Assembly: GCA_965198005.1 (NCBI GenBank)
Contig: CBDAOI010000003.1
Span: 128,001-192,000, forward strand
From: Spirochaetia bacterium
GTDB lineage: Bacteria > Spirochaetota > Spirochaetia > SZUA-6 > Bin103
DNA length: 64,000 bases
Direction of reading: 5' to 3'
Positions 1 to 64,000 of this stretch are shown here, piece by piece. The translations under genes and the position numbers were made by a program. The number at the start of each line of letters is the position of its first letter. Within the stretch, counting starts at the first letter, position 1. The notes under the pieces were generated by a model. It was given only the letters and a program-made list of their open reading frames with translations. It was not told the origin of the DNA and did not search any database.

Positions 1-129
1 GACGAATTCTGGGATGCGGACCGCAGTTCGTTGACCCTGAACCGCGACGACGAGATCATCTCCGACAGCCTGCTGACCCACGGCGGCGAGCTGGTCAACG
101 AGATGGTCAAGAGCATAACCAGCGGCTGA
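1..129 (+). CDS. pntAA: NAD(P) transhydrogenase alpha subunit part 1, C-terminal end (partial)
   Basis: Frame 1 reads DEFWD...LNRDDEIISDSLLTHGGELV...*, typical PntA1 C-terminus, directly upstream of pntAB/pntB. Confidence 0.8.
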   Translation, partial: DEFWDADRSSLTLNRDDEIISDSLLTHGGELVNEMVKSITSG

Positions 130-169
130 ACGTGCCGTAGCCGTAAGCAGCCAAGATCCGAGGAATCCG

Positions 170-493
170 ATGGAAGCGCTACAACAGTTCGAGTTCCTGT
201 TCTTCATCTTCATCCTGGCCATGTTTCTCGGCCTGGAGCTGATCCCCAAGGTGCCGTCGCAGTTGCACACGCCGCTGATGTCCGGCTCCAACGCCATCTC
301 CGGCATCTCGCTGGTGGGCGCGCTGATCACGCTGGACATCAACAACGCGGGCAGCACCCTCACCACCATTCTGGGGGCGTGCGCCGTGGGATTCGCCACC
401 ATCAACGTGGTGGGCGGCTACCTGGTGACCGACCGCATGCTGGAGATGTTCAAGACCCGGCCGGCGCCTGACAAGAAGGAGAGCGGCGCGTGA
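170..493 (+). CDS. pntAB: NAD(P) transhydrogenase alpha subunit part 2
   Basis: LHTPLMSGSNAISGI and NVVGGYLVTDRMLEMF motifs. Confidence 0.95.
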   Translation: MEALQQFEFLFFIFILAMFLGLELIPKVPSQLHTPLMSGSNAISGISLVGALITLDINNAGSTLTTILGACAVGFATINVVGGYLVTDRMLEMFKTRPAPDKKESGA

Positions 494-1932
494 GCTTCAT
501 CACCCCGGTCCTCTACATCGTCTCCGCGATCCTGTTCGTGTTCGGCATCAAGCAGCTCTCCAAGGCGACCACCGCGCGCCGCGGCAACGCCACCAGCGCG
601 CTCGGCATGCTGATTGCCGTGATCGCCACCCTGGTGGGGCGGGGCTTCCAGTTCCAGTGGATCATCCTCGGCGCCCTGGCGGGAGCGATCGTTGGCGTGC
701 TGGCCTCGCGGCTGGTCAAGATGACGGCCATGCCGGAGATGGTGGCGCTGTTCAACGGCTTCGGCGGTCTGGCCAGTCTGCTGGTCGGCTGGGGCACCTA
801 TCAGGTGGTGGCCGACGCGCTGGGCGTGGGCTGGGGGGCTCCGGCGCTGGATGCCGCCAAATCCGCCGAGTTCATGCTGCGAATCGGCGGCAGCTTTTCC
901 TCCGCCACCATCTACCTGGCGATCCTGATCGGCGGCGTGACCTTCACCGGCAGCGTGATCGCGTGGGGCAAGCTCAGCGGCGCGGTCACCCAGAAGCCGT
1001 TGCTGTTCCCCGGCCAGAACGTGGTCAACTCCCTGATCCTGCTGGCGATCCTGGTGGGCGCGGTGTGGTTCACCGTCAACCCCGACCAGTACTGGATCGC
1101 GGTGGTGGCCACCGCGGTGGCGCTGGTGCTCGGCATCATGTTGGTGATCCCCATCGGCGGCGCCGACATGCCGGTGGTGATCTCGCTGCTCAACAGCTAC
1201 TCGGGATTGGCCGCGTGCGCCGCCGGCTTCGTGATCCGCAACAACCTGCTGATCATCACCGGCGCGCTGGTGGGGGCGAGCGGCATCATCCTCACCAGCA
1301 TCATGTGCAAGGCGATGAACCGGTCGCTGGGCAACGTCCTGTTCAGCGGCTTCGGGGCGGCCGGCGGGTCGACCAGCGGCAGCGCGGTCCAGGGCGAGGC
1401 CAAGCCGATGCAGGCCAGCGACGCCTACTACATCCTGGAGGCCGCCAGCTCGGTGGTGGTGATTCCCGGCTACGGCATGGCGGTGGCGCAGGCCCAGCAC
1501 GCGGTGCGCGAGCTGGCCGAGATCCTGGAGCACAACGGCACCGAGGTGAGGTACGCTATCCACCCGGTGGCCGGGCGCATGCCGGGGCACATGAACGTGC
1601 TGCTGGCCGAGGCCAACGTCAGCTACGACCAATTGGTGGAGATGGACTCGATCAACCCGACCATGGACAAGGTGGACGTGGCGATCGTGATCGGCGCCAA
1701 CGACGTGGTGAACCCGGCCGCGCGCGAGGACCAGGGCAGCCCGATCTACGGCATGCCGATCATCGACGCCGACAAGGCGCGCACCTGCTTCATCCTCAAG
1801 CGCTCGATGGCCAGCGGCTTCGCCGGCATCGACAACCCGCTGTTCTTCCGCGCCAACTCCTACATGATCTTCGGCGACGCCAAGTCCACCGTCGAAGGCC
1901 TGGTCACCGAGTTCAAGGACGCCGTGGCGTAG
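490..1932 (+). CDS. pntB: NAD(P) transhydrogenase beta subunit
   Basis: PIGGADMPVVISLLNSYSG, PGYGMAVAQAQH, HPVAGRMPGHMNVLLAEA motifs. Confidence 0.97.
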   Translation: MSFITPVLYIVSAILFVFGIKQLSKATTARRGNATSALGMLIAVIATLVGRGFQFQWIILGALAGAIVGVLASRLVKMTAMPEMVALFNGFGGLASLLVGWGTYQVVADALGVGWGAPALDAAKSAEFMLRIGGSFSSATIYLAILIGGVTFTGSVIAWGKLSGAVTQKPLLFPGQNVVNSLILLAILVGAVWFTVNPDQYWIAVVATAVALVLGIMLVIPIGGADMPVVISLLNSYSGLAACAAGFVIRNNLLIITGALVGASGIILTSIMCKAMNRSLGNVLFSGFGAAGGSTSGSAVQGEAKPMQASDAYYILEAASSVVVIPGYGMAVAQAQHAVRELAEILEHNGTEVRYAIHPVAGRMPGHMNVLLAEANVSYDQLVEMDSINPTMDKVDVAIVIGANDVVNPAAREDQGSPIYGMPIIDADKARTCFILKRSMASGFAGIDNPLFFRANSYMIFGDAKSTVEGLVTEFKDAVA

Positions 1933-2389
1933 CGCTCAGCGCTCCCAACCGGGGCTCCGACCGCCCTCGATGGCATAGACGCCAAGTCCACCGGGGTTTG
2001 ACGGTCACAACGCGTGCGCTACAATGGCTATGCCATTGCGTTCAAGGCGGACAAGTTTCCACCATCAAGGAGCATTTTCAAACTACAACGGATATCGAGC
2101 GCCAGTTGCGTGGTGCCAAGTGTCTGGTAGCCTATTGCCGCGCGATCGGGAGCCACGCAGACCCGTCCACGATAATCCGGCGAACATGCTGAAACTATCT
2201 GCGCCCAACGGGATACTCCAATTCGGAAAGCTGCTGTGACGATTGAACTGCATCGAGCGGAGCCGTATAACGGCTGGTCGCAGGAGTGCGCCGCGCCCTC
2301 GAAAAAACCATCAGGCAGGTACGCAGCCGCTTGGCAGCGGCTCACAATCGCCTCGCCGTGGCACTGAAGGAACACAACCGGGACACCGC

Positions 2390-2515
2390 CACTGAAGCTG
2401 AACTACCGAGGGCGTCATCTTGAGGAGAGACTGACTCGACTGCGGGGACCGGTGCCGGTGATCCTCGTGACCGGGGCCAGGCAGGCCGGCAAGAGCACGC
2501 TGCTGACTCATTTGG
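2390..2515 (+). pseudogene. N-terminal fragment of AAA_14/DUF4143-type ATPase
   Basis: YRGRHLEERL...PVILVTGARQAGKSTLL Walker A, then homology stops. Confidence 0.6.
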
Positions 2516-2858
2516 GTGTAGGTCTCGTATTGAGATTGCAGCGCAGGGGTGACAAAGTGTCACGCAGGGCGGTGCGAGCGCGTGCGACCGCTGACCTCCT
2601 CGGGCGCGTCCGAGCGGGCGCGGGGCGCTCTCCAAAAAAAATCGAAAAATCGCTGTTGAGCGGCGTTTGGAGCTTGACACGGTTTTCACAGCCCGCCTCG
2701 GCCCCGCGCCAACCCACGCCACCATCTCCCGCACAAGCGGCGTAGCCTGCGCTGGAGCGGCCGCCAACGCCAATCCGGCCACGAAACTCCAAAATCGCCG
2801 AACCAAGCCCGCCACCGCCGCCTACGGCCCCGTCCAAAACCGGGTGTACCATACAGCC

Positions 2859-4172
2859 ATGGAAACCGCCATGGAACAATCAGCATCCCGCACGGCGCCG
2901 CCACCGGCCCCCTCGACCTGGATCAGCTCGGCGACCGCCGCGCGCGAGAAGCTGCGCGTCGCCGCCGCCCTGGCCGACCTCAACCACGTGAGCGCCGCCA
3001 TGGCCGGCGGCGTGCTGTCCTATTCGAAGGTACGGGCGCTTTCTCGGGTGGCGACCCCGCGCACCGAGGCGCGGCTGCTGGCGGTGGCGTGCGGCGCGAC
3101 CGCCGAGCAGGTGGAGCGGCTGGTGCGCGGCTGGCGGCGGGTGGACCGGGAGCAAGCGGCGGCCGGCGACGATGGCGCGCAGGTGCGCTTGGCGCGGCGC
3201 GGGTTGAGCCTGCGGGTGGACGAAGACGGGACGGTGGTGCTGCGCGGGCGGTTGCTGCCGGAGGTGGGGGCGGTGGTGCTGCGGGCGCTGGAGGCGGCGC
3301 TGGAGCAGGTGCCGGCGGCGGCGGCGGACGGCACGGAGCGCACTGCCTCGCAACGGCGCGCGGATGCGCTGGGGGTGGTGGCGGAGAGCGCGCTGGCGGG
3401 CAAGCTGGACCCGGGCGCGGCCGGTGACCGCTACCAGGTGACGGTGCACGTGGACGCGGCGGCGTTGGCCGCCCCCGAGACTGCCCGTGAGACTGCCCCC
3501 GAGACTGCTCGCGACATTGCCTCCGACGCGCCGGAGATTTCCGCGGAAACGTGCGCCGGTGCTCCGGCCGCGGCAGCGAGCGCCCCAGGCGGCCGAACCC
3601 GCGGGCCAGCCGGCCGACCATCCCGCGCCAATGCCACTGCGGCGGCAGCCGGCTGCGCGGCCGCTGACGCCGGCGCAGTTTCAGCGGAAACGCGGGGCAC
3701 CGGCCGGACTGCGCCACCGGCGATGCCGGCAGCACCGTGCGCCGCCGGTGAGACTGCCGCCCAGCCGGTCGCACCGCCGGTCACCGCTCCCGTCGCGGAC
3801 GCCCCTGAGCACCCCGACGCTCGTCACCCCGCCGCCGACGCGCAGGTCCCCGCACCGGTGGCACCGGCGCCGGCGGCCGACTCCACCCGCGCCGCCGACG
3901 CGGCGGTCATCGAACAGGCGAATGGCATTCACCTCGCTGCGACCGCAGCCCGCCGCATCGCCTGCGACGCCGGCCGCGTGCTGGTGACACACGCTCCCGA
4001 CGGCGCAGTCCTGGAGGTCGGGCGCAGAACGCGCACGGTGCCGACCCCGTTGCGCCGCGCGCTGGAGGTCAGAGACCACCATCAGTGTCAGTTCCCCGGC
4101 TGTCAGCTCCGCCACTGCGACGCGCATCACGTCGTGCACTGGGCAGACGGCGGGGCGACGCGACTTTCTAAC
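2859..4172 (+). pseudogene. DUF222/HNH endonuclease (13E12-like), internally deleted and 3'-truncated
   Basis: AREKLRVA, LSYSKVRAL, QRRADAL, RRIACDA, RDHHQCQFPGC...CDAHHVVHWADGG; HNH cut at LSN by an IS end; frame break near 2940. Confidence 0.8.
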
Positions 4173-4911
4173 TTCAGACTTCCTGACCTCAGCCGGAATC
4201 AGGTGACACTTTCTGGCGGCGGATCACCGGCCACCTCGTAGACGAGCCTGAGTTCGGTGCCGGGATAGATCGTGCGGGTGGCGTTGAGTTCCTTGATCAG
4301 AGGAGCGAGCATTCGGTCACAGGCGTCGCTGCCGAGGCCCAGAAGCTGGATCCGCAGAATTCCCTTGGCCGGCTCGGGAATGATGTTGGCGGCGGAGGTC
4401 AGCAACGCGCGCAGCAGCCTGCGGGCATTCGGTTTCTTGCCCTGGGCGCTGATCACGGGCGCCATCATCCGGGTCTCCGCGCGATAAGCGATCATCCGCA
4501 CCACGTCCATGAACAGCCGCCCGCCAACGGGAAGGGCGTCCAGCCGGTCCTGCTCCGACAGGTCGCCGGCGCGGACATGGGTAGGGGTGTCGGCCCGCTC
4601 CTGCCTGAGTGCCTCGAGTCGTTCGTCCAGCGCCTGGGCGTCAGCCTCAAGGCGAGTGGTGGTGTCCCGGTTGGGTTCCTTCAGTGCCACGGCGAGGCGA
4701 TTGCGGGCCGCTGACAAGCGGCTGCGTACCCGCCTGATGGTCTTTTCGAGGGCGCGGCGCACGGGGTTCACGACCTGTGCGTCGGGGTCAATCGGATCAA
4801 GGTCATGGGTGGGCAGGGAGTCGAGGTTGAACTGCTCGCGCAGGTACTTGAAGAAGTTCTCCTGCGACCAGCGCGAGAACATGGAGCCGGCGACCTGCTC
4901 CAAGGGCATCT
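4173..4911 (-). mobile_element. 3' half and end of an IS with a DDE-type putative transposase, truncated by the four-gene element
   Basis: MFSRWSQENFFKYLR and RMIAYRAET...LNATRTIYPGTELRLVYE; element end ttcagacttcctgacc abuts the HNH gene. Confidence 0.7.
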
Positions 4912-5063
4912 TGTTGCCCGCCAGGTGAGATTTCCGGGATGTGGACAAATCCGCCAGTGGGGGTAGGATAGGTTCGTCCGGGAAGCGTTCCGGAGATCAC
5001 GAAAAAAGATAGGGGCCACCGCCAGTACTTACTCCGGGTACAACGGTGACCCCCACCTAAAAG

Positions 5064-5735
5064 CTGGATCATCCTGAACTAGACGGCTTCGACTTTCAAG
5101 CCTACCGCCAATCCCTGATCAGAGAAGGCGGCAAGCGTCCCTGCGTGCTGTGCGGGGAGAGCCATGCGGTGGTGATTCATTGCTACTGCAAACGCCTGGT
5201 GCGGTGCACCGACGGCAGTAATCACCAACACCTGATCGTGGTGATCATCTGTGAGCGGGCGCGGGAAGCGGGCGCCCAGTACACCAAACGCATGCTGCCG
5301 TGGTTTGTGATTCCCGAGTGCAACATCAGGCTCGACCTGGTGCTCGAGCTGCGGAAGAAGCACCCCACGGCCGGCAGCGCGCGTGACCACGGCTACGCGG
5401 TGATCGGCAGTCCCTGTGAGCGCACCATCGCTCGTCATCTGCTGTGGGTGGACGACAACATCGCAGCGATGCTGCTGGAGGTGAACGAGTGGGTGGCCGA
5501 GCTGGCGCCGTTCACCGCCTTGCCACCGGTGCGCGTGGGCGAAGGTGCGCTGGCGCAGTTGCGGCGCTCAGTGGCCGCGCTGGAGGATGCCAGACAGGCC
5601 GCGCTCGGTATCACCGTAGCGTTCACCGTTATCGGCTGCGTTCACCTCGCCTACGTCGCGGAGCGCGCCCGGAGCCCCCCGCCGATTCCATTGAGTCTAG
5701 TATTTCGAGGCGGCTGTTGGTTCGATACCACTTAA
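5064..5735 (+). CDS. Cys-rich Zn-finger protein, DUF6431-like (transposon orf1); start uncertain
   Basis: CVLCGESH...HCYCKRLVR...IICE...YTKRMLPWFVIP; frame open upstream of 5145 to a stop at 5058. Confidence 0.65.
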   Translation: MDHPELDGFDFQAYRQSLIREGGKRPCVLCGESHAVVIHCYCKRLVRCTDGSNHQHLIVVIICERAREAGAQYTKRMLPWFVIPECNIRLDLVLELRKKHPTAGSARDHGYAVIGSPCERTIARHLLWVDDNIAAMLLEVNEWVAELAPFTALPPVRVGEGALAQLRRSVAALEDARQAALGITVAFTVIGCVHLAYVAERARSPPPIPLSLVFRGGCWFDTT

Positions 5736-5760
5736 GCATCCACCCTCAGGAGGCATCAAA

Positions 5761-6354
5761 GTGGATCAACTACTGGTTTCCCCCGACCGTTTGGCGCAGC
5801 TGGAAGAGCTGCTGCTGCTCTTTCATCGGATCTTGACCGAACCGACGCCACCGCCACGCCGCCGCGACTGGTTGCTGGAGCATTGCCGGCGCAGGAGCGC
5901 CGATGAGCGCGATCTGTGGCGTGCCCTGGCTGGCTACCGCAGCAGCGATGCGACGGCGTTGCTGCACGCCGACCACACTCGGGGGTCGATCTTCAGCCGC
6001 CAGGCGGCGCTGGTGCGGGAGAACATTCTGAGCCAGCTCATCGATGCTCCCCAGTGCGTGCTGGGCGGGTTCGATGAACTCTCCCAGCTGCTGCAGCTGA
6101 TCGGCGACCGGTTGCAGTTTCTCTGTGACTGGGTGCTGGAGTTGTTCCTCACTCCCGAGCCGTGGCAGCCGATCGATTCACACCACCTGGAGGTAGCCGG
6201 CGAGGTGCTGCTGCAGAAGCTCGCCGAGGAGGTCGAGCGCCTGCGTGAGCTGTACGCTGAGCAGCCCCGCCTGTCCCTCGACGAGCTCACCAGCGAGTAC
6301 CGCGATTGGCTGTGCCGGCGGGCCGTCGTCGGCGAGCGCGAGGACCTCGAATGA
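5761..6354 (+). CDS. Unknown Leu/Glu-rich helical protein (transposon orf2)
   Basis: SD AGGAGG before GTG; stop overlaps transposase ATG (ATGA); intact in both copies. Confidence 0.75.
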   Translation: MDQLLVSPDRLAQLEELLLLFHRILTEPTPPPRRRDWLLEHCRRRSADERDLWRALAGYRSSDATALLHADHTRGSIFSRQAALVRENILSQLIDAPQCVLGGFDELSQLLQLIGDRLQFLCDWVLELFLTPEPWQPIDSHHLEVAGEVLLQKLAEEVERLRELYAEQPRLSLDELTSEYRDWLCRRAVVGEREDLE

Positions 6355-7754
6355 GCGGCCCCGACTTCCCTTGGGAGCAGATCCCGGACGCGGCCATGGA
6401 GGCGTTTGACGAACGCCTGCGCTTGGTCGAGATGCTGCTCGACCCGCACATCGGGAACGCCGACAAACGCGCGGAACGCCGGCGCTACTGCGAGCAGCAT
6501 CGGGTTGGGGAGCGCACCATCAGAGGCTACCTCCACCGCTATCGCAAGAAGGGCCCCCGGGGGCTGCTGTTCTACCGGCCGCGGCCCACCTCGCCTCGCG
6601 TCCACGATCCTGGGCTGCGCGCCAAGCTCCTCGATCTGGTCAACGAGCTGCCCACCAGGAGCGTCCCCCAACTGCGCAAGCTGCTCGCCACCGACGATCA
6701 GTTGGGCAGCAAGATCAAACGCATCTCAGATCGCACCATCTACCGCTTCCTGGCCGAGCAGGGTCTCACCCAACAGGTCCGCTACCGCATGCTCGCTGAA
6801 GACTCGCGCAGCTCCTACCGCTCGTTCGAGGCACCGCACTCCCTGGCCCTCCTGCAGGCCGACGCCCGCGACGGCATCTGGCTCGACACCCCCCAAGGCC
6901 GCAAGAAAACCTACCTGTTCCTCTGGATCGACGACTTCTCCCGCAAAATCCTGTTCGGCAAGTACTATTTCGACGAGAAGCTGCCCGCCCTGATGGACAG
7001 CTTCCGCTATTGCGTCCTGCGTTACGGCGTGCCGGTTCGGTGCTACGTCGACAACGGAAAAGTTTACATCTCGCGCCACATGCTGGCCATCCTGGTCGAG
7101 TTACAGGTCAAACGAGTGCGCCACCCGCCCTATCAAAGCTATTGCAAGGGGAAAGTCGAGGCGCTCAACAAGATCATCAAGAACCAGTTCCAACGTGAGG
7201 CCCAAGTCGCCGGGATGCGTACTCTCGATGAACTGAACTCCGCCTTCTGGGCCTGGATGGATCTGGAATACAACGTCCGCGTCCACTCAGCCACCGGCCA
7301 GAGTCCCGATGCACGTTTCCGCGACGGGCTGCCCGCCGACCACCGCCGGATCACCGATCTGGAGACCTTCAACGCCCTGTTCCTGTGGCGCGAACGGCGC
7401 ACCGTCACCAAGTACGGCAGGATCAAGCTGCACGGCAACCAATACCCTGTCACCAGCGTCCCCCATGGCAGCGTCGTCGAGGTCCGCTTCGATCCCTACG
7501 ACCTCGCCCAGCTTGCCATCTACGACCCCGGCGGCGGCCTGCTGGAGACCACCAGCACTTCCAAACAGGTCACCACACAGGTGCCGGCGGTCCCCGAGGA
7601 GTCCCGCGCCAAGCCGCCTGAGGTGTCGGCCGCCGCCCGGGACTACTTCACCCGCCTGCGCGAGCAGCACCACGCCCGGCTTCGCGACCGTAACCAGACT
7701 TCGTTCAGCCAGTTCCGCACTACCCCCAAGGAGCACCACGATGCAGATGCATGA
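6351..7754 (+). CDS. DDE integrase/transposase (Mu/TnsB/IS21-like) with HTH N-terminus
   Basis: LQADARDG (D), YVDNGKVY (D), KGKVEALNK (E), YNVRVHSATGQSP, C-terminal VEVRFDPYDL. Confidence 0.92.
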   Translation: MSGPDFPWEQIPDAAMEAFDERLRLVEMLLDPHIGNADKRAERRRYCEQHRVGERTIRGYLHRYRKKGPRGLLFYRPRPTSPRVHDPGLRAKLLDLVNELPTRSVPQLRKLLATDDQLGSKIKRISDRTIYRFLAEQGLTQQVRYRMLAEDSRSSYRSFEAPHSLALLQADARDGIWLDTPQGRKKTYLFLWIDDFSRKILFGKYYFDEKLPALMDSFRYCVLRYGVPVRCYVDNGKVYISRHMLAILVELQVKRVRHPPYQSYCKGKVEALNKIIKNQFQREAQVAGMRTLDELNSAFWAWMDLEYNVRVHSATGQSPDARFRDGLPADHRRITDLETFNALFLWRERRTVTKYGRIKLHGNQYPVTSVPHGSVVEVRFDPYDLAQLAIYDPGGGLLETTSTSKQVTTQVPAVPEESRAKPPEVSAAARDYFTRLREQHHARLRDRNQTSFSQFRTTPKEHHDADA

Positions 7755-8506
7755 TCACGTTCGGCAAGCACCTCCAGCCCGCCGACACGTTCCTCTCCGC
7801 CGCCCATCAGGAGGCGCTCTCCCGCCTCTCCTTCGGCGTCGCCGACGAGGATCTCCTGCTCCTCACCGGCCCCATCGGTTGCGGCAAGTCGGTCGCCCTC
7901 GCCGCCTTCGTCAGCGAACTCGACGGCAACCGCTACCGCCCCCTCTACGTCCGCGGCGCCGGCCTCTCGGAAGCCCAGCTCTACAAGGCGATCCTCGATG
8001 AGTTGAAGATCGATCCGCCGTTCTTCGCCGGCCAGGCCAAGCAGCTGTTCTTCAAGACCATCCCCGAGCTGACCAAGAAACCACTAGTCATCCTCGACGA
8101 TGCTCAGGACCTTGCGGCCACCGCCCTGACGGCCATCAAGAACATGGTCAACTTCGCCTTCGACACCAAAAACTCCATCACCTTCGTCCTCGCCGGCCAA
8201 CCCGAGCTGCGCGAGTTGCTCAGATATGCTTCCTTCGCTTCCTTGCGCCAGCGCATCCGTATCTCCTATCACATGCCGGCCATGGCTCTGGAGGAGACCT
8301 GTCGCTACATCGACCACCACACCGTCCGCTGTGGCCGCCCTGCCTCGATCTTCGCCGATGATGCCAAAGCTGACATTCACCGCCACGCCGGTGGTGTGCC
8401 GCGCTTGGTCAACGCCGTCTGCTATCGCTCCATCCTGCACGCCGTCGCCAACGACATCAGCATCATCGACTCCACCAACATCGTTGCCGATGAACTCCAC
8501 GACTAA
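7751..8506 (+). CDS. ExeA/TnsC-like AAA ATPase, N-terminus damaged by a 32-bp deletion relative to copy 2
   Basis: Walker A GPIGCGKS, Walker B LVILDDAQ, LAGQPEL, GGVPRLVN. Confidence 0.88.
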   Translation: MITFGKHLQPADTFLSAAHQEALSRLSFGVADEDLLLLTGPIGCGKSVALAAFVSELDGNRYRPLYVRGAGLSEAQLYKAILDELKIDPPFFAGQAKQLFFKTIPELTKKPLVILDDAQDLAATALTAIKNMVNFAFDTKNSITFVLAGQPELRELLRYASFASLRQRIRISYHMPAMALEETCRYIDHHTVRCGRPASIFADDAKADIHRHAGGVPRLVNAVCYRSILHAVANDISIIDSTNIVADELHD

Positions 8507-8619
8507 CCGCGACAGCCGGCACCGCTGGCGTTCGCCGCTGGCGGATACCAGCATCACAGGCTGGCACGCGCTGGCAACCCTGCTTGGCACGGTTTGGAAA
8601 CGGCGGCTGGCTGGAAACA

Positions 8620-9681
8620 CTTTGCGGTCGAGGAGCGAATCCTGGGCAGCCTGCCGGTGACCCTTCAGCTCGGCATGATCTCACTGGTGATCGCGCAGGT
8701 AATCGCGCTGCCGGTCGGCATCTACTCAGCGGTGCGCCAGGACACGGCCGCCGACTACGCGGGCCGCACCATCGCCGTTATCGGCCTGGCCACGCCCAAC
8801 TTCTGGCTGGGCATCATGGTCATGATCTTCCCCGCTATCTGGTGGGGCTGGTCGCCGCCGATGGAGTGGGTGCCCTCGCCAAGGACCCGGCGGAGAACAT
8901 CGCCATGTTCATTCATTCCCGAGACGCGCCACGGCGACGCAACCTGTTCGCCGACTTCTTCGTCAGACTGTGGAAGGAAAAGCCGCTCGGCGCCGCCAGC
9001 GGCGTCGTGGTTCTGCTGCTGATCCTGGTGGCGATCTTCGCCGACGCGCTGGCGCCCTATCCGTCCTTCGAGGTGCACCCCGTCGACCGGCTGAGCGGCG
9101 CGACGCTGCGCTACCTCCTGGGCACCGACCAGTTGGGGCGCGACCTGTTGAGCCGCCTCATCTTCGGGGCGCGGCTGTCGTTGTTCGTCGGGCTGACGGC
9201 AACCGCGCTGAACGTCGTGGTCGCGGTCCTGATCGGCGGCACCTCCGGATTCTTCGGCGGCAAGCTGGACCTGCTGGTGCAGCGCTTCGTCGACGCCTGG
9301 ATGGCGTTTCCCGGGCTGCTGATATTGCTGACCGTCATGTCCATCGCCGGCAAGGGACTGCCGCAGATCATTCTCGTGTTGGGCATATCGGGCGGTATCA
9401 GCGGCTCGCGCATAACCCGAAGCGCCGTGATCGCGGTCAAAGAGAGCGCCTACTTTCAGGCGGCAGATGCGATCGGCTGCTCAAAGTTGACCGTGCTCGT
9501 GCGCCACGTGCTGCCCAACATCGCGGCGCCCGTCATCGTCATCTTCAGCATCAACATCGGCGGCGTGATCATCTCCGAGGCCTCCCTGAGCTTCCTGGGA
9601 TTCGGCCTGCCGGTCCACATCCCGAGCTGGGGCGGCATGCTCAGCCGCGAGGGGCGGGTGTACATGGAGATGGCCCCCTAG
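8620..9681 (+). pseudogene. Fused fragments of peptide ABC permeases (DppB middle, then truncated DppC)
   Basis: GLATPNFWLG fragment joined near 8915 to LGTDQLGRD...HVLPNIAAP; ends prematurely. Confidence 0.85.
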
Positions 9682-9687
9682 GCTGGC

Positions 9688-10310
9688 TCACGTGGCCAGG
9701 TGCGCAGCCATGCGCTCGACGTGATGGAGAAACAGGTCCGCCGTCCACGAATCGAGGCCTCGCTGCTCACTCAGCGGAAGAAACCGTCGAACATCGTCCC
9801 TCGCCAGCTTCCAATCAACACTCTCGATCTTCGTTCGCAAGGCCTGGAGCAACCACTCGACCGAGACCGCAAGGCGTTTGCCTTGCCACGGGCCCTGTTG
9901 AAACAGTGCGTTACTGAGCAACGCCAAGTCGGGAACCGTCCGGCGTGCCACATACCAGAGGAAGTCGTACCAGTCACGCCCCTTGATGTAGCGGCGGCAC
10001 AGCAGGGCGTGCGTCTTGGTTGCAAACCCGGAGGATAGCGTTTGCGTCGTGATCGGCGCCGTCGTCGGGAACGAGAGATACGAGGTCTCGAAAGACGAAC
10101 CTTGCGGTGGGTTGACGTCGATCTCCAGCTTGATGCTGGATCTTCTTCGAGCTGACGCGTTCGAACGGGAGGTCCAGCGTCACGATGCTGCCGATGGAAT
10201 CCGTTTTGACGAACGCCTTGCGCACGGCGTCCACGGCCTGGTTCTTGTCCTGAATTTCGAACCGCAGCCCTTCCGCTTCGCAATCCGCAGCGATGCGCTT
10301 CAGGTGGGGC
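9688..10310 (-). pseudogene. AbiEii-like nucleotidyltransferase toxin remnant
   Basis: VRKAFVKTDS, WYVARRTVPDL, IESVDWKLARDDVRRFL; frameshifted, N-terminus lost. Confidence 0.65.
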
Positions 10311-10329
10311 TCCCCAGTACGTAGTGCTG

Positions 10330-10917
10330 CATCAGCTCCGCAAGCATGTCTGTCGCTGAGCTCGGGCAGCGCCGCAATTGACACGCCGCTCAGATCGTCC
10401 AACTCGATCCGTAGCGACTCAAGAACGTACCCAAGACCATCGTGCGGCCACGAAACCGACTTGTTGAGGTAGAGCATGTCAGCCAAGGCGCGCAACGGCG
10501 TGGCCACGAACGCCCACGAGTTGGACCCAAGCTTGACCGCCTCGACGCCGGCCCGCGGTTGTCGTGCAGGAACGCGCTGAAATGAGAACACTCCCAGGTC
10601 CGTCGTGAATGATCGACTCCTCCGCGCGGTGACGCTGCTGACCTGCTGATGGCAAGCGCGGACTCCAGACTGACATGTGACGGCGAATGCAGAAATGCGG
10701 CGACGACAAACGGGTGAAGCTCCGTCCTGCGGTACTCCGGACGCAACGCGTACTGCCCGGGTCTGAGGCGACTGATCTCGCCGTTCGCCACGGCCCGATG
10801 CACCAACAGCTTGCGAGCGCCGTCGGACCCGTGGGGAAAGAGGTTGCCCACCACCGTCTCGTTGAACAGCCCGCCCGGCGGCGCAAGCTTTATTACGGCT
10901 TCCGTCAGCGACTGCAT
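10330..10917 (-). pseudogene. AbiEi-like antitoxin, frameshifted
   Basis: SRLRPGQY...PSHVSLESAL and FVATPLRALADMLY in different frames. Confidence 0.7.
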
Positions 10918-10994
10918 CGTGCAGACAGGTTACGAAAAACGTAACCTGTCTGCAAGGCAGTCCTTTGGATCAAGCCCATCCCTCGACCAGGATC

Positions 10995-11542
10995 GCCCGA
11001 TCGAGCTGACCAAGAGCGTGCTTGGCCGCGTCGACCGGCTCGATAGCCGGTTGCGCAGCTACGCGACGGTAATGGAGGAGCAGGCGCTGGCGGCCGCGGA
11101 ACGCGCCGCGGCGAAGATCGCCTCCGGCAGCTATCGCGGACCACTGCACGGGATCCCGGTGGCGGTAAAGGACCTGTGCTGGCCGATCACGTACCGGAGT
11201 TCGATGCCACCGCGGTCACGCGGCTGACAGCGGCCGGTGCGGTGCTGCTGGGCAAGCTCAACCTCACCGAAGGCGCCATGGGCGGTTACCACCCGGAGTT
11301 CCCGATCCCCCGGAACCCCTGGGATTCCGGGCGGTGGGCGGGGGCATCCTCCAGCGGCTCCGGCGTGGCGACCGCGGCCGGGCCCTGCTTCGGCTCCCTC
11401 GGCACCGATACGGGCGGCTCGATTCGCTTCCCGGCCGCGTGCAACGGGACGGTGGTCTCAAGCCCACCTGGGGCCGAGTCAGCCGCTTGGCGCCGCCTAC
11501 GAAGCGGCCACCGAGTGGGACAACATGCATCCGGACATCTGA
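10995..11542 (+). pseudogene. Amidase-family fragments
   Basis: GPLHGIPVAVKDL, GASSSGSG, GTDTGGSIRFPA and C-terminal AYEAATEW...HP with large internal deletion. Confidence 0.85.
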
Positions 11543-11649
11543 GCGCCGTCGCCGACGCCTCGGTCGTCGCCGGGGTCCTGGTGGCGATCTTCGCCGACGT
11601 GCTGGCTCCCCTATCCGTGCCGCGTGGCGCCAGCAGTCGCGTGTAGGCG

Positions 11650-11800
11650 GGTCAGGGCCGTGACGAGGTGTTGGTTGAGGCTCACACCCTCGTCTTCGGC
11701 CGCCCCTTCGTGACCGGGAATGAAGGGCATCGGCCACCCGGCATGACCTCGAATAACGTGCCAATCGCTGGCGCAGACGCCGCTTTGGTGTGACGCCGTC
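11650..11800 (-). pseudogene. HicA/HicB-like fragments
   Basis: AAEDEGVSLNQHLVTAL (HicB C-terminus) joined to SDWHV...IPGH (HicA-like). Confidence 0.45.
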
Positions 11801-11832
11801 ACGCTGGCCGGCGCCCGCCGATCAGCGCGACG

Positions 11833-12147
11833 TCACCTCAGGCCAAGCAGCAATCGCAGACCTTCATCGATCGCCATCAGCTCATCGGCGCTCACCCGAC
11901 CGAAGACCCTCGTAATGCGCCGCTTGTCGACGGCACGAACCTGGTCCACCAGTGCGGACGAGGAGGCTCGCAGCCCGCTGTCTCCCGGCGTCAGCGTCGG
12001 ATAGAGGGCGCCCTCGCCACGGGTCTTGGTGATCGGAATTACACACACCATCGGGAAACGCTGGTCCTCTGTGACCTCTGGATCGGTTACCTCCACGCAT
12101 GGCCGCACGCCTTGCTGCTCATGGCCAAGGGTCGGATCGAGCCGCAC
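11833..12147 (-). CDS. mazF: PemK/MazF toxin (N-terminus possibly frameshifted near 12150)
   Basis: LDPTLGHEQQGVRPC, VIPIT, ALVDQVRAVDKRRI. Confidence 0.85.
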   Translation of the reverse strand: MRLDPTLGHEQQGVRPCVEVTDPEVTEDQRFPMVCVIPITKTRGEGALYPTLTPGDSGLRASSSALVDQVRAVDKRRITRVFGRVSADELMAIDEGLRLLLGLR

Positions 12148-12194
12148 ACGCTACCTCGAAACACCGCGCCGGGCGCCGGCCCTGGTCGCACACA

Positions 12195-12488
12195 CTAGCC
12201 TTCGACCCAGCCCTCTCCGGGTATCCAGCGAACGGCCTGGCCGTTCTCCGGGTCAACGAGGTCTTCGTCGCCATCAGGCAGGCCCGCCATCCACTCGCGC
12301 TCACCCGCCTCGGCGAGCGCCTGGCTTTCCGGATGGGGGCTTCGCAGCGAGCGGCGCAGCTCGTCCCGTCGTCGCCTGTCTAGCTCGCGTTGGACGGAGT
12401 GCAAAACGAACTTGCTTCGATTGCGCTCGTGACGGTCGATTTCTCGAACGAGCTCCTCGGGCAGTGTGACGGTGACCCGCTCATTCAT
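12195..12488 (-). CDS. CopG/RHH antitoxin
   Basis: RVTVTLPEELVREID...NRSKFV, upstream of mazF. Confidence 0.8.
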   Translation of the reverse strand: MNERVTVTLPEELVREIDRHERNRSKFVLHSVQRELDRRRRDELRRSLRSPHPESQALAEAGEREWMAGLPDGDEDLVDPENGQAVRWIPGEGWVEG

Positions 12489-12636
12489 GAAGCATATCCT
12501 CAGTAAGATCGGCCGTTACAACATAACCGTCAACGCGATCTGTCCTGGCTTTGGGACGACCCTAATCAACAGTTCATGGGGTACCTCGGGTGCGCCGCGC
12601 GTCACAGATCCGATAGTCGGGAACTCGGTGTCGCCA

Positions 12637-13647
12637 CTAATCGGCGAACACCGCAAGAATCTGCTCATCCACCCGCTGGAGCGCTTCAACATCGCCGGTC
12701 GGAATCGCGCCGAACATGATCTCTTCTACGCCGGCGTCTGCGAATCGGCCAATCAGATCGATCACCTGGCTCACTGGCCCCGCCGCCGCCTCGATCTGCG
12801 TCGCTTCCATCAACCGCCCACCGTAGTTGCCGTGGTCGCGACTGCTCGCCCGCCGCCCGAGGAACTGCTTGGCGCGCTCGATCTCGGTGGGGTCCTCACT
12901 GATGAACAAGGGCATCAGCAGCGTGCGTTTGATCTCCGCCGGGTCGCGGCCGACCTTCTCGCAGTGGCGTTCGAGCACACCCACCTTGTGGTGGAACACC
13001 TCGAGCGACATGCCGCGACCGGCCCAGCCATCATAGTTGAGCAGGTCGCCATACATCGCCAGCGTACGCAGCGTGCGTTGCTCTCCAGTGCCACCGACGA
13101 GGATTGGGACGTGCGGCTGCTGGTAGCACGCCGGTGCCAACGGAGCCTGCTCCAGGTGATAGTACTGGCCGTTGTAGGTCACCGGCCCATCGGCAGTGAA
13201 CAACTTGCGAATCAACGCACAAGCCTCCTCCAGCCGGTCGGATCGCTCCCGCATCGAGGGAAACTTCCCCCAACCGTAGGCCACGTGCTCGCGGTCGAAC
13301 CAGCCGGCACCGAGCGCTAATGTGAAGCGGCCTTGAGAAGCCTGATCGAGGGTGGCGGCCATCTTCGCCAGCAGGCCCGGATTGCGGTAGGGGTTCCCGA
13401 GCACCAAGTGCCCCAGCCGCAAGCGCTGCGTCATACCCGCCGCCACCGCAACGAGGGTGTAACCCTCGAACGCCGTGCCGCGTTCTCGTTCGATATTCGG
13501 GTCCACCGGATCATCCGACGTCGGCGGCAGGAAGTGGTCGGCGAACCAGAGGCTGTTCCAGCGGCCGGCCTCCATTGTTTCGATCGACGTGCGGATCTTG
13601 GCCCACGTCACCCCGTAGCAGTTGACCTGAACTCCAAACTTCACGGC
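12637..13647 (-). CDS. LLM-class (luciferase-like, probably F420-dependent) oxidoreductase; start approximate
   Basis: SLWFADHF, LGHLVLGNPYRNPGLLAKMAATLDQASQGRFTLALGAGW. Confidence 0.9.
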   Translation of the reverse strand, partial: AVKFGVQVNCYGVTWAKIRTSIETMEAGRWNSLWFADHFLPPTSDDPVDPNIERERGTAFEGYTLVAVAAGMTQRLRLGHLVLGNPYRNPGLLAKMAATLDQASQGRFTLALGAGWFDREHVAYGWGKFPSMRERSDRLEEACALIRKLFTADGPVTYNGQYYHLEQAPLAPACYQQPHVPILVGGTGEQRTLRTLAMYGDLLNYDGWAGRGMSLEVFHHKVGVLERHCEKVGRDPAEIKRTLLMPLFISEDPTEIERAKQFLGRRASSRDHGNYGGRLMEATQIEAAAGPVSQVIDLIGRFADAGVEEIMFGAIPTGDVEALQRVDEQILAVFAD

Positions 13648-13784
13648 GCGAATTGTACCGCCACTGCTCGCGGTCGTCAAACTTGACGGGCGGTCGGGCG
13701 CGCTGCGCGGCTGCGCGGCTGCCCCCAGGACTCGCGCATCTCGATCTGTGGATTCGACCTACGTCTGCGGCGCGTCAGCCGCAT

Positions 13785-14120
13785 CCGCTCGATACGCTCA
13801 GCGAGGAACAAGTCGCCACGCTGCTCGACGGCAAACCGGTGATCGGACCGTTGCGCGAGATCCAGGAGGCGCGCAACGCGATCAACGCGTACGACCGCTA
13901 CGAATCGTGGGCACCGGGAAGCGCGGGAGACCTGTTGTGCGCGCACGGTGTGCTGATGGACAGACCGCTGGACCACCCCGGCCGCTATCGGCACGGCGGC
14001 ATCGCGGTCGGCGGGGCGGGGGTCGTCCGCCACGTCGCGCCGCCGGCCGGACGCGTGCCCGCGTTGATGGCGGCGCTGCTGCACTGGGTGCGGAGCACCG
14101 GTGACCATCGGCTGATCGTG
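13785..14120 (+). pseudogene. Fic-family protein fragment
   Basis: TLSEEQVATLLDGKPVIGPLREIQEARNA...HVAPPAGRVPALM; Fic motif missing. Confidence 0.7.
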
Positions 14121-14371
14121 AAAACCGGTCGACCGGCTGGCCGTCTTCGATCTCACCTCCGAGCGTGTGCTGCAGTTCCTCGCACATCTTGAAGATGCGC
14201 GGGGCTGCTCCCCGCAGACCCGCAATCAGCGGCTCACGGCCATCTGTTCGTTTGCCCGCTTCGTCGGCAGCCGCAGTCCCGAGCACGTCGAATGGTGCAC
14301 GCAGATCCGTGCTCTGCCCCGCAAGAAGGCGGCCCCCAAGCCGATCTCCTATCTGGAGAAGTCCGAGATCG
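14120..14371 (+). pseudogene. Tyrosine recombinase fragment (RIT-like)
   Basis: VLQFLAHLEDARGCSPQTRNQRLTAICSFARF...ISYLEKSEI. Confidence 0.75.
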
Positions 14372-14499
14372 ACCGCTGCCGACGCTTCGCCTGCACCCTC
14401 GCAGGTGCCAACGCACGGCTCGCGGAGAAACGTGGATTGGCTGCTCCTTCGTTCCAAGGGACTTTCACCCTCTGTCATATGCCAGTTAGCCTGGCGCTC
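14372..14499 (-). mobile_element. 5' fragment of the group II intron
   Basis: Near-identical reverse complement of 25305-25432. Confidence 0.9.
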
Positions 14500-14656
14500 G
14501 TACCCCAGGCTACCCCCGAGGGGCTGGAAGGCCCTCAGCGGGCCGCTGTGAGGCCGACGTGGACGGTGAACGGCCTGCTGCGGACGGCCACATCGCCGGC
14601 GAATGACGGCTCCGGAGGGGCGATGCGCCCGAGTCGGCGCCGCGAGGGGCTTTCGG

Positions 14657-14809
14657 CTGCCGCGGCTGCCCGAACGAAATCTCAAGAAACCTTCAATTCG
14701 CCAGTTTTTCTTTTTGATTTGTTGCCGTAGGGGTGGTATACTAAAAGCCTCAGGTTTGAACGGATGCAAAAGATGGCTGGAAACACTACTCAGCGCTGCC
14801 ACCGGTTAG
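14657..14809 (+). repeat. Conserved promoter plus non-coding element, copy A
   Basis: Aligns with 23164-23305; TTGATT(14714)-17bp-TATACT(14737). Confidence 0.8.
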
Positions 14810-14958
14810 GGGCAACGCAACCGGCGTGTCCTACCCTTGCCCATCCCCCCCTCCTCGGAAATCCTTTCGCGGCGGGGGTTGACAAATGGTGGGCCCCCCA
14901 GACTGTCTCTTCAGGCCATTGACTGCCGTTCACCGAGGATTGCTGGGCCGATTCGTGG

Positions 14959-14987
14959 TTGACGTCCACGGGAGCGGAGGTTATGAT
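14959..14987 (+). promoter_or_regulatory. Sigma70-like promoter upstream of ABC cassette 1
   Basis: TTGACG-17bp-TATGAT. Confidence 0.55.
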
Positions 14988-15167
14988 AGGGTGGGATGCA
15001 GTCAATCGCGACATCGCGACTACATCTGGGTATGGCTGTGCCTCACCTGCGGAGGGCTTGAGTGACCTATAACACGTCAACGCTTATGACACTCTGTTCC
15101 CCTGACAGCCGCTCGCCGAGATTTGCTGAAAATCAGCTCGCGGCGCGCTTGCTTAATGGTGAGGAGT

Positions 15168-15183
15168 CCCCCCCCCCCCCCCC
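15168..15183. repeat. C16 homopolymer
   Basis: 16 consecutive C in the leader of the SBP gene. Confidence 0.9.
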
Positions 15184-15560
15184 AGCAAGTATTTGCACGA
15201 GAAGCATTAACACTAGCCATAGCCAGAGCTGGGGGCGCAGCGCGCCGCGCGCCACTTCGCCTGCACCACCGCTCCCTCGACCGCCTGCAAACCACACCAC
15301 CGGCGTTGCCGGCCATTCACCTTCGCTGCGTCGCCGACCCAACGGTCGCGGACCGCGCCCCCCGCGGAGCTTCCGGATCAGGCGCGCGAACGCGTTCTGA
15401 GGAGGTGGCCGATGCAGAACTGATGCACTGATCCCGGACTCCGGGCTGGCGTCCCTCGCTTTTGGGTACCTGCCATTGCAGTGCTTCGAGAGTGGGCGAG
15501 GGATCGGCAGTGGCATCAGCACTCTCAATCCTCTCAAGCATTGAGATCGAGGAGTCAAAG

Positions 15561-17360
15561 ATGCAACACGCAATTGTTCGTACGTTCCTCGCGCTACTGT
15601 GCGGGCTCGTCCTGACTGCCACCGGCCTCTGGGCCAGCGGCGCGGAAGAGGAGCCGGCAGCCGCGATGGAGAAGGAGATGGTGACCGACCCCACTACCGG
15701 AAAACAGGTGGTGGCGCCGAGCTATGGCGGAACACTGACCCTGCCCTACAGGCTTCCAGACATTGCTCCCACTGACCCCTTTTATGACGGTGGACGCCCG
15801 ACATGGTGGATCAGTGGCGTTAATGAGAAACTCGCCTACGCGAACTGGGCAATAGATAGGGACGAATTTGATTTCAGTTCTTATTACTACCCTTTTAACG
15901 TCATGACAGGGAACCTGGTGGAAAGCTGGGAAACACCCGACCCACTAACTATCGTCTTCCACATCCGCAAGGGCGTTTACTGGCACAATAAGGCACCGAT
16001 GAACGGTCGGGAGCTGACTGCCGACGATGTCGAGTTTAACTTTCGGCGCATTAAGGGTTGGGGCAAGGAGGGAGTTCCTTTACAGCAGTTCGACATATTC
16101 CGCATGCCAGTCGAATCGATAACGGCCACCGACAAATGGACGGTCGTCGTCAAGATGGAGCAGCCATCCCTCGATGCAGTGCCCTCTTTTACAACCGGAA
16201 CCATGGCTTTTATATTACCCCCCGAGGTAATCGAACAACACGGCGACTACAAGGATTGGCGGAACATGGTCGGCACCGGGCCCTTTATGCTGACTGACTT
16301 AGTCGAAGGCGTCTCTAGGACCTATATCAAGAATCCTGACTACTGGGGCCACGACCCAAAGTACCCGGAGAACCGCTTGCCCTATGTTGACGAAGTAAGG
16401 CATCTGTATATGGGAGACGAAGCAACACTGCTCGCCGCCCTACGCTCGGCCAGGATTGACATGGTACATACTTCCGGGGGCATGTCCGTAGGATCCATTG
16501 ATACGGTACGGAGCCTCCAGCGGACCAATCCAGAACTCCAGGCGGGCCCTTTTTGGGTTTACAATAATAGCTCTGCTTCTATGAACACGCGCAACCCGCC
16601 CTTTGACGACATCAGGGTACGCCAGGCCATGCAGATGGCACTGGACCGGGAGACGATCAACGAGACTTACTATAGCGGTCTTGCGAAGCCAACACCAACG
16701 GGAGTCATCGGAGATAACCTTAAGGGATTTTACGTCCCGTTTGAAGAGTGGCCCGAAGAGGTCAAGAAAACCTATAGGTATGACCCGGAAGGGGCGGAAG
16801 CATTGCTTGATGCGGCTGGATATCCGCGCGGTGCGGACGGCGTTCGATTTAAGACCACCTATGTTTTGCGTGGCATTTTTGATATAGGCATTATAGAAGT
16901 ACTTGCCGGCTACTGGGATGAAATTGGCGTTAATGTAGCGATTACTCCATATGACAGTCCGACTTGGCAAGCCCTTGTAACAGACCACTCGTATGAGATG
17001 GCCACCGGGGCCGTGAACGCGAGTCTTACCCCTGCCGCAGTCATGGGCTGGTATAGCTGGGCTGCGAAGGGTTTAACGCTGGAAACGGCCGGCGGAGGTG
17101 CGCCGGAGTTGGACGCTGCCCATGATGGCTTTTTCGCCGCTACCACCGTTGAGGAGCAGCAGAAGTTCGCCAAAGACTACGACATGTTTATAATACGGAA
17201 TCAGTTTAATGTAATGGGTCCTAAAGCTCCAAGTTTTCAGTTCGCGCATCCGTGGGTGAAAGGTTGGAACGGTGAAGCCAACATGGCCAACTGGAACGAT
17301 TATATGATCTTCGCCCGCTTTTGGATCGACCAGGATCTGAAGAAAGAAATGGGGTTTTAG
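15561..17360 (+). CDS. Peptide/nickel ABC solute-binding protein (family 5)
   Basis: Signal peptide; YGGTLT, HIRKGVYWH, GTGPFML, PFDDIRVRQAMQMALD, YDPEGAEALLDAAGY. Confidence 0.93.
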   Translation: MQHAIVRTFLALLCGLVLTATGLWASGAEEEPAAAMEKEMVTDPTTGKQVVAPSYGGTLTLPYRLPDIAPTDPFYDGGRPTWWISGVNEKLAYANWAIDRDEFDFSSYYYPFNVMTGNLVESWETPDPLTIVFHIRKGVYWHNKAPMNGRELTADDVEFNFRRIKGWGKEGVPLQQFDIFRMPVESITATDKWTVVVKMEQPSLDAVPSFTTGTMAFILPPEVIEQHGDYKDWRNMVGTGPFMLTDLVEGVSRTYIKNPDYWGHDPKYPENRLPYVDEVRHLYMGDEATLLAALRSARIDMVHTSGGMSVGSIDTVRSLQRTNPELQAGPFWVYNNSSASMNTRNPPFDDIRVRQAMQMALDRETINETYYSGLAKPTPTGVIGDNLKGFYVPFEEWPEEVKKTYRYDPEGAEALLDAAGYPRGADGVRFKTTYVLRGIFDIGIIEVLAGYWDEIGVNVAITPYDSPTWQALVTDHSYEMATGAVNASLTPAAVMGWYSWAAKGLTLETAGGGAPELDAAHDGFFAATTVEEQQKFAKDYDMFIIRNQFNVMGPKAPSFQFAHPWVKGWNGEANMANWNDYMIFARFWIDQDLKKEMGF

Positions 17361-17479
17361 TAATCGCATCGTAGTACAACTGATTTGCGGTCCCGCAGCC
17401 CGCCCGTGGCGAGCCCATACTGCGTAGGCGGTGAGCGGGGCGAAACTGATGCAGCCAGGCGGGTAGCAACTGGTAAACG

Positions 17480-17513
17480 GTGGGATGGCGGCACAAGTCT
17501 GCCATCCCACTTT
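17480..17513 (+). terminator. Intercistronic hairpin between SBP and permease
   Basis: GTGGGATGGC...GCCATCCCAC followed by TTT. Confidence 0.6.
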
Positions 17514-17585
17514 CAATATAAGAAACCGCCGATACATACAGGGAGGATAGAGATTCACTTTTAAACCAATGCTGAGGTGTATGAC

Positions 17586-18587
17586 ATGAGAGCCTATATC
17601 ATCAGGAGGGTATTGCTGATCATCCCCACCCTGTTCATTTTGACCGTCCTGGTCTTTCTCTCGGTCCGCTTCATCCCGGGTGATGTAATAGACGTAATGG
17701 CCAGCAGGTTGGACCATGCGATGGCCGCGTTTGACCGTGAAGCTGTTGAGCGTGCGCTGGGATTAGACCAGCCTGTGTACGTGCAGTATGGACGCTGGAT
17801 AGGAGTTTTGCCGACCCCTGACTGGGTTACCGGTGAGTCCCACTTCAAAGGTCTCCTCCAGGGCAACCTTGGCCACTCACTGGTTGGCGGCGGTTACGCG
17901 ATAGGGGAGAGGATAGTAGATAGATTGCCGGTTACCTTCGAGCTCGGGGTGCTGGCTATCCTCATCGGCCTGGTCATCGCGCTGCCGGTGGGCATCTACT
18001 CGGCGGTGCGGCAGTACACCGCCGCCGACTACGTGGGACGGTCGGTCGCCATCATGGGGCTGGCGACGCCCAACTTCTGGCTGGGAACGATGGTGATGAT
18101 CTACCCGGCCATCTGGTGGGCGTGGGCGCCCCCGATGGAGTGGGTCCCGTTCGCCGAGGACCCGCTGGGCAACCTCGGCATGTTTATCATCCCCAGCCTG
18201 ATCCTCGGGACCTATCTGTCGGCCAGCACCATGCGCATGACGCGCACCATGATGCTGGAGGTGCTGCGCCAGGACTATATTCGCACGGCCTGGGCCAAGG
18301 GCCTGCTGGAGCGGTCGGTGATCCTCCGACACGCCGTCAAGAACGCCATCATCCCGGTGGTGACGCTGGTAGGTATGCAGCTGCCGATCCTGGTGGGCGG
18401 TTCGGTCATCATCGAGAACATCTTCAACCTGCCGGGGCTGGGACGGCTGATGCTGGATACGCTCACAGACAGGGACTACCCGGTCGTCTCGGGGCTGAAC
18501 CTGTTCTTCGCCACGGTCGTGGTCTTCGTCAATCTGCTGACCGATCTGCTGTACGCGGCGCTGGACCCGCGGATTCGCTACGAATGA
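17586..18587 (+). CDS. Peptide ABC permease (DppB/OppB-like)
   Basis: MRAYIIRR, RQDYIRTAWAKGL, LDPRIRY. Confidence 0.95.
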   Translation: MRAYIIRRVLLIIPTLFILTVLVFLSVRFIPGDVIDVMASRLDHAMAAFDREAVERALGLDQPVYVQYGRWIGVLPTPDWVTGESHFKGLLQGNLGHSLVGGGYAIGERIVDRLPVTFELGVLAILIGLVIALPVGIYSAVRQYTAADYVGRSVAIMGLATPNFWLGTMVMIYPAIWWAWAPPMEWVPFAEDPLGNLGMFIIPSLILGTYLSASTMRMTRTMMLEVLRQDYIRTAWAKGLLERSVILRHAVKNAIIPVVTLVGMQLPILVGGSVIIENIFNLPGLGRLMLDTLTDRDYPVVSGLNLFFATVVVFVNLLTDLLYAALDPRIRYE

Positions 18588-18610
18588 GCCGGGCCGATGG
18601 ATGACGGTGG

Positions 18611-19564
18611 GTGACGATGGGTGACGTATCCCGGCTGACGCCGGCCGGCGCCGAGCCGGTCGCGGGGGCGGCTGCGACTGGGCAGACGGGGCTGAGGAAG
18701 TTCTTCGGGCGGCTGGTGCGCGAGCAGCCGCTGGGCACCGCCGGCGGCATCGTCATCCTGCTCCTGGTGCTGGTCAGCATCTTCGCCGATTCGCTGGCGC
18801 CCTATCGCTATCAGGAGATCCACCTGCGCGACCGCCTGCAGGGCTCTTCGGCGCAGTACCTGCTGGGCACCGACCACGCGGGGCGGGACTTCCTGAGCCG
18901 CCTCATCCACGGGGCGCGGATGTCGTTGACGGTGGGACTGGCCGCCACTGCCCTCACCGTCGTGGTGGCGGTGCTGATCGGCGGCACCACCGGCTTCATC
19001 GGCGGTCGGCTGGACCTGATGACGCAGCGCTTCGTCGATGCCTGGATGGCGTTCCCGGGGCTGCTGTTGCTGCTCACCATCATGTCGATTGCCGGCCGCG
19101 GCATGCTGCAGATCATCATCGTGCTGGGCGTGTCGGGCGGCATCCCGGCCTCGCGGGTGGTGCGAGGCGCCGTGCTGGGGGTGAAGGAGAACGTCTACTT
19201 CCAGGCGGCGCAGGCGATCGGCAGCTCGCGCCGGGGCTCGCTGCGGCGCCACGTGCTGCCCAACATCGCCGCGCCCATCATCATCATCTTCAGCATCAAC
19301 GTCGGCGGGGTGATCATGTCGGAGGCGGCGCTGAGCTTTCTCGGCTTCGGCCTGCCAGCGGACGTGCCGAGCTGGGGCGGGATGCTCAGCCGCGAGGGGC
19401 GGCGGTACATGGAGGTCGCGCCTCATCTGGCGTTGTGGCCGGGGCTGTTCCTGACCGTGGTCGTCTACAGCCTCAACATGTTCGGCGACGCGGTGCGCGA
19501 CCTGCTGGACCCCCGCCTGCGCGGCCGCCTCGGCCGCTACGGCGCCGGCCGGCACACCACCTGA
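18611..19564 (+). CDS. Peptide ABC permease (DppC/OppC-like)
   Basis: LGTDHAGRD, HVLPNIAAP, GDAVRDLLDPR. Confidence 0.95.
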   Translation: MTMGDVSRLTPAGAEPVAGAAATGQTGLRKFFGRLVREQPLGTAGGIVILLLVLVSIFADSLAPYRYQEIHLRDRLQGSSAQYLLGTDHAGRDFLSRLIHGARMSLTVGLAATALTVVVAVLIGGTTGFIGGRLDLMTQRFVDAWMAFPGLLLLLTIMSIAGRGMLQIIIVLGVSGGIPASRVVRGAVLGVKENVYFQAAQAIGSSRRGSLRRHVLPNIAAPIIIIFSINVGGVIMSEAALSFLGFGLPADVPSWGGMLSREGRRYMEVAPHLALWPGLFLTVVVYSLNMFGDAVRDLLDPRLRGRLGRYGAGRHTT

Positions 19565-19602
19565 CAGCGACTGCAGAATGGCGGCCGAACGGGTCCGCTT
19601 GA

Positions 19603-20841
<1,239 letters not shown>

Positions 20842-20848
20842 GCAAGGA

Positions 20849-22165
20849 TCACCAGTCTCCGAGCAGCCAACTGGCCGCGGATGCCCAATTGACGCGAGCG
20901 GGCAGCCGCCGCGGCGGGGAAGGGTCGAGCGTGACCAGCCAGCGGGTCGCATCCGGGTACGCCTGACCGCCCGCCTGCAGGGCGCGCAGTTCGCGTTCCC
21001 AGGTCGCGTCCTCGGCGGTTTCGAGACATACCTGGACCAACAGCGGAGGGTTCCCGGCGCGGTGAGCGAAGAAGTCGACCTCCCAGCCTTCGGTGGTGCG
21101 CACGTAGGAGACTTCCCAGCCGCGTCGTTCCAACTCCAGCAGGACGGCGGTTTCCAGGGCACGGCCGCGGTGGCTGCGACCGCTGCGCGCAAACAGGGAG
21201 ATCAGCCCGGGGTCCACCGGATACGCCTTACGGGGATTGACCATGCGCCGCCGCTCGGAGGCGGCATGCAGGGAGACCGTCCGCACCAGGAAGGCATCCT
21301 CCAAGTGGCCAAGGTACTGGTGCAGGGTGTCCTTGCCGACTCGCACGCCCTGCGAGCGCAGGGTGTCGTACTGCTTGTTCACCGAGAACGCTCCTCCGGG
21401 GTTGGCCAGCAACTGTCGCTGCAACCAACGCAATGCGAGCGGATTGGTCACCTCGTACCGCTCAATCACGTCGCGCAGCACGGCCACGTCGACATAGCCG
21501 GCCAGCAACGCCGCGCGGTCTCTCGGCTCCGCGCCCTGCGCCTCGGGAAAGCCCCCTTCGACCAGGTAGCGCTGCAGCCGCTGATGCAGCACTGCTGCCG
21601 CCGGCCCCGTCTCCGGCAGCGGATGCGGCGGCTCGTCGCCGGCGTGGCGAAGCGTTTCCCGGAAACTGAAGGGATGGATCAGCACCTCCATCGCCCGGCC
21701 GCGCAAGCTGGTCGCGACCTCCCGGCTCAGCAGACGGGCAGAGGAGCCGGTGACGAACACCTGGATGCCGCCGGTATCGATGAGCCGACGCACCAGCCCC
21801 TCCCACCCCGGAACGTATTGCACCTCATCGAGATACAGGGTGGCGCCGTGGTCCCTGCCGGACCACTGCGGAAAGCGGCGGGCGTGTTCTTCGAGCAGCC
21901 AGCCGAGGTCGGCGACGGTGATGCCGGTAAGGCGCTCGTCCTCGAGCAAGAGCAGCAATTGCGATTCGCCGGGCGCGCCGGAGTGCAACCGCCTGGCGCG
22001 ATGCTCAGCGAGAAACGAGGTCTTGCCGCTACGACGCATACCGATAACGGCAAACGCCTTGCCGGAAATGGCGGGAAGCCGCACGTCGCGTCGCGTAAGG
22101 TGCGGCGGTGGGACGGTCAGGGACTCGTCAAGCTTGGCCCGGAGGAGGTTACGGGAGGTTGTCAC
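20849..22165 (-). CDS. AAA_14/DUF4143 ATPase
   Basis: GMRRSGKT, YLDEVQ, VTGSSA, KAYPVDPGL, EVDF. Confidence 0.88.
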   Translation of the reverse strand: MTTSRNLLRAKLDESLTVPPPHLTRRDVRLPAISGKAFAVIGMRRSGKTSFLAEHRARRLHSGAPGESQLLLLLEDERLTGITVADLGWLLEEHARRFPQWSGRDHGATLYLDEVQYVPGWEGLVRRLIDTGGIQVFVTGSSARLLSREVATSLRGRAMEVLIHPFSFRETLRHAGDEPPHPLPETGPAAAVLHQRLQRYLVEGGFPEAQGAEPRDRAALLAGYVDVAVLRDVIERYEVTNPLALRWLQRQLLANPGGAFSVNKQYDTLRSQGVRVGKDTLHQYLGHLEDAFLVRTVSLHAASERRRMVNPRKAYPVDPGLISLFARSGRSHRGRALETAVLLELERRGWEVSYVRTTEGWEVDFFAHRAGNPPLLVQVCLETAEDATWERELRALQAGGQAYPDATRWLVTLDPSPPRRLPARVNWASAASWLLGDW

Positions 22166-22239
22166 TTTGCCAGTGACAATATCTATTAGATTTGTCCCCT
22201 TGTAAAGGTAAATTACTCCGTCACCCCCAATGCCCGGCG

Positions 22240-22395
22240 CCGCTCTTCGTCCCGTGCATCGAAGACCGGCTCGGCATCGACCTCGTACGCGCACAGGGTG
22301 AGCGGCTGCATCGGCCGGCCAAACGGCTGCGCTTCGCGGATGGCGACGAGCGGGGCGAGCGAGGTGTAGAGCGCCGGCACGCCGCGGCGGTTGGA
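22240..22395 (-). pseudogene. RES-domain toxin fragment
   Basis: NRRGVPALYTSLAPLVAIREAQP...LTLCAYEVD. Confidence 0.6.
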
Positions 22396-22492
22396 TCACT
22401 CGGCGTCAGCTCCGGCAGCGCACCGAAGCGCACCGATCATCTGCTTGCCGGAACGCGCGGCGGTCGCTACCATCGGATGAGCGAGCGTACCC

Positions 22493-23117
22493 ATGGCCGA
22501 AGGCAACGAACACCGCGACCCCGCAGGAGATCTGGGAGATTCTCCGCGAGGTCTCCGCAGTGCAGCAGGAGACCGCGCGCCGCATGAAGGAGACCGATCA
22601 ACTGCTCAAGCAGCAGGCACGGGCCGCCAAGCAGCGCATGGACAAGCTGGAGGAGATGTTCAACGGGCAGTGGGGCAAGCTGATGGAGTCCCTGGTGGAA
22701 GGCGACCTCGTAGGGCTGCTCCAGCAACGGGGCATCGTGGTGCAGCACACGGTAACCAACCCGCGGCAGAACTACGGTGAGCGGCGCTGGGAGTTCGACA
22801 TCGTGGCTGTCAACGGCGAAGAGGTCGTGGTGGTGGAAGTCAAGACCACTCTCAGGGTGCCCGACATCGATCGGTTCATCGCGCGGTTGAACGAGTTTCC
22901 GGACCTGATGCCGGAGTACGCTTCGCGCCGGATCTACGGGGCGGTTGCTTATCTGAAGGCGTACCAGGAGTCGGAGGTGCGAGCCGAGCGGCTGGGTCTG
23001 TTCGTGATTCGCGCGACCGGCAGCAGCGCCAGCATTACCAACCGGGAGGGGTTCACGCCGCGCACGTTCGGCCACCGGAACCCGGCACCCAGCCGCCAAG
23101 CGGAGCGCTCCGGCTGA
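22493..23117 (+). CDS. Coiled-coil PD-(D/E)XK-like protein (DUF3782-type), frameshift near 22505
   Basis: ATPQEIWEILRE, QWGKLMESLVE, EFDIVAVNGEEVVVVEVKTTL. Confidence 0.7.
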
Positions 23118-23163
23118 CGTCAGCCCCGGCGGGTCGGCCGTGGAGTGCGGAGGAAAAGTGCGC

Positions 23164-23305
23164 CTGCCGCGGCTGCCCCGAAAAAATCTCAAAAAAATCC
23201 AATTTGCCGGTTGACTTGTTGGCGTAGGTGTGTTAGGGTAGTGTCTCGGGGTTGAACGGATGAAACAGATGGCTGATAACATCACTCAGCACTGCCACCG
23301 GTCAG
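23164..23305 (+). repeat. Conserved promoter plus non-coding element, copy B
   Basis: Aligns with 14657-14809; TTGACT(23211)-17bp-TAGGGT(23234). Confidence 0.8.
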
Positions 23306-23488
23306 CGCCCCCAAACCGACGCCCGAGGCGTCGGCCCGAAGGGCCGCGAAGCGGGGGGCCCATCCCACCGATACGCTCGGACCTCGTCGGCAATGCCGAC
23401 AAGCTCCTAGCGCCACCGCTGCGTCCCCCTGTACCCTTTATAGAGATTAGATAGTTCGCCAGGGACTGCTAGAATCCCAGGCGGGCAA

Positions 23489-23661
23489 GGCAGCCTACCG
23501 GGAGCAACCTTGAGCCCCCCGCGCCGTAGAGCGCCCGGGGGGGACATGTGCCCCGGTAGGAGTGCCGCGATGGATACCCAGTGAGGAGCTTCCCACCGGG
23601 CGGGGCCCGGCGTGGTCATGTAAGAAACTGTTGTTTCTTAGGAGTAGTGCCAGGTGGGAAG
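23489..23661 (+). ncRNA. Putative IS110 bridge RNA (two internal-loop hairpins)
   Basis: CCTACCGGG/CCCGGTAGG and CTTCCCACC/GGTGGGAAG stems with internal loops in the non-coding left end, after TAGAAT at 23470. Confidence 0.65.
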
Positions 23662-23750
23662 GTGCCAGGAGCACCGGAGCACCAGAGCACCAGTACAGGG
23701 GTGGAACGACATCGTGGCAGCCGAGCTCCACAATCTCGGGAGGTGACAGG

Positions 23751-24852
23751 ATGTCAACCGAACAGACCGAACAGTGGTTCGTGGGTATCGATTGGGCGAC
23801 CCAGCAACATCAGATTTGTGTGCTTGAGGATGACGGCGCGGTGGTCGCGGAACGGCAGGTGGCCCATAGCGGCGCCGGCATCGCCGACTTGTGCGCATGG
23901 TTGCACGAGCTATCCGGCGGGCACCCGGAGCGCGTGCACGCGGGGATCGAGGTGCCGCATGGCGCGGTGGTCGAGATGCTGCTGGAGCGGGAGGTGCAGG
24001 TGTACGCGATCAATCCGAAGCAGATGGATCGATTTCGTGACCGGTTTACGGTGGCCGGCGCCAAGGATGACCGGCGCGACGCGCGGGTGTTGGCAGACTC
24101 GCTGCGCACCGACCGACGCAGCTTTCGTCAGTTGCAGGTGCAGGCACCGCCGGTGATCGAGTTGCGGGAATGGTCGCGCCTGACTGCCGAGTTGCAGGAG
24201 GAACGCAACGGGCTGATCAATCGCATGCGCGAGCAACTGCGCCGCTACTACCCGCAGCTGATCGAGCTGGGCGGTGACCTCGGCGCGGGCTGGGTTCCGG
24301 AGTTGTGGGAGAAGGCTTCGACGCCGGCGGAGGCAGCGCGGGTCCGGAAGGCGTCGGTCGCGGCCATCCTGAAGCGCAACCGCATCCGGCGCCACGCTGC
24401 TGCCGGTGTGCTGCGCATCCTGCGGCAGCAGCCTCGACGAACTGCTGGCCGAGATTGTGGCCGACGACGACTCGGGTGAACCAGAAGAGCAGCGTGACGC
24501 CGTCATCCTGCGTTCGATGCCCGGTGTTGGTCGGATCGTGCTCGCCACGCTGTTCGCGGAGGCCTCACAGCCTGTGGCTGAGCGAGACTACCGCCGGTTG
24601 CGGATTCTGACCGGGGTGGCGCCGGTGACCAAGCGGTCGGGGAAGAGTTGCCAGGTGAGCATGCGCCGGGCCTGCAACCAGCGGCTGAGCAACGCGATGT
24701 ATCACTGGGCGCGGGTGGCGATCCAGCACGATCCGGTGAGTCGGGAGCGGTATGCGGCGCTGCGCGCGCGCGGGCAGCGCCATGGCCGGGCGCTGCGTAC
24801 GGTCGCGGACCGGTTGCTCGCGGTGGCGTGCGCGATGCTGCGTGACCGCACG
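23751..24852 (+). pseudogene. IS110-family recombinase, internal deletion/frameshift near 24433, right end lost
   Basis: FVGIDWA, GIEVPHG, KDDRRDA (DEDD); SMPGVG, GVAPVTKRSG. Confidence 0.9.
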
Positions 24853-25122
24853 GAACGACAACGGCGCTATCGAGAGCGCCGCAAGGCAGCGCAGCCCCGG
24901 GTGCAGTACCGCAGGCCGCAAGACCGCAAGTCCCGACCGCAGCGCTGGCAGGATGCGGTAGGCACCCTGCTTGACCTCCAGGGTGAGTATCAAGCGTGGC
25001 TCGACCACTTGCCCGACAGTCTCCAGGAGTCCGCGCTCGCACAGCGGCTGGAGGCGATGTGCGGGCTTGATCTTGCCGAACTGGAGAGCGTCGAGCCGCC
25101 GCGCGGGTATGGGCGCGACTGA
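24850..25122 (+). pseudogene. Small IS-associated hypothetical protein, N-terminus lost
   Basis: ERQRRYR...RWQDAV..L..LQ.EY..WLD.LPDSL...EPPRGYGRD*. Confidence 0.55.
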
Positions 25123-25304
25123 GGGGGGCTCTGCAGCCCGCACCTCACGTCGTTCCTGACCTGCAAGCGCTGATCAGTGCCGGTCTCGGATTGATGTTCG
25201 AGGTGGCACACGGGAGCCGGGGTGGCGGACCGCGCGGTGTCAGCGGTGGTAGGAAACGGCTTTGACGGGCATTTTGCGGGATTCCGGGGGGTGCCCTGGG
25301 GTAT

Positions 25305-27221
25305 GAGCGCCAGGCTAACTGGCATATGACAGAGGGTGAAAGTCCCTCGGAACGAAGGAGCAGCCAATCCACGTTTCTCCGCGAGCCGTGCGTTGGCACC
25401 TGCGAGGGTGCAGGCGAAGCGTCGGCAGCGGTGCGTGCGGGCAGAGTTATGGAGCGCCGCAAAATACGACATCCGGAGTGCCGAGATTCTGTACTCGGTC
25501 GAAGGCAACACCGGTCGAGCCAGTATGGTGAGGACCGACCGGGCTCCACGGCGTCGAAGAACTCAGGCACGTACGTACGTCATATACCGGGACCTGGGAG
25601 GTCTTCGGGTCGTCCCGGCGGGTCGTCGCCGGGACCGCGGAGGGAAGGCGTGAGGCTGGACCGAAGATGAACGACCCGAAGAAGTCGGACATGGGCATAG
25701 TAGCGGCGAAGCCGGCGAACAAGGGAGCGCAAGCGACTGCGGAGACGGTGGAGCGAAGGCCCATGACCAACGGGAATTCGCAAGGTCAAAGCACGGGCCG
25801 GACGCAGAGTCGGGCAACCGTGACACAGGCGGCCGAGCGGATACGGCAATTCGTAAAGAGAGAACCGCAGGAGAAACTCACTGCGCTGCTGCACCACGTG
25901 ACGCCGGAAGCGCTGCAGGTGGCCTATTTACGCGCTGAAGCGCGAAGTGGCCCCGGGGGTGGACGGGATGACGTGGCGGGAGTACGAGACGGGGTTGGAA
26001 GTGCGCTTGCACGACCTGCACCGGAGAGTACACACAGGAGCGTACCGAGCGACCCCGGTACGGCGGGTCAACATCGACAAGCCGGACGGAGGCACACGAC
26101 CGCTGGGGGTGGCCGCGCTGGAGGACAAGATCGTCCGGAAGGCCGTGGTGGATGTGATCCTGACACCGATCTATGAGGAGGAATTTCTCGGGATCAGCTA
26201 TGGGTTTCGACCGGGGCGAGGGGCACACGATGCGTTGGACGCACTGGCCTACGCCATCGAACGGCGCAAAGTGAACTGGATATTGGACGCGGACATTCGC
26301 GGCTACTTCGATTCGATCTCGCGGGACTGGTTGATCAGATTCCTGGAGCATCGGATTGGAGATCGGCGGGTGCTGCGGCTGATAAAGAAGTGGCTGCGCG
26401 CTGGGGTACTGGAAGAAGGCCGACAGATCGACGCGGGGCGGGGTACAGCGCAAGGGTCGGTGATTTCACCGATGCTCGCGAATATATACTTGCACTACGT
26501 GTTGGACCTGTGGGTCACCAAGAAGTGGCGGCCGCAGGAGGCGCGCGGAGACATGATCATAGTGCGCTACGCAGATGACTATGTCGCCGGGTTCGAGCAT
26601 CGTGACGATGCGGAACGCTTCCTGCGGGAACTGAAGGAGCGATTCAGAGGCTTCGAGCTGGAACTGAACGCCGACAAGACCCGACTCCTCGAGTTTGGAC
26701 GGTATGCCGAAAGGAACCGCCGAGCACGTGGGGAAGGGCGACCGGAGACGTTCGACTTTCTGGGTTTCACGCATTATTGCAGGAAGGACAGGAAAGGACG
26801 CTTCGGGCTGGGGCGGAAGCCAATTCGGAAGCGGATGAATCGTACGCTGAAGAGGATCAAGATCGAGCTCCGCAGACGCATGCATGATGACGTGATGGAA
26901 ACCGGGCGCTGGCTGGGACGGGTACTGCGCGGATGGCTCAACTACTACGCGGTACCCACCAGCTACCGCTACCTGCATCGATTCGTGTGGCGTCTGCGAG
27001 GAATCTGGACAAAGATTCTACGCCGGAGGTCCCAGAAGGACCGATTCTCCTGGGCTTGGATGCTGGCAATCAGCATCGAGCTGTGGCCCCAACCCCGAAT
27101 CGTACACCCATGGCCGGACCGGCGATTTGCCGTCAACCACCGAAGGTAGGAGCCGGATGGTTTAACGACCACGTCCGGATCTGTGCGGGGGGCGTCGGGT
27201 AACCGGCGTTCCTACCGCGAC
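25305..27221 (+). mobile_element. Group II intron
   Basis: Domain I motifs (GAGGGTGAAAGTCCC), RT ORF, DV GAGCCGGATG...ACGTCCGGATC, DVI ending CCTACCGCGAC. Confidence 0.92.
25667..27149 (+). CDS. ltrA: Group II intron RT/maturase without endonuclease domain; 1-nt frameshift near 25927
   Basis: APGVDG, SYGFRPGR, DADIRGYFD, QGSVISP, RYADD, FDFLGFTH, LRGWLNYY. Confidence 0.92.
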
Positions 27222-27690
27222 CGCTGAACGGCAACCCCCCGCAGTCCCCAGATCAACTTCGTGCACTACCGCATCGTACGGGCCGGCACGACCACCTATC
27301 AAAACGCCTGGGTGACCGACTTGGTGCCCACCGCGGACAGCGTAGCGCGGATCGTGCGTGCGGGACGGGCACGCTGGAAGATCGAGAACGAGGGGTTCAA
27401 TACGCTGAAGCGCTGAAGCGCTGAAGAACCAGGGCTATCACCTGGAGCACAACTTCGGCCACGGTGACAAGTACCTGTCGGAGGCGTTCTTCGTGCTCAA
27501 CCTGCTGGCCTATTTCATGCACCAGATATTCGAGCTGGTGGACGGTCTGAATCAGCAGGTGCGGGCTGGGTTCGGGTCGCGCCGGGAGTTCTGGGGCGCG
27601 GTGCGTGCCACGTTCCGGCTATTCCTGATCCGGTCGTGGGACCAGGTGCTGGTGCGGATGAACTCGCCGCCGCAGCCGCTGTCCGGGTAG
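27222..27690 (+). pseudogene. C-terminal part of an ISNCY/IS4-like DDE transposase
   Basis: AWVTD, GRARWKIENEGFNTLK, QGYHLEHNFGHG; triplicated CGCTGAAG breaks the frame. Confidence 0.8.
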
Positions 27691-28328
27691 CCGCTCCCTG
27701 GGGAACTGAACCTGCTCCCTGAACGATCCCTGACTGGGGCTGCGGCGCAGGTGTGCCGGCGGCGCGCGGGCAACCGGCCCCGAAGGGCCGATCGCCGCAC
27801 CGCGCCAGCCCGCGGCATCGGCCGAGCGGCGGTGGCTGACGGTGGTCAGGTCATCGCACGGGGCTGCATGACGGTGGCTAAATACGTCACCTGCAATCAG
27901 TTACAGAAGTTCTGCCGGGTCGGACCGTGCGTGCATTCACTCGGTGGGCCAACAGGTGGGCATGGTCGCGTTTCACACACTCGGAGGGCTTGAGCTTATG
28001 ACAGGGCTTGCGATCTCGCCCTCAAGACTTTTCTGTAACCTTTCGGCCCCCAATGTTGCTATACTGTTTATGGTGCTTTGCCGTTTACCGAGACGTGAGC
28101 GGGGGCTCTGCCGGTTTGCCGGCGCACAGGAGGTGAAGATGATACTGAAAGAACCGTAGGCGCGCGCGGCGTGAGCGGGGGTGAACCCGCCGAGTCACAC
28201 GCCGCGCGCTTCACCAATCGGCTCGGACTGGCCGTCCGCGTTGCGGGCGTCGGAGTAGCCAGGGAGCGGCACGTCGCTCCGCAATACTCTCAAAATCCAA
28301 AATCCAAGCAAGGATAAGGATACTGACG

Positions 28329-30098
28329 ATGATCAAAACCATTTTTGGAATGACCTTCGCGATTGCGTTGGTCCTGGTGCTGACCGCAACCGGCCTCTGG
28401 GCCGCTGGCGCAGAAGAGGAGCCGGCAGCCGCGGCTGACAAGACGTATGTCACCGACCCCACCACCGGGAACGTGGTGGTGGCGCCGGAGTATGGCGGGA
28501 CCCTGACCTTCACCAAGCGTGGCTGGCCAGCGAATACGGACACCTTGGCCGGTGGGAGGTGGGCGTCCCAGTTGGTCTTTGCCGTGCTGGATAAGCCGGC
28601 TATCGCGGACTGGGCAATCGACAGGGACACATATGCGTTGCATATGCCCTGGCCACCTATAGAGTTCCTGAGGGGCTCACTGGTGGAGCGTTGGGAGCAG
28701 ACCGACGACCTCACCATTATCTTCCACATCCGCGAGGGCGTGCACTGGCATGACAAGGCGCCGATGAACGGTCGAGAATTAACTGCGGATGATATCGTAT
28801 TCAACTATCACCGTATGCTGGGTCTGGGCAGCGGCTTCACCGAACCAAGCCCCCAGCTGACGGCTCAACTTGCTCCGATCAAAGTCGAATCGGTAGCAGC
28901 TACAGACAGATACACGGTTGTCTTCAAGCTAAGCGAGCCAAACATTGGGGCTCTGCTGGGCCTCGTCGACGACGAAACCGCCTATATGTATCCCCCCGAG
29001 GTAATCAAGGAACACGGCAACGCTAATGATTGGCAGGTCTTGGTCGGAACCGGGCCCTATGAGCTGGTTGACGTGGTCGAAGAAAGCTCGGCGACATGGA
29101 CCAAGAATCCCGACTACTGGGGATACGACGAAAAGTACCCGGAGAACCGCTTACCCTATGTTGACGAATTACGGGCCCTGATGATGCCGGAAGTGGCGAC
29201 GATGATCTCGGCAATACGCACACGCAAGGTTGATATTTCAGCGCGGATGAGTGGAATTGTCAACCAGACACATAGCCTCCAGCAGACCAACCCCGAGATT
29301 CAGGCGTTCACGGTCTACTTCAGGTCGCAGGAGTCGTTTGGTGTGAACGTTCAAAAGAAACCTTTTGACGATATCAGGGTGCGCAAGGCATTGCAGATGG
29401 CACTGGACCTCGAAACAGCCAACTCCGCTTACTTCAAGGGTCTGGCAGAAATGACACCTGTTGGGAGAAGCCGGTTCCCGGGGCAATTCGTTCCGTTCGA
29501 AGAGTGGCCCGAAGAGGTCAAGAACGTCTTTACCTATGATCCGGAAGGGGCAGAGGCGCTGCTGGATGAAGCCGGATATCCTCGTGGCTCGGATGGCATT
29601 CGATTCAAGACCACGTTGAAATGGATAGAATCGTTTGATGTGGGCTATGCGGAATTGGCCATTGGATTCTGGCGCGAAATTGGTGTTGACGTAGAGCTTG
29701 AGCTCATTCCCGGTGTCGAATTCACTCCTGTCACGGGTGATAGGGATTACGAAATGGTCACCAGCATAACGGCAAACCTCAGCCCGGGATACATCCACTA
29801 TTCCGACCGGTTCAATTGGAACACAGCCAACCCACAAGACCCGTGGTATGAAGCGAAGGTCGAAGCCGCCGACGCGGCTAGCTCGCGCGAGGAGCTGCAC
29901 GCACTGGCTCGCGAGATGGACCTGTATGCGAATTCAAGGTTCTGGACCATATGGGGGGGTATGGCCCCGCAGCTTGTCCTGGCGCAGCCGTGGGTGACCG
30001 GATATAACAGTGAACTGAACCTGGGAAGCGGTCAGTATTGGCTGCAGTACGCCCGCATGTGGATTGACTCAGCGCTGAAGAAAGAAATGGGTTACTAG
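28329..30098 (+). CDS. Peptide/nickel ABC solute-binding protein (family 5), paralog of 15561
   Basis: Same signal peptide and conserved motifs as 15561..17360. Confidence 0.93.
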   Translation: MIKTIFGMTFAIALVLVLTATGLWAAGAEEEPAAAADKTYVTDPTTGNVVVAPEYGGTLTFTKRGWPANTDTLAGGRWASQLVFAVLDKPAIADWAIDRDTYALHMPWPPIEFLRGSLVERWEQTDDLTIIFHIREGVHWHDKAPMNGRELTADDIVFNYHRMLGLGSGFTEPSPQLTAQLAPIKVESVAATDRYTVVFKLSEPNIGALLGLVDDETAYMYPPEVIKEHGNANDWQVLVGTGPYELVDVVEESSATWTKNPDYWGYDEKYPENRLPYVDELRALMMPEVATMISAIRTRKVDISARMSGIVNQTHSLQQTNPEIQAFTVYFRSQESFGVNVQKKPFDDIRVRKALQMALDLETANSAYFKGLAEMTPVGRSRFPGQFVPFEEWPEEVKNVFTYDPEGAEALLDEAGYPRGSDGIRFKTTLKWIESFDVGYAELAIGFWREIGVDVELELIPGVEFTPVTGDRDYEMVTSITANLSPGYIHYSDRFNWNTANPQDPWYEAKVEAADAASSREELHALAREMDLYANSRFWTIWGGMAPQLVLAQPWVTGYNSELNLGSGQYWLQYARMWIDSALKKEMGY

Positions 30099-30115
30099 GC
30101 GATAGTTCAATACTG

Positions 30116-30170
30116 GCAGCCCGTTCCCGGCTGCTCCAAGGACGTCCTTGGGCGGTTGGGACGGGCTGTC
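30116..30170 (+). other. Intercistronic stem-loop
   Basis: GCAGCCCGT...CCAAGGA/TCCTTGG...ACGGGCTGT inverted repeat. Confidence 0.6.
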
Positions 30171-30208
30171 TTGTTGGACGAAGTGGCTAAAGAAGAGAGG
30201 CGTGTGAC

Positions 30209-31171
30209 ATGAGAGCCTACATCATCAGGCGGTTATTGCTGATGATCCTCTCACTGTTTCTCTTGACCATCCTGGTATTTCTCTCGGTGCGCTTGCTCCC
30301 CGGAGATGTCATAGACGCAATACTGAGTCGGATGATGGAAATATCAACGGTGGGGACGATTGACCGGGAAGGACTCGAGCGTCAGCTGGGATTGGACGTG
30401 CCTGGCTACGTACAGTATGCGCGCTGGTTGGGCGGGATTCTCCTACGCGGCAGCCTTGGCGAATCACTGATGGGTCGAGGGGCGGTGGAAGAGCAGATAA
30501 TCAGTAGACTACCGGTCACCCTTGAGCTTGGCCTCCTGGCAATCGTGATCGGGCTGGTGATTGCCCTGCCGGTAGGCATCTATTCGGCCATTCGCCAGGA
30601 CACCGCCGCCGACTACGCGGGGCGCTCCATCGCCATCATCGGCCTGGCAACGCCTAACTTCTGGCTGGGCATTATGGTCATGGTCTACCCGGCAATCTGG
30701 TGGGGCTGGTCGCCATCGATGGAGCTGATTCCTTTCTCTGAAGACCCGGTGGGGAATCTGGGTATGTTCCTCATTCCTAGCCTGATTCTGGGGACAGCCT
30801 CGGCAGCCGCCATCATGCGGCTTACCCGCACCATGATGCTGGAGGTGCTGCGGCAGGACTACATTCGCACCGCTTGGTCCAAGGGGCTCCGGGAGCGGGT
30901 CGTGATTATCCGGCATACCATCAAGAATGCTCTGATCCCAGTGGTTACTCTGATTGGCCTGCAGGTGCCGATCCTGGTTGGCGGCTCCGTCATCATGGAA
31001 AACATCTTCAACCTGCCGGGAGTAGGTCGTCTCGCCCTGATCGCCCTCAATGACAGAGACTTCACGATGGTCGCCGGAGTAAACTTGTTCTTCGCAGCCT
31101 CGGTTATGGGGGCCAATCTTATCACCGACCTGTTCTATGCCTTCCTGGATCCCAGAGTTCGTTACAAATAG
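30209..31171 (+). CDS. Peptide ABC permease (DppB-like)
   Basis: MRAYIIRR, RQDYIRTAWSKGL, LDPRVRY. Confidence 0.95.
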   Translation: MRAYIIRRLLLMILSLFLLTILVFLSVRLLPGDVIDAILSRMMEISTVGTIDREGLERQLGLDVPGYVQYARWLGGILLRGSLGESLMGRGAVEEQIISRLPVTLELGLLAIVIGLVIALPVGIYSAIRQDTAADYAGRSIAIIGLATPNFWLGIMVMVYPAIWWGWSPSMELIPFSEDPVGNLGMFLIPSLILGTASAAAIMRLTRTMMLEVLRQDYIRTAWSKGLRERVVIIRHTIKNALIPVVTLIGLQVPILVGGSVIMENIFNLPGVGRLALIALNDRDFTMVAGVNLFFAASVMGANLITDLFYAFLDPRVRYK

Positions 31172-31187
31172 GGGAGAATCATCAAGT

Positions 31188-32126
31188 ATGAGTGAGCACA
31201 GGAGACGTGCCGGGCTCGCTGATTTCCTTCTCAGGCTGGTCAAGGAGAAGCCACTGGGCACTATCGGCGGGATTATCGTATTGGTATTGATTCTCGTGGC
31301 TATCTTCGCGGATGCTCTGGCTCCCTATGAACATTATCAAATGCACCTGATAGACCGGATGCAGGGCTCATCAGCCCGGTATCTGCTCGGTACCGATCAC
31401 CTGGGGCGAGACTTCCTGAGCCGAATCATCTATGGGGCCCGTATTTCACTGACGGTCGGTCTGGCCGCGACCGCTCTCAATGTCGTAGTCGCTGTACTGA
31501 TAGGCGGCGTTTCAGGATTCTTTGGTGGTAAAGTAGACCTCGTGGTGCAGAGGTTTGTCGATACCTGGATGTCGTTCCCCAGTCTGCTCCTGTTGTTGAC
31601 CGTAATGTCCGTATTGGGGAAGGGTTTAGTCCAGATAATAGTCGTACTTGGGGTATCAGGAGGCATCGGCAGCTCGAGAATAGTCAGAGGCGCCGTTATC
31701 GCAGTAAAAGAGAATACCTATTTTCAGGCGGCGGAGTCGATTGGCTCTTCCAAGTGGCGAGCCTATATCCGACACGTGCTGCCCAATATCGTGGCTCCCG
31801 TAATCATCATATTCAGCATCAACATAGGGGGCGTGATCATGTCTGAGGCTGCTCTGAGTTTTCTTGGATTTGGATTGCCACCGGGTATACCGAGCTGGGG
31901 AGGCATGCTCAGCCGGGAAGGGCGTCAATACATGGAGGAAGGGCCATGGCTGGCTCTCTGGCCAGGGCTCTGCCTGACGATTCTCGTCTACAGTCTGAAC
32001 ATGTTCGGCGATGCGGTGAGGGACCTGCTCGACCCGCGGCTGCGGGGTGGTGGGGGGCGCTACGAAGCGGTCACACGGAAAGAAGCCAAAAACGACTCAC
32101 AAAAAACAAGGACGGAACACTCATGA
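31188..32126 (+). CDS. Peptide ABC permease (DppC-like)
   Basis: LGTDHLGRD, HVLPNIVAP, GDAVRDLLDPR. Confidence 0.95.
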   Translation: MSEHRRRAGLADFLLRLVKEKPLGTIGGIIVLVLILVAIFADALAPYEHYQMHLIDRMQGSSARYLLGTDHLGRDFLSRIIYGARISLTVGLAATALNVVVAVLIGGVSGFFGGKVDLVVQRFVDTWMSFPSLLLLLTVMSVLGKGLVQIIVVLGVSGGIGSSRIVRGAVIAVKENTYFQAAESIGSSKWRAYIRHVLPNIVAPVIIIFSINIGGVIMSEAALSFLGFGLPPGIPSWGGMLSREGRQYMEEGPWLALWPGLCLTILVYSLNMFGDAVRDLLDPRLRGGGGRYEAVTRKEAKNDSQKTRTEHS

Positions 32127-32740
32127 TTGATTTTAAAGCAATCGCGTCCTCGCTCGATGAACGGGGCTTCTGCGTAGTCCCGGAATTTCTGAGCCGGGAA
32201 GAGATCGACTTCCTCGTGGAAGAATTCGATGCCAGCCCAGACTATACCGCCCCACCGAAAACCAAGCATGCGGCGCGGCACCTTGGTCACAAGCCGGTTG
32301 CCGGTCAAACGGGAGCCCTGCGTGCTAACGCAATGGGACGACGAGAGACCTTCCAAAGAATAGGTCCGCGGATGGAAGAATTTTCCCAGGGAGTCACCGG
32401 AGCCAAGGCCGCGCTCTATCAGATTCTCTATCTCCAGACGCCGGTAGCCAATAATCCCTGGCATCAAGATCACGATCACTTCTTCCTGACCGAGTACAAT
32501 CGGACTCATCTCAAATCGAGGATGTCAAGGAGACTCCGGAGGTGGGGGTCGGCGACCTGCTGCTGCTGAGCCTCAACACCATACACGCGACGCAGACGAC
32601 CGATGATCGGCGCCTTGCGGTTTCGCTGCGCACGTGCGATCCGGCGACGCCAATCGACTGGCATCGGGTGGCCGGCAGTCCCACGCCTCGAATGATGAGA
32701 CAGCTCGCAAAACAGACCAAGTTGAATTCCCGGTTTTTCA
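32123..32740 (+). pseudogene. Phytanoyl-CoA dioxygenase (PhyH) family, internally deleted
   Basis: LDERGFCVVPEFLS, PWHQD, then GDLLLL...IHAT...RRLAV in another frame. Confidence 0.75.
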
Positions 32741-33226
32741 ACACGTCCAGGAACACGACTTCGGTATCACTCTTGCGGACGTCCTGCCGACCCTCACTGG
32801 CGAGCGCGAGTAGCTCGCCTAGCAGAGATATGGCGGACACCATGGCGGCGGCCTCGTCCCCAAACAGAGGGTGGAGCCTGCTTATGGTAAGTACGTCAAC
32901 CGCAAACTGCGCCCGTACATGAACTTAACCACCGCAACTCCACATAACACGGTACTCACCATTACGGGTGGAGGTCACCGTGAATCCCGCGTGACATCGG
33001 GTGTGGAGCCAAGGTAGCGCAGGCCACTCTCAGCGGAAGAGATCAGCCGCCTACGCACGTTCTCGACAGCAGTCGGTCGGGTCGCGTCGTGGCACCGATG
33101 AAGCAGGTTGAAGCGGCTACCGCGGACGCCGCGACGGCGCCAACCGAAAGAGAAAACCTTCGTTGACGCAAGACGCTACCAGCCCCGTCAGCTGCGATTA
33201 TTCGGCAGCATTCGCCGGAGGTCGCT

Positions 33227-33547
33227 CTACGCCGCGTGAACTGAGACACGGAGCTTCAGTCCTGCCTCACGCACTTGATCTTGGAGAGCCAGGCGTACGA
33301 ACTGGGCTTGGTTGTGACCTAGAGCAGCTGCGAGTTGCGCGGCGCGCTCCAGACTCAGTGAGCGCCTTCCATGCTCGATATCGGAGAGGTGGGTACGGGA
33401 AACACCCAGACGCTGCGCGAACTGGGCGAGGCTTTCGCCTTCACTTTCGCGGATTGCCCCCAAGGCGCCCCCGAGGCTCAAGGGGCCTCCAATCAAGTTC
33501 TCGATGTATGCGGTGTCCGATTCGGAGCGGCCGCGTTTAGTAGTCAT
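33227..33547 (-). CDS. XRE-family HTH antitoxin (HigA-like)
   Basis: SLAQFAQRLGVSRTHLSDIEHGRR. Confidence 0.85.
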   Translation of the reverse strand: MTTKRGRSESDTAYIENLIGGPLSLGGALGAIRESEGESLAQFAQRLGVSRTHLSDIEHGRRSLSLERAAQLAAALGHNQAQFVRLALQDQVREAGLKLRVSVHAA

Positions 33548-33791
33548 GCTTGTTTACCTCTTCGACGTGGACGGTCTCGACAGCCCCTTCGCGGTGCACG
33601 ATATAGATGGCTCGGTAAGCGTCGCTGAGCCGGACGGCCCTGTACCCCCGCCAGTCAGCCTGGAGGGGGTGATCCCTGAAGCCTGGGATTGCCCGAGCTG
33701 CGGCGAGCCCTTCAAAACGGAGGACGATATGTTGCGGAACCTTGGCAAGTTGCTTCCTCGCAGCCTTGGACAGTTGGACTTCCACTGACAC
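33537..33791 (-). CDS. RelE/HigB-family toxin
   Basis: GFRDHPLQADWRGYRAVRLSDAYRAIY...VNKHDY. Confidence 0.8.
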   Translation of the reverse strand: MSVEVQLSKAARKQLAKVPQHIVLRFEGLAAARAIPGFRDHPLQADWRGYRAVRLSDAYRAIYIVHREGAVETVHVEEVNKHDY

Positions 33792-33820
33792 AGTGTACCC
33801 AGGTTAAGGGTACAGTCAAG
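33791..33820 (-). promoter_or_regulatory. TA promoter with palindromic operator
   Basis: Minus strand TTGACT-16bp-TACACT overlapping TGTACCC-N7-GGGTACA. Confidence 0.6.
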
Positions 33821-33897
33821 GTGGCGGGCAGGGCGTGAGCTTCTTACACCTTGACCGTGTAGGCCCCGGTTAGCTAGCTAGGTAGCTGGCTAGCTAG

Positions 33898-34509
33898 CTA
33901 GGCGCTTGCGCAGCCGCCGCCGGCCGTGCCGCCCGCGCCGCGCGCGGCGAGAATCTCCAGCACCCGGTCCAGCGGCACCTCCTCCGCGACCAGCAGCACC
34001 AGCAGGTGGTACAGGAGATCGGCCGCCTCGGCCGCCACCTCGGCCGCGGTGCGGGCGGTGATCACCTCGATCGCCTCCTCGCCCAGCTTCTTGCGGATCT
34101 TGTCGATCCCCGCCTGGAACAGATACGCCGTGTAGGAGCCCTCCGGCAGGGTGCGCCGGCGTGCGCGTAGGAGCCGTTCCAGGTGGGCCAGCTCCCCCGG
34201 CGCGACCACCCGCCGCGCCGCCGCCGGTTCGGACCGCCCGCCCGGCAGGCGCGCCTCGTACCAGCCGCCGGCGTCACGCACCGGCACGGCCTGGCCGCCG
34301 GTCGCCGCCAGTGGCAGCACGCGGCCGGTGGCGGTACGTTCCCACAGTTCGCCGCTCTCCACGCTCTTGCCGAACGCCTTGGCGTCCATCCGCGCGAGCG
34401 CGCGCACGGTGCCGGCGGCATCGACCACCACCAGCGGCCTGGTGTCCGGTTCGGCGCGGCTGACCCGAAGAGGCGGCCCGCCGGGCATGGCATCCTGCGA
34501 CATTTTCAT
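33898..34509 (-). CDS. hisE: Phosphoribosyl-ATP pyrophosphatase with degenerate HisI-like N-terminus
   Basis: PEGSYTAYLF, KKLGEEAIEV, EAADLLYHLLV. Confidence 0.88.
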   Translation of the reverse strand: MKMSQDAMPGGPPLRVSRAEPDTRPLVVVDAAGTVRALARMDAKAFGKSVESGELWERTATGRVLPLAATGGQAVPVRDAGGWYEARLPGGRSEPAAARRVVAPGELAHLERLLRARRRTLPEGSYTAYLFQAGIDKIRKKLGEEAIEVITARTAAEVAAEAADLLYHLLVLLVAEEVPLDRVLEILAARGAGGTAGGGCASA

Positions 34510-34543
34510 CGTCTCGTGCGGTCACGGAGTGACAGTGGCTGGC

Positions 34544-35293
34544 TCACCATTGCTGCGCCGCCTGCTCCTGCGGGTGGCGGCGCAGCAACGCGGCCAGATC
34601 CACCAGCCCCTCGTACCACGCCTTGCCGACGATCACCCCAGCCACGCCCGCCGCTTGGTGCCCGGCCACGGCCGCCACGTGCTGCTCCGAGCCGATACCG
34701 CCGGAGAGAATCACCGGCAGCCGCGCCGCCTGCGCCACCTGCAGCGTGCGATCGATGTCGGGACCGGCCAGGGTCCCGTCGCGCGCGATGCTGGTGTACA
34801 CGATGCCGCGCACCGGCTGGCCCGCGATCCGCGCCGCCAGCTCGGTGTCGGCGGTGGCGGCCCCCCGCTGCCAGCCGTCGGTCTTGACCACGCCGGCGTC
34901 GGCGTCGATGCCCGCGATCAGCCGGTCGCCCACGGCTGCCGCCCAGCGTCCCGGCAGCTCCGGATCGCGGGCGAGGGCCGACCCCACCACCACGCGGTCC
35001 ACGCCGACCGCCAGCAGTTGCTCGGCGTCCGCCAGGCGGCGGACCCCGCCGCCGACCTGGAGCCGGAGGCCGACCGCCGCACGGATCGCCCGAATCACCG
35101 CGCGGTTGTCGCCGCTGCCGCGGGCGGCGTCGAGATCCACGACGTGCAGCCAGCCCGCGCCCAGTTGCTCGAGCTCGACCGCGGTGCGCACCGCGTCCCG
35201 CGCGTAATCGGTAACGCGCGTGAAATCGCCCCGCGTCAGGCGCACGGGGCGCCCGTCGAGCAGGTCGATCGCGGGGAAGATCAGCACCGGCAT
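34544..35293 (-). CDS. hisA: ProFAR isomerase
   Basis: IFPAIDL, LHVVDLD, QVGGGVR, TSIARDGTLAGPD, SGGIGS. Confidence 0.95.
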   Translation of the reverse strand: MPVLIFPAIDLLDGRPVRLTRGDFTRVTDYARDAVRTAVELEQLGAGWLHVVDLDAARGSGDNRAVIRAIRAAVGLRLQVGGGVRRLADAEQLLAVGVDRVVVGSALARDPELPGRWAAAVGDRLIAGIDADAGVVKTDGWQRGAATADTELAARIAGQPVRGIVYTSIARDGTLAGPDIDRTLQVAQAARLPVILSGGIGSEQHVAAVAGHQAAGVAGVIVGKAWYEGLVDLAALLRRHPQEQAAQQW

Positions 35294-35354
35294 GGCGCCA
35301 GCGTAGCACGCCGGCGCCGACCGCGGACGTCGAGCAGGTCGATGGCGAGGAACA

Positions 35355-35906
35355 TCAGCACCGGGTATCCGGGTGGCGCTCCTCCCCGGCGCGCGCGATC
35401 TCGGCGTTGAAGGCGTGGCAGATCTGCTGTTGCAGCTCTTGCTCGGTCATGTTGTGGGACAGCAGGTCCTCGAAAAAATCACGCTTGCTGAGGCGGCAGA
35501 TGCCGGACAAGGCGGTCAGATAGTCACGGTACTTGTTGGGCGGAGTCGCCAATACGAACAACAACTTGACCGGCTGTCCGTCGAGCGCCTCATAGTCGAT
35601 TCCGACGCGTGAAATGCCGAGCGCAATCTTGACGTCACGCACGCCCGAAGTCTGGCCGTGGGCGGCGGCCACGCCGTGACCGATACCGGTGCTCTGGATC
35701 CGTTCGCGGCGGAGCACGGCGCGTTCGACTGCCGCACGCTGCTGGGCGTCGGAGAACACGGCCGCCCGCTGCACGACCTCATGTATCGCCTGAAACTTGT
35801 CGGTGTTTGTCAGGTTGTCGACCACCGTCCCCGACTGAAAGCAGCTCAACATCAGCGACAAATCGAAGCTATCAATCAGATTATCGGCGGTCAAGCTACG
35901 CCCCAT
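35355..35906 (-). CDS. PTS EIIA (Ntr/Fru-type) domain protein
   Basis: RERIQSTGIGHGVAAAHG, DYEALDGQPVKLLFVL. Confidence 0.85.
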   Translation of the reverse strand: MGRSLTADNLIDSFDLSLMLSCFQSGTVVDNLTNTDKFQAIHEVVQRAAVFSDAQQRAAVERAVLRRERIQSTGIGHGVAAAHGQTSGVRDVKIALGISRVGIDYEALDGQPVKLLFVLATPPNKYRDYLTALSGICRLSKRDFFEDLLSHNMTEQELQQQICHAFNAEIARAGEERHPDTRC

Positions 35907-35973
35907 GACCGCCGCCGGGTGACCGCGCCGGTGACCGCGCCGGCCGCTTCTGCTACGCTGCAGGCCGGACTCG

Positions 35974-38900
35974 ATGCGGATAGAGGTATGGTATCGCGAC
36001 GAGATCGGTGACGGGCGCGCCGCGCGCCTGCTGGATTCGTTGCGGGCCGCCTCCGGGAACGGCATCGAGAGCGTGGCGGTGCGCGACGTGTATATCGTTG
36101 CCGGGGTGCCCGGACTGCAGCCGGCGCGGCTGGTGGAGCTGGTGCGCGACCGGGTGGCGCAGGCGGCGGCGGTGGTGCCTGCGGCGGGCGGTGGCGCCGC
36201 GGGCGGTGGCGCGGCGGGCGGCGGGCCGGCCTGGGACCTGCTGCTCGAGGTCGCCGCCAGGCCGGGAGTCACCGACCCGGTGGCCACCACGTTGCGCGCC
36301 GCCTTGGTCAGCGTGGCCGGTCTGGACGTGCCGGCCGCGGCCGTGGTGCAGACCGCCCGCCAGTACCGGTTGCGCTACGGGTCCGCCGGGCCGTGCCACC
36401 CCGCCCTGCTGGAGACGCTGTTCAATCCCCTGATCCACGTCGGCGTGACCATCACCGCGCAGGAATGGGCGGCGGGAAAACGGCCGGCACAGGAGTACCC
36501 CACGGTGTCCGGTTGCAGCGCCGCCGGACACGCCGGGCACGTCGAGCGGTTTGCGGTCGCCACGCTGGCGGACGACGAGCTGGCCAAGCTGTCGGCCGAG
36601 CGCCTGCTGGCCCTGACCCTGCCGGAGATGCGCGCGGTGCGCGCCCACTATCAGTCGCCGGCGGTACGCGCGCGCCGGCGCGCAGCCGGGCTCGGTGAGG
36701 CGGCGACCGACCTCGAGCTCGAAATGATCGCGCAGACCTGGTCCGAGCACTGCAAGCACAAGATCTTCAACGCCACCATCGAGTACCGGGAGCAGGATCG
36801 GACCGAAACCATTCACTCTCTGTTCGACACCTGCATCCGTGCGACCACCCGCGCCGTGGATCCCCGCGACGGCTTCCTGCGGTCGGTGTTCCACGACAAC
36901 TCGGGCGTGATCGAGTTCGACGACACGACCCTGCTGTGCTTCAAGGCGGAGACCCACAACTCGCCATCCGCGCTCGACCCTTATGGCGGCGCGATTACCG
37001 GAATCGTCGGCGTGAACCGCGACATCATCGGCACCGGCCGCGGCGCCCGGCCGCTGTTCAACACCAACGTCCTGTGCTTCGCGCCACCCGGCATGGCCGG
37101 CGTGCCGCGCGGTCTGCTGCCGCCGCGCCGCGTGCTGGAGGGGGTGCACCGCGGCATCGTCGACGGCGGGAACCAGTCCGGCATCCCGACCGTGGCCGGC
37201 GCCTTCCTGTTCGATCCCAGCTTCGTCGGCAAGCCGCTGGTGTTCTGCGGCACCGGCGGCATCATGCCGGCCGAGGTGGGCGGAGCGCCGGCGTGGGAGG
37301 GGCAGCCGCAGGCGGGGGATCTGGCGGTGATGGTGGGCGGCCGCATCGGGCGCGACGGCATTCATGGAGCCACCTTCTCGTCGCTGGCGCTGGACCAGTC
37401 CTCACCCCGGTCCGCGGTGCAGATCGGCGACCCGATCACCCAGAAGAAGATGTCCGATTTCCTGCTGGAGGCGCGTGACCAGGGGCTGTTCCGAGCGATC
37501 ACCGACAACGGGGCGGGGGGGCTGTCGTCGTCGTTCGGGGAGATGGCGCGCGCCTGCGGGGGGGTGCGGCTGGAGCTGGAGCGGGCGCCGCTCAAGTATC
37601 TCGGGCTGGCGCCGTGGGAGATCCTGTTGTCCGAGTCGCAGGAGCGCATGAGCCTGGCGGTGGCGCCCGCCCGTTACCCCGCCCTGGAGGCGCTGGCGCG
37701 CCGGCGTGATGTGGAGGTGGCGGCGCTGGGGGAGTTCACCGCCGACGGGATGGTCGAGGTGCGCTACGCCGGGGGGCTGGTCGGGTTGCTCGACCTGAGG
37801 TTCCTGCACCAGGGGCTGCCGGAGATGGTGCTGCGCGCGCGCTGGGAGCCGCCCGCCGCCCCGGCCGCGCAGCCGGGGGCCGCGCCCGGCCGGCCGGACC
37901 CACCTCACCCACGCGACCCACCCGCCCCGCGCGCCATGCTGCTGCGCCTGCTGGCGGACCCCAACGTCGCCTCCAAGGAGCCGCTCGTGCGCCAGTACGA
38001 CCATGAGGTGCAGGCGCTCACGGTCGGCAAGCCGTTCGTGGGCGTGCGGATGGATGGGCCCAGCGACGGCGCCGTGCTGCAGCCGCGGCCCGGCTCGACC
38101 CGCGGCATTACCGTGACCCATGGCATCTGCCCCTGGTATTCGACCGTGGATCCCTACCACATGGCCCAGTGCGCGGTCGACGAGGCGGTGCGCGCGCACG
38201 TCGCCTGCGGCGGCGACCCCGACCGCATGGCGGCGCTGGACAACTTCTGCTGGCCGGACCCGGTGGCGGCGCCGGACAACCCCGACGGGGAGTACAAGCT
38301 GGGCCAGCTCGTGCGCGCCGCCCGCGGCCTGCACGACGCGTGCGTCGCGTATCGGCTGCCGCTGATCTCCGGCAAGGACTCGATGAAGAACGACGCCTTC
38401 GCCGGCGGCCGCCGCATCTCGGTGCTGCCCACCCTGCTGGTGTCGGTGCTGGGCATCGTGCGCGACCTGCGGCGTTCCCTCAGCTCGGACTTCAAGCGCG
38501 CCGGCGACCGAATCTTCGTGGTCGGCGAGGATCGCGGCGAGTTGCGCGCGTCCGCGTACGCACGGGCACTGCAGGCGGCGGGGCCGGCCGCGGGCGGACC
38601 GGCCGTGCCGCCGGGCGCTGCGCCGAGCGTCGACCCGGCGGCCGCGCTGCGCCGCTACCGGCTACTGCACCGGGCGGTCCGGGAGGAGCTGCCGGCGTCG
38701 GCCCACGACGTCGCGGACGGCGGCCTCGCCGTGGCGGCCGCCGAAAGCGCGATCGGCGGCCGCCTCGGCGCGCGGCTGGAGCTGGCGCGGGTGCCGGCGC
38801 GTGCGGTGGGGCCAGCAGCAGCCGCCGCGGCGGCGGGGGCGGCAGCACCACCAGCAGCCGCGGCGGGAGCAGCTCCGGCGGCACCGGCAGCGGTGGCGGC

Positions 38901-39599
38901 GGGGACGCCAACAGCGGTAACGGCGGCGGCAGCAGCGGGGGCAGCAGCGCAACCAGCAGCGGCAGCAGCAGCGGGGGCGCCAACGGCGGTAACGACGGCA
39001 GCAGCGGTAGCGGCGGCAACGGCAGCAATGGAAGCAACAGCGGCAGCGGCGGCAGCAGCGGGGGCACCAACAACGGCGGCGGCAGCGGCAGCAGCGCCAC
39101 CAGCGGCAGCAGCGGGGGCAGTGGAGGCGGCAGCGGCTGCTCCACCACCAGCGGCGCCACCACCAGCGGCAGCAGCAGCGCCAGCGGCAGCGCCAGCGGC
39201 AGCGCAGCACCAGCGGCAGCGCCACCAGCGGCAGCGGCGGCAGCGGCGGCAGCACTGCAAGCAACAGTGGTAGCGGCGGCAAACACCGGCGGAGCCGCCG
39301 GGCATCCCGGCACGGCGGCGGCCACCGACACCGCCGCGGCCGGGTCCACCGCCGATGCGCTTGGCCCGGCCGCCGCCTGGCGCTGGACCACGGCGCTGTT
39401 CAGCGAAACCGGCGGCCGCCTGCTGGTGACGGTGCCGGCGGACCGGGCCGACCGCTTCGCGGCGCTGTTCGCCGGGCAGGCGTGTGCGGAAGTCGGCGAG
39501 GTCACCGCCGATGGCGCGCTGAACGTGACCGCCGGCGGCGCACGCGTGGCGAGCTGGTCCGTGGGGGAGCTGGTGCGGGCGTGGCAGACCCCGATTTGA
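35974..39599 (+). CDS. purL: FGAM synthase PurL with low-complexity insertion and apparent frameshift(s)
   Basis: QTWSEHCKHKIF, KAETHNSPSA, DNGAGGLS, SESQERM, SGKDSMKND; C-terminal LFSETGGRLLVTV in a different frame. Confidence 0.9.
38811..39285 (+). repeat. GGC/AGC low-complexity triplet tract inside purL
   Basis: Runs of ggcagc/agcggc/accagc. Confidence 0.9.
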
Positions 39600-40388
39600 C
39601 GGTACCGGTCTGCATCGTCACCGGGTTCGGGATCAACACCGACCGCGAGATGGCGCACGCGTTCGCGCTCGCCGGCGGCCACCCGGTGCGGCTGCACGTG
39701 AACGATCTGATCGCCGACCCGGCGCGGCTGGCCGGGTTCCGGATCTTCGTGCTCCCGGGCGGGTTCTCGTTCGGCGACCACGTCGGGTCGGGCGCGATGC
39801 TGGCCGCGCTGATGGCGCGCACGCTACGCGCGTCGCTGGCCGCGTTCGTCGCGCGCGGCGGCCTGGTGCTGGGCGTCTGCAACGGGTTTCAGGTGCTGGC
39901 GCGGATGGGGCTGGTGCCCGCCGCCGCCGGCTGGTCGCAGTCGGTCGCCCTGGTCCACAACGCCTCCGGCCGATTCGAGGACCGCTGGGTGCGGGTCGCG
40001 TTCGACCCCGCGGCCCCCTGCGTGTGGACCCGCGGCATCGCGGCGCTGCCGCTGCCGGTGCGCCACGGCGAGGGCCGGCTGGTCGCCCCCGGCTGCGTGC
40101 TCCAAACCATCGAGACCCGCCACCTCGGCGTCGCCCGCTACGTAGCCCCCGACGGACGCGCCGGCCGCGCCCGCGGCGCCGGTGCCCTACCCGGCCAACC
40201 CCAATGGCTCGCTGCGCAATCTCGCCGGCCTGTGCGACCCCAGCGGCCGCGTCCTGGGCCTGATGCCGCACCCCGAGGCGTTCCTGCACCGGTACCACCA
40301 CCCCTGCTGGCGCAACGCCCCGGTCACCCCCGCCGACGGCGCGCTGCAACTGTTCCGCAACGCCGTACACCACGCACACCGTGCGTAG
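39581..40388 (+). CDS. purQ: FGAM synthase glutaminase PurQ, frameshift near 40170
   Basis: [30 protein letters not shown]...GLMPHPE in next frame. Confidence 0.9.
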
Positions 40389-40455
40389 CCGCACACCGCG
40401 ATTGGTGCTGACACCGGGCTTCCGATGATGTATCATATGGGGTACGAGACACTTG

Positions 40456-40529
40456 GGGGGCGTAGCTCAGTTGGCTAGAGCGCGTGAATGGCATTCACGA
40501 GGTCGTGGGTTCGATTCCCTTCGCCTCCA
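40456..40529 (+). tRNA. tRNA-Ala(GGC)
   Basis: GGGGGCG/CGCCTCC acceptor stem with G3:U70, TAGCTCAG D-arm, anticodon loop ATGGCAT, GGTTCGATTCC T-arm. Confidence 0.97.
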
Positions 40530-40534
40530 TCAAG

Positions 40535-40710
40535 TACGTGCAACGGCTCGTCGAGCCTGACGTTCCAGCGCGGTCACCGAGCGAGAGGTGAACACCTTGG
40601 TGACCAGCTTCCGGATGCGGGTATGCGAAAGGTCGGCGTCGCCTCCCGCACCCGCCCCAGCGCCGGGTACGGATCGTCCAGGAACCCGGGATCGTAGAAG
40701 TCCAGCCGCC
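40535..40710 (-). pseudogene. Cytochrome P450 fragments
   Basis: FLDDPYPAL..VRE joined to HTRIRKLVTKVFT. Confidence 0.55.
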
Positions 40711-40767
40711 AGGCCGCTTCGCGAAGATCGGGGTGGCGCGTGTCTCTTATCGCCATCTACCGACTCG

Positions 40768-40815
40768 TGGACGGACGAGGGACCGAGCGACGTGGAGATC
40801 GTGGACTACCACTGA
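40768..40815 (+). pseudogene. HigB toxin C-terminal remnant
   Basis: WTDEGPSDVEIVDYH*. Confidence 0.7.
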
Positions 40816-40834
40816 GGGGGCAACGAGCATAGGC

Positions 40835-41134
40835 ATGAGAAACGGAATGAGGCTGGTACATCCGGGCGAGATACTGCGCGGGGAACTTGATGAGATCGGA
40901 CTGTCGGCGAACGCGCTGTCGAAGGCGCTGGCGGTCCCGGTGAACCGGATCACGATGATCCTGAATGGCCAGCGCGGCGTGAGCGCGGACACGGCGCTAC
41001 GCTTGGCGAGGTACTTCGGGACGACGCCGCAGTTGTGGCTGAACCTGCAGAAGGCGTGGGAGTTGCGCCGGGCGGAGATCGCGGCGGGCGGTGAGATCAT
41101 CGCCCGAGTGACGCCCCGCCAGTCGGTCGCGTAG
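40835..41134 (+). CDS. higA: HigA antitoxin
   Basis: VHPGEIL, SADTALRLARYFGTTPQLWLNLQ. Confidence 0.92.
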   Translation: MRNGMRLVHPGEILRGELDEIGLSANALSKALAVPVNRITMILNGQRGVSADTALRLARYFGTTPQLWLNLQKAWELRRAEIAAGGEIIARVTPRQSVA

Positions 41135-41272
41135 CGCGCTGGCTGGCACCGCTGCGAGTCAATCTCTCATGGCGGAGGCGGCGGCGCCGATAAAGGAGGC
41201 GAGGGCCGTCGCGGGCAGCCCAGCAGGGTCACCCGTTATCGTCAATCTCGGTCGCCCCCGGGCGGCAAGCCG

Positions 41273-41975
41273 CTACTCCTGCTCGAACCCGTGATCGGTG
41301 AACTTGAGCGTTCGGCTGTTCTCGGTAACCGTACGCACGATGTGCTCGGGGGCGCCATCCGGGATTTCTGCTTCGATCTCCAGCGTCACGGTCAGGTTTG
41401 CACGCACCAGCCCGGCGAGATGCGCGATCACCTCATCGGCGATCTGGCTGGCATCGCGGCCGACGCGGGCAGCGTCGAGGGTAACGGCGCCGTGAAAACG
41501 CTTCAGTAGCCGCGGGGGAGGAGGCGGGGGCGGTGGGGGGTCTGGCCCGTTGCCTCCGTTGCCATTGCCACCACCGTTCGGAGGCGCGGGAACTGGCGCA
41601 TCGAGTTGCTTCCGGGCCACCGCGGGCTTGACGAGCAGACCCGGAGCATCTGCGTCGGGCAAGTTGATCCGATCTTGGACGCGTAGACCGCTATAACGTC
41701 CGGAACCCTCGTCGAAACTTTCGGCGAAAGCGAATGATTCCTGCTCCCAGGTCATCAACGACGTACCATCGCCGATGCTGCGCAACAGGACCTCCGGGCC
41801 CTTGAGCCGGGGCAGGTAGAGGTAGAGGTAGCGCGCGAAATCCTCGGCGAGTTGGGCAACGGACACGTGGTCGCCACGCCAGAGCGGGACACGGTCCAGC
41901 TCCATCCGCAAGAGCGTAGCGCCGTACGCGGTCATGAGCCCGTCCTGCGCCCGCAGCCGGCGGGACGCGCGAACC
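41273..41975 (-). pseudogene. C-terminal fragment of DUF499-family ATPase
   Basis: LWRGDHVSV, YLYLPRL, RFHGAVTLD...RTVTENSRTLKF. Confidence 0.75.
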
Positions 41976-42171
41976 GCTGCCCAGCCGGTGCTTGCCCACT
42001 ATGGAGCCCCTCCCGTCGCTGTCCAGCTCGCCGCGGCGCTTCTACTTCGACGGCAGCATCTACGACGGCTGGTCCAACGTGCCCAAGCGGTTCAGGGACC
42101 CGTTCTCCGACGTATCCGAGCCGAGTCGAATCACGGCCCCAACAATCTTCAGCTTCAAGTGGGAGTTGTGA

Positions 42172-42390
42172 CCTGAGCCACAGCCAGTTGTGCCAGAACG
42201 CCTGCCAGAAGGAGCGGTCCTCGAACAGCAGCCGGCGGAAGTTCTCCAGGCCGATGAACTCCGCCGGCCCGATGCCCGACCACTCGGTCATCGAGTAGTA
42301 CACGGCGCTCACCGACGGGCTGATCTTGACGACGAAGTGCAGCAGCAGAATCGGGACGATGAACGCCCAGGCGATCAGGCGCGCCCTGCT
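42172..42390 (-). pseudogene. Sugar ABC permease N-terminal fragment, start cut off by transposon copy 2
   Basis: YYSMTEWSGIGPAEFIGLENFRRL; its GTG lies at 46196 beyond the element. Confidence 0.8.
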
Positions 42391-42542
42391 TGTTGCCCGC
42401 CAGGTGAGATTTCCGGGATGTGGACAAATCCGCCAGTGGGGGTAGGATAGGTTCGCCCGGGAAGCGTTCCGGAGATCACGAAAAAAGATAGGGGCCACCG
42501 CCAGTACTTACTCCGGGTACAACGGTGACCCCCACCTAAAAG

Positions 42543-43214
42543 CTGGATCATCCTAAACTAGACGGCTTCGACTTTCAAGCCTACCGCCAATCCCTGATCA
42601 GAGAAGGCGGCAAGCGTCCCTGCGTGCTGTGCGGGGAGAGCCATGCGGTGGTGATTCATTGCTACTGCAAACGCCTGGTGCGGTGCACCGACGGCAGTAA
42701 TCACCAACACCTGATCGTGGTGATCATCTGTGAGCGGGCGCGGGAAGCGGGCACCCAGTACACCAAACGCATGCTGCCGTGGTTTGTGATTCCCGAGTGC
42801 AACATCAGGCTCGACCTGGTGCTCGAGCTGCGGAAGAAGCACCCCACGGCCGGCAGCGCGCGTGCCCACGCCTACGCGGTGATCGGCAGCGCCTGTGAGC
42901 GCACCATAGCGCGTCATCTGCTGTGGGTGGACGACACCATCGCAGCGATGCTGCTGGAGGTGAACGAGTGGGTGGCCGAGCTGGCGCCGTTCACCGCCTT
43001 GCCACCGGTGCGCGTGGGCGAAGGTGCGCTGGCGCAGTTGCGGCGCTCAGTGGCCGCGCTGGAGAAGGCCAGACAGGCCGCGCTCGGTATCACCGTAGCG
43101 TTCACCGTTGTCGGCTGCGTTCACCTCGCCTACGTCGCGGAGCGCGCCCGGAGCCCCCCGCCGCTTCCATTGAGTCTAGTATTTCGAGGCGGCTGTTGGT
43201 TCGATACCACTTAA
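42543..43214 (+). CDS. Zn-finger DUF6431-like protein (orf1, copy 2)
   Basis: Near-identical to 5064..5735. Confidence 0.65.
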   Translation: MDHPKLDGFDFQAYRQSLIREGGKRPCVLCGESHAVVIHCYCKRLVRCTDGSNHQHLIVVIICERAREAGTQYTKRMLPWFVIPECNIRLDLVLELRKKHPTAGSARAHAYAVIGSACERTIARHLLWVDDTIAAMLLEVNEWVAELAPFTALPPVRVGEGALAQLRRSVAALEKARQAALGITVAFTVVGCVHLAYVAERARSPPPLPLSLVFRGGCWFDTT

Positions 43215-43239
43215 GCATCCACCCTCAGGAGGCATCAAA

Positions 43240-43833
43240 GTGGATCAACTACTGGTTTCCCCCGACCGTTTGGCGCAGCTGGAAGAGCTGCTGCTGCTCT
43301 TTCATCGGATCTTGACCGAACCGACGCCACCGCCACGCCGCCGCGACTGGTTGCTGGAGCATTGCCGGCGCAGGAGCGCCGATGAGCGCGATCTGTGGCG
43401 TGCCCTGGCTGGCTACCGCAGCAGCGATGCGACGGCGTTGCTGCACGCCGACCACACCCGGGGGTCGATCTTCAGCCGCCAGGCGGCGCTGGTGCGGGAG
43501 AACATTCTGAGCCAGCTCATCGATGCTCCCCAGTGCGTGCTGGGCGGGTTCGATGAACTCTCCCAGCTGCTGCAGCTGATCGGCGACCGGTTGCAGTTTC
43601 TCTGTGACTGGGTGCTGGAGTTGTTCCTCACTCCCGAGCCGTGGCAGCAGATCGATTCACACCACCTGGAGGTAGCCGGCGAGGTGCTGCTGCAGAAGCT
43701 CGCCGAGGAGGTCGAGCGCCTGCGTGAGCTGTACGCTGAGCAGCCGCGCCTGTCCCTCGACGAGCTCACCAGCGAGTACCGCGATTGGCTGTGCCGGCGG
43801 GCCGTCGTCGGCGAGCGCGAGGACCTCGAATGA
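43240..43833 (+). CDS. Unknown helical protein (orf2, copy 2)
   Basis: One amino acid difference (P/Q) from 5761..6354. Confidence 0.75.
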   Translation: MDQLLVSPDRLAQLEELLLLFHRILTEPTPPPRRRDWLLEHCRRRSADERDLWRALAGYRSSDATALLHADHTRGSIFSRQAALVRENILSQLIDAPQCVLGGFDELSQLLQLIGDRLQFLCDWVLELFLTPEPWQQIDSHHLEVAGEVLLQKLAEEVERLRELYAEQPRLSLDELTSEYRDWLCRRAVVGEREDLE

Positions 43834-45290
43834 GCGGCCCCGACTTCCCTTGGGAGCAGATCCCGGACGCGGCCATGGAGGCGTTTGACGAACGCCTGCG
43901 CTTGGTCGAGATGCTGCTCGACCCGCACATCGGGAACGCCGACAAACGCGCTGAACGCCGCCGCTACTGTGAGCAGCATCGGGTTGGCGGGCGCACCATC
44001 CGAGGCTATCTCCACCGCTACCGCAAGAAGGGCCCCCGGGGGCTGCTGTTCTACCGGCCGCGGCCCACCTCGCCTCGCGTCCACGATCCTGGGCTGCGCG
44101 CCAAGCTCCTCGCGCTGGTCAACGAGCTGCCCACCAGGAGCATCCCTCAACTGCGCAAGCTGCTCGCCACCGACGATCAGTTGGGCAGCAAGATCAACCG
44201 GAATTGCCATCTACCGCTTCCATGGCCGAGCAGCCGGTCACCTCATCTCAGATCGCACCATCTACCGTGGCCGAGCAGGGCCTCACCCAGGCGGTCCGCT
44301 ACCGCATGCTCGCTGAAGACTCGCGCAGCTCCTACCGCTCGTTCGAGGCACCGCACTCCCTGGCCCTCCTGCAGGCCGACGCCCGCGACGGCATCTGGCT
44401 CAACACCCCCCAAGGCCGCAAGAAAACCTACCTGTTCCTCTGGATCGACGACTTCTCCCGCAAAATCCTGTTCGGCAAGTACTATTTCGACGAGAAGCTG
44501 CCCGCCCTGATGGACAGCTTCCGCTATTGCGTCCTGCGTTACGGCGTGCCGGTTCGGTGCTACGTCGACAACGGAAAAGTTTACATCTCGCGCCACATGA
44601 TGGCCATCCTGGTCGAGTTACAGGTCAAACGAGTGCGCCACCCGCCCTATCAAAGCTATTGCAAGGGGAAAGTCGAGGCGCTCAACAAGATCATCAAGAA
44701 CCAGTTCCAACGTGAGGCCCAAGTCGCCGGGATGCGTACTGAACGATTCCGCCTTCTGGGCCTGGATGGATCTGGAATACAACGTCCGCGTCCACTCAGC
44801 CACCGGCCAGAGTCCAGATGCACGTTTCCGCGACGGGCTGCCCGCCGACCACCGCCGGATCACCGATCTGGAGACCTTCAACGCCCTGTTCCTGTGGCGC
44901 GAACGGCGCACCGTCACCAAGTACGGCAGGATCAAGCTGCACGGCAACCAATACCCCGATCACCAGCGTGGCGCGAACGGCGCACCCCCAGTGGCAGCGT
45001 CGTCGAGCGTCGTCGAGGTCCGCTTCGACCCCTACGACCTCGCCCAGCTGGCCATCTACGACCCCGGCGGCGGCCTGCTGGAGACCACCAGCGCCTCCAA
45101 ACAGGTCACCACACAGGTGCCGGCGGTCCCCGAGGAGTCCCGCGCCAAGCCGCCCGAGGTGTCGGCCGCCGCCCGGGACTACTTCACCCGCCTGCGCGAG
45201 CAGCACCACGCCCAGCTCCGCGACCGCAACCAGACTTCGTTCAGCCAGTTCCGCACTACCCCCAAGGAGCACCACGATGCAGATGCATGA
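43830..45290 (+). pseudogene. DDE transposase copy 2, frameshifted
   Basis: Local scrambled duplications or indels near 44200-44270, 44740 and 44955-45010. Confidence 0.88.
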
Positions 45291-46074
45291 TCACGTCCTC
45301 TCCTTCTTCGGCTTCTCCCGCCTGCCGTTCGGCAAGCACCTCCAGCCCGCCGACACGTTCCCCTCCACCGCCCATCAGGAGGCGCTCTCCCGCCTCTCCT
45401 TCGGCGTCGCCGACGAGGATATCCTGCTCCTCACCGGCCCTATCGGTTGCGGCAAGTCGGTCGCCCTCGCCGCCTTCGTCAGCGAACTCGACGGCAACCG
45501 CTACCGCCCCCTCTACGTCCGCGCTGCCGGCCTCTCGGAAGCCCAGCTCTACAAGGCGATCCTCGATGAGTTGAAGATCGATCCGCCGTTCTTCGCCGGC
45601 CAGGCCAAGCAGCTGTTCTTCAAGACCATCCCCGAGCTGACCAAGAAACCACTAGTCATCCTCGACGATGCTCAGGACCTTGCGGCCACCGCCCTGACGG
45701 CCATCAAGAACATGGTCAACTTCGCCTTCGACACCAAAAACTCCATCACCTTCGTCCTCGCCGGCCAACCCGAGCTGCGCGAGTTGCTCAGATATGCTTC
45801 CTTCGCTTCCTTGCGCCAGCGCATCCGTATCTCCTATCACATGCCGGCCATGGCTCTGGAGGAGACCTGTCGCTACATCGACCACCACACCGTCCGCTGT
45901 GGCCGCCCTGCCTCGATCTTCGCCGATGATGCCAAAGCTGACATTCACCGCCACGCCGGCGGCGTTCCGCGCCTGGTCAACGCCGTCTGCTATCGCTCCA
46001 TCCTGCACGCCGTCGTCAACGACATCAGCATCATCGACTCCACCAACATCGTTACCGATGAACTCGACAGCTAA
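45277..46074 (+). CDS. ExeA/TnsC-like AAA ATPase, intact
   Basis: MQMHDHVLSFFGFSRLPF, GPIGCGKS, LDDAQ. Confidence 0.9.
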   Translation: MQMHDHVLSFFGFSRLPFGKHLQPADTFPSTAHQEALSRLSFGVADEDILLLTGPIGCGKSVALAAFVSELDGNRYRPLYVRAAGLSEAQLYKAILDELKIDPPFFAGQAKQLFFKTIPELTKKPLVILDDAQDLAATALTAIKNMVNFAFDTKNSITFVLAGQPELRELLRYASFASLRQRIRISYHMPAMALEETCRYIDHHTVRCGRPASIFADDAKADIHRHAGGVPRLVNAVCYRSILHAVVNDISIIDSTNIVTDELDS

Positions 46075-46214
46075 CCTCCACCAGCCGTCGGCGGCACTCC
46101 CCGCTGGCGGCCGCCCGGCATCAGTGCCAGGCGCGCTGCGGCAATCCTGCTTGGCACGGTTTGGAAACGGCGGCTGGCCGGCAACACCCTGCTCACGGTC
46201 TTTCCATTGGGTGT

Positions 46215-47256
<1,042 letters not shown>

Positions 47257-47274
47257 GCCGGCGATGATACCAGA

Positions 47275-47443
47275 CGGACTTGATTCGACGGCTGGGGAGG
47301 ACTCTCTGGTGTAGCCAGCTCAGGAGGCAAGTCTTGCCAGTTCCAGAGTCTCCGGTGATCACCACTGCTCTTGCGCCACGCCCGGCGGCGGATGGCTCGA
47401 ACGGGTTGAATTCAAGCTTGAGCTTCTGAAGCATGCTGGACAT
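47275..47443 (-). pseudogene. P-loop ATPase N-terminal fragment
   Basis: LEFNPFEP...ITGDSGTGKT. Confidence 0.55.
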
Positions 47444-47574
47444 CGGCAGATACTCTCCGAGGTATCGAGTTCACATCTTTGTGGACGCGAATATGAGACA
47501 TGTAGGGACCGTTTGCATGTCGATAGTAGCGTCGCAGTACATGATCCTCGTCCTTCACAGAAGTCGTGTCGAGG

Positions 47575-47740
47575 GTCGCCAAGCCGGGCGAGGTTGGGAC
47601 CAACATGGCAAGGGAACGGGACATGGTGGAGCGCTGAACTACGGCGACTGCTTTTCCTACGCCCTGGCCAAGCACTTGGCGGCACCACTCTTGTTCAAGG
47701 GCGACGACTTCTCACGGACGGACATCCAGGCTGCGGCGAA
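47575..47740 (+). pseudogene. VapC/PIN toxin C-terminal fragment
   Basis: GKG...LNYGDCFSYALAK...LLFKGDDFSRTD. Confidence 0.8.
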
Positions 47741-47837
47741 CGTGCGGACTGGAGAGCCTCGACCTTCGGACTCCGGCCATCGTGCGGCGGAGTGCTGAAG
47801 TCGTTGCCGGCCCGTCACTCCTCGACGTGCCGCAGCG

Positions 47838-48938
47838 CTACGGCTCCTCGCTCGGGGTGGGGGCGGCGGCGGGGAGGAGCCCCTCGCGTTTGAACTCGGA
47901 CCACAGGGCTGCGGGAATCGGGGTGGCCAGGTAGGCCGCGTTCTGGGTGGCTTCCGCGGCCGAGCGGGCGCCGGGAATCACCGCGGCTACCAGCGGGTGC
48001 GCGAGCGGGAACTGGATGGCGGCGGCGGCCAGCGGCACGCCGTGGGCGCGGCAGATCGCCTGCATCCGGCGCGACTTGTCGACGATTGCGCGCGGCGGCG
48101 GGGCGTACATGTAGGTTCCGGCTTCGCCGGGCGCCACCAGCCAGCCGCTGGCGTACGGCGTGGCGCCGATCACTCCCACGCCGCGCTCGGCGCACAGCGG
48201 CATGATCCGGTCCAGGGCGCGCGTCTCGAGCAGCGTGTAGGCCCCGGCGATGGCCAGGAAATCGAGATCGACCGTGTCGAGGATGCGTTCGATCAGGGCT
48301 TCGTGCGCGCCGCCGGGCCAGCTCGCCCGGTTGCGCGCCTCGAGGTTGCAGCCGCACCCGATCGCCTTGATCCGGCCGGCCGCGCGCAGCTCCTCCAGAG
48401 CCGCGGCCCCGCCCCCGCCGTCACGCGCGAGCTCGCGCAGGTGCCCGGCGATCTGCTCCGGCGTGTGGTAGCCGTAGTCGACGTCGTGAATCGTGAGACT
48501 GTCGACCGACGAGTGTCCGAGCCGCTGCAGCGAGTCGCGGTGCTGCGCGCACAGCGCGTCGTGGGTGTAGTTGAACGCGATCCGAAACCCGGTGACGGGG
48601 TCGCGCGGCGTGCGCATGCTGCCGTCGATACAATGGGTGTCGTTGGCGGCGTTCGGCACCGGCTCCGGCACCAGCGACTTGCCCACCTTGGTGTTGATCC
48701 GATAGGCCGCCCGGTCGCCGCGGCCCGACAGGGCCAGCCCCAGGCGCCGTTCCGAACGGCCCATGCCGTACAAGGGCGCGGTGTCGTAGAACCGCACCCC
48801 GCTCGCCCACGCCGCCGCCACCGTCGCCAAGCTCGCCTCGTTGGTCACATCAGGCGTGCCGATCGGGCCGGCACCGAACCCCAGCGGGGTCACGTACAGA
48901 TCGCTCTTGCCAACCTTGCGCACGGAGGTGGGGCGCAT
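47838..48938 (-). CDS. Aldo/keto reductase
   Basis: YDTAPLYGMGRSERRLG, AAAIQFPLAHPLVAAVIPG. Confidence 0.92.
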   Translation of the reverse strand: MRPTSVRKVGKSDLYVTPLGFGAGPIGTPDVTNEASLATVAAAWASGVRFYDTAPLYGMGRSERRLGLALSGRGDRAAYRINTKVGKSLVPEPVPNAANDTHCIDGSMRTPRDPVTGFRIAFNYTHDALCAQHRDSLQRLGHSSVDSLTIHDVDYGYHTPEQIAGHLRELARDGGGGAAALEELRAAGRIKAIGCGCNLEARNRASWPGGAHEALIERILDTVDLDFLAIAGAYTLLETRALDRIMPLCAERGVGVIGATPYASGWLVAPGEAGTYMYAPPPRAIVDKSRRMQAICRAHGVPLAAAAIQFPLAHPLVAAVIPGARSAAEATQNAAYLATPIPAALWSEFKREGLLPAAAPTPSEEP

Positions 48939-48942
48939 GCGG

Positions 48943-49224
48943 CTACCCGCGCCGCCGCCGAAAGATCGGGTGCAGGTACTGCTCCAGATTCCAGCGCTTC
49001 CGGATCCAGCGCATGACGACGCCGTAGATCAGGAAGGCGGCCACGATCGGCACGCCGACCACGACGAAGGCCAGCAGCCCGGTGAGCGGCCCGGAGAGGT
49101 CCGAGAACAGCCCCGCGACCACCAGGAACGTGACCACCACCAGCGTGCCCATCAGCACCAGGTTGAACAGTGAGGCGAGCACGATGAACAGGGCGGTGTT
49201 GGCCTTCTTGTTCATCACCTTCAT
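48943..49224 (-). CDS. Small two-helix membrane protein downstream of lspA
   Basis: MNKKANTALFI...LEQYLHPIF; coupled to lspA. Confidence 0.7.
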   Translation of the reverse strand: MKVMNKKANTALFIVLASLFNLVLMGTLVVVTFLVVAGLFSDLSGPLTGLLAFVVVGVPIVAAFLIYGVVMRWIRKRWNLEQYLHPIFRRRRG

Positions 49225-49769
49225 CACCGCTGGCTCCGCCGGCTGCCGATCTCGTCGCGCAGGAACGTCAGCAGCAGCAGGATCCCCGCGACCACGACCG
49301 ACGAGTCCGCCAGGTTGAAGGTCGGGAACCGGGCCAAGCCGAACAGGCCGTAGAACTTCACGTCGATGAAGTCTACCACCCCGGCCGGCCGGAACAAGCG
49401 GTCGCCGTAGTTGGCGAGGCCGCCGCCGATCAGGCTGGCCACCAGCCAGCGCTGCACCGGCGACAGCTCGGAGGTGCGCAGGTAGTAGATGAAGATCGCC
49501 GTCACCACCACCAGCGGCACGATCAGGAACACGATGCGGCGCACCTCGGGCGGCAGCCCGTGGCCGATCGAAAACGCGATGGCGGGATTCTGGATCAGGG
49601 TGAAGCGCAGCACGTCGCCCACCACCTCGAGCGGACGCCCGTACGACAGGGCGGCAAGGACGATCGCCTTCACCACCTGGTCGGCGAGCAGGATCGCCGG
49701 CACCATCAGCAGGGGCGGCCAGCGCCGGCCGCGGGCCGCGCCGGGCGGGTCGGCGGGCGGTGAGCTCAC
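49224..49769 (-). CDS. lspA: Lipoprotein signal peptidase II
   Basis: DQVVK, NPAIAFS, GGGLAN..DR, VVDFID, FNLADS. Confidence 0.95.
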   Translation of the reverse strand: MSSPPADPPGAARGRRWPPLLMVPAILLADQVVKAIVLAALSYGRPLEVVGDVLRFTLIQNPAIAFSIGHGLPPEVRRIVFLIVPLVVVTAIFIYYLRTSELSPVQRWLVASLIGGGLANYGDRLFRPAGVVDFIDVKFYGLFGLARFPTFNLADSSVVVAGILLLLTFLRDEIGSRRSQR

Positions 49770-50548
49770 AGTCCCGTGGCCACGTCGATCAGGGTGGTGG
49801 TGAGGCCGGCGGCACGCGCCAAGTGCTCGGCCACGGCGCGCACGCCGTACACCTCGGACAGATAATGGCCGCCGCTGACCACGTTCACGCCCGCTTCCAG
49901 CGCCGCGTGGTAGTTCTGGTGCGCGGCGTCGCCGGTGATGAACAGGTCCACGCCGGCGTCGATGGCGGCGTCGAGATCGCGCGTGCCGCCGCCCGAGACC
50001 AGGGCCACGGTCTCCACCCGCTCCGGCCCGAACGGCAGCACCGCGAGGCAGTGCCGGTCACCGCCGAACAGCCGCTCGGTAACGTCAGCCAGCCGCGCCG
50101 GCGCCGGCAGCCGCCCCTGCAGCCCGATCGCCACCCCGCGGTACTCCCCGAACGGCGCCCGCTCGCCGAGATCGAGGGCGTCGGCCATGCCGGCGTTGTT
50201 GCCCAGTCCGGCGTGGCAGTCCAGCGGCAGGTGCATGGCGTACAGCGCCAGATCGTGCTCCAGCAGCAGCCGGACGCGTGCCAGGTGGGTGCCGGTGAGG
50301 GCCAGCGGCCGGCCCCAGAACAGGCCGTGGTGGACGAACAGCAGGTCGGCCTGCCAGGCGACGGCGCGCTCGAACGTCTCCAGGCACGCATCGACCGCGC
50401 AGGCCACGCGCGTCACCTCGGTCGACAGCCGTCCGACCTGCAGCCCGTTGAGCGCCGGGTCGACGCGCATGGCCTGCGCCCCGGCGGCGTTGTCCGGTCC
50501 CGCGAGCAGGAGCCGGCGCATGGTGGCGTCGAATTGTTCCAGTTGCAC
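49766..50548 (-). CDS. Nif3/YbgI-like dinuclear metal protein
   Basis: NGLQV, FVHHGLFW, LYAMHLPLD.H, GHYLSE. Confidence 0.92.
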   Translation of the reverse strand: MQLEQFDATMRRLLLAGPDNAAGAQAMRVDPALNGLQVGRLSTEVTRVACAVDACLETFERAVAWQADLLFVHHGLFWGRPLALTGTHLARVRLLLEHDLALYAMHLPLDCHAGLGNNAGMADALDLGERAPFGEYRGVAIGLQGRLPAPARLADVTERLFGGDRHCLAVLPFGPERVETVALVSGGGTRDLDAAIDAGVDLFITGDAAHQNYHAALEAGVNVVSGGHYLSEVYGVRAVAEHLARAAGLTTTLIDVATGL

Positions 50549-50713
50549 GACTGGCTCAGGAGTATAGCCGAACCGCGCCGTCCGCGTGGCGGCCGTGCAC
50601 GCATTGCCGCAGGTGCCGCGCGTGCCTTGCGTTGCCGCGCGGCGCCACACGTGCGAAAGCGGCGCCCCCGGCGGCGCAAAGCGCGACCGAATCGCAAGCC
50701 GTTGTAAAGGGAC

Positions 50714-51070
50714 ATGACACAGTTGAACGCGACGGAGCGGCCGCAGTCGGGCGACCCGCCGGCCACGGAGCTGGCGGCGAAGGTACGGGCGGTGCGTCCC
50801 CGCCTGGTCGATCAGCGGCTCCGGGTCGAGGCGCTGGTGCACGACGCGAAGGGCCATGAATGGTCGGCGCTGGTGCCGGACCGGGAGCTGGCGGCGATGC
50901 TGCCGCGCTCGATTCTGGCGGCCGACGGCACCGCTCCGGCCGCCTTGCTGGAAACCATCGCCGGCATCCTCAAACGGGTGGTGGTGGGACGCCACGTACG
51001 CCTCTGGCGCTACCGCCGGCAGTTCTACCTGAAGTTCCTGTCCTGGCGTTCGGTGCGGTTCGGCCCGTAG
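50714..51070 (+). CDS. Hypothetical protein
   Basis: Protein-like composition (LVPDRELAAMLPRSIL, YLKFLSW), divergent from the nif3 gene. Confidence 0.6.
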   Translation: MTQLNATERPQSGDPPATELAAKVRAVRPRLVDQRLRVEALVHDAKGHEWSALVPDRELAAMLPRSILAADGTAPAALLETIAGILKRVVVGRHVRLWRYRRQFYLKFLSWRSVRFGP

Positions 51071-51173
51071 CGCAGCCGCACCAGGAGTCTGTCGGATTAC
51101 GACAGACTCCTGGCGGACGGACGGGATGGGCCAAGAGCGACGCCCCGGGCGGCGGTTTTGGGGATGGTGTGTC

Positions 51174-51826
51174 TCACTTCTCGGGGCTGCAGAGAACGTC
51201 CGCTGCCCACTCGTTGGCCTCCGCCTCCAGGTCGGCCGCCTCGCCATCCGGACCGTCTACGAATACTGCTTTCTTGCTGTGGAGTACGATGTGTGCCGCC
51301 TCGTGGAACAGGCTGAACCAGAGGTGATCGTCGCTCTTGTGACGCGCGCTCAACTCGATAATCGCGGCGCTTGGCGAAAGCCACCACGCGGCACCGCTCA
51401 ATGCGGTCTTCCGGAATGGTTCGACCAGAGCCAAAGCTACGCCCGCGCGATTGCAGAGCTCGGCCGCTTGCTTTAGCCCCTCTCCGATCGGCGACGCCGT
51501 TAGCCCCCGATCGGAAAGCCCTGCGCCCACGAAATCACCTTTGCAGTGCTGTTGGTTCTGAGCTCTGCTTCCCGTGCCTGATGGAGGCGGTATGCGCCTT
51601 CGGTGCCAAGCCAGATGTTCGCGTGGACGCCGAGCACTTTCTCGAACTGCAGTGCCGTAGCCGGCTCCAGGGGAGCTTTTCCGGCGATGATCTCACTGAT
51701 CAGCTTCGGTGATCGCGCACACCGGCGTGCGAACTCGGCTTGGGAAATCCCGTGCGCGTCAAGGCGTTCCTTCAACAGCCACCCCGGAGGGACGGCGTAG
51801 TCCGGCTCATATCGGTTCGTCGTCAC
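51174..51826 (-). pseudogene. HigA-ImmA/IrrE Zn-peptidase fusion, internally deleted
   Basis: PDYAVPPG HTH part and WFSLFHEAAH (HExxH) part in different frames; toxin tail VVDYH* just upstream. Confidence 0.8.
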
Positions 51827-52085
51827 CTGTCATTCTCTTCCATTCAATGGTAGTCGACTACCTCGACGCGCACCCAGTCGGCCTCCCGCAGCGCCCCGTT
51901 CGAGCGCAGCGACGATCGCTTGTGGTGTCCGCTCGGCCGGCGCGCACTATCGTCCCGCCCCCTGGAACAGGTCCTCACCGTGCACGGGGTTACGGTGGCG
52001 GTGGTCGTTGGCGATCCCCGGGAGCGGGTGGCCGGCTAAACCGCAGGCGCAGCCGCACCCTGCTGGCGCAGGACGACGGCCCTGT

Positions 52086-52370
52086 CTAAATGCCGAACGA
52101 CTCCATGATGCGGTCGGCGAGACGGTCGACCAGAGCGGCATTGATATAGGACGGGTCGTTCAGGTTGCGGCTCACCTCGGCGATCCGGTCGGCGCGCACG
52201 TCGGGGCTCGCGTTGACCAGCTCCTGCGCCTGGTGCACGGCGGCCGCGGACTTCGCCTCCGGCGAGATCTCGATGGAGTCGCTCCGCTCCGTCCTGGCAG
52301 CCTGGGCTACCCGGTCGAGGTTGTCGAAACTGGAGACCGGATCGACCGGTCCGATACCTTCAACGGCCAT
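52086..52370 (-). CDS. flgM: Anti-sigma28 factor FlgM
   Basis: DSIEISPEA, PDVRADRIAEV...DPSYI. Confidence 0.85.
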   Translation of the reverse strand: MAVEGIGPVDPVSSFDNLDRVAQAARTERSDSIEISPEAKSAAAVHQAQELVNASPDVRADRIAEVSRNLNDPSYINAALVDRLADRIMESFGI

Positions 52371-52537
52371 GGCCCTGCCATCCTACACTAGTTTCACAAG
52401 CGTGCCTACTACCCCGGATCCGGCATGATCCGGCGGGCAGCAGCTTGCCAGTCACTCAGTCAGCCATTCGACGGCCGGCACGGCGGAGAACTCGGAAGCA
52501 TGGCGCCGCATGCGGCTTCAGAGTAGACTTCCGAGTA

Positions 52538-53373
52538 ATGAAGCTGGTCGAGATTCTCCGCCAGACCGAGGGGAAGAAGCTGGAATTCAAGCGCGACCTC
52601 TCCTCGCCCGCCCGCTTTCTGCGTACGATCGTCGCGTTCGCCAATACTGCCGGCGGCATCATCCTGATCGGCGTGGAGGATCGCACCAGGCACATCCGCG
52701 GGGTCGTCGACCCCCTCGACCTGGAGGAGCGGGTGGTGAACTTGATCAGCGATTCGATCAAGCCGCGCCTGCTGCCGGACGTCCAGGTGCTGAGCTACCG
52801 GAACTCACAGGTAGTGGCGGTGGAGGTCTTCCCGAGCCCCGCGCGCCCGCACTATCTGGCGCGAGACGGGCTGCAACGCGGCGCCTACGTGCGGGTCGGC
52901 TCGTCCAACCGTCTGGCCGACGCCGCGTTGGTTGCCGAGATGCGCCGTTTTTCCACTGGCGAGTCGTACGATGAAGGACCGCTGCCGGCGCTCGACTCGG
53001 AAGCCGTCGACTTCCGAGCTGCTTCCGAGTCGTTTGCCCCGGTGCGCAAACTGACGCGCCGAGATCTCGAAACGCTTCGGCTTCTCACTTCTCACCAGGG
53101 ACGGTTGGTGCCAACCGTCGGCGGCGTATTGGATCGAGGTGGAGAATCCCGGCCTGCTGCCGTTCGGAATGACGCTTGATGACCTGCCGCGCGGCATCTC
53201 CAGGATCCGCAACCGCACCATCGGCCGCCGTCGGACTCTCCGCGCGCGCGACCCGGACCCGCCTGGTCAAGCTGGTGTCGCGGGGACTGGTTCACGAAGT
53301 GGGAACCGGGCCGCACGACCCCCAGCGACGGTATGTCGCGAGCCGCGCGTTGGGCGGCGCCGTTGAGGGTTAG
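52538..53373 (+). pseudogene. AlbA_2/Schlafen ATP-binding protein, internally deleted
   Basis: EGKKLEFKRD, VAFANTAGG; remnant ENPGLLP and wHTH tail. Confidence 0.8.
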
Positions 53374-54056
53374 CCAGGTAATCCGGCAGCTTCGGTGGCC
53401 GTGACCAGCAGCACGAACTCGCCGGCGATCCGGTCGCGCGCTTCGAGGCAGGCGCTCAGTGCGGCCGGGGTGCCGTCCAGCAGCTCCTCGTGCAGCTTGG
53501 TCAGCTCGCGGCCCAGCAGCACGCGCCGGTGCGCAGCCAGAACCTGCAGGTCGGCCAGGGTCTTGAGCACGCGCTGGGGCGCCTCGAACAGGATGAACGG
53601 GCCGCCGCTGTGCACCAGCCGGGCGAGCTGGGAACGGCGCCGGCCCGGTTTGGGAGAGAGGAACCCGTAGAAGGTCACCCCCTGAGCGCCGGTGCCCGCC
53701 ACGCTCAGCAACGCGGTGACCGCGGACGCGCCGGGAATCGGCACCACCGCGAACCCGTGCTCGCGCGCGCGGCGCACCGTGGCGCTGCCCGGGTCGGAGA
53801 TGCCCGGCGTGCCGGCGTCGGTTACCAGCGCCACGTCGTGGCCGGCGCGCAGCAGGCCGAGCACCCGGCCCGAACGCGCTTCGCCGTACGCGTAGGCGAC
53901 GGTCCGGGCATGGATGCCGTAGTGGCTGAGGAGCTTCCGCGTCCGCGCCGTGTTCTCGCAGGCGATCACGTCCACCGCGCGCAACGTCTCCAGCGCACGC
54001 ACGGTGATATCACCGAGATTCCCGATCGGCGTAGCGACCACGTACAGGCTCGCCAT
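53370..54056 (-). CDS. rsmI: 16S rRNA C1402 2'-O-methyltransferase
   Basis: LYVVATPIGNLGDIT, VTDAGTPGISDPG, RELTKLHEE. Confidence 0.95.
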   Translation of the reverse strand: MASLYVVATPIGNLGDITVRALETLRAVDVIACENTARTRKLLSHYGIHARTVAYAYGEARSGRVLGLLRAGHDVALVTDAGTPGISDPGSATVRRAREHGFAVVPIPGASAVTALLSVAGTGAQGVTFYGFLSPKPGRRRSQLARLVHSGGPFILFEAPQRVLKTLADLQVLAAHRRVLLGRELTKLHEELLDGTPAALSACLEARDRIAGEFVLLVTATEAAGLPG

Positions 54057-54172
54057 CGCAATCACTGTACGGCCCGACGCGCAGCCGGCCAAGTCGACGC
54101 CAAGGCCCCCGCGTTCGCGGGTAGATAGACCACAGGCGGGTGGACCATAGGCGCCAGGGTGCTCGCGCCGGC

Positions 54173-55012
54173 TCAGGCGTGCCAGCCGCCGCTTACCTTG
54201 AGGTTGGCGCCGGTAACGTAGGAGGCGGCGTCGCTCACCAGGAAGCACACGGCGCCGGCCACGTCGGCGATGGTGGCGTAGCGGCCGGCGGGGATGGCGG
54301 CCTCTCCGGCGGGCGGCTTGGTCACCGAGTTGTCGACGATCCCGGGCGAGACCGCATTCACCGTCACGCCGCGGCCGGCGTAGTGCGCGGCCAAGCTCTT
54401 GGTCAGGATCAGCACTCCGGTCTTGGCCGCCAGGTAGGGGGTGAGGTTGGGCGCCGCCCGCAGGTGGTCGGCGCCGGCGTCCGCGAAGTTGACGATGCGG
54501 CCGTAGCCGCGCGCCGCCATTGCCGGCAGCACCGCGCGACAGGTCAGGAACGTGGTGGTGAGATTGCCGGTCACGGCACGCTCCCACTCCGCAGGCGTGA
54601 CCTCGGCGACGTTCTTCACCAGAAACGTGCCGGCGCAGTTGACCAGGATCTCGACCGGGCCGAAGCGCTCGGTCACCTGCGCCACCATCGCCGCCACCGC
54701 GGCCGGGTCGGTCAGCTCCGCCTGCACCGCCAACGCCGGTCCGTGCAGCCGCTCGATCTCCCCGACCACCGCGTGCGCCTCGTGCGGGCGCGAGCGGTAG
54801 TGGACGGCGACGCGCGCCCCGCGGGCGGCCAGCGCCAGCGCCACCCCGCGCCCGGTGCGGCGCCCGGCCCCGGTGACCAGCGCCACCCGGCCCTGCAGCG
54901 CGCCGGGGCCGACTGCGCCTGCATCGGCGGCGCCGAGGGCGGTTCCGGTACGTGCACCGGCGGCTCCCGCGGGGGCTCCGGCGGCGGCTCCGAGGTCGGC
55001 GCCGGCAGTCAT
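54173..55012 (-). CDS. SDR, pteridine reductase/FolM-like
   Basis: VTGAGRRTG, YLAAK, VNAVSPG; last gene of the fol cluster. Confidence 0.8.
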   Translation of the reverse strand: MTAGADLGAAAGAPAGAAGARTGTALGAADAGAVGPGALQGRVALVTGAGRRTGRGVALALAARGARVAVHYRSRPHEAHAVVGEIERLHGPALAVQAELTDPAAVAAMVAQVTERFGPVEILVNCAGTFLVKNVAEVTPAEWERAVTGNLTTTFLTCRAVLPAMAARGYGRIVNFADAGADHLRAAPNLTPYLAAKTGVLILTKSLAAHYAGRGVTVNAVSPGIVDNSVTKPPAGEAAIPAGRYATIADVAGAVCFLVSDAASYVTGANLKVSGGWHA

Positions 55013-55503
55013 GGGCCCGCCACCCGGCGAATGATCTGGCGGTACCGCACCCCAGGCAGCGCCGCGGCCAGCGCGCTGCCGTCGCGCGGGTCGCGCGCCC
55101 GCGGCGCCAGGTCCAGCAGCGGCACCAGCATGAAGTCGCGCTCGCGCAGGCCGGGGTGCGGCACCGTCAGGTGGCTGCGGTCCAGCACGCAGTCGCCGAA
55201 CAGCAGCAGGTCCAGGTCCAGCGTGCGCGGGCCGTTGGGCAGCAGCCGCCGGCGCCCGGCCAGCGCCTCCAGCCGCTGCGTGAAGGCGAGCACCTCGTCC
55301 GCCGAGGCGGCGGTGGTGATCTCCACGGCGCCGTTCAGGAAGCAGGGCTGCGGCCGGCACCCCCACGGGATGGTCAGAAACCAGCCGGAGGTCCGCAGCA
55401 GCGGGAAGCGGGCGCGCAGCAACGCCAGGGCGCGCGCCAGATGCCGCCGCGGCGCGAGGTTGGAGCCGAGCGCCAGGTATACGTGACGCGCCCGATGGCG
55501 CAC
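55009..55503 (-). CDS. folK: 6-hydroxymethyl-dihydropterin pyrophosphokinase
   Basis: YLALGSNL, FLNGAV, GPRTLDLDLL, VPHP.L.ERDF. Confidence 0.95.
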   Translation of the reverse strand: MRHRARHVYLALGSNLAPRRHLARALALLRARFPLLRTSGWFLTIPWGCRPQPCFLNGAVEITTAASADEVLAFTQRLEALAGRRRLLPNGPRTLDLDLLLFGDCVLDRSHLTVPHPGLRERDFMLVPLLDLAPRARDPRDGSALAAALPGVRYRQIIRRVAGP

Positions 55504-55514
55504 CCCGTTGCGCA

Positions 55515-56345
55515 CTACACCCACTGCGGCACGCACTCCGTCACCGACGCCCCGCCACCGTCCCGCTGGACGCACGCCCACGTGTGCCAGGCCCGCACCG
55601 CAATCTCCGGCTCGTGCGCGCGCACGAAGTCCACGCCGGTAGCGGCCAGCTGCGCGGCGACGAGCTGCCGGCTCGAGAGCGCGGCCTTGCGCGCCAGGTA
55701 GGCCAGCGTCGCCGCGCCCAGCCGCGCGACCGCCGGCAGCGCCCGCAGCGCCTGCATCTGGTAGGCGATCTTGACCGTGTCGTCGTAGCTGGGATGGAAG
55801 ATGCCGAGGTTGGGATCGAGCACCAGGTCGCGCAACCCCGCCTGCCGCGCCCGCGTCTGCATCCGCCGGAAATAGTCCAGCATCCGGCCGACACCGTACG
55901 GCACCGGCGACGCGGCGCGCATCGCGTACGGATCGGCGTAGGGCAGATACAGCACGCTCAGGGTCGCATTGCGGCGGGCCGCGGCCGCAAACAGCGTGCC
56001 CGGCGGCTCGGCACCGGTGAAGTTGATGAACCGGGCCCCGGCCGCGAGCGACCGCTGCGCGCAGTCCGCGCTCCAGGTGTCGACCGCGACCCGGCAGCCG
56101 TCCGCCACCAGGGTGGTGAGCGCCGGCACCAGCCGTTCCCACTCCACGGCCTCGGTCACCGGAGCCCGGTCGGGGCTGATGGAGCGTGCCCCGAGTTCCA
56201 CCAGCGCAGCCCCCCGGGCGCGCAGGCGGGCGGCGCGGCGCCGTACCGCGGCCACGCCCGCGGCATGAGACCCCGGCACGTTCGACTCGGGCGACAGATT
56301 GAGCACGCCCAGAATGGTCGGCAGGCCCTCGCGGTCAGTGCGCAC
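55515..56345 (-). CDS. folP: Dihydropteroate synthase, divergent
   Basis: GVLNLSPES, AVDTW, LDPNLG, ARK, VRAHE; fol cluster context. Confidence 0.8.
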   Translation of the reverse strand: MRTDREGLPTILGVLNLSPESNVPGSHAAGVAAVRRRAARLRARGAALVELGARSISPDRAPVTEAVEWERLVPALTTLVADGCRVAVDTWSADCAQRSLAAGARFINFTGAEPPGTLFAAAARRNATLSVLYLPYADPYAMRAASPVPYGVGRMLDYFRRMQTRARQAGLRDLVLDPNLGIFHPSYDDTVKIAYQMQALRALPAVARLGAATLAYLARKAALSSRQLVAAQLAATGVDFVRAHEPEIAVRAWHTWACVQRDGGGASVTECVPQWV

Positions 56346-56685
56346 GGAAGATCTCCACCCCCACGTCCCGCGCCTCGGGCACCGCCGCCGGCTTGCGCAC
56401 GGTCACGCGCACCGCACGCGCGCGCGGCTGGCGCAGCACGTGGCGCGCCACCTCCTCGGCCATCGTCTCCAGCAGCCGGAACCGTCCGGCCACCACCAGC
56501 TCCCGCGTCTGCCGCGCCAGCTCCGCGTAGTCCAGAGTATGCTCGAGGCTGCCCGAACGTGCCGCCGGCGCCAGGTCGGCCCCCACCTCCAGACTCACCA
56601 GCAGGTCCTGCGGCGTGGTGCGTTCCCGCGGCAGCACGCCCACGACGCAGCGGATCCTCAGGTCGCGAATGACGATGCGGTCCAC
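56335..56685 (-). CDS. folB: Dihydroneopterin aldolase
   Basis: VGVLPRER..PQ, TLDYA, LLETMAE, VRKP. Confidence 0.92.
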   Translation of the reverse strand: MDRIVIRDLRIRCVVGVLPRERTTPQDLLVSLEVGADLAPAARSGSLEHTLDYAELARQTRELVVAGRFRLLETMAEEVARHVLRQPRARAVRVTVRKPAAVPEARDVGVEIFRAH

Positions 56686-56714
56686 GGCGACAACCGGGCG
56701 GGCGGCGCGGGCGG

Positions 56715-57332
56715 TCAGGAGCCGAGCAGCCGCAGAAACTCGGCGCGGGTGGAGGGCGAGCTGCGAAAGCTCCCCAGCATGCACGATGTCTTCATCTGCG
56801 AGTGCTGCTTCTCGACGCCGCGCATCATCACGCACAGGTGGCTGGCTTCCACCACCACTCCCACGCCCTGCGCGTCCACCGCCGCGCGCACCGCGTTGGC
56901 GACCTGGGTGGTCAGGCGCTCCTGCAACTGCAGCCGCCGGGCGAAGTGATTGACGATGCGCGGGATCTTGGACAGCCCGATGATCCTGCCGGCGGGAATG
57001 TAGGCGACGTGGCACTGGCCGATGAACGGCAAGAGGTGGTGCTCGCACAGCGAATAGGTCTCGATGTTGCACACCATGATCATCTCGTCCGACTCCGATT
57101 CGTAGATGGCGCCGTTGATGATGGTGTGCAGATCCTCGCGGTAGCCGGCAGTGAGGTCGAGCAGCGCCCGCGCCGCGCGCCCCGGCGTGCGCACCAGACC
57201 CTCGCGGTCGCTATCCTCCCCCAGTTCCCGTATAATCCGGCGGTAGCACGCTTCGAGATCTGCGAGATCTGCCGGTTCGCCAGCGGCATTCGACGCCACG
57301 CGCGCTGCTGTGGGTGGTGATACGGTGCTCAA
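56715..57332 (-). CDS. folE: GTP cyclohydrolase I; start uncertain
   Basis: [34 protein letters not shown]. Confidence 0.95.
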
Positions 57333-57441
57333 GGTGACCGGAATATAGAGGCAGCGTGCGCGCCCGACAACCGTGCGCCAAGCGGACGACAGGCGGCCGC
57401 CGGACGACAGGCGGCCGCCGGACCCAGGAGGCCCTGTACAG

Positions 57442-58395
57442 ATGGTTGGAAAAGCCAGGATCGCGGTGATCGGCGCCGGCAACGTCGGCGCCTCGTGCGC
57501 GCTCTGGATCGTATCGCAGCAGCTCGGTGACGTGGTGCTGCTGGACATCCCGCAGATGGAGAACCCGACCCGGGGCAAGGCGCTGGACCTGTACGAGTGC
57601 GCGCCGATCCGCCGGTTCGACTGCACGGTGACCGGCACCGCCGACTACGCGGCGATCGCGGGCGCCGACGTGGTGGTGCTCACCGCCGGCCTGCCGCGCA
57701 AGCCGGGCATGAGCCGCGACGACCTGATCAAGACCAACGTCGCGATCGTGCGCAGCGTGAGCGAGCAGATCGCCGCCCATGCCCCCGACAGCGTCGTGAT
57801 CGTGGTGAGCAACCCGCTCGACGCCATGGTCTACACCGCCTGGAAGACGACCGGCTTTCCCACCAACCGCATCGTCGGCCAGGCCGGCTGCCTGGACACC
57901 GGCCGGTTCAAGACCTTCATCGCCGAGGAGACCGGCTTTTCGGTGGAGGACATCAACACCCTGCTGCTCGGCGGCCACGGCGACGACATGGTGCCGTTGC
58001 CGCGCTTCACCAACATCGCCGGCATCCCGGTGACCGAATTCATCAGCGAGCAGCGGCTGGCCGAGCTGGTGGACCGCGCCAAGCAGGGCGGCGGTGAGAT
58101 CGTGGGGCTGCTGGGCACCAGCGCCTACTACGCGCCCGGCGCCGCGGTGACGCAGATGGTGGAGGCGATCGTGCGCGACAAGAAGCGGATCCTGCCGTGC
58201 GCGGGTTACTGCGCCGGTCACTACGGGATCGACGGCCTGTTCGTGGGCGTCCCGTGCGTGCTCGGCGCCGGCGGCATGGAGCGCGTGCTGGAGGTGAGCC
58301 TCGAGGCGGACGAGCGGCGCCTGCTGGCGGAGTCGGCGGCGCACGTGGGCGAGCTGGTGGACGTCGTGCGGCGCCTGTACCCGGAGCTGGCCTGA
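57442..58395 (+). CDS. mdh: Malate dehydrogenase (LDH-like)
   Basis: [31 protein letters not shown]. Confidence 0.95.
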
Positions 58396-58397
58396 CC

Positions 58398-59852
58398 GTG
58401 GGGACGCGCGCGCCGGCGCCCGCTCCGGCCGTGGGCGGCGGCTCGAGTGCCGGCCCGGGGGCGGAAGTGCGGCGCGAGACCGATTCGCTGGGGGCGGTCG
58501 AGGTAGCGGCCGACCGCCTGTGGGGCGCCCAGACCCAGCGCTCGCTGGAGAACTTCCGCATCGGCGGCGAACGGATGCCGCTGGAGGTGATCCGCGCCTT
58601 CGGCATCCTCAAGAAGGCGGCGGCACAGGTCAACCGGGAGCTGGGCCTGCTGGATGAGCGCCTTTGCGAGTTGATCGTGCGCGCCGCCGACGAGGTGATC
58701 GCCGGCGCCTGGGACGACCACTTCCCGCTGGTGGTGTGGCAGACCGGCAGCGGCACCCAGTCCAACATGAACCTGAACGAGGTGATCTCCAACCGCGCCA
58801 TCCAGCTCTGCGGCGGCGAGCCGGGCAGCAAGGACCCGGTGCACCCCAACGATCACGTCAACCTGTCGCAGTCCTCCAACGACACTTTTCCCACGGCGAT
58901 GCACGTCGCTGCGGTCACGGCCCTGCACCAGCGGCTGCTGCCGGCGCTGGCCGATCTGGAGCAGGCGCTGGCCGCCAAGAGCCGGGAATTCGACGGCATC
59001 GTCAAGATCGGCCGCACCCACCTGATGGACGCGGTGCCGCTGACCCTGGGCCAGGAGTTCTCCGGTTACGCGGTGCAGGTCGCGCGCGGAGCGGAGCGGA
59101 TTCGCGCCACCCTGCCGAGGCTGCTGGAGCTGGCGCTGGGCGGCACCGCGGTCGGCACCGGGCTCAACAGCCACCCCCGGTTTGCGCAGCGCGTGGCCGC
59201 CGTGATCGCCCAGCTTACCGGCTACCCGTTCGAGACCGCGCCCAACAAGTTCGAGGCGCTGGCGGCGCACGACGCCGTGGTCCAGTGCAGCGGCGCCCTC
59301 AAGACCACGGCCGCGGCGCTGATGAAGGTGGCCAACGACGTGCGCTGGCTGGCGTCCGGCCCGCGCAGCGGTATCGGCGAGTTGACCATCCCGCCCAACG
59401 AGCCGGGCAGCTCGATCATGCCGGGCAAGGTCAACCCCACCCAGGCCGAGGCGCTGACCATGGTGGCGGTGCAGGTGCTGGGCAATGACGCCGCCATCGG
59501 CTTCGCCGGCGCCTCCGGCAACTTCGAGCTGAACGTGTACAAGCCGGTGCTGATCTACAACCTGCTGCAGTCGATCGGCCTGCTGGCCGACGCCGCCGAC
59601 AGCTTCCGCCGTCACTGCGTGATCGGCATCGGCGCCGACCGGCGCCGGATCGAGCAACTGGTGGGCAACTCGCTGATGCTGGTGACCGCGCTGACCCCGC
59701 ACGTCGGCTACGACAAGGCGGCCGAGGTCGCCAAGCGCGCCCATGCCGCGGGTGGCACGCTGCGGCAGGCGGCGCTGGAGCTGGGCTACGTCACCGGCGA
59801 GCAGTTCGACGCCTGGGTGCAGCCGCGGCGGATGACGCGCCCGGGAGACTGA
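58398..59852 (+). CDS. fumC: Class II fumarate hydratase
   Basis: [25 protein letters not shown]. Confidence 0.97.
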
Positions 59853-59866
59853 AGGGTGGCACGGGC

Positions 59867-60940
59867 ATGACGGCAGTACACCGGTTGCGCGAAGACGTGG
59901 CGGCTCTGGCCACCGCCGAGGGCCGCAAGCCGGGCACCCTCGGCCACCGCCGTGCCGAAGACTACCTGGTGGAGCGGCTGCACGCGATCGGCCTGCGGCC
60001 GTACCGGGGCGACTCCTACCGCCTGCCGTTCAGCGCGCCCAGCGTGCCCAGCGGGCCCAGCGGGCCCGGCGTGCCCGACGCGGCGGCCGGCGGCACGCCC
60101 GGCGCGGCCGCCACCGAAGGCATGAACCTGATCGCGGTGGCGGCCGGGACCCGGCGCGAGGCGCCGCCGCTGCTGCTGGGCGCCCACTACGACAGCGCGC
60201 TGGAAGCTCCCTGCGCCGACGACAACGCGGCGGCGGTGGCCATCGTCCTGGAAGTGGCGCGGGAACTGGTGGACCGCCCGTTGACGCGCGACGTGGTGGT
60301 GGCGCTGTTCGACAACGAGGAGCAGCCCTACGCGGGCTCACCGGCCATGGGCAGCATCAACTTCCACACGCGGCAGATGGACCAGCGCGGGATCGCCTGC
60401 GCGCTGATCCAGGACCTCACCGGCCACGAGGTGCGGCTCCCGGTCGGTGGCCGGCAGCGCCGGCTGCCGCGCGTCCGCAACCTGCTGTTCATGACCGGCG
60501 CGGAGTCGCACGCGGAGCTGGCCCCGGCCGTGGCGGGCTGCCGGCGGCCGTGGCGGCTGCCGCTGATCGCCACCCTCAATAGCTACGTCGGCGACGTCAG
60601 CGATCACCTGCCGTTTCGCCGCGCCGGACAGCCCTACCTGTTCTTCTCCTGCGGCCGCTGGGAACACTACCACCGGCAGAGCGACACCCCGGAGCACCTC
60701 AACTACGGCAAGATGCGGCGCATCGCCCACTTCCTCACCGCCCTGCTCGGCGCCCTGGATCGCCTGCCGTTCGCCGCCGCCGCCGCTCCCCCCGACACCA
60801 CCACCTTCGAGCTGCAATCCCTGCGCACCGCGCTCGGCCCCTGGCTGTTCGTCGTGCGCCGCCTCCTGCGGCTCGGCAAGATCGAGACCCGCGCCGACCT
60901 CGACCGCCTCGCCCAGGCCCTCCTGGCCACCGGCCTCTGA
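59867..60940 (+). CDS. M28-family metallopeptidase
   Basis: GAHYDS, ADDNAAAV, FDNEE, SDH.PF, YHRQSDT. Confidence 0.88.
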   Translation: MTAVHRLREDVAALATAEGRKPGTLGHRRAEDYLVERLHAIGLRPYRGDSYRLPFSAPSVPSGPSGPGVPDAAAGGTPGAAATEGMNLIAVAAGTRREAPPLLLGAHYDSALEAPCADDNAAAVAIVLEVARELVDRPLTRDVVVALFDNEEQPYAGSPAMGSINFHTRQMDQRGIACALIQDLTGHEVRLPVGGRQRRLPRVRNLLFMTGAESHAELAPAVAGCRRPWRLPLIATLNSYVGDVSDHLPFRRAGQPYLFFSCGRWEHYHRQSDTPEHLNYGKMRRIAHFLTALLGALDRLPFAAAAAPPDTTTFELQSLRTALGPWLFVVRRLLRLGKIETRADLDRLAQALLATGL

Positions 60941-61118
60941 CACGCGCACGCGCGCTCCCCGAAGTCGAACCAGGCATCTCCTACTGAGTCTGCCGACGCC
61001 GCCGCGCGCCGCTCGAGGCGATGCAGGCCATGGCGAAGACGAGGCATGACTTGTCTAGTCGTAACTTGTCGAAACACGACTTGACGATTCTGGGAACAGC
61101 TCTCATCCTACGATTACG

Positions 61119-62516
61119 GTGAGGTTTATCGGTCGCGACGCGGAATTGAACGTCTTGCAGCGTGCCTTCCATTCGCCCAGATCGGAGCTCATTCCGATCT
61201 ACGGCCGGCGCCGGGTGGGCAAGAGCGAGCTGATCCTGAAGTTCATGGCGCACAAGCCCGGTGTCTACTACCTGGGCCAGCAGTCTTCGACGGCGCTGCA
61301 GGTGCGGGAGTTCCTGGCCGAGGCCGCCCGCGCGCTCGACCTGCCGCTGCTGGCCGAGTTGCGCGCCGCCGGATGGCAACAGGCGCTACGCACGGTAACG
61401 GAGCAATGGGCCGCCACCAACCCGGCAACGAAGCTCGTGCTGGCGCTCGACGAGTTTCAGTGGATCGCCGCCTCCAGCCCCAGCCTGCTGTCGGAGCTGC
61501 AGCACTGCTGGGACCGGTGGTGGCGGGATGCCGGCAACGTCGTGCTCCTGCTGTGCGGTTCGTATCTCGGTTTCATGGAGCGGGACGTGCTGGGCAGCAA
61601 GAGCCCGCTGTTCGGCCGGCGCACCGCCCAGATCCACCTGCAACCGTTCGGCTATCGGGATGCCGCCCGGTTCCATCCGCGATGGTCGCCCGAGGACCAG
61701 GCACGGGCCTACTTCCTGGTCGGCGGGCTGCCTCAGTACCTGCTCTGCCTGGACGACCGCCGCTCCATCGACGCCAACATCCGGGAGCATCTGCTTGCCG
61801 AGTTCGCCCCGCTGTTTCACGAACCCGTCTTTCTGCTGCGTGAGGAACTGCGCGAGATCGCCCCGTACCAGGCAGTTCTTCATTCCGTCGCGTCCGGCCA
61901 TGGCACCGCGCCCGCGATTGCCACCGCCACCGGGTTGCCGGAGCGCAGCCTGCACTACTATCTGCAGCAGCTCACGGGCCTCGGCTACCTGCGCCGCCGC
62001 TATCCGCTGGAACGCCGGCGTCCCAATCCGCGTCAGGTACGCTTCGAAATCGAAGACCCGTTGCTGCGGTTCTGGTTCCGCTTCGTGTTCCCCAACGTGA
62101 GCGTGATCCGCGCCAGCGGCCCGGCGCGCGCCTTTACGGAGCGCATCGCGCCGTCACTCGACGCCTGGTTCGGCGGCTGCTTCGAACGGCTCTGTCGCGA
62201 GGCGCTGCCGCTGATCTACGCCCAAGAGGGGGTCGCCGCCGGCTTCGAGGTCGGCGAGTACTGGAGCCCGGCGACTCAGATCGACGTCGTCGGCATGCGC
62301 GACGACAACTGGACCGACCTCGGGGAGTGCAAATGGGGTTCGGTGCGGTCGCCCCGTGCCCTGGAAACCGAGCTGGAACGCAAGCTGCAGCAGTATCCCA
62401 ACAGCCGCGGCGCAACGCTCGGACGACGCTACTTCACCCGCCGCAAGCCGGCCGCAAGACGCGGAGCCGACCGCTGGTACTCCCTCAAGGACCTCTATAC
62501 CCCGCATGCCACCTGA
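61119..62516 (+). CDS. Archaeal-type ATPase with C-terminal DUF234-like nuclease domain
   Basis: FIGRDAEL, YGRRRVGKS, LDEFQW, FWFRFV, GECKW. Confidence 0.88.
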   Translation: MRFIGRDAELNVLQRAFHSPRSELIPIYGRRRVGKSELILKFMAHKPGVYYLGQQSSTALQVREFLAEAARALDLPLLAELRAAGWQQALRTVTEQWAATNPATKLVLALDEFQWIAASSPSLLSELQHCWDRWWRDAGNVVLLLCGSYLGFMERDVLGSKSPLFGRRTAQIHLQPFGYRDAARFHPRWSPEDQARAYFLVGGLPQYLLCLDDRRSIDANIREHLLAEFAPLFHEPVFLLREELREIAPYQAVLHSVASGHGTAPAIATATGLPERSLHYYLQQLTGLGYLRRRYPLERRRPNPRQVRFEIEDPLLRFWFRFVFPNVSVIRASGPARAFTERIAPSLDAWFGGCFERLCREALPLIYAQEGVAAGFEVGEYWSPATQIDVVGMRDDNWTDLGECKWGSVRSPRALETELERKLQQYPNSRGATLGRRYFTRRKPAARRGADRWYSLKDLYTPHAT

Positions 62517-62595
62517 TCCGCGCCCCGCTTCGTCCCGCTTTGCGTTTCCGGTGGTGGTAGCAAATCCTCGGCGGATCGGTCACGGTGGAGTCGTC

Positions 62596-63003
62596 ATGGC
62601 GGAACGCAAGGCTGAGGCGTGGTCGGGCTGGCGGTTCTTCGTCGTCGGGCTCCTGTGGCTGCCGGTGGGGGTCGCCCTCTCGGCGCTGGTGCGCGGCCTC
62701 GGGTTCACGGCCGCGCCAGGACCGTGGCCGACGATGGCGCTGATGCTGGCCTCGTCACTGGTCGTGGTCGCGCCGGCGGGGCTGCCGCTGGCGCTGGCGT
62801 GCCGGCAACTCCGGCGGCTGGGGTACGTGCGGGTGACCTGGGCCGCCATTGCGGTGCTGGCGCCCGCCACCGTAGCCGCGTCCCTGCTCGCGGGGCTGCT
62901 CGGGCCGCTGGCGATCGCCGTCTACGCGGCGCTCCTGAGCCTGCCGGTGTGGATTGCGGTGGGGGTGCTGCGCCGCCGGCGTCGACCCGGACCGGCAGAT
63001 TGA
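62596..63003 (+). CDS. Hypothetical membrane protein
   Basis: Several hydrophobic segments, GGAG SD. Confidence 0.6.
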   Translation: MAERKAEAWSGWRFFVVGLLWLPVGVALSALVRGLGFTAAPGPWPTMALMLASSLVVVAPAGLPLALACRQLRRLGYVRVTWAAIAVLAPATVAASLLAGLLGPLAIAVYAALLSLPVWIAVGVLRRRRRPGPAD

Positions 63004-63035
63004 CGGACTCGGGAATCTGAGCAGGAGACACACGG

Positions 63036-64000
63036 TTGGAACACGTGGGCGAGATCGAGAAACGACTCTGGTCCAGCGCGGACAACCTGCGGGCCAACTC
63101 CAACTTCGCCAGCAACGAGTACTTCCTGCCCGTCATGGGGCTGATCTTCCTGCGCCACGCCTGCAGCCGCTTCCTCAAGGTCAAGGCCGAGATCGAGCCC
63201 TCGCTGCCGAGGCGCGGCGGCAGGCCACGCGCACTCACCAAGGAGGACTTCTCCCGGAAAGGCGCGATCTTCCTGCATTCGGAGGCGCAGTTCGACCATC
63301 TCGTCTCCCGGCCTGACAGCGCTGATCGCGCGCAGGTGATCATCGATGCGATGGAGAAGATCGAGCAGGACTACGAGACCCTGCGCGGCGCCCTGCCCAA
63401 GGCCGAGTACCAGGAACTCGACAACGACGTGCTCGGCCAGCTTCTGCGCACTTTCGACGACCCGGCCCTGAGGCGCGCGGACGGCGACGTGTTCGGGCGC
63501 ATCTACGAGTACTTCCTCACCCAGTTCGCCGACCAGAAGGCGCATGACGGCGGCGAGTTCTTCACGCCGGTCGCGCTGGTCCAGACCATCGTCAAGGTCA
63601 TCGAGCCGGACCACGGCCGCGTGCTCGACCCGGCCTGCGGCTCGGGCGGGATGTTCGTGCAGAGCGCGCACTTCATCGAACGCATGCACCTCGACCCGAC
63701 CGAACGGGCGACGTTCTTCGGCATGGAGAAGAACCCGACGACGATCCGCCTCGCCAACATGAACCTCGCCGTGCACGGCCTCGAGGGCAACATCCACAAG
63801 GCCATCACCTACTACGAGGACCCGCACGAGTTGTTCGGCACGTGCGACTTCGTCATGGCCAATCCGCCGTTCAACGTCGACGAAGTGGACGCGGAGAAGG
63901 TGAAGAACGACCCGCGCCTGCCCTATGCCCTACCTGGCGTGAACAAGAAGGGCAAGGTCTCCAACGGCAACTACCTCTGGATCTCCTACTTCGACAGCTA
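63036..64000 (+). CDS. hsdM: Type I restriction-modification methyltransferase M subunit (partial)
   Basis: LWSSADNLRAN, GRIYEYFL, GEFFTP, DPACGSGGMF, ANPPFN; runs off the window. Confidence 0.95.
   Translation, partial: MEHVGEIEKRLWSSADNLRANSNFASNEYFLPVMGLIFLRHACSRFLKVKAEIEPSLPRRGGRPRALTKEDFSRKGAIFLHSEAQFDHLVSRPDSADRAQVIIDAMEKIEQDYETLRGALPKAEYQELDNDVLGQLLRTFDDPALRRADGDVFGRIYEYFLTQFADQKAHDGGEFFTPVALVQTIVKVIEPDHGRVLDPACGSGGMFVQSAHFIERMHLDPTERATFFGMEKNPTTIRLANMNLAVHGLEGNIHKAITYYEDPHELFGTCDFVMANPPFNVDEVDAEKVKNDPRLPYALPGVNKKGKVSNGNYLWISYFDS

Follow-up and report, generated by a model that had tools for sequence, protein, structure and literature searches.

Four-gene transposons related to Tn6049 were catalogued in 2010–2012 and have, to our knowledge, never been studied mechanistically; we know of no member of the group that has been studied biochemically. 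Tn6049 itself is an element of Cupriavidus metallidurans CH34 (Janssen et al. 2010, PMC2864759), 12-bp repeats have been reported for it by Bi et al. 2016 (PMC4739549), and Table S5 of Van Houdt et al. 2012 (PMC3414803) lists "Tn6049 related transposons" with genes for a Mob protein, TnpA, an ATPase and a UF. Arrays of transposase-site repeats at the ends have been described for Tn7, Tn5053 and Tn552, and in Tn7-like elements the absence of tnsA together with a resolvase has been read as a sign of replicative transposition (both in PMC8649781).

We describe here two copies of an element in the window, by which we mean the whole stretch of 64,000 nucleotides of a Spirochaetia genome that was analysed. 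The kind of element is known, being Tn6049-like, while what is new is a variant that carries one extra gene (orf2). We favour, with a probability of roughly 0.72, an autonomous, cargo-free transposon of ~3.74 kb that belongs to a Tn6049-like branch of the Mu/Tn7/Tn5053 superfamily (TnsB plus AAA+ ATPase). Its features are as follows.

4912..8619, + strand: copy 1 of the element, 3708 bp
5064/5145-5735, + strand: orf1, copy 1
5761-6354, + strand: orf2, copy 1
6351-7754, + strand: tnpA, copy 1, intact, 467 aa from ATG
7751-8506, + strand: ATPase gene, copy 1, with a 33-bp in-frame deletion
42384..42390, no strand: left 7-bp target-site duplication of copy 2, CCCTGCT
42391..46186, + strand: copy 2 of the element
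42391..42530, + strand: left end of copy 2, non-coding, with the 13-bp terminal repeat TGTTGCCCGCCAG and internal CCGCCAG at element positions 40 and 108
42543..43214, + strand: orf1, copy 2, zinc-ribbon (DUF6431-like) plus HTH protein
43240..43833, + strand: orf2, copy 2, 197 aa, helical, with a weakly HTH_32-like N-terminal half
43830..45290, + strand: tnpA, copy 2, TnsB/MuA-type DDE transposase gene, broken as assembled
45277..46074, + strand: AAA_22 ATPase gene (MuB/TnsC/TniB-like), copy 2, 265 aa, starts MQMHDHV
46075..46186, + strand: right end of copy 2, with several GCCAG/CTGGC repeats and terminal CTGGCCGGCAACA
46187..46193, no strand: right 7-bp target-site duplication of copy 2, CCCTGCT

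An earlier sequence-only reading had placed both copies at these positions, and they are indeed present there with TGT...ACA ends. The imperfect 13-bp inverted repeats that it described match at 12/13 positions in copy 2 (TGTTGCCCGCCAG / TGTTGCCGGCCAG; TGTTTCCAGCCAG is the right end of copy 1), and the CCGCCAG repeats within the end were found at element positions 7, 40 and 108. Copy 2 is flanked by the direct repeats CCCTGCT, a 7-bp match expected at random in about 1 of 16,384 cases per copy, and its removal restores the predicted GTG AGC AGG GCG CGC CTG on the minus strand of the empty site. The start of a sugar permease gene was correctly recognised there, but the gene is not intact: an N-terminal remnant of ~71 aa is left, out of frame beyond the match, and it is 37.5% identical over 48 aa (E 2.7e-4) to the start of a full-length permease paralogue. 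The copies had also been called near-identical, which overstates their likeness: the alignment contains 90 mismatches and, owing to many indels, 120 gap columns, the identity over aligned columns being 97.56% (BLAST blocks of 97.8%, 94.7% and 95.3%). Copy 1 has no target duplication and lies between a truncated Transposase_29 gene on its left and a truncated peptide-permease gene on its right; its ATPase gene is without 11 conserved codons, a deletion that takes out the conserved FFGFSRLP motif. The four-gene layout holds, but copy 2 as assembled has three intact genes: the reading frame of its tnpA is shifted at least twice, near 44200 and near 44739, and a further stretch around 44970-45005 is replaced in frame. 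Broken in its transposase gene, copy 2 is a non-autonomous relic.

The two central proteins place the element among DDE plus AAA+ transposons of the Mu/Tn7/Tn5053/Tn552 kind with multiple end repeats, an assignment made earlier that is borne out by domain and profile matches. TnpA has the Pfam domains rve, Mu-transpos_C and HTH_32, among PDB profiles it matches ShCAST TnsB best (E 2.9e-24, profile positions 10-426), and D186, D249 and E285 are invariant in 8/8 aligned sequences. The ATPase matches AAA_22 (E 6.5e-17) and, among solved structures, best matches MuB (8e-8) and VchTnsC (8e-6), with invariant Walker A and Walker B residues. The TGA stop of orf2 overlaps the ATG of tnpA (ATGA), and the end of tnpA is in turn overlapped by the ATPase gene, in some copies again by ATGA; the four genes are translationally coupled. 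A TnsB-type transposase, a TnsC/TniB-type ATPase and subterminal repeat arrays are shared with Tn5053/Tn402, Tn7-like and type V-K CAST elements, and TnsA is absent from Tn5053 and type V-K as it is here. None of the four element proteins matched TnsA, TniQ or a recombinase in Pfam or NCBIfam, and the element has no room for a further gene.

Tn6049 resembles the element in being compact (3.5 kb vs 3.74 kb here), cargo-free and present in many copies per genome. Both have short imperfect inverted repeats with TGT...ACA ends (TGTG...CACA in Tn6049), a zinc-ribbon first gene, an rve-type DDE transposase and then an overlapping AAA_22 "gspA-like" ATPase, and in both RIT elements are inserted in the transposase gene. 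By BLASTP, Tn6049 is 24% identical to TnpA over 205 aa (E 9e-15) and 22% to the ATPase over 256 aa (E 3e-12). It differs from the present element by the absence of orf2, which here lies between the first gene and tnpA, by a small fourth (UF) gene after the ATPase that is missing here, and by its duplication, which is 5 bp (TATGG) on pMOL28 and reported as 4 bp on pHS87a, compared with 6-7 bp here. Its transposase lacks Mu-transpos_C in Pfam at E<=0.01, whereas TnpA has it, and its hosts are Proteobacteria rather than Spirochaetota or Bacteroidota. In the plasmid collection, the closest annotated transposases (30-36% identical) are those of a Streptomyces (NZ_CP109471.1) and a Thermobacillus composti (NC_019898.1) plasmid. 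On the former, Pfam finds a true DUF6431+HTH_23 gene followed by an rve/Mu-C plus AAA_22 pair; on the latter, an ORF with the same motif, recognised by eye rather than by a Pfam scan, precedes the DDE/AAA_22 pair. The Streptomyces element differs in lacking an equivalent of orf2 and in a 92-aa gene that separates the DDE gene from the ATPase gene; its first gene exceeds the DUF6431 cut-off (38 bits), which orf1 here never does.

The first gene provides a further connection between these elements. In copy 2, candidate starts of orf1 are a GTG at 42624 (196 aa) and possibly a CTG at 42543 (223 aa), the latter right after an in-frame TAA; the conserved coding sequence extends back to 42543, and the first cysteine of the CxxC motif would be missing from a protein begun at 42624. 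An upstream GTG is followed four codons later by an in-frame TAA in 8/8 left ends of the genome, and two relatives also have a stop at that position. DUF6431 is the sole recurrent Pfam match of the orf1 family, seen at E<=1 in 9/28 members and at E<=0.01 in 6/39 remote relatives, in no case above the cut-off. When the first genes of Thermobacillus, Streptomyces and Tn6049 were aligned together to the orf1 profile by hhalign, the probability was 81% (E 1.2e-5, 157 columns); that of Tn6049 alone, which has no Pfam match, gave only 2%. As judged from these profiles, orf1 is a homologue both of the Tn6049-type first gene and of the DUF6431 genes on the Streptomyces and Thermobacillus plasmids, the link to Tn6049 being drawn from shallow alignments and sub-threshold Pfam scores. 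The proposal of a distinct, poorly described family is thereby divided: the kind of element proves to be catalogued, and the lack of mechanistic study stands. A full-length match to a catalogued element had been named as evidence against that proposal; four-gene Tn6049-related elements are catalogued, and comparison with Tn6049 gave no full-length nucleotide match and no close protein match.

Other spirochaete MAGs have the four genes in this order, with identities of 79% for TnpA, 80% for the ATPase, 54% for orf1 and 57% for orf2, and so has a Bacteroidales MAG at 55% TnpA identity. As predicted, orf1 and orf2 are thus conserved alongside the transposition genes outside this genome, and therefore we regard both as functional parts; the kept order and the ATGA overlaps would speak for selection on all parts. 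Routine lack of orf1 or orf2 in other copies had been named beforehand as evidence against the proposal, and it occurred in part: no relative examined has lost orf1, but orf2 is absent in 4/4 relatives examined at ~50% transposase identity. By its distribution, orf2 is specific to one subclade and a later addition, and it weakly resembles the transposase N-terminus. The ATPase occurs in every complete relative examined. In four elements whose orf1 proteins share only ~54% identity, an end alignment of 240 bp that includes the non-coding left end is 83% identical. The orf1 family comprises 190 protein clusters, and of 301 genomes sampled from the class, 21 have it. Clean duplications of 6 bp (GCTGGA, CGGTGC, GTCTGG) flank three relatives in other spirochaete genomes, and an imperfect one flanks the Bacteroidales element, so that the length of the duplication is not fixed at 7 bp.

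It is improbable that the element is instead a cryptic member of the Tn7/Tn5053 family, in which orf1, as a strongly diverged TniQ/TnsD, would bring the ATPase to selected targets. TniQ-family proteins combine a zinc ribbon with an HTH, as does orf1, the best solved relatives are TnsB for TnpA and TnsC and MuB for the ATPase, and multiple transposase-site repeats at the ends are described for Tn7, Tn5053 and Tn552 as well. However, TniQ (PF06527) matched neither the 28 members of the orf1 family (E<=1) nor the 39 remote relatives (E<=0.01). The duplications are 6-7 bp and not 5 bp, the insertion sites are diverse with no single attachment site, and no TniQ, resolvase or cargo was detected, in agreement with the earlier reading, and no TnsD or res site either. 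Because the orf1 model matched no solved fold in fold searches (TniQ was not among the listed matches), we infer a role as DNA-binding accessory factor from its sequence motifs alone.

The element had been described as present twice, which is true of the window, while the genome contains 11 matching places that represent 9 copies or remnants. Five of these are full-length, one is interrupted by an insert of 3.5 kb, one has an internal deletion, and the last two are a right part and a 341-bp left end. The TGT...ACA boundaries are sharp and identical in 7 copies, and the target duplication is kept in 1/7 two-ended copies. Its loss from other copies was an outcome that the sequence-only reading had counted in advance against its own proposal, and it was found in part, in 6/7. 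No match exists between any left and right flanks of the two-ended copies. One copy (c4) lies inside a peptide-permease gene of which ~90 codons are gone at the junction. Since neither TnsA nor a resolvase is encoded in the element, transposition is probably replicative with resolution by host recombination, and a replicative mode without a resolvase would explain the lost duplications and adjoining deletions at most copies. Homologous recombination among the many copies is an equally possible cause of the lost duplications.

Such recombination would be the only cause if the element were an IS481-type cut-and-paste insertion sequence with the ATPase, orf1 and orf2 as dispensable passengers, an explanation that we consider quite doubtful. 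TGT...ACA ends and variable duplications are IS481 traits, IS481 is the best NCBIfam model for TnpA (E 4.3e-39, positions 2-280 of 284), the Tn6049 transposase is labelled "IS481 family" in RefSeq, and the fragments of other mobile elements that flank many copies fit scrambling by recombination. Against this, the score of 134.7 bits is far under the curated cut-off of 224, TnpA has a Mu-transpos_C domain, and the ATPase is translationally coupled, found in every complete relative and conserved at 80% where orf1 is at 54%. We did not assign the four-gene element to IS481 for these reasons, nor to IS21, where the transposase and IstB models scored far under their cut-offs (41.2 bits vs 160 and 17 bits vs 200).

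Tn552 of Staphylococcus aureus (p480 transposase, p271 ATPase, BinL resolvase) shares the two-gene core of DDE transposase and ATPase, with similar protein sizes (482 and 262 aa), and its target duplication is 6 or 7 bp. Membership was rejected, as the transposase of a Tn552-like element on pMW2 is 20% identical to TnpA over 178 aa (E 3e-6), its ATPase has no significant pairwise similarity (E 13), and a BinL-type resolvase is absent here. Phage Mu is reminiscent of the element in its Mu-transpos_C domain, in MuB as the best solved relative of the ATPase and in a plausibly replicative mode; it differs in that the element is 3.7 kb without phage genes, and its duplication is 5 bp. The MuA-like and MuB-like proteins might suggest the remnant of a Mu-like prophage or larger genomic island rather than a discrete element, which is extremely unlikely, being contradicted by the same sharp boundaries in 7 copies, by relatives' duplications around the four genes only and by the absence of phage genes inside.

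For the Tn6049-like transposon that we favour, TnpA would bind the CCGCCAG-type repeats of either end and link the 3' ends (TG...CA) to target DNA whose strands are cut 6-7 bp apart, and the ATPase, like MuB, TnsC or TniB, would load on target DNA and activate TnpA. The orf1 protein, core to the whole group, may pick or mark targets or recognise the element ends, and orf2, confined to one subclade and possibly derived from the transposase N-terminus, may be a regulator.

A more far-reaching version, in which orf1 is a third core component, orf2 an inhibitor and the genome is reshaped by unresolved replicative events, is speculative and in our view rather unlikely. Here orf1 may be a long-missed core component of a widespread Mu/Tn7 branch without TnsA, TniQ or resolvase, and may act as a DNA-binding adaptor that directs the site of AAA+ ATPase assembly, analogous in function to TniQ/TnsD but of unrelated fold. 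The orf2 protein may be a free-standing copy of the DNA-binding region of the transposase N-terminus, added by the subclade as a built-in inhibitor.

Tools for CRISPR-guided DNA insertion are built on transposons with TnsB plus an AAA+ ATPase, for which target choice is the central question, and the Tn6049-like group is common, with 12 copies of Tn6049 in C. metallidurans and about nine copies or remnants here. A spirochaete and Bacteroidales subfamily is now tied to this group, in which the zinc-ribbon/HTH gene is the conserved third component and orf2 a later addition. The sequence-defined ends and duplications provide the basis for a mini-transposon assay, and in its genome the element is also a marker of places of deletion and rearrangement.

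The element is a real, multi-copy and compact transposon, and it represents a new variant inside the Tn6049-like branch of the Mu/Tn7 superfamily. Both copies in the window lie where the sequence-only reading had placed them, and the CCCTGCT duplication around copy 2 was seen again. The features in the window are:

4912-8619, copy 1, without flanking repeat
42391-46186, copy 2, beginning with TGTTGCCCGCCAG... and ending with ...CTGGCCGGCAACA, as read from the sequence
42384-42390 and 46187-46193, CCCTGCT direct repeats around copy 2
5046-5066 and 42525-42545, GTG ACC CCC ACC TAA before orf1
4199-4911, minus strand, C-terminal 236 aa of Transposase_29 (PF21804; E 1.1e-35)
44200-44242, 44969-45004 and 45293-45324, indel sites of copy 2 relative to copy c4, a further copy in this genome

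The term "near-identical" does not fit the two copies, which share 97.56% identity over aligned columns; their alignment counts 90 mismatches plus 120 columns with gaps, and BLAST returns separate blocks at 97.8%, 94.7% and 95.3% identity. CCGCCAG is found in the left end at positions 7, 40 and 108 of the element; five GCCAG cores, one of them inside CCGCCAG, lie in the right end, and the element ends also carry a conserved TAGGATAGGTTCGCC block. In copy 2, tnpA is frame-shifted near 44200 and again near 44739 and has an in-frame replacement near 44970-45005, so that this copy is a relic, unless assembly errors are the source of its indels. Compared to copy c4 it shows just 12 substitutions (99.68% identity) yet 85 gap columns. 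At least its 43-bp insert resembles an imperfect tandem duplication of adjacent sequence, which could be due to replication slippage or to long-read assembly error. Contigs from four public runs are short and broken at the element ends, and none joins 42390 to 46187, as an empty site would; in two of these runs, ends that break off at 42391 beside different flanking sequence fit other insertion sites and are not independent evidence. The ATPase gene of copy 1 has a 33-bp in-frame deletion that removes the N-terminal FFGFSRLP, six of whose eight residues are invariant among six aligned relatives.

The statement that the element is present twice holds for the window only. A survey of the genome (4.89 Mb in 4 contigs, ~66% G+C) gave matches at 11 places, corresponding to nine copies or remnants:

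five full-length copies, 3708-3796 bp
among these five, the intact copy G000:C4:404145-407886 (G000, this genome; C4, a contig of it), the canonical form, 3742 bp
one split copy, interrupted by a 3.5-kb insert
one internally deleted copy, ~330 bp gone
one right-part-only copy
one left-end-only copy, 341 bp

Relatives were sought with the transposase against one genome per species, and of 131 candidate stretches seven loci were retained; the MAGs that hold them are assigned to Spirochaetia (four), Spirochaetales (one) and Bacteroidales (one). All complete loci keep the order orf1-orf2-tnpA-ATPase gene. Identities in the spirochaete loci are ~79% for TnpA, ~80% for the ATPase, ~54% for orf1 and ~57% for orf2; the Bacteroidales element is more divergent (TnpA 55%, orf1 32%), and its orf2, at the corresponding place, is shorter (136 aa). 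An alignment of 240 bp of the left end, mostly non-coding, shows 83% identity in four elements, a conservation well above that of the orf1 protein; for the right end the value is 78%. Common to both ends are TGTTkCCrGCCAG and an internal CAAAyCCsyGCCA-type site. Among sampled genomes of the class, the orf1 family occurs in 21 of 301 (this genome counted) and in 17 of 135 genera, its matches peaking in this genome (n=8).

A target duplication has been kept in one of the seven two-ended copies of this genome. The proposed 7-bp duplication is correct for copy 2, but the other six have none, and three spirochaete relatives show clean duplications of 6 bp (GCTGGA, CGGTGC and GTCTGG); in the Bacteroidales element the repeats read TTATGG/TTATGC. 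From the 6-bp repeats in relatives and the 7-bp repeat here, the element therefore produces duplications of 6-7 bp, their loss from most local copies being secondary.

The flanks of the copies are often pieces of other genes. On its left, copy 1 is bordered by a truncated Transposase_29 gene and on its right by a truncated peptide-permease gene; the Transposase_29 fragment, which ends exactly where the left end of copy 1 starts, is part of another, truncated mobile element. Copy c4 (G000:C4:1127321-1131059) is located inside a peptide-permease gene, with ~90 codons gone at the junction. Another piece of a permease of this family (residues 114-140) is found 1.4 kb downstream, which points to a more complex local rearrangement. 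An insertion of copy 2 into the start of a sugar permease had been suggested; a permease N-terminus does adjoin this copy, but it is a mere remnant of 71 N-terminal residues. The surroundings of copy 2 (46194-47256 on the minus strand, and 41273-42384) are a patchwork of gene pieces, with the N-terminal fragment of a SNF2/DEAD-like helicase, ending at the insertion site, on one side, followed by the 71-aa sugar-permease start and then an unrelated 220-aa ORF. This region had already been rearranged, apart from the insertion of the element.

TnpA has 467 aa from an ATG that overlaps the orf2 stop (ATGA), and its Pfam domains are HTH_32, rve and Mu-transpos_C. The structural relatives of TnpA and the ATPase were found by profile searches and not by single-sequence searches of the PDB; with the latter, TnpA matched no more than retroviral integrase cores, and the ATPase had no match. 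With a profile of eight relatives, the best solved structure for TnpA is ShCAST TnsB (E 2.9e-24, nearly full length); the invariant D186, D249 and E285 presumably form the DDE triad. The ATPase matches AAA_22, and its profile finds MuB first (8e-8), with VchTnsC and ShTnsC next. The NCBIfam scores for IS481, IS21 and IstB are all far under the cut-offs. No match to TnsA, TniQ or a recombinase was found in any of the four encoded proteins with Pfam and NCBIfam, which bears out, for these proteins, the earlier statement that no TniQ or resolvase is recognisable.

For orf1 itself there was no match in Pfam or NCBIfam; its family counts 109 clusters at 90% identity and, by a profile search, 190 at 50% identity. 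Its structural model is confident (pLDDT 82.7), with beta-hairpins followed by helices; Foldseek found no PDB match at E<=0.001, VIA-align against 48,161 chains reached a best Z of 4.0 with no coherent family, and the protein Atlas had no usable match. The predicted complex of orf1 and the ATPase scored 0.00 against a mark of 0.32, which speaks neither for nor against binding. The sole recurrent Pfam match of the family is DUF6431, and it is weak: it appears in 9 of 28 members when E<=1 is allowed and in 6 of 39 remote relatives when E<=0.01 is required, the best E being 7e-4 and all scores under the 26.6-bit cut-off. A Streptomyces plasmid encodes a genuine DUF6431+HTH_23 protein, followed by an rve/Mu-C transposase and an AAA_22 ATPase, and in a Thermobacillus plasmid the place before such a pair is occupied by an ORF that lacks annotation and shows the same CxxC...CxxC...LPxF motif (by eye). 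The orf1 family profile matches the first genes of Streptomyces, Thermobacillus and Tn6049 with 81% probability (E 1.2e-5, 157 columns). We consider it likely from these comparisons that orf1 is homologous to the first gene of Tn6049-type elements and consists of a zinc ribbon and, after it, an HTH.

The coding sequence KLDHPKLDGFDFQAY...RPCVLCG is conserved upstream of the orf1 GTG. All eight left ends in the genome have GTG ACC CCC ACC TAA, an in-frame stop four codons past the sole upstream canonical start, and in two related elements that spot is occupied by a stop or a +1 shift. A CTG two codons past this TAA (element position 153) is invariant in four elements and is the sole candidate start that retains the CxxC of orf1; it may be a non-canonical start.

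The family of orf2 has 26 clusters, and its all-helical model is poor (pLDDT 58.5). A weak HTH_32 match occurs in 5 of 20 members (best E 6e-4), and the orf2 profile shows a weak match to the transposase of the element itself, over residues 30-144 (E 0.0011, probability 21%). Both extra genes had been thought to be conserved, and their order is indeed kept in the complete loci, but in all four more distant elements of the same class that were examined (TnpA 49-52% identical) orf1 abuts tnpA with no space for orf2, which is therefore an addition specific to one subclade. Some IS-encoded proteins have their DNA-binding domain in common with the transposase, and because of this analogy a regulatory role of orf2 is plausible.

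Defined ends, 6-7-bp duplications and four co-conserved, coupled genes, with a transposase of TnsB type and an ATPase of MuB/TnsC type among them, are the observed basis for a model of movement. TnpA would bind the repeated end sites and transfer the 3' ends into a target that the ATPase would activate for it, with orf1 as a putative DNA-binding accessory factor. As neither TnsA nor a resolvase is encoded, the reaction is probably replicative, which would leave resolution to the host; replicative transposition has been argued for tnsA-less Tn7-like elements (PMC8649781). A replicative mode fits the deletion beside copy c4 and the lack of duplications in six of the seven copies, but homologous recombination among copies would give the same picture. 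When the eight left flanks were compared by eye to the eight right flanks for inversions or reciprocal recombinants, there was no match.

The name Tn6049 comes from work on the CH34 genome, which describes 3.5 kb, 12 copies and a "gspA-like" ATPase (PMC2864759), and 12-bp TGT...ACA repeats with a 4-bp duplication are given for the pHS87a copy (PMC4739549). On pMOL28 we read a 5-bp duplication (TATGG) and genes for a first protein of 181 aa, a DDE protein of 479 aa, an AAA_22 protein of 277 aa and a last protein of 71 aa. A supplementary table gives Mob prot, TnpA, ATPase and UF as the genes of "Tn6049 related transposons" (Table S5, PMC3414803). The present element differs in its low identity (TnpA 24%, ATPase 22%), in lacking the small fourth gene and having orf2 added, and in its longer duplication (4-5 bp in Tn6049). 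Still less similar is a Tn552-like element from pMW2, with a transposase 20% identical (E 3e-6) and an ATPase whose similarity is not significant.

In copy c6, tnpA is split by a recombinase-in-trio (RIT) element (G000:C3:906389-909883; L034:190-3684) that encodes three tyrosine recombinases in tandem (342, 338 and 411 aa), each with a Phage_integrase match. Its insertion point coincides exactly with the codons for the catalytic motif YVD|NG, with the junctions GCTACGTCGA|TTATCCCGAA... and ...ATGCCGAATTCGGCATTTCGTCGAC|AACGG. In another genus (L026:2815-2930) the break in a related tnpA (49% identity) falls at the same codons, here YLD; the junction GTACCTCGA|TTATGCCGAAG... again has ATGCCGA motifs, and a tyrosine recombinase gene comes after it. 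This suggests homing by these RITs to the Asp codon in this family of transposases. RITs within the transposase gene of Tn6049-related transposons have already been reported (PMC3414803).

Of the view that this is a distinct, poorly described family, the second half stands, as the available portions of the literature on DUF6431, Tn6049, Tn552/TnsB and Tn5053 held no mechanistic study of Tn6049-type elements, but the element belongs to a catalogued branch. Its main interest lies in that Tn6049-like branch, in the conserved zinc-ribbon/HTH component and in the added orf2, all of them unstudied.
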